In this document: positions 1-20,000 of the stretch, piece after piece
Layout: every line of letters begins with the position of its first letter
How positions within the stretch are numbered: the first letter of the stretch is position 1
Source: an uncultured virus (IMG/VR IMGVR_UViG_3300025133_000081)
Taxonomy: Duplodnaviria > Heunggongvirae > Uroviricota > Caudoviricetes > Crassvirales
Length of the DNA stretch: 20,000 nucleotides
Direction: 5' to 3' (one strand)
IMG/VR virus record: IMGVR_UViG_3300025133_000081
Translations under genes and position numbers: made by a program
The notes under the pieces: model-generated
What the model saw: only the letters and a program-made list of their open reading frames with translations
The model's database searches: none
Told to the model about the DNA's origin: nothing

Positions 1-152
1 GTGATCTGAATAGTGGTCTTGGTCAACAGACTGATACTGAGTATGAAGAAGATTGTAAACTTCTGAATCTTGATATCATATTAGGAAAAGAGTTTATGGG
101 AAACAATCCTGTAGACGTATTTAATTATGTAACAAAAGGAGTATTTTCATGA
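1..152 (+). CDS. 3' end of hypothetical protein (truncated by window edge)
   Basis: Frame starting at nt 3 is open (DLNSGLGQQTDTEYEEDCKLL...KGVFS) to TGA at 150-152, which overlaps the next ATG (ATGA). Confidence 0.7.
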   Translation, partial: DLNSGLGQQTDTEYEEDCKLLNLDIILGKEFMGNNPVDVFNYVTKGVFS

Positions 153-1090
153 AAAAAATAGGATTATGGTTTTTCTCAATGTTATTTCCAGATCTATATC
201 ATGCATATCTAAGTAAAAAGGACAAGTCTTCTCTTCCTTTTGAAGCAGATACTAAAGATCTAGGAGATGGAATGAGATTGGGACAACATGCAATATCAAG
301 TGAACCACATGTACTGAAAGCATTGGAAGATGTAGGTGTACTTGATAAAAATAGAGAAGAAGGAGAAGCTTTTATGGCAATTGCTTTTAATACCAGTAGT
401 AAGAAAGAATTAGAGATCTTTCATACCAGGTTAAAAGCTATTGCAAAACATCTTTCTAATTCCAAAACGTATGAGCAAGCTTTAAAACAGGCTAAAAAGT
501 TACTACATATAGCAGATGATCTGAAAGGAACAGCTGAATATGGAGATGCTGCTCGACAGATGGATGATGAAAAGAGAGAAAGTGTATTCAATCTTAGTGA
601 AGAGAAGAGAACTCAGTTAGCTGAATTCTTTGCAAGTGTTATTTCTAAAGCACCTATTCATGTAAAGAAGTCTATTGAAAGACCTTTAGGTAATGAAGAC
701 AAATTAGGATCATTGAAAAATGGTAAAAATATGTTTGAAGTACTGAATGTAGGAGATGAATATAAGACTACTCTTATTAAGACTATCATGAATTCTTATA
801 TGGATACCAATGATTGTGCAGTATGTACTAGAAATATACTGGATCTTGGTCTATCTTATAAGGAGGCATTGATCGGTGGAATGTTGATCAGTAGCTTGAA
901 TAGATTTGTTGATACTATTGACAAATTTACTAATACAGCTAGTATTGAATTTCAAGAGATCAAACGTGAAGAGTTGAATAGTCTTCTTCGGATAGGAGCT
1001 GCATATTCTATGGGAATAGAGTTTGGAGAAAGTACTGAAGAAGATCTAGCTATGGAGGTTAAAAGATATCTTAACGTTAAGATCATATGA
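149..1090 (+). CDS. hypothetical phage protein (313 aa)
   Basis: Long ORF with ATGA overlaps at both ends; no recognisable motif. Confidence 0.8.
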   Translation: MKKIGLWFFSMLFPDLYHAYLSKKDKSSLPFEADTKDLGDGMRLGQHAISSEPHVLKALEDVGVLDKNREEGEAFMAIAFNTSSKKELEIFHTRLKAIAKHLSNSKTYEQALKQAKKLLHIADDLKGTAEYGDAARQMDDEKRESVFNLSEEKRTQLAEFFASVISKAPIHVKKSIERPLGNEDKLGSLKNGKNMFEVLNVGDEYKTTLIKTIMNSYMDTNDCAVCTRNILDLGLSYKEALIGGMLISSLNRFVDTIDKFTNTASIEFQEIKREELNSLLRIGAAYSMGIEFGESTEEDLAMEVKRYLNVKII

Positions 1091-1602
1091 AATCTCCTCT
1101 AAAATGGTTACCTACTATGCCTATAAAACATACTACTAAAGAAAATTTAGGAGTATGTTTAGGTATAGGTAGCCAATTGGAAGCAGCAGAAGAATTCTTA
1201 TTGGCATATTTAGCTCATTTAGATAATTATCTAATAAAAGGAGAGTTAAAGATGATCAATCTTAAGAGTGTTCCGCTTGCCTTCCTTACAAATTATAGTT
1301 ATTCTTCTATGAATCAGGTAATTCTTTTGAATTTTATGGTTCATAGTATAATAATTGGAAATCCCGATGCTAGTAAAATACTTGCTATTATCGGACGTAC
1401 TCCTGAGCATATTAAATTACTTAGGAGAATTATTGGCGCAGATCTTTATAATGCTTATCAAGATAATGATTTACAAGATGAGATTGTACCTGAAATAATG
1501 GCACATCTAAGTCCTTTAAAAGACTTTGTAATGACAGGATCACCGATAAGTGAAAAAGAGATCAAGCCTATTATGTATTTAATAGATGAAGCAAGTAATT
1601 AA
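1087..1602 (+). CDS. hypothetical phage protein (171 aa)
   Basis: ORF coupled to upstream gene by ATGA overlap; no recognisable motif. Confidence 0.75.
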   Translation: MKSPLKWLPTMPIKHTTKENLGVCLGIGSQLEAAEEFLLAYLAHLDNYLIKGELKMINLKSVPLAFLTNYSYSSMNQVILLNFMVHSIIIGNPDASKILAIIGRTPEHIKLLRRIIGADLYNAYQDNDLQDEIVPEIMAHLSPLKDFVMTGSPISEKEIKPIMYLIDEASN

Positions 1603-1921
1603 AAAAGGTGACAAGGTCATCTGTACTCAGACATCCATTATTGAAATCCCTATGTACCTATCTAAAAGAAGGATAGTAGTACATAGGGATCTTATTCTTG
1701 GAGAAGAGACTATTAAAGAGTCTATAAAAAGAGAAAAAAGCAATGGTAGAAAACCTTCTATCTTTGTCCCTATTCTAATAGTGAATAGGGTTTATAAAGG
1801 AGCTGATAATAAACAATATATTCAGTTTGAAAATGGGAGAAAAACTCCTATCAAATATCAGTTACATCATGTGCATTCAGCACATAAATTCAGATTGGTA
1901 AATGAACCAGATCGTAAATGA
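1586..1921 (+). CDS. hypothetical basic protein (111 aa)
   Basis: Overlapping ORF in the gene chain; N-terminal KKGDKVIC resembles starts of small SH3-like phage proteins (weak). Confidence 0.7.
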   Translation: MKQVIKKGDKVICTQTSIIEIPMYLSKRRIVVHRDLILGEETIKESIKREKSNGRKPSIFVPILIVNRVYKGADNKQYIQFENGRKTPIKYQLHHVHSAHKFRLVNEPDRK

Positions 1922-2135
1922 ATTTCATAATAGAATCACTCGAACTAAAAAAGGTTGGGTGTTGAAGAGAATTCGTAATAATTTTGCAATAGATAAATCA
2001 GAATTTAAGAAGACCTTTAAAGAAAGGAAAGAGCTTAAATTACTTAAACATCATGCAAATATTATGATGAGAAAAGAAGATAGTGGGTATACCGCTAAAA
2101 CTTATAAATGGAAAACAATTAAAATAATTGGATAA
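1902..2135 (+). CDS. hypothetical basic protein (77 aa)
   Basis: K/R-rich ORF; stop overlaps next start (TAATG). Confidence 0.65.
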   Translation: MNQIVNEFHNRITRTKKGWVLKRIRNNFAIDKSEFKKTFKERKELKLLKHHANIMMRKEDSGYTAKTYKWKTIKIIG

Positions 2136-2641
2136 TGGCTACAAAAACAGAAAAAACTATTGCGGATAGTATTCCGTTATATGACACAAATAAAATGCAA
2201 ACAATATTGAAAACTCTTTTAAATAAAGGGTGTTCAGTTATATTTAATAGTAATACAGGATCACATGCTTTTGAATTGGGAATACCTTATCAGATCGATA
2301 AAGTAACTCTTCAATCTAATAATATCTTACAGATAACAGCTCATCAAATAAGTGCTCCTGATAGAAATGGATTGTATAATGTAAATCCCAGTGATTTTAA
2401 GATACTTGGTATTCATAGAGGAGCTTTAGATAATGCTATAGATGGATTACAAACACAATTAACTACTTTAAAAGGTCTTCAAGAACGACTTGATGACTTA
2501 GGACTTTCTGATTCCAATTCTTACTTTGATCTACGTAAAGAGATCATTAGAAATATCTTAGATCGATCTGAACAGGGCGATATAGATAAAGAGACCAAAT
2601 TAAAATTAATTGTAGAATTAACTGATGCATTCGTAATGTGA
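2135..2641 (+). CDS. hypothetical protein with probable coiled-coil segment (168 aa)
   Basis: Heptad-like LDNAIDGLQTQLTTLKGLQERLDDL; followed by a terminator hairpin. Confidence 0.75.
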   Translation: MATKTEKTIADSIPLYDTNKMQTILKTLLNKGCSVIFNSNTGSHAFELGIPYQIDKVTLQSNNILQITAHQISAPDRNGLYNVNPSDFKILGIHRGALDNAIDGLQTQLTTLKGLQERLDDLGLSDSNSYFDLRKEIIRNILDRSEQGDIDKETKLKLIVELTDAFVM

Positions 2642-2644
2642 TCC

Positions 2645-2680
2645 AATGAGAGAGGGGAAGTTGTCTCCTCTCTCATTTTA
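2645..2680 (+). terminator. intrinsic terminator-like hairpin
   Basis: Perfect 11-bp inverted repeat AATGAGAGAGG (2645-2655) / CCTCTCTCATT (2667-2677) ending in a short T run, just after the 2641 stop. Confidence 0.75.
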
Positions 2681-2694
2681 CTAATATTTATACT

Positions 2695-2907
2695 ATGAGA
2701 CAGATTAAAGAAAAGAATTTCACTATTATCAAGTATTCCCAACTTTCTGAAGAAGAAAAGGATGCACATACTTGGATCGATACAGAAGAAATGTACACAT
2801 ATGTACCTTTTACGGTACTTGACACTCAAGATGATCCATTGAGTCAGAATTTATTGTTTGAAAATATTGTCCAATACGGAGAAACTGTACTAATATACAA
2901 AGACTGA
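2695..2907 (+). CDS. small acidic hypothetical protein (70 aa)
   Basis: ORF after the terminator; contains TWIDTEEMY and ends LIYKD, loosely like the downstream array members. Confidence 0.65.
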   Translation: MRQIKEKNFTIIKYSQLSEEEKDAHTWIDTEEMYTYVPFTVLDTQDDPLSQNLLFENIVQYGETVLIYKD

Positions 2908-3065
2908 TGTTAAAATTATTTAAAAAATTCACATTTAAACGATCTACCCTAAAGCATAGACTTCCAGCTAACTATAAATGGAAAGGTACATTAGGTAGAA
3001 ATCAAACTATTTTTCGTTTAGAAGATAAAAAAAGAAAAAAAGATGAAACAAAATTTGGAAAATAG
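2907..3065 (+). CDS. small basic hypothetical protein (52 aa, not in ORF track)
   Basis: ATG overlaps previous TGA (TGATG); reads MLKLFKKFTFKRSTLKHRLPANYKWKGTLGRNQTIFRLEDKKRKKDETKFGK-TAG and fills the gap. Confidence 0.5.
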   Translation: MLKLFKKFTFKRSTLKHRLPANYKWKGTLGRNQTIFRLEDKKRKKDETKFGK

Positions 3066-3561
3066 AGATGTTTTAGGTATATTTGTTAATTATCTGGGAA
3101 AAGATATCTTTGTAAACACTTATGGGATCACGATCGAACAATTTGATCTTGATTTCATAACAGCTGCTTATTATGAGAGAGCAGAAATATTTGCTCCAGA
3201 GGGTACAATTAATGTCTCTTTAATAGAATGTAGTGTAATTCTTAAGGAATTAAGTCATATTACCAAAGAAGATATTCAAACAGTAGCTGATATACTGGAA
3301 ACAGATTTTAATAATATTAAAGCAACTATAGGTTTGATCAGATTTGGTTTAGAAGAGGAAGTTCCTTTTACACTTATTAGAGAATTATCTAGACTTGGTT
3401 ATGCTGTTCCTTATTTTGGAAAATCTTTATTCAGTCTTGGAATAGCCATTAAAGAAGAAGACATAAAAAATATAATTGAAAAAGCAGATAAAAAAGATGA
3501 AGATATTATCAAAAGAGTGCAGTCCGCAGAGACAGAAACGGCTAATCCTGACCCCTGGTAA
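3043..3561 (+). CDS. hypothetical phage protein (172 aa)
   Basis: ILKELSHITKED and LSRLGYAVPYFGKSLFSLGIAI resemble, from memory, an uncharacterised Bacteroidota-phage family; not verified. Confidence 0.75.
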   Translation: MKQNLENRDVLGIFVNYLGKDIFVNTYGITIEQFDLDFITAAYYERAEIFAPEGTINVSLIECSVILKELSHITKEDIQTVADILETDFNNIKATIGLIRFGLEEEVPFTLIRELSRLGYAVPYFGKSLFSLGIAIKEEDIKNIIEKADKKDEDIIKRVQSAETETANPDPW

Positions 3562-3592
3562 AAGACTTCCAAAAAATTGGGAGCTAACTATA

Positions 3593-3721
3593 ATGACTGC
3601 TAATGCAATACATTTAGTAGATTCCATGTGTACTATCTATAGAATACCAACAAGTAATCGAAAAAAAGCATATTTTTGTGGAATGATAGTTATAAATGAT
3701 ATAAATTTATATAAACGTTAA
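3593..3721 (+). CDS. small xKR-array protein 1 (42 aa from ATG 3593)
   Basis: MTANAIHLVDSMCTIYRIPTSNRKKAYFCGMIVINDINLYKR; the track's TTG start at 3476 overlaps the upstream gene, so ATG 3593 is preferred. Confidence 0.55.
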   Translation: MTANAIHLVDSMCTIYRIPTSNRKKAYFCGMIVINDINLYKR

Positions 3722-3723
3722 AT

Positions 3724-3957
3724 ATGGAAGTTTTACAAAGAACAGTTCAGTTACTTTTACCACAGTATGAAGACGATAAAAATATACCTAATTATACTTC
3801 TATCATACATGAAAATTATCTATATATGGATACATATAATGAAGGTTCAGATAGTTATTTTATACATGATAATAAATCTTTTTTTGCCTCTCAAGAAAAA
3901 AATAAAGTATATGAAATTAAGGTAAAAAGAGAAAAATGTAAACGATATAAAAGATAA
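3724..3957 (+). CDS. small xKR-array protein 2 (77 aa)
   Basis: YLYMDTY motif; ends KRYKR-TAA. Confidence 0.7.
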   Translation: MEVLQRTVQLLLPQYEDDKNIPNYTSIIHENYLYMDTYNEGSDSYFIHDNKSFFASQEKNKVYEIKVKREKCKRYKR

Positions 3958-4130
3958 AATGGCAATAAGATCGAATTCTCCAATTACTATAGATGATACA
4001 AATAATTATCAGACCATAACTCCAACTAGAATTTATTGTGATACTTATGGGTGTACAGAAAGTTATAAGATAGGTAATGAATCATGTTTAATGATTATTA
4101 TAAAAAAAATATATAAAAGATAAAATGGCA
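3945..4130 (+). repeat. exact 20-bp direct repeat ATATAAAAGATAAAATGGCA at gene junctions (3945-3964 and 4111-4130)
   Basis: Both copies read directly; degenerate copies at about 3709, 4292, 4489, 4680 and 4898. Confidence 0.85.
3959..4123 (+). CDS. small xKR-array protein 3 (54 aa, not in ORF track)
   Basis: Translated by hand: MAIRSNSPITIDDTNNYQTITPTRIYCDTYGCTESYKIGNESCLMIIIKKIYKR-TAA. Confidence 0.7.
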   Translation: MAIRSNSPITIDDTNNYQTITPTRIYCDTYGCTESYKIGNESCLMIIIKKIYKR

Positions 4131-4304
4131 GTAATTACATCACATAAAATAGCTTTGGATTTTTTAGATGAAAAATATAATCAAAGTTATAATTTATTCA
4201 CTTTAAAAAAAATTTATTTTGATACTATGCATGGTCCTGAAAGATATAAACTTAAAGATAAATTCTCTATGGATGTATTAAATAAAAAAATATATAAGAG
4301 ATGA
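4125..4304 (+). CDS. small xKR-array protein 4 (59 aa, not in ORF track)
   Basis: Translated by hand: MAVITSHKIALDFLDEKYNQSYNLFTLKKIYFDTMHGPERYKLKDKFSMDVLNKKIYKR-TGA; ATGA overlap with the next ORF. Confidence 0.7.
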   Translation: MAVITSHKIALDFLDEKYNQSYNLFTLKKIYFDTMHGPERYKLKDKFSMDVLNKKIYKR

Positions 4305-4501
4305 AACGACAACACCCAAGATATATAACAATACGTGACGGTGCTACTGCTATGGTCACTAGTACAAAACTATTCTTTGATACTTATAATAAAAATGAAA
4401 ATGCTTTTTTAATATACATGCATACTAAAAAAGATCTTGCAGGATGTAATGCAATATCTAATATAGATATATATGAAAACCTTTATAGATATAAAAGATG
4501 A
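4301..4501 (+). CDS. small xKR-array protein 5 (66 aa)
   Basis: KLFFDTY motif; ends LYRYKR-TGA with ATGA overlap. Confidence 0.7.
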   Translation: MKRQHPRYITIRDGATAMVTSTKLFFDTYNKNENAFLIYMHTKKDLAGCNAISNIDIYENLYRYKR

Positions 4502-4692
4502 TAAATGAAAAAGGATTATACTTAAAAACAGCATTAAAATGTCCAGATGTAGTAATACTTATGTTTGCTGAAGGACAGGTTTATTGTCAAGATTATTATG
4601 GGGATTATCTTCCTTTTTCAGGTGATGATTCTACACATTGGGGAATAGTTACTATACGATATAAACATGCTCCTAGAATAGCAAAAAGATGA
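4498..4692 (+). CDS. small xKR-array protein 6 (64 aa)
   Basis: QVYCQDYY variant motif; ends RIAKR-TGA with ATGA overlap. Confidence 0.7.
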   Translation: MINEKGLYLKTALKCPDVVILMFAEGQVYCQDYYGDYLPFSGDDSTHWGIVTIRYKHAPRIAKR

Positions 4693-4910
4693 AAGAATCA
4701 ATTAATTATGCATTAAAGGTCTCTTCAAAAGAGAGGAAAAAGAATCAAATAAAAAACACTTCTTTATTACAAAGAAGTATGTTAGCTGCAGATCAAATAT
4801 TATATTTGGATAATTTTCATAATGAAAGATATTATATAGAAGGAGCAGATAGTATTACTACAATACTTTATTACGTAGAATTTAATAATTTAAAAATATG
4901 TAAAAGATGA
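4689..4910 (+). CDS. small xKR-array protein 7 (73 aa)
   Basis: ILYLDNF...ERYYI motif; ends KICKR-TGA overlapping the polA ATG. Confidence 0.7.
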   Translation: MKESINYALKVSSKERKKNQIKNTSLLQRSMLAADQILYLDNFHNERYYIEGADSITTILYYVEFNNLKICKR

Positions 4911-6805
4911 TACATCTTATTGTAGATGATGTTGGTCTGAGTTTTATGCATGATCTAATACATGATGCAGAAATCTTACAGATAGATACAGAAACTACAG
5001 GATTTGATCCACATTCAGACAAGATCTTAACTTTACAGATCGGTACAGAAGATGGAGAACATCAATATGTTCTTGATGCTTCTAAGGTGGATATGGGTCA
5101 TAAAGATATTAAAGATCTACTAGAAGAAAAGATCTTGATATTTCAAAATGCTAAATTTGATCTTCAGTTTTTATTTAAGATCGGAATTTGGCCTACTAAA
5201 ATAAGAGATACATTCATTGCTGAATGTGTTCTTACTACAGGATTAAAAATAAGAAGTCTAGGATTAGATGCCTTAGCTTTTAAATACTGTGATGAGGTAC
5301 TTGATAAAAGTATCAGAGCTAATATACATAAAGAAGGTCTTACTGATAGAGTAGTAAGATATGCTGCAGATGATGTAAAATTCCTCAACGCAATATATGA
5401 GGCTCAACAAAAAAAGATCCAATCAGAAAAATTGGAAAGAGTATTATCTTTAGAAGAACAATATGTAAAAGTACTTGCTTATGCTGAATTCTGCGGATTT
5501 GGAATTAATACAGAAGCTTGGAAAAAGAATACAGATATTTTTAAAGATAAATTAGAGATACATAAAGAGAGAGTAACCGAATGGATACATGAAAATCTCT
5601 CACAATATAGAGATACTCAATTGGATATGTTCAGTACAGAGAATAAACTTAATATAAGTATAGACTCTGCTAAAGACATGACAGGAGTATTTCAAGACCT
5701 TGGAATAGATACACAGATAACTTTCAAGGGAAAGACAAAAGACACGATCGAAGCAAAACATCTGAAGAAGTTTAAAAAAACTACTCCACTCGTAGAAATT
5801 TATATGGAGTATTCAGGTGTTCGAAAGCTAGTAACCACTTATGGTGAAAGCTTTTTAGATTATGTCAACGACACGACAGGGAGATTGCACAGTAGTTATT
5901 GGCAAATTCTAAATACTGGTCGAATTTCTTCTTCTGATCCTAATTTACAGAATATACCTGCTGACGAGGAGATAAGAGGCTGTTTTATAGCAGAAGAAGA
6001 TAACACTTTAATCGTAGCTGATTATTCAGCACAAGAAACAAGAGTACTAGCAGATATGGCGAAAGAGCAGAACTATATAGAATTTTTTCTAAATGGTGAT
6101 GGAGATTCGCATTCTATGGTAGCTTCTAGAATGTTTACAGAGATTGAAGGAAAACCAGTAGTCGTGTCAGGAACACAGAATACAGACTTAAGACAAATCG
6201 GTAAAATACTATCATTTCAGATAGCCTATGGAGCGTCTGCATGGTCTGTAAAGGACTCTTTCAATATAAGTGAAGAACGTGCTCAGAAATTCATAGATGC
6301 TTACTTAGACTCGTTCCCTGACCTTAAGAAATACTTTGAGAAAAGGAAAAGAGAAGTGATCGCTAAAGGATATCTGGTAACTGATCCCATTACCCTACGT
6401 AGAATTTATATGGGGGGGTTTGAGCGGTTTCAGGAAGTAGCTAAAGAGAGAAGAGCAATATATGATGCTGGTGAAAGACCTTCTAAGGAACTTACCAGAG
6501 AATTCTATAGTATGAAAGGAGCATTTGAAAGAGCTGCTCTGAATTACCCTATACAGTCTGTATCAGCTAGTATGATGAAACTAGCAGGAGTAAGATTGTT
6601 TGATTGGATTTTGAAGAAAGGATATCAGAACAAGGTTAAGATCGTATCATTTATACATGACGAGACCTGTTTAGAATGTCCTAAGGACATGGCTCAGGAA
6701 GTTGCTGATGCCGTACAGGACTTTATGGAGAATTCTGCAAAGGTCTTCTGTAAGACCGTCCCTATTCCTGCAAAACCCAATATAACTAAATTCTGGAAGA
6801 AATGA
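4907..6805 (+). CDS. polA: family A DNA polymerase (3'-5' exonuclease + polymerase, no 5'-3' exonuclease)
   Basis: ExoI DTET, ExoII QNAKFD, ExoIII YAADD; TGRISSSDPNLQNIP; motif A ADYSAQE; motif B RQIGKILSFQIAYG; motif C FIHDE. Confidence 0.97.
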   Translation: MIHLIVDDVGLSFMHDLIHDAEILQIDTETTGFDPHSDKILTLQIGTEDGEHQYVLDASKVDMGHKDIKDLLEEKILIFQNAKFDLQFLFKIGIWPTKIRDTFIAECVLTTGLKIRSLGLDALAFKYCDEVLDKSIRANIHKEGLTDRVVRYAADDVKFLNAIYEAQQKKIQSEKLERVLSLEEQYVKVLAYAEFCGFGINTEAWKKNTDIFKDKLEIHKERVTEWIHENLSQYRDTQLDMFSTENKLNISIDSAKDMTGVFQDLGIDTQITFKGKTKDTIEAKHLKKFKKTTPLVEIYMEYSGVRKLVTTYGESFLDYVNDTTGRLHSSYWQILNTGRISSSDPNLQNIPADEEIRGCFIAEEDNTLIVADYSAQETRVLADMAKEQNYIEFFLNGDGDSHSMVASRMFTEIEGKPVVVSGTQNTDLRQIGKILSFQIAYGASAWSVKDSFNISEERAQKFIDAYLDSFPDLKKYFEKRKREVIAKGYLVTDPITLRRIYMGGFERFQEVAKERRAIYDAGERPSKELTREFYSMKGAFERAALNYPIQSVSASMMKLAGVRLFDWILKKGYQNKVKIVSFIHDETCLECPKDMAQEVADAVQDFMENSAKVFCKTVPIPAKPNITKFWKK

Positions 6806-7107
6806 TTCCTAGATTTCGTGTTAAAAGTTTATCCAGTGGGGATGAATATGATGTTGTAAAAATAGAATATAGTTTAGTAGATGAAAATAGTTGGTCTGTA
6901 GAATATTTAGAACATGGTTATGTTAATAACGTAGTTATGTCAAGTAAACATATTCTAAAAGAATTTACAGGTGTATATGATAAGAATAATAAACCTATTT
7001 ATACGTATGATACGTTAAAAGATAAAAAAGGTAAAGTATTTACATATAATTATATGAAACCAGCTATTCTTGAAACTTGTGAAAAGATAGATGATGAAGG
7101 ATCCTAG
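6802..7107 (+). CDS. YopX-like phage protein
   Basis: N-terminal MIPRFRV and KEFTGVYDKNNKPIYTYD match the YopX pattern (xxTGxxDKNGxxIYxxD). Confidence 0.75.
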   Translation: MIPRFRVKSLSSGDEYDVVKIEYSLVDENSWSVEYLEHGYVNNVVMSSKHILKEFTGVYDKNNKPIYTYDTLKDKKGKVFTYNYMKPAILETCEKIDDEGS

Positions 7108-8287
7108 AGAAAGGATACAAGAAGAAGCATTTGCACAATGGAAAGACAAAGGAGAAAAAGGAACAATACAGGCAATTACTGGTATTGGGAAAACATTCAT
7201 AGCTTTAAAAGCTGTAGCAGAAATGGATCCTAATGACAGAATACTGTTTTTAGCAGAAACACGACAAAGAGAAAGAGACTTTAAGAAAGAAATAGATAAA
7301 TTCAGTGACCTATATGGAGTAGATTTCACTGAATACAATATAGAAATAATGTGCTATCAAAGTGCTTATAAAAGAAGAGGTATGACCCATGATCTTGTTA
7401 TCGCAGATGAGATCCATGATTCATTGACACCTAAATACTCCAGATATTATGCGAATAATACATATTATAAGATAATGGGGCTTTCAGCTACTATTGATGA
7501 TGGTGAAATATGGTTCTCTGAGGATCGTAGTACTACCAAACTCAAGATGTTATCTGAAATTGCTCCTATATGTTATATATATAATATAGAAGATGGGCAA
7601 CGAGAGGGTACTACACGACCATTAGATGTATTTGTTTTACATCATAGGTTAGGTACAGTTCGTAATGTATTGGCAGGAACCAAGAAAAAACCGTTTATGA
7701 CCACTGAACAAGGGTCATATGAGTATTGGGACAAGCGATTCAAACGATCATTCTTTGTTGAACCCGATAAGAGGGAACTACAAATGGCTCTGGCATCAAG
7801 AAAAAGAGCTGCTATGTTATATACCCTACCATCTAAAGTAGTAATGGTAAATAAACTCCTAGAGAATCTCAAAGGAAAAACTCTGATCTTTGGAAACGAT
7901 CTAAAAGCTTTGGAACAAATTACAAGTAATGTTGTAAGGGCTGCAAGAAAAGGTGAAAAAGTTAAAGAGATTGAAAAAAGAAATGAGAGGATCCGAGAAC
8001 AATTTGATAAAGGAGAAATAGATGTAATAGCTTCATTTAAGATGCTCAAACAAGGAGCAAATTTAAAAAATGTAGATAATGTTATAGTAATGTCCTATTA
8101 TGGAAAACAAAGAGATCTTTTACAAAGAATAGGTCGTCTTCGTAAAGAAGGTAATAAGATAGGTACTGTAATAATACCCGTAACAGTAGGAACTCAGGAA
8201 GTGAAATGGTTTGAATCAATGACAGACGGTATATCATTGAATACAATTCCATGTCTCTCCCTGGATGAACTTATATCAAAACTATAA
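7091..8287 (+). CDS. superfamily 2 DExH helicase
   Basis: Motif I AITGIGKT, II DEIH, III SAT, V MLKQGANL, VI QRIGR. Confidence 0.93.
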   Translation: MMKDPRERIQEEAFAQWKDKGEKGTIQAITGIGKTFIALKAVAEMDPNDRILFLAETRQRERDFKKEIDKFSDLYGVDFTEYNIEIMCYQSAYKRRGMTHDLVIADEIHDSLTPKYSRYYANNTYYKIMGLSATIDDGEIWFSEDRSTTKLKMLSEIAPICYIYNIEDGQREGTTRPLDVFVLHHRLGTVRNVLAGTKKKPFMTTEQGSYEYWDKRFKRSFFVEPDKRELQMALASRKRAAMLYTLPSKVVMVNKLLENLKGKTLIFGNDLKALEQITSNVVRAARKGEKVKEIEKRNERIREQFDKGEIDVIASFKMLKQGANLKNVDNVIVMSYYGKQRDLLQRIGRLRKEGNKIGTVIIPVTVGTQEVKWFESMTDGISLNTIPCLSLDELISKL

Positions 8288-8398
8288 CCTTGACCAATTA
8301 AAAAAACAAATTTTTTAAAAAAATGTAAGTCAAGAAAAAATAATTATAGCAAGATAAGGTCCAGTGTTAGTGATGAAATAAGGTTAACCCTTATTATA

Positions 8399-8980
8399 AT
8401 GATAATCACAATTAATACTGATATATTAAAAAAACTAGGATTGTCTCCCAATGAATATGTTGTTCTAGCAGCAATGGTACAAGATGTTTCATTAGATTTA
8501 GGATTAGGGCTCTCTTATAGAAATTTAGTTACAAAGAAATTTGTTACTATAGATAAAAAAGGATTCAGCATTCCAACTCCAAAGGCTCAGAAGATATTTG
8601 ATATCCCTGTAAAAGGAGTTGTTAAAGCAAATGAAGGATCTAAGAAAGCTCCCTCTGCTGATTTTATAGAAAAATTTATAGAATTATTTCCAAAAGGAGT
8701 TAGAAGTGGAGGATATTTAGTACGTGGTACTAGAGGGACAATTAGAAGTAAGATCAGATCTTTCAAACGAAAGTATCCAGAGTATTCTGAAGATCTTATC
8801 CTAGAAGTAACAAAACGTTACGTAGAACGGAAAAGACGTGAAAGATTTCAATATATGATGTTAGCACCCTATTTCATTGAAAAAAATGGTGTATCAACAT
8901 TAGCTGCTGAATGTGAAGAACGTTTATCTGAACTTAAATCTGGAAATATAGATGACAAAGAGTGGGGCAGGGACATATAA
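8399..8980 (+). CDS. putative replication initiator / helicase-loader-like protein with N-terminal HTH
   Basis: LGLSPNEYVVL... wHTH-like start, C-terminal FIEKFIELFPK...YMMLAPYFIEK; lies directly before and overlaps dnaB. Function inferred from position. Confidence 0.55.
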   Translation: MIITINTDILKKLGLSPNEYVVLAAMVQDVSLDLGLGLSYRNLVTKKFVTIDKKGFSIPTPKAQKIFDIPVKGVVKANEGSKKAPSADFIEKFIELFPKGVRSGGYLVRGTRGTIRSKIRSFKRKYPEYSEDLILEVTKRYVERKRRERFQYMMLAPYFIEKNGVSTLAAECEERLSELKSGNIDDKEWGRDI

Positions 8981-10034
8981 AAGGGCATTTGATTCTATTA
9001 AAAGGAATCGAGATAGACAATTAGCTGGTAAAGTTAATTGTATTCCCTTTAAACTACCTCGATTTGAAAAATATGTACCAGGATTAGAGCCTAGAACTTA
9101 TACTATTGTGACAGCTTCGTCAGGAGTAGGTAAGTCTAAGTTATCAAAATTACTATATGTAATAAGAGCATACGAATATATGAAAGAGAATCCAGATTGT
9201 GGAATAAAGGTCAAGATCTTTTATTTCTGTTTGGAAGAGTACCGAGAGATATTTATGCAATCACTTATTATATATGAACTATACAGACGATATAAGAAAA
9301 GAATAGATATAAAACAATTGAATTCCATGTACCAGGGAAAGATCCTTGGAGAAGAGACCATAGAACAGATAGAACTTCTCAAGGAATATTTTGAGGAGAT
9401 GGAAAGAGATTGTCTTGTAATATATGATCGGGCTAAAAATCCTGATCACATATATAGAATACTTAAGGAGTATGCGGAAGCAAATGGTGATTGGCATGAG
9501 GGTCAATACATTCCAAAGGATCAAGAAGAACTTGTAGTTCCTATCTTTGATCATATCTCACTCCTTGAGCCAAATAAAGGGGAACGACTAATAGATGCAA
9601 TGGGTAGATTTTCTGCACAACATCTGGTTGATCTCCGTAATACCTATGGAATGTCACCGATCGCTGTTCAGCAGCAATCAGCAGATAAGGAGAGGCAAGT
9701 ATATACTTCTTCTGGTTCCTCAGTGGATTCAAAACTGGAACCATCTTTGGATGGTCTTGCAGATAATAAGAAGACACAGAGAGATGCTGATATGGTGATA
9801 GGTCTGTTTGCACCAGATAGATTTGAGATGGAACAACATCGAGGATATGATATCAAGGGTCTGCAGGACTCTTATCGATCCTTATCTGTTCTTAAGAATA
9901 GATATGGAGCAACCAACCTAAGAGTAGGACTATACTTTGATGGTGCTGTAGGGGAGTTCGCAGAACTTCCTAATGCAACAGATAAAGTTGAGATGAGTAA
10001 GGTATTAAAACATATAACTGGTTTAAATGGTTGA
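8952..10034 (+). CDS. dnaB: DnaB-like replicative helicase
   Basis: Walker A TASSGVGKS, FCLEE, Walker B PIFDHISL, VQQQ, RDAD, KNRYG. Confidence 0.9.
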   Translation: MTKSGAGTYKRAFDSIKRNRDRQLAGKVNCIPFKLPRFEKYVPGLEPRTYTIVTASSGVGKSKLSKLLYVIRAYEYMKENPDCGIKVKIFYFCLEEYREIFMQSLIIYELYRRYKKRIDIKQLNSMYQGKILGEETIEQIELLKEYFEEMERDCLVIYDRAKNPDHIYRILKEYAEANGDWHEGQYIPKDQEELVVPIFDHISLLEPNKGERLIDAMGRFSAQHLVDLRNTYGMSPIAVQQQSADKERQVYTSSGSSVDSKLEPSLDGLADNKKTQRDADMVIGLFAPDRFEMEQHRGYDIKGLQDSYRSLSVLKNRYGATNLRVGLYFDGAVGEFAELPNATDKVEMSKVLKHITGLNG

Positions 10035-10758
10035 ATTAGTATTACCGAAGAAGCCTGTAAAGGCTACTTCCACTAACCCAAGAAGGTTAGTAATATACTC
10101 TCCTCCTAAAATGGGAAAAACAACACTGTTATCACGACTACCTAATTGTTTGATCATCGATACTGAACGTGGATCTAGTTTTCTAGATGCTCTAAAGATC
10201 GAAGTCAATAATCTGGCAGAACTGAAGCAGGTAATTACCAAGATTGAGGAAGAGGGTAATCCTTATGATTATATAGCAATAGATACAGTGACAAGACTCG
10301 AAGAGATGGTCATGCCTCTTGCTGTAAAACTTTATAAAGACACTCCTATGGGGAAAAATTATAAAGGAGATGACGTTAGGAAACTCCCTAATGGAGCAGG
10401 ATACTTATATTTTAGAGAAGCACTGGATAAAGTGTTGAAAGATATAGAAAGTGTCTGTGGCAAAGGTCTTATCATAGCAGGTCATATCAAAGAGAAATTC
10501 CTAGAAAAAGCAGGAAAAGAAGTCTCGGCAAAAGATATTGATCTTACTGGTAAGAATCGTAGCATTGTCTGCTCTGATGCAGATGCTATTGGGTATTTAT
10601 TCAGAGATGGTAAGAATACTGTCTTGAATTTTGCTTCGTCAGAAGAAGTACTCTGTGGTTCCAGAGCAGCACATCTTAAAGGTCAACAGATCCTCCTGGG
10701 AGAGGATGTTGATGGTGAGTTAGTATCCCATTGGGATAAAGTATATCTCCCAGACTAA
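10027..10758 (+). CDS. AAA_24 / Sak4-like P-loop ATPase
   Basis: YSPPKMGKT Walker A, IIDTERGS, IAIDT Walker B, IIAGH, DAIGY; next to an SSB-like gene. Confidence 0.85.
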   Translation: MVELVLPKKPVKATSTNPRRLVIYSPPKMGKTTLLSRLPNCLIIDTERGSSFLDALKIEVNNLAELKQVITKIEEEGNPYDYIAIDTVTRLEEMVMPLAVKLYKDTPMGKNYKGDDVRKLPNGAGYLYFREALDKVLKDIESVCGKGLIIAGHIKEKFLEKAGKEVSAKDIDLTGKNRSIVCSDADAIGYLFRDGKNTVLNFASSEEVLCGSRAAHLKGQQILLGEDVDGELVSHWDKVYLPD

Positions 10759-10787
10759 GTAAAGGAACGATCATAGAAACAAAACAA

Positions 10788-11582
10788 ATGCAAATAGATT
10801 CTAGATCAAGTGAAGTTGGAGGAAGTCGTACATTGTACACAGGACTTCACAATATGAAGGTTATCGCAATTAACCCTACTGTAGCAGAATTAGAAGATAT
10901 GGGATATAATCCTCAGTTTGAACCTGAGTATATATCAGTATCAGAAGATGGCTTTCAGAAGGCAGTAGTTGATGTTTACTTTCAAAGTGATGAAGTATCA
11001 TTTCCAGTAAAGAGACGATTCTGGTTGGAAAACCGTATCAACGTTACAAGAGATGGTAATAAAACTGATTACATTGACGATTACACAGCTAATTCGTATG
11101 TTACAAGCGTAGAAGAGCTACCTACATGGGTAGATCAATCTACAGCTCGGCAGGCATTAGTTGGTGAAGCTCAATTACTTAAGTTTATTGCTGCATGGGC
11201 AAATATCAATCCCTTCCCTGATAAGGAAGGTAACCGTGCAATGTGTAAATTTGAAAACATTGATAAATTGTTTTCCAATGACACTAGTGAGATCCGTTCA
11301 ATCATGACGGGTGAAATTACTAAAGATAATTTAGTAAAATTACTATTGGATGTTATCGTAACAGAAGATGGTAAAAAGTTTCAAGATGTTTATCCATATT
11401 TCTTCGATCGAGCGGCATCTCGATCTACAAAAATGTGGGTTAAACGATTAGGTAATGATTATACTCAGTGTAAAGGAGACTATCAGAACTCTCTAGAGTT
11501 TCAAGAGTATACTGCAACAGCAGTAACTACTCCTGATGTACCTGACACTAAGACAGAGCCTACAACAGAAGCTCCTTGGTAA
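10788..11582 (+). CDS. putative single-stranded DNA-binding protein
   Basis: LYTG...KVIAINPT start, low-complexity acidic tail ending in aromatic (TTEAPW); located between Sak4-like ATPase and primase. Confidence 0.7.
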   Translation: MQIDSRSSEVGGSRTLYTGLHNMKVIAINPTVAELEDMGYNPQFEPEYISVSEDGFQKAVVDVYFQSDEVSFPVKRRFWLENRINVTRDGNKTDYIDDYTANSYVTSVEELPTWVDQSTARQALVGEAQLLKFIAAWANINPFPDKEGNRAMCKFENIDKLFSNDTSEIRSIMTGEITKDNLVKLLLDVIVTEDGKKFQDVYPYFFDRAASRSTKMWVKRLGNDYTQCKGDYQNSLEFQEYTATAVTTPDVPDTKTEPTTEAPW

Positions 11583-11583
11583 G

Positions 11584-12501
11584 ATGATCCAAGGTAGGGA
11601 TTCCAGGATTCCTCAAAAAGAGGATATTCTAAGTAAAGTCACTGAACTTCAAATATATAAACATTACTTCCCTGATTTACCTATTGGTGTAGTAACATCT
11701 TCTCCTTTTCGAGAGGATGGAACTCCATCTTTTATAATCAGAGTAAAAGATTCGTATACATATTTTATGGATTATGGTACAGGTGAAAAAGGAGATGTAA
11801 TTTCATTTGTAAAGAAGATTTATCCTGAGCTTACTCATGACCAACTATTACTAAAAGTTAAGGAGGACCTTTCCTCGGGCTATGTTCCACCAGTGGAATA
11901 TTGCAAAAGAAACGTAGTAATCGATTTGCTCATAAAGCGAAGGGACTTTACACCTGGAGACCTAACATTTTGGGAAAGATTTGGAGTAACTGCAAATACT
12001 TTGCGGTTATTCCGAGTCACTCCCATTTCTTTTTTCTGGGTCAATGGAACCCGTTTTACTTGTACAGAACCTGCATATGCTTATGATATAGGTGGAGAAT
12101 ATAAAATTTATAGACCTACTAAAGCAGATTACAGATTCATTGCAGGAGGAGTTAAGATACAAGGGATAGACCTATTACCTGATACACATGATATACTTAT
12201 AATTCAAAAGTCTTATAAGGATGTTATGGTGTGTTATGAATATGGTTATCCTGCTATTGCTCCTCAAAGTGAAACATCTCCTATACCAGAAGATATCATG
12301 AGAGACCTGAAAACCAGATTCAAACGTATTGTCATTCTATATGATAATGATGAAGCTGGTCTGAAGGCTGCTGATGAACTATCCAAAAAATATGATCTAG
12401 AATATATATATTTAGATAAAGCTAAGGATCTATCGGATCATGTCCAAGAATTTGGAAAAGAAGTAACTAAAGATATTTTAGAGAAGTTACTCAATGACTA
12501 A
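11584..12501 (+). CDS. DnaG-type (TOPRIM) primase with degenerate zinc-binding domain
   Basis: SPFREDGTPSF...FMDYGTG...GDVISF N-terminal domain; IIQKSYKDV and LYDNDEAG (DxD); KDLSD. ATG 11584 just after the SSB stop is preferred to 11536. Confidence 0.85.
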   Translation: MIQGRDSRIPQKEDILSKVTELQIYKHYFPDLPIGVVTSSPFREDGTPSFIIRVKDSYTYFMDYGTGEKGDVISFVKKIYPELTHDQLLLKVKEDLSSGYVPPVEYCKRNVVIDLLIKRRDFTPGDLTFWERFGVTANTLRLFRVTPISFFWVNGTRFTCTEPAYAYDIGGEYKIYRPTKADYRFIAGGVKIQGIDLLPDTHDILIIQKSYKDVMVCYEYGYPAIAPQSETSPIPEDIMRDLKTRFKRIVILYDNDEAGLKAADELSKKYDLEYIYLDKAKDLSDHVQEFGKEVTKDILEKLLND

Positions 12502-12844
12502 TAATAACAGAAGTAGAGGAAATAAATGGGAATTGGTCTGTATACAGGATCTTAAACCTATCTATCCTCAAGCAGTTTCTTCTAGAGCTGAAAGTAGAAA
12601 TCGTGATGCACAAAAGGTTGATATATGTTACACAGAACCTTTTAATTTCCAATGTAAAACAACTAAAGGAAAAATAAATTACGATGAAATAATTAAATCT
12701 ATGCCAGATGATGGTATAAATATAATTTTACATAAACAGACAGAGAAGAAAGGTAAACGTTTCTATGAGGTAGGAAGATATGCGATCTTACCTATGGAAG
12801 AATTAATGATGCTTATAGATGTCTATAAACAATCTAAAACTTAA
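12494..12844 (+). CDS. Holliday junction resolvase-like PD-(D/E)XK nuclease
   Basis: NRSRGNKWE N-terminal helix, VDI...FQCK catalytic pattern typical of Hjc-like resolvases. Confidence 0.75.
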   Translation: MTNNNRSRGNKWELVCIQDLKPIYPQAVSSRAESRNRDAQKVDICYTEPFNFQCKTTKGKINYDEIIKSMPDDGINIILHKQTEKKGKRFYEVGRYAILPMEELMMLIDVYKQSKT

Positions 12845-12853
12845 AAAACAAAA

Positions 12854-13087
12854 ATGAGAAATATCACAATTAAAGCAGGTATCGGTTCAGAGCCAAAGAC
12901 CTATAAAAGTGCAGCTAAGAATCTTTCTGAACTTAAAAAAGAAGTTACTGATATCCAGTGGTCAGGTCAAAGTGTACTTATCAAAGAGACCCGTACACAG
13001 GTTACCAGTGATGTTCAGGCTTTTCCTGATACAGACTGTACACTTCTTTTATCACCTTCTAGAATGAAGGCAGGAGACAAAAAATAA
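12854..13087 (+). CDS. putative ubiquitin-like (beta-grasp) protein with C-terminal extension
   Basis: 77 aa; strand-strand-helix pattern (NITIK, TYKS, KNLSELKKEV), final hydrophobic strand CTLLLSP then RMKAG74-DKK; first gene before E2, JAB and E1 genes. Fold is inferred. Confidence 0.7.
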   Translation: MRNITIKAGIGSEPKTYKSAAKNLSELKKEVTDIQWSGQSVLIKETRTQVTSDVQAFPDTDCTLLLSPSRMKAGDKK

Positions 13088-13102
13088 GTAACATATAAAA
13101 AT

Positions 13103-13140
13103 ATTCTGAGTTGGGGTAATACCTGACTCAGAATTTTATA
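13103..13140 (+). terminator. stem-loop between Ubl and E2 genes (leaky terminator or mRNA-stabilising hairpin)
   Basis: ATTCTGAGT (13103-13111) pairs with ACTCAGAAT (13126-13134), extendable inward with G-U pairs; followed by TTTATA. Confidence 0.65.
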
Positions 13141-13149
13141 TAATAATTT

Positions 13150-14292
13150 ATGAAAATAAATTCAAAAAAAGCAGATCAGATCTTTCATGATGTAGGTAAT
13201 ACTAGATTTACATGGTTCAAAGCCAGTAATTGTATGGGGGCTAAATCTATTTTAGATAAAAATGATTATTCTGATCCAGAAGGAAATTGTTCAGCAAATG
13301 ATGCTAAGGCTTTTATGAAGAATATAAAAGAATTAGGTCCTTTTATGACACAGGCAGAAGAGATCTTTGGAAAAGGAAATGTTACTATAACTCAATTGGA
13401 CATGTATCCAACTGGAAAGATTATCCGTATAGATAGTTTACAGGTACAATGTCTGATTCCAGAATTAACCATACGTAATGAGTATGATACTACTCATACT
13501 ATAAGAGATCTTGTAGTAGTATTTAAAGCTAATAGAGACGAAAATAAAAGATGGGTCCTCTATGATATGTGTGGATATAGGTTAAATAGAAGTGCAGGTG
13601 AAGTTATCAGAGGCTATGTTCATTCGCATCTTCATACAGGTAGAGGACATAACTCTGGTAATGGTTTCTGTTTAGGAGATTCTGAAATGAATGATATCAT
13701 GTCAGGGTGTGATAAATATGCAGAAGATGAACTTGATTTTGTCTTTAACTATGTACATACCTTTGCATGTACTGAATCCATTGATGGAGTTCCTTATATT
13801 GAATTACAGGAAGTGATCGATGTAACACAGACCTTAGGTCATTTGGATGTAGGTCATATGGAGATCAACAATACAGATGTTATACAGACAATAGAATCTT
13901 TAACAACTAAAAATACTTTTCCAACTGCTGGAAATGTAGATCAAAATGGACGAGAGAACTTACATGTTACTATAGATACTGCTTTTATGACAAATATCAA
14001 AAAGTATGCTCCTAAACATTTATGTCAAGCTTCTTTATTAACTTTAGATAATTATACAGACCATGTTAAAAGATATGCAGGATATGCAAGTGCTGATCCA
14101 TTTTCTTTAGCATATCCAATTATGTTTAATAAGGTACTATATGAAAAACAAGGAATATATTTACTTCCAGATGAAGAAGAGTATGTAGTAAATTCACAGA
14201 AAGGAGAGGGAGAGAATATAATGACCATGACAACTGCTAATACATTAGCAACAAGATGTGTAAAAACAATGAACGCAATAATTAATTACTAA
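13150..14292 (+). CDS. putative prokaryotic E2 (UBC-fold) conjugating enzyme
   Basis: YVH158SHL...GNGFC174LG matches the HPH/N...xCLG active-site signature of prokaryotic E2 families; flanked by Ubl and JAB genes. Confidence 0.7.
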   Translation: MKINSKKADQIFHDVGNTRFTWFKASNCMGAKSILDKNDYSDPEGNCSANDAKAFMKNIKELGPFMTQAEEIFGKGNVTITQLDMYPTGKIIRIDSLQVQCLIPELTIRNEYDTTHTIRDLVVVFKANRDENKRWVLYDMCGYRLNRSAGEVIRGYVHSHLHTGRGHNSGNGFCLGDSEMNDIMSGCDKYAEDELDFVFNYVHTFACTESIDGVPYIELQEVIDVTQTLGHLDVGHMEINNTDVIQTIESLTTKNTFPTAGNVDQNGRENLHVTIDTAFMTNIKKYAPKHLCQASLLTLDNYTDHVKRYAGYASADPFSLAYPIMFNKVLYEKQGIYLLPDEEEYVVNSQKGEGENIMTMTTANTLATRCVKTMNAIINY

Positions 14293-15474
14293 ATGAGTAC
14301 AAAAGGACAATTTAAGGCATCTTTGCCTGTAAAAGAGATGGATACTAATTTCACTCTTATCGTAGATAAGGATCTACAAGCAGAAATAGCATATTTACAT
14401 GCACAACATAAGGATGTTGAATGGTGTGGAATGTTACATTATGAAATAGAAGAGGGTACATTGGCTGATCCAGAAAAATTGGTAGTAAGAGCTAGGAAGA
14501 TCTATGTGATCGATGTAGGAAGTGCTGCTTATACAGAAGGAGAAGTTGATGCAGGAATCATTGATTTCTATGAAGAATTCCCTGAATGTGAGAACATGAA
14601 AGTAGGATTTATTCATACTCATCACGGTATGAATTGCTTCTTTTCAGGAACAGACAAGCAAGAATTACATGATAATACTCAATTCTACAATTATTACTTA
14701 TCATTGATTGTAAATCATGAGAGTTCTTATTGTGCAAAGATAGCATGTATTGCAGAAGGAAAAGAATCTTACATCAAGTGGGACGATGGTAAGAAGATCA
14801 AAATGGGTGCAAACAACAAAACAATGTTTACATTTGATGCTGACATTCAATTTGATGTACCAGAAAGTTTCAAAGATCGTCATGCTTTCTTAAAGCCTGC
14901 ACCTTCTCCTACAACTACCTATGGAAGTAGTTATGGAAGTGGTTACGGGTATAGTAGTGAAAGTTGGGGGAGACCTAGTGTAAGTGTTGCCTCAACTTCA
15001 ACCAGTAGCAAATCCGAAAAGAAAGAACTTAAACAATATACAATGTTTGAGTTGGAAAGATTGGATAATGATGAGATCTTTGATCTTTTCAAGATAAATG
15101 TTACTAAACAAAAACTAGATCAAACTCTTGCCATGATCTATAATGGTGGAATGAGAACTGGTTTCTTGACAAAATCTGTAATTTTACAGACCATTGAAAA
15201 ATTTGATAAGATGCATGCAGATAATGTAGTTGCTGCAGCAGACAAATTAGTTGATGAAGTATACGGTATTATTCATAAAGAGTTTAATGTATATACAGTA
15301 GATGATGCATATAAGGCAATCGTAATGGCTGCTATTGCTGATCATCTATGTGATCTTAATAAAGATCTTTTACTAGAGATCAATTCTAAGGAGGATATTC
15401 TTACTCCTTTGATCTCAGAAGAGCTTTACAAGATATATATGTCAGACGTACAAACAACAGCTAGCGGATGGTAG
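14293..15474 (+). CDS. JAB/MPN+ (JAMM) metallopeptidase with long C-terminal extension
   Basis: E43 (VEWCG) plus H108-T-H110-x7-S118-xx-D121 (GFIHTHHGMNCFFSGTD), a complete JAMM motif. Confidence 0.9.
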   Translation: MSTKGQFKASLPVKEMDTNFTLIVDKDLQAEIAYLHAQHKDVEWCGMLHYEIEEGTLADPEKLVVRARKIYVIDVGSAAYTEGEVDAGIIDFYEEFPECENMKVGFIHTHHGMNCFFSGTDKQELHDNTQFYNYYLSLIVNHESSYCAKIACIAEGKESYIKWDDGKKIKMGANNKTMFTFDADIQFDVPESFKDRHAFLKPAPSPTTTYGSSYGSGYGYSSESWGRPSVSVASTSTSSKSEKKELKQYTMFELERLDNDEIFDLFKINVTKQKLDQTLAMIYNGGMRTGFLTKSVILQTIEKFDKMHADNVVAAADKLVDEVYGIIHKEFNVYTVDDAYKAIVMAAIADHLCDLNKDLLLEINSKEDILTPLISEELYKIYMSDVQTTASGW

Positions 15475-16211
15475 AAGAAAAGAAAGAATCAGTAGCAAAG
15501 AAATTTGCTCGCTTCAAAGACAGTGAATGGTTTGGAGTTAAACACAAAGCAGTAATCGGTGGAGTAGGGGGAATCGGGTCATGGTTCTCCCTCCTCTTCA
15601 TGAGGACTGGAGATCATACATGTGTAGTATATGATATGGATACCATAGAAGATACTAATATGGCAGGACAACTTTATTCAGACCAAGATATTGGTAAGAA
15701 AAAAGTTGATGCTATGCAAGAACATGTAAAACAATTTGCAGGAGCAGATGTAAAGTTTCATGCAATAAATGATAAGATCACTGCTGAGAATTGTCATAGA
15801 GCACCTTTAATGATCTCATGTTTTGATAACATGGAAGCAAGAAAGGTATTCTTTGAGCATTGGAAAGCAGATTTCGCAGAATTTCCAGACAAGGATCCTT
15901 CTGAATATTTATTTGTAGATGGACGGATGAATGCAGAGAATTTTCAATTATTCTTTGTAACTCCTGAAAATGCAAAACATTATGAAGAAAATTTCTTATA
16001 TGGAGATGGTGATGTACCAGATCTTGCATGTAGTTTCAAAGCTACATCACATACAGCAGCAATGTTGTCTGCTAAAATGGTAACAGGTATAACTAATTGG
16101 ACAGGTAATAATAAAACAGGAGTTGACTCTAGAGTTGTTCCTTATTTTTATCAATATGACCTGGCCTTTATGATGGAAAGAGTATATGAATATCCAAGGG
16201 ACATTATATAA
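15468..16211 (+). CDS. ThiF/MoeB/E1-family adenylating enzyme
   Basis: N-terminal ARF, GGVGGIGS nucleotide-binding loop, YDMDTIEDTNMAGQ, IGKKKV, CFDNMEAR, VDGR; candidate catalytic C188 (DLACS). Confidence 0.92.
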   Translation: MVEEKKESVAKKFARFKDSEWFGVKHKAVIGGVGGIGSWFSLLFMRTGDHTCVVYDMDTIEDTNMAGQLYSDQDIGKKKVDAMQEHVKQFAGADVKFHAINDKITAENCHRAPLMISCFDNMEARKVFFEHWKADFAEFPDKDPSEYLFVDGRMNAENFQLFFVTPENAKHYEENFLYGDGDVPDLACSFKATSHTAAMLSAKMVTGITNWTGNNKTGVDSRVVPYFYQYDLAFMMERVYEYPRDII

Positions 16212-16863
16212 CGGAAGTATGACAAAAAGTAGATTAGATTCTACTGTAATGTCATTATCTGCTACAAGATATAATCCAGTAAAAATAGAGTTTAATAGAG
16301 ATGCAAAAATTATTCCTTTATTTGCTTTATCAGATACACCAGTAATATGGAGAGATGATTTTAATGATGATAGGTTTCATGAGACACGTAAAACAACTTA
16401 TAAAGATATGATACAATGTGGTTTACAAAATAAAAACATAAGTAAGATCATGTTATATAATAGTCGTATAAGTGTTTATTGTCAACATGGTTGTATATTT
16501 AATAATGCTTCTACTGTTCTATATACTATAATGACTCCTAATACTGCAGCAAATGCTTATATGATTCAAAAAGAAAATCGATTGAACAAAGCAATTGGTT
16601 CAAATAGTTTTCAATTACCTAGAGGAAGTTTTGTAGGATATAATGATCGTATAAGAGTTGCAACTGGTGAATACCATGGATTATATTCTCCTGTAAAACA
16701 ATTTGCAAAACAATATGGATTAGAAGTTCATCCTGTAACTTTTCGTAACTTAGTTAAAAATCCTTTACCTGTTCCAAAAGATTTTGAAGAAATTGCAGCT
16801 CAGCCTGAATATCTGAGAAATTTAGTACATGAAGAGATAAAGAAAGCTAAACAGATAATTTAA
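16186..16863 (+). CDS. hypothetical protein coupled to the E1 gene (225 aa)
   Basis: Overlaps the E1 3' end by 26 nt; TAATG overlap with the next gene; no RING or other motif recognised. Confidence 0.75.
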   Translation: MNIQGTLYNGSMTKSRLDSTVMSLSATRYNPVKIEFNRDAKIIPLFALSDTPVIWRDDFNDDRFHETRKTTYKDMIQCGLQNKNISKIMLYNSRISVYCQHGCIFNNASTVLYTIMTPNTAANAYMIQKENRLNKAIGSNSFQLPRGSFVGYNDRIRVATGEYHGLYSPVKQFAKQYGLEVHPVTFRNLVKNPLPVPKDFEEIAAQPEYLRNLVHEEIKKAKQII

Positions 16864-17867
16864 TGAAAGAGGGATACTTTGAACATCCTGCTGTAAGTAG
16901 AAGTTTATTAGTTGAGTTGAATAAGCATCCTAAGAATGTATTGAACCAAGAGAGCGAAAGCTCTCCTGGGGATGCATTCAGAATAGGAAATGCTTTCGAT
17001 GATCTAATGTATAATTATGATATGTGGGAAAAAATATATCATGTTTATACCAATACTCCTCCTACAGGTAAGATGAAAATATTAACTGATGAAGTTATAT
17101 ATCTTCGTAAAAATGATCCTTGGGCAACTGAAAAAGAAATCTTTGATAAAGCTTATATAGCTTCAGGTTATCAGTTGGATAAAGAGAAAATTGGAGATAA
17201 CTTCAGTAAGTTTGAATCATATGTTGAAGAACGTGTAGAGAATTCTGATAAGGTAGAAATATCTGAAAAGGAGTACTCACTCATGTTAAAGATGCGTAAT
17301 GGTATTATGTGTGATCCTAATTTAGCAAAATTCTTTATTGCAGAAAAGGATCATATGGAAGTAAAATTTCAACTACAATCTTATTGGAAAGAAGAGGTGT
17401 ATGTTGATGAAGGTAGTGTAGAAGTAGAATGTAAATGCATGCTAGATTCTGTACTAATAGATCATAAGAATAAATTCATTTATCCCTGTGATCTGAAGAC
17501 AACTGGTTTCAGTGTCTATTCTTTCCCTAAATCCTACTATAAATTCCAGTACTACTTGCAAGCAGGTATGTACACACAAGGAGTAAAAGAGTGGGCTAAA
17601 ACAGAAGGTTTAGGAGATTATCATGTAGATTCTTTTAAGTTCATTGTAGCTGAAAAGAATGCTTATAATCCTCCTTTAATGTATACTGTAAGTGAAAATG
17701 ATCTTCATAGATCCTTAACTGGATTTGTAAAACATGGTCGCTTTCATAAAGGATTTAAACAACTTCTGTCTGAATATGTTTGGCATAACAAACATGATCT
17801 TTGGGAACACCCTAAAGATGTGTACGATAATAAGCGAAATTTAATACTTGATTTAGATGAGTGTTAA
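16863..17867 (+). CDS. PD-(D/E)XK exonuclease (RecE/DUF3799-like)
   Basis: YF..PAVSRS start, AFRIGNAFD, CKCMLD, CDLKTT, YYLQAGMY, FKFIVAEK. Confidence 0.88.
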   Translation: MKEGYFEHPAVSRSLLVELNKHPKNVLNQESESSPGDAFRIGNAFDDLMYNYDMWEKIYHVYTNTPPTGKMKILTDEVIYLRKNDPWATEKEIFDKAYIASGYQLDKEKIGDNFSKFESYVEERVENSDKVEISEKEYSLMLKMRNGIMCDPNLAKFFIAEKDHMEVKFQLQSYWKEEVYVDEGSVEVECKCMLDSVLIDHKNKFIYPCDLKTTGFSVYSFPKSYYKFQYYLQAGMYTQGVKEWAKTEGLGDYHVDSFKFIVAEKNAYNPPLMYTVSENDLHRSLTGFVKHGRFHKGFKQLLSEYVWHNKHDLWEHPKDVYDNKRNLILDLDEC

Positions 17868-18615
17868 TGAGATACGTTCTCCTCTTAGGCTTACTAAACG
17901 TAATGCTATTTCTATGAGATACTATGCCAGTGATACTGCTGTAGATATACTAGATGGTGTTAAACTAGTGGGTCTGAAAGATGTAGGACATAAAATCGTT
18001 CCTGGAGCTATATTGCCTACTAGGGATGGTCCTTTTGTAGTTAATAAAGTTATGTTCCGAGGAAATGATGTATACGATCTTTCTTCAATGGAGACTTCAG
18101 ATGCTTCTATTTTTCTTATACCAATGATAGCTCCTACAAGAGCTGCATTGATGTGGGATATATATTATATGAATACTTTTATTTGGGATGAAGACGATCA
18201 AACGGCTTCTATTCGAATTCTTTTAAGATCAGGACCTACTGATAGATATAAGGAACTTGATACTAAATTAAAAGAACATCCTAATTTTCTAAGAATGGAA
18301 AAGAAAGATGATTTTACCAATATGTATATCTTTACAGTACCAGAAAAATGGGACGAAGACTTTCTAAAGATCATGAGAGGACAATATTCTCAGTTATCTG
18401 ATGAATATAAAATAAGAATAGTTGACTTTCATTCTATCAGAAAAAATCATGAAGTATATGGTATACTTTATAAGACTGGTAGACGAAGAAAGAAAGTTGA
18501 AGAGGTAATTGGACAGGATCTTATGGATCATGAAGAATTATATCATGTATTGAACAGTGATAGAGAAACCTATTATAATAAATATAAGGTTCCTGATAAC
18601 TGGGAAATGCTATAG
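17857..18615 (+). CDS. hypothetical phage protein (252 aa)
   Basis: Long ORF overlapping the nuclease gene; HPNF and RGQYSQLS segments; function unknown. Confidence 0.8.
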   Translation: MSVNEIRSPLRLTKRNAISMRYYASDTAVDILDGVKLVGLKDVGHKIVPGAILPTRDGPFVVNKVMFRGNDVYDLSSMETSDASIFLIPMIAPTRAALMWDIYYMNTFIWDEDDQTASIRILLRSGPTDRYKELDTKLKEHPNFLRMEKKDDFTNMYIFTVPEKWDEDFLKIMRGQYSQLSDEYKIRIVDFHSIRKNHEVYGILYKTGRRRKKVEEVIGQDLMDHEELYHVLNSDRETYYNKYKVPDNWEML

Positions 18616-18651
18616 CAATAAATTTTAATGTAAAATAAATAAAAGAAATTA

Positions 18652-18683
18652 TTAGGTAGTTTCATTTATTTTACATACTTTTA
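18652..18683 (+). promoter_or_regulatory. candidate Bacteroidota-type -33/-7 promoter
   Basis: TTAG (18652-18655), 20 nt spacer, TACTTTTA (18676-18683); one mismatch in each box against TTTG-N19-21-TAnnTTTG, in an intergenic gap. Confidence 0.4.
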
Positions 18684-18741
18684 CAAACTGATGATCACAA
18701 GATCATTACTAATTAATAATTAATATAATCCAGAATAGAAG

Positions 18742-19296
18742 ATGGAAGAAAAACGTAAACTAGTAGTTAAGCGACCAACTCTTGTAAATAGAGTTGCTAA
18801 TTGGGGTAGGATAGCAAACCTCCCTAAATTTAATATCCCTACAATACCTGATAACTTCATGCAAGGATCACATTTTGATCATATCACTGAAGAAGTTGAG
18901 GAGTTGCGAGCAGCAATGAATAGGGATGTACAACAGTTGTCTGAAATAGCAGACGCAGTAGGTGACATTATATGGGTCGCCTTAAGATTCGCAATGGTTC
19001 ATGGACTTGATATCAATTATGTATTCTCAAGAATATATGAAAGCAATATGTCCAAGTTCTGTCATACTGAACAAGAAGCTGAAGACACTGTTAAAGCTTA
19101 TGCCGATGGCACTCATCCAGCAAAAGAGGGTGAAAAGATTGAAACATATGCTGAATCTGTAGATGATGGTAGATACTTTGTTATTAAGAGAAAATCTGAT
19201 GAGAAAGTAATGAAATCCATTAACTTTACAGAACCAGATTTTGGTGAACTTACTGCTGAGACGGAAGTCGAAAAAGAAGTAGAGGTTACAGAGTAA
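18742..19296 (+). CDS. MazG-like / all-alpha NTP pyrophosphohydrolase
   Basis: EEVEEL...EIADAVGDI acidic metal-binding helices and SNMSK motif. Confidence 0.85.
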   Translation: MEEKRKLVVKRPTLVNRVANWGRIANLPKFNIPTIPDNFMQGSHFDHITEEVEELRAAMNRDVQQLSEIADAVGDIIWVALRFAMVHGLDINYVFSRIYESNMSKFCHTEQEAEDTVKAYADGTHPAKEGEKIETYAESVDDGRYFVIKRKSDEKVMKSINFTEPDFGELTAETEVEKEVEVTE

Positions 19297-19318
19297 ATTA
19301 TCTTAATAAAGATGATAG

Positions 19319-19348
19319 GTCAGGGGTGGAAACACTCCTGACTTTTTT
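19319..19348 (+). terminator. intrinsic terminator with GAAA tetraloop
   Basis: GTCAGGGGTG-GAAA-CACTCCTGAC (one G-U pair) followed by TTTTTT. Confidence 0.85.
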
Positions 19349-19365
19349 GTCTATACCTATTTATT

Positions 19366-20000
19366 ATGAAAGAAGAAAGAAGATCCGCATTGGATTACTT
19401 TAGAGGGGATGATATAGCAGCCGATAAATGGAAAGATAAATATGCTATGCCAGGAGAAATAAATCCTGATGATATGCATAAAAGAATGGCAAAGGAGTTT
19501 GCCAGGATAGAAAATAATTATATAAAGAAAGAAAAAGATGTCAATGGATTATCTAAATATGGTGACAGTAGGAGTTCTCTAACAGAGGATATCATACTTA
19601 ATTACTTTAAAGATTTTAAATATATAGTTCCTCAAGGAAGTATTATGTCAATGCTAGGAGTTGATAAGATAGGTTCATTATCTAATTGCTTTGTAGTAGG
19701 ACAACCTCATGACAGTTATGGAGGGATCTTAGAAAAAGATCAACAACTGGCACAACTGATGAAAAGACGTGGTGGTGTAGGTGTAGATATTTCTACTCTT
19801 AGACCGTCAGGAACTGCAGTTACAAACAGTGCGGGCACTTCTACTGGTGCTGTGAGCTTCATGGAGAGATTTTCAAATACGACCAGAGAAGTAGCACAGA
19901 ACGGTAGACGTGGCGCATTGATGATAACAATGGATTGTCGTCATCCTGACATATTTGATTTTGTTTCAATGAAGAAGGATAGAACAAAGGTTACAGGTGC
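19366..20000 (+). CDS. nrdJ: ribonucleotide reductase, probably class II (adenosylcobalamin-dependent), Bacteroidota-like; truncated by window edge
   Basis: Open from ATG 19366 to the end: YFRGDDIAADKWKDKY, IVPQGSIM, SLSNCFV, MKRRGGVGVDISTLRP, STGAVSFMERFSNTTREVAQNGRRGALM, HPD. Confidence 0.88.
   Translation, partial: MKEERRSALDYFRGDDIAADKWKDKYAMPGEINPDDMHKRMAKEFARIENNYIKKEKDVNGLSKYGDSRSSLTEDIILNYFKDFKYIVPQGSIMSMLGVDKIGSLSNCFVVGQPHDSYGGILEKDQQLAQLMKRRGGVGVDISTLRPSGTAVTNSAGTSTGAVSFMERFSNTTREVAQNGRRGALMITMDCRHPDIFDFVSMKKDRTKVTG

What the first reader, a model, noticed from the sequence alone, without database searches (positions are those of the whole stretch)
3593..4910. Tandem array of seven divergent small paralogous ORFs, all ending in xKR-stop, coupled to polA
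Seen: seven head-to-tail ORFs of 42-77 aa ending LYKR, RYKR, IYKR, IYKR, RYKR, IAKR, ICKR. Shared internal motif: IHLVDSM, YLYMDTY, RIYCDTY, KIYFDTM, KLFFDTY, QVYCQDY, ILYLDNF, often followed by Y/F-x-I/L 5-8 residues later. Otherwise very divergent; the stretch is visibly more AT-rich than its flanks. Two members are below the ORF-track cut-off. Inference: an expanded, fast-diversifying microprotein family, like phage anti-defence or host-takeover arrays, where the conserved motif and KR tail could dock onto a common partner. I do not recognise this family.
Basis: partly seen in the sequence, partly recalled or inferred. Interest (0 to 1): 0.8.

Follow-up and report, generated by a model that had tools for sequence, protein, structure and literature searches.

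The report
KR-tailed small gene array before polA
An uncultured marine phage has a row of seven tiny genes wedged directly in front of its DNA polymerase gene; six are old, diverged copies of one protein seen nowhere else, and what they do is unknown.

Summary
The array is real. Seven + strand ORFs (42-77 aa) tile 3593-4910 without gaps, every one ends in Lys-Arg-stop, and the last overlaps the polA start (ATGA). Codon usage matches the phage's long genes. ORFs cover 99.7% of the stretch, against 3% on average in shuffles. Paralogy holds for six of the seven. With the tail removed, profile-profile scores for ORFs 2-7 beat 98-100 of 100 column shuffles. ORF1 shares only the tail. In 11 of 11 relatives (polA 62-64% identical) the gap between the conserved upstream gene and polA is about 440 nt, against 2,265 nt here. 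The gene homologous to 3043-3561, where examined, overlaps the polA start. So the array is a 1.3-kb lineage-specific insertion. A profile search of 1.84 billion proteins found only the six query proteins themselves. Pfam, PHROGs, NCBIfam and PDB gave nothing, and AlphaFold models were unusable (pLDDT 52). No expression data exist. My best reading is a dispensable accessory family of small, basic, Tyr-rich proteins, made together with the replication proteins by chained translation and probably aimed at host targets. That function is inferred, not shown. This is a new orphan family within a known kind of thing, blocks of short orphan genes in phages. Interest is modest.

The parts
3593..3721 (+). 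ORF1, 42 aa, ends LYKR. It is probably coding, but family membership is unproven because it shares only the tail.
   Evidence: Codon-model log ratio is 0.49/0.45 per codon, like the long genes. A GGGAG lies 9 nt upstream of the ATG. Tail-less hhalign against ORFs 2-5 scores 7.4 and is reached by 61 of 100 shuffles. The longer 74-aa reading from ATG 3497 is not favoured: in the overlap the 172-aa frame scores 0.41/0.32 and the ORF1 frame -0.18/0.18.
3724..3957 (+). ORF2, 77 aa, ends RYKR. Family member of the 'long' subtype, paired with ORF5.
   Evidence: Smith-Waterman against ORF5 gives z 5.5. Leave-one-out HMM rank is 46 of 3001. hhalign of (3,4) against (2,5) scores 20.3, reached by 0 of 100 shuffles.
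3959..4123 (+). ORF3, 54 aa, ends IYKR. Family member and most recent duplicate, paired with ORF4.
   Evidence: Smith-Waterman against ORF4 gives z 14.1. Leave-one-out HMM rank is 1 of 2999. A variant P0007 (C43Y, I47K) occurs in one other contig.
4125..4304 (+). ORF4, 59 aa, ends IYKR. Family member.
   Evidence: Leave-one-out HMM rank is 1 of 3001. A 28-29 nt junction repeat is shared with ORF3 at 82-90% identity.
4301..4501 (+). ORF5, 66 aa, ends RYKR. Family member.
   Evidence: Smith-Waterman gives z 5.5 against ORF2 and 3.3 against ORF3. Leave-one-out HMM rank is 11 of 3000.
4498..4692 (+). ORF6, 64 aa, ends IAKR. Divergent family member.
   Evidence: Tail-less hhalign of ORFs 2-5 against ORF6 scores 15.3, reached by 0 of 100 shuffles. 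The motif PSSM scores 12.0, reached by 3.5% of 115 natural decoys, shuffle p 0.10.
4689..4910 (+). ORF7, 73 aa, ends ICKR. Divergent family member whose stop overlaps the polA start (ATGA).
   Evidence: Tail-less hhalign of ORFs 2-5 against ORF7 scores 16.9, reached by 2 of 100 shuffles. The motif PSSM scores 14.75, above all 115 natural decoys.
4907..6805 (+). Family A DNA polymerase with a 3'-5' exonuclease domain. It is the right-hand boundary of the insertion and the last link of the translation chain.
   Evidence: Pfam DNA_pol_A E 3.9e-72 and DNA_pol_A_exo1 E 5.1e-21. Relatives are 62-64% identical over the full length.
3043..3561 (+). Conserved 172-aa gene of unknown function, the left-hand boundary of the insertion. 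In 7 relatives examined, its 141-142 aa homologue overlaps the polA start by 44 nt.
   Evidence: tblastn at 27-29% identity, E 1e-7 to 1e-9, at 3 of 8 searched loci (L003, L004, L005). ORF lists. Alignment A4.
2650..2674 (+). Terminator-like hairpin followed by a T run after the 168-aa gene. It is the probable end of the preceding transcription unit, so the array would be transcribed with 2695-3561 and polA.
   Evidence: It is the only terminator-like site in 1900-7200. An equivalent hairpin lies at the same place in relative L011, 4567-4593.

Best explanation
The array is a lineage-specific insertion of real protein-coding genes into the replication operon of an uncultured marine phage whose replication proteins are closest to those of crAss-like phages. 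Six of the genes (ORFs 2-7) descend by repeated tandem duplication from one orphan gene. ORF1 shares only the C-terminal tail. I infer that they are transcribed with the upstream genes and polA, and that they are translated as a chain, because each stop overlaps or lies within 2 nt of the next start. The products would be small (5-9 kDa), soluble, basic (pI 7.8-9.6), Tyr-rich proteins. Their conserved part is a block of about 24 residues (hydrophobic-Tyr-x-Asp-Thr-Tyr, a short turn, then Tyr-x-Ile) plus a [hydrophobic]-x-Lys-Arg C-terminus. Relatives replicate without them, so they are accessory. My committed guess is that they are made early, alongside the replisome, and act by binding host components (host takeover or counter-defence), with the diverged copies widening the range of targets. 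What is shown: the ORFs, their coding character, the paralogy of six, the insertion, and the lack of relatives. What is inferred: expression, folding, and any binding or target.
For: Coding. ORFs of 42 aa or more cover 99.7% of the stretch, against a mean of 3% and a maximum of 38.7% in 2000 shuffles, and none lies on the reverse strand. The in-frame codon model gives 0.29-0.58 per codon, against 0.36-0.59 for 18 long genes. An alternative-frame 52-aa ORF scores -0.25.
Paralogy. Smith-Waterman z is 14.1 (ORFs 3-4), 5.5 (2-5) and 3.3 (3-5). Tail-less hhalign scores: (3,4) against (2,5) 20.3, (3,4) against (6,7) 15.7, (2-5) against (6,7) 18.3, and (2-5) against ORF6 15.3. Each of these is reached by 0 of 100 column shuffles. 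(2-5) against ORF7 scores 16.9, reached by 2 of 100.
Tail. KR ends occur in 7 of 7 array ORFs and 0 of 23 others. One Arg is CGT rather than AGA, and three junctions do not overlap, so the Arg is not forced by the ATGA overlap.
Accessory status. In 11 of 11 relatives with upstream flank, the conserved 161-163 aa gene and polA are 440-444 nt apart, against 2,265 nt here. In the 7 relatives where I listed that interval, a 141-142 aa gene fills it. The family profile finds nothing in their six-frame translations (best E 0.41).
Operon. The only terminator-like site lies upstream at 2650 and is conserved in L011.
Soluble and basic character.
Against: There is no evidence of transcription or translation. 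No RNA run holds the stretch (a blank, not evidence). No orthologous array exists, so purifying or diversifying selection cannot be measured. All copies found are identical except for one two-residue variant. AlphaFold2 on the six-sequence alignment gave pLDDT 52 and pTM 0.26, so a defined fold is not shown. Leave-one-out HMMs place ORFs 6 and 7 only at ranks 177 and 195 of about 3000, and they are not significant without the tail. Unrelated control proteins reached z 3.4-4.5 against ORF1, so weak pairwise scores are unreliable. Nothing links the proteins to any host target or defence system, no regulator gene of the aca type lies nearby, and the host is unknown.
Confidence: 0.4

Rival explanations
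1. The junction acts as a nucleic-acid cassette. On this view the conserved end (consensus ATATAAAAGATRA) matters mainly as RNA and DNA. It would be an A-rich, Shine-Dalgarno-free start context plus a stop/start overlap that hands ribosomes from ORF to ORF down to polA, setting polA output. It would also be a short repeat at which copies are gained and lost by unequal recombination. The Lys-Arg tail is then largely a by-product, and the proteins matter little.
For: All seven junctions are overlaps or 1-2 nt spacers, and none of ORFs 2-7 or polA has a Shine-Dalgarno sequence. The motif with 0-1 mismatch occurs at 5 array junctions and only once elsewhere in 20 kb. Junction repeats of 18-29 nt are 82-93% identical while the gene bodies are at most 36% identical as protein. 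In relatives polA also starts inside the upstream gene, so coupling is ancestral. A at -3 occurs at 6 of 7 downstream starts, which is a positive determinant in Bacteroidetes (PMC6847099, abstract). C-terminal Lys/Arg is generally favoured in bacteria (PMC7246954, abstract). An earlier scan note describes such a dual-use repeat in another phage (e1-5340958, unchecked).
Against: The internal 24-residue block is conserved without the tail, which a purely junctional function does not explain. The Arg is kept through a CGT codon and through different spacings. Only about 3 of 23 other starts in the window show a similar AAAAG-ATG context, so the phage does not generally need it. With GC3 of 0.09-0.14, identical codons are expected from protein conservation alone. 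There is no relative in which gain or loss at the repeat can be seen.
Confidence: 0.2
2. The proteins serve the phage itself. They would be small basic proteins that bind DNA or the replisome (for example polymerase accessory or DNA-coating proteins) and are made in fixed proportion with polA.
For: They lie immediately upstream of polA and are translationally chained to it, within a block of replication genes. pI is 7.8-9.6 with a basic C-terminus.
Against: Eleven of 11 relatives with a 62-64% identical polA and the same replication genes lack the array. Seven diverged copies are not expected for a single replisome role. No DNA-binding family was matched.
Confidence: 0.12
3. The ORFs are proto-genes or debris. 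An AT-rich insertion was tandemly duplicated, and its ORFs are open by recent origin and drift rather than by selection for a product.
For: It has the lowest GC in the window (0.22-0.25). There are no homologues anywhere. The structure prediction is of low confidence. It is known from a single phage genotype.
Against: The copies have diverged to 12-36% identity, yet all seven frames remain open. In this composition, shuffles give at most 3 ORFs of 42 aa or more and 3% mean coverage. Codon usage is like that of real genes. A motif block and the tail are selectively retained.
Confidence: 0.12
4. The ORFs are substrate peptides. They would be precursors of modified peptides, or tags whose C-terminus is activated by the phage's ThiF-type E1-like enzyme and trimmed by its JAB peptidase (14293-16211).
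For: It is a tandem array of short, diverged peptides with a constant C-terminus, and an E1-like and a JAB gene lie in the same window.
Against: The ThiF-like gene is present (49-50% identity) in 3 of 3 array-less relatives searched. The tail is Lys-Arg, not the Gly or Gly-Gly of E1 substrates (recalled, not tested). No maturation enzyme lies next to the array, and the conserved part is central and C-terminal rather than an N-terminal leader.
Confidence: 0.03

Closest known systems
Blocks of short orphan genes in crAss-like phages (Yutin et al. 2021, PMC7886860; passage in section 7 read)
   Same: It is a run of short genes with no detectable homologues elsewhere, in a phage whose replication proteins are most similar to those of crAss-like phages. 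The authors suspected anti-CRISPR roles but could not predict any; the function here is equally unknown.
   Different: Here six of the genes are paralogues of one another, share a fixed Lys-Arg end, and are chained to polA without spacers. Membership of this phage in the crAss-like assemblage is not established, because the window holds no structural genes.
Hyperplastic regions of T4-type phages with promoter/stem-loop (PeSL) cassettes (Arbiol et al. 2010, PMC2839356; abstract read)
   Same: Non-essential small orphan genes are inserted between conserved genes, and short repeats at the gene boundaries could mediate gain and loss.
   Different: There is no promoter or stem-loop between the genes: spacers are 0-2 nt, promoter-like sites number 26 against 30.8 expected, and there is no terminator inside the array. 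The repeat here is the coding end plus the next start.
Anti-CRISPR and other anti-defence gene clusters of phages
   Same: Small proteins lie in a row, are absent from close relatives, and have no wider homologues.
   Different: Those clusters usually hold unrelated proteins next to an HTH regulator (recalled). Here the genes are paralogues, no HTH gene is nearby, and no activity or similarity to a known anti-defence protein was found.
Arrays noted earlier in this scan on other DNA (e1-5340958, chained small genes with a dual-use junction repeat; e1-5753036, 14 paralogues with a common VW end; e1-5322437, nine paralogues upstream of a phage DNA polymerase). These are AI notes and were not checked by me.
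   Same: They are tandem diverged small paralogues in uncultured phages. One has a shared C-terminal peptide, one has a junction that is at once C-terminus, stop and next start, and one sits before the polymerase gene.
   Different: They are different protein families on different DNA; searching earlier findings by sequence found no look-alike. The present family has no relatives at all, whereas two of those are widespread.
General C-terminal Lys/Arg bias of bacterial proteins (Weber et al. 2020, PMC7246954; abstract read)
   Same: Lys and Arg are favoured as last residues, and Lys raises protein levels. This could help explain a KR end.
   Different: A proteome-wide bias does not give 7 of 7 against 0 of 23 within one window.

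Membership tests
One paralogous family comprising all seven ORFs | ORFs 2-7 are similar to each other beyond composition, without help from the tail | tested here: met
   In tail-less hhalign, 4 of the 5 comparisons among ORFs 2-7 are reached by 0 of 100 column shuffles and 1 by 2 of 100. Smith-Waterman z is 14.1, 5.5 and 3.3 for the best pairs.
One paralogous family comprising all seven ORFs | ORF1 is similar to the others beyond the last four residues | tested here: not met
   hhalign scores 7.4, reached by 61 of 100 shuffles. The motif PSSM gives p 0.47. Tail-less leave-one-out HMM rank is 1975 of 2981. The 74-aa extended form is also not significant.
Translationally coupled operon | The stop of each gene overlaps or abuts the start of the next | tested here: met
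   Four ATGA overlaps and spacers of 1, 1 and 2 nt. Coupling itself, meaning ribosome hand-over, cannot be tested here.
Anti-CRISPR / anti-defence cluster | Similarity to a known anti-defence protein | tested here: not met
   No match at the default thresholds in Pfam, PHROGs, NCBIfam or PDB sequences. Relaxed scans gave only chance-level rows: Pfam E 0.028 or worse, PHROGs E 0.1, PDB E 0.93. No dedicated anti-defence library was on hand.
Anti-CRISPR / anti-defence cluster | An adjacent HTH regulator (aca-type) gene | tested here: not met
   None of the 30 window ORFs scanned matched an HTH family.
Anti-CRISPR / anti-defence cluster | Inhibits a defence system | not testable with these tools
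   This needs the host and a bench assay.
T4-type hyperplastic region with PeSL cassettes | A sigma-70-type promoter plus a terminator stem-loop between the small genes | tested here: not met
   Junctions are 0-2 nt. Promoter-like sites number 26 against 30.8 expected. The single terminator-like site lies outside the array, at 2650.
Short-gene blocks of crAss-like phages | The phage belongs to the crAss-like assemblage | tested here: inconclusive
   polA and the DnaB-like helicase have their best hits (30-38% identity) mostly in crAss-like Bacteroides phages, with Cellulophaga and Leptolyngbya phages also hit. No signature structural genes lie in the window.
E1/JAB-handled tags (ubiquitin-like) | Co-occurrence with the E1-like gene, and a C-terminal Gly | tested here: not met
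   The ThiF-like gene is present in 3 of 3 array-less relatives. The ends are Lys-Arg.
RiPP precursor arrays | A conserved leader with a variable core, next to maturation enzymes | tested here: not met
   The conserved parts are central and C-terminal. The neighbours are replication genes.

The most novel reading that the evidence does not exclude
The invariant free Lys-Arg C-terminus, sitting on a conserved Tyr-rich hairpin, is a common plug that docks all seven proteins into one partner (a host enzyme or a phage replication protein), while the diverged bodies give each copy a different cargo or specificity. The array would then be a set of interchangeable adaptors or decoys, made in a graded series by chained translation ahead of polA.
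Probability: 0.1. Interest if true: 0.6.

Novelty: new member of a known kind. Interest (0 to 1): 0.3.

Why it matters
If the proteins are made, this is a self-contained example of how a phage builds a small gene family from nothing recognisable. It involves insertion exactly at an overlapping gene junction, serial duplication, retention of one short motif and a two-residue tail, and complete translational chaining to an essential gene. It adds one more case to a recurring pattern: tail-sharing or junction-sharing arrays of very small proteins next to phage replication genes. That pattern may deserve a systematic survey. On its own, in one uncultured phage with no host and no relatives, it settles no open question.

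Tried and rejected
1. Whole genome: none is held.
I used polA-based loci and a DNA pattern instead.
3. Two-junction DNA pattern in viral contigs: 48 loci matched. Only the window's own contig has 2 or more small KR-ended ORFs; the other 47 have 0-1.
4. Structure: the AlphaFold2 model of the family has pLDDT 52 and that of the 172-aa neighbour pLDDT 40. Both are too poor, so no fold search was run.
5. ESM Atlas: no usable hit for ORF4. For ORF2 the best feature score is 0.86 and the Atlas model has pLDDT 0.44, which is within the noise.
6. RNA evidence: no RNA holder is listed. Laying four DNA runs gave only short identical pieces and no joint or variant across the array.
7. Rfam: best E 0.15, eukaryotic families, chance.
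8. An eighth member? The 70-aa ORF 2695-2907 (ends LIYKD) is unrelated, with all z below 1 and profile score 0.5.
9. An origin of the units from the polA 5' end or the 3' end of the 172-aa gene: DNA z is at most 1.3, like the controls. ORF2 against the polA N-terminus gives z 3.2, which I discount because unrelated controls reach z 4.5.
10. A longer ORF1 from ATG 3497: rejected by the codon model and hhalign.
11. A link to the ThiF/JAB genes: rejected.
12. Alternative genetic code: not needed, since polA and the other long genes are intact under table 11 and end where their relatives end.
14. Literature: searches (terms listed in those calls) turned up no description of a KR-tailed array. This is not a proof of absence.
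15. It was corrected.
Full report
WHAT IS THERE. On the + strand, seven ORFs tile 3593-4910: 3593-3721 (42 aa), 3724-3957 (77), 3959-4123 (54), 4125-4304 (59), 4301-4501 (66), 4498-4692 (64) and 4689-4910 (73). They end LYKR, RYKR, IYKR, IYKR, RYKR, IAKR and ICKR. The junctions are spacers of 2, 1 and 1 nt followed by four ATGA overlaps, the last with the start of a family A DNA polymerase at 4907 (Pfam DNA_pol_A E 3.9e-72). GC falls to 0.22-0.255 in windows over 3601-4600, against 0.28-0.31 on either side. The rest of the window is a phage replication module. It holds a YopX-like gene, an SF2 helicase, a DnaB-like helicase, a Sak4-like ATPase, a primase, a RusA-like resolvase, JAB and ThiF-like genes, an exonuclease, a MazG-like gene and a ribonucleotide reductase. 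All long genes are intact under table 11.

ARE THEY GENES? ORFs of 42 aa or more cover 99.7% of the stretch (8 ORFs, one of them an alternative-frame ORF). In 2000 shuffles the mean coverage is 3.0%, the maximum 38.7%, and there are at most 3 such ORFs. The reverse strand has none. A codon model trained on 18 long genes of the window prefers the annotated frame of each of the seven by 0.29-0.58 (against frame +1) and 0.21-0.48 (against frame +2) per codon. The long genes themselves score 0.36-0.59. The alternative-frame 52-aa ORF (3767-3925) scores -0.25. The copies have diverged to 12-36% identity. Seven frames still open in DNA this AT-rich therefore argue for selection against stops.

ARE THEY PARALOGUES? 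Pairwise Smith-Waterman scores against shuffles are strong for ORFs 3-4 (z 14.1), 2-5 (5.5) and 3-5 (3.3). They are weak (z 2.4-2.6) for 2-3, 4-5, 4-7 and 6-7, and absent for ORF1. Controls matter here. Unrelated proteins of the window reached z 4.5 and 3.4 against ORF1, so z of 2-3 cannot be trusted. Leave-one-out HMMs against 3000 shuffles rank ORF3 and ORF4 first, ORF5 11th and ORF2 46th, but ORFs 1, 6 and 7 only 188th, 177th and 195th. Without the last three residues those three are not significant.

It gives the following scores:
- (3,4) against (2,5): 20.3, reached by 0 of 100 shuffles.
- (3,4) against (6,7): 15.7, reached by 0 of 100.
- (2-5) against (6,7): 18.3, reached by 0 of 100.
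- (2-5) against ORF6: 15.3, reached by 0 of 100.
- (2-5) against ORF7: 16.9, reached by 2 of 100.
- (2-5) against ORF1: 7.4, reached by 61 of 100.

It does not find the string in ORF1 (p 0.47). My verdict is a six-member family with three subtypes (3/4, 2/5 and 6/7), plus ORF1, which shares only the tail. A longer ORF1 from ATG 3497 is not supported.

THE TAIL AND THE JUNCTION. KR ends occur in 7 of 7 array ORFs and 0 of 23 other ORFs in the window; 2 of those 23 end in two basic residues (Fisher p 4.9e-7). At the DNA level the junctions share a consensus ATATAAAAGATRA. With 0-1 mismatch it occurs at five array junctions and only once elsewhere, at 3488-3500. Junction repeats of 18-29 nt are 82-93% identical. 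The Arg is not forced by the ATGA overlap. Three junctions do not overlap, and one Arg is CGT rather than AGA. With GC3 of 0.09-0.14, identical codons are what protein conservation alone would give. The data therefore cannot separate a protein-level tail from an RNA or DNA signal. Both may hold, because the last codons are also positions -6 to -1 of the next start. Lys and Arg are generally favoured as last residues in bacteria (PMC7246954, abstract). A at -3 favours initiation in Bacteroidetes, which lack Shine-Dalgarno sites (PMC6847099, abstract). Six of the 7 downstream starts have A at -3, and none has a Shine-Dalgarno sequence.

CONTEXT AND RELATIVES. Searching with polA gave 9 loci in viral contigs and 6 in metagenome contigs. 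Two (L001, L010) are identical to the window. Two (L002, L009; 70-72% identity) start inside polA. Eleven have upstream flank (polA 62-64% identical, GC 0.37-0.43 in the five computed). L004 and L012 are both from 16,593-bp contigs and may be one record filed twice. In all 11 the conserved 161-163 aa gene (homologue of 2135-2641) ends 440-444 nt before polA, against 2,265 nt here. I listed that interval in 7 of them (L003, L008, L011-L015). There it holds a 141-142 aa homologue of 3043-3561 that overlaps the polA start by 44 nt. The array is therefore a 1.3-kb insertion exactly between that gene and polA.

Two further insertions are absent from the relatives: the 70-aa and 52-aa ORFs at 2695-3065, and the YopX-like gene at 6802-7107. 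A terminator-like hairpin at 2650-2674 is the only one in 1900-7200. It has a counterpart at the same place in L011, which suggests one transcription unit from about 2690 through the array into polA. Promoter-like sites are not enriched (26 against 30.8 expected).

IS THE FAMILY FOUND ELSEWHERE? A profile of ORFs 2-7 found only the six query proteins in the word-indexed search of 5.8 billion clusters. The same held in an exhaustive HMMER pass over 1.84 billion representatives (6 hits at E up to 0.001, all self). Each protein occurs in at most 4 contigs, the longest 72,647 bp. ORF3 has one variant (C43Y, I47K) in one contig. Pfam, PHROGs and NCBIfam gave nothing at the default thresholds, and relaxed scans of these and of PDB sequences gave only chance-level matches. 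The profile also finds nothing in the six-frame translations of the relatives. A two-junction DNA pattern matched 48 viral loci, of which only the window's own contig has two or more small KR-ended ORFs. Six DNA runs, five of them labelled marine metagenome, from six studies hold all or part of the stretch, and none is RNA. The four runs that I laid gave only short identical pieces. Both AlphaFold2 models were unusable (pLDDT 52 and 40), and the Atlas gave no lead.

HOW IT MOST LIKELY WORKS. What is shown: real coding character, six paralogues, a fixed KR end, a gap-free chain into polA, and absence from relatives. What is inferred is the following. The genes are transcribed with the replication operon. 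They are translated one after another, and give small, soluble, basic (pI 7.8-9.6), Tyr-rich (9.0% against 4.6%) proteins. They are accessory, because relatives replicate without them. By analogy with other early, dispensable, orphan small genes of phages, they probably bind host components. I give this whole reading 0.4; the shown part alone I would put near 0.85. The rivals are:
- The junction acts as a coupling and recombination cassette, and the proteins are of little importance (0.2).
- The proteins have a phage-directed DNA or replisome role (0.12).
- They are proto-genes without function (0.12).
- They are substrates of the ThiF/JAB genes or RiPP-like precursors (0.03). This is weakened because 3 of 3 array-less relatives keep the ThiF-like gene.

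COMPARISON WITH WHAT IS KNOWN. The nearest described thing is the 'blocks of short genes' without outside homologues in crAss-like phages, which were suspected but not shown to be anti-CRISPRs (PMC7886860, passage read). The polA and DnaB-like proteins of this phage have their best hits (30-38%) mostly in such phages, but membership is not established. The hyperplastic regions of T4-type phages share the idea of boundary repeats driving gain and loss (PMC2839356, abstract). Their defining promoter/stem-loop cassettes are absent here. Earlier notes of this scan report similar arrays on other DNA: a chain with a dual-use junction repeat, a 14-copy array with a common VW end, and nine paralogues before a phage polymerase. 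They are unchecked AI notes and concern different families (no sequence look-alike). Even so, this scan has met this kind of thing before.

NOVELTY AND LIMITS. This is a new orphan family within a known kind of phage feature. It is known from one phage genotype, and it has no host, no expression data, no orthologues and no usable structure model. A specialist would not be surprised, so interest is modest (0.3).

Noticed in passing
window 3488-3500: The 3' part of the 172-aa gene contains a copy of the array's junction motif with one mismatch. It includes an out-of-frame ATG at 3497 that opens the ORF1 frame. This ATG lies within about 9 nt of the position where, by protein alignment A4, polA starts inside the homologous gene of relatives. 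It may be a relic of the ancestral polA start, but codon statistics do not support translation from it.
   Followed up: partly
window 3043-3561; L003 4023-4448; L008 5619-6044: The conserved gene just upstream of polA ends in an acidic tail closed by an aromatic residue (…PDPW here; …DDQPF, …EEMQPF and …ADLAF in relatives). From memory, this recalls the polymerase-binding tails of SSB and T7 gp2.5. There is no Pfam, PDB or phage-database match, and the AlphaFold model has pLDDT 40.
   Followed up: partly
window 2695-3065 and 6802-7107: Two further insertions relative to the 62-64% relatives: a 70-aa plus a basic 52-aa ORF before the 172-aa gene, and a YopX-like 101-aa gene between polA and the helicase. 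Both are joined to their neighbours by overlaps. The boundaries around polA look like a hot spot for accessory cargo.
   Followed up: partly
window 13150-16863: A four-gene block holds a JAB-domain protein (14293-15474) and a ThiF/E1-like protein (15468-16211), flanked by two unknown proteins. The ThiF-like gene is conserved at 49-50% identity in 3 of 3 relatives searched. It is possibly a ubiquitin-like conjugation or peptide-activation module of the phage.
   Followed up: partly
L006 8955-9960 and 12281-13095: In relative L006 the SF2 helicase gene and the Sak4-like gene each match in two pieces, separated by about 1.0 kb and 0.8 kb. This suggests inserted introns, inteins or homing-endonuclease genes.
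   Followed up: no
window 2650-2674; L011 4567-4593: A G+C-rich terminator-like hairpin lies after the 161-168 aa gene and is conserved in position between the window and a relative. It marks the start of the polA transcription unit.
   Followed up: partly
window 3959-4123 (protein P0007): One other contig (27,195 bp) carries ORF3 with two changes five residues apart (C43Y, I47K). The other five family proteins are recorded only in identical form. This could be a local burst of change or an assembly error.
   Followed up: no
window 4489-4506 and 4898-4915: The start region of ORF6 and that of polA share 16 of 18 nt, including ATGATA (Met-Ile). This hints that at least one duplication carried the polA start junction with it.
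   Followed up: no
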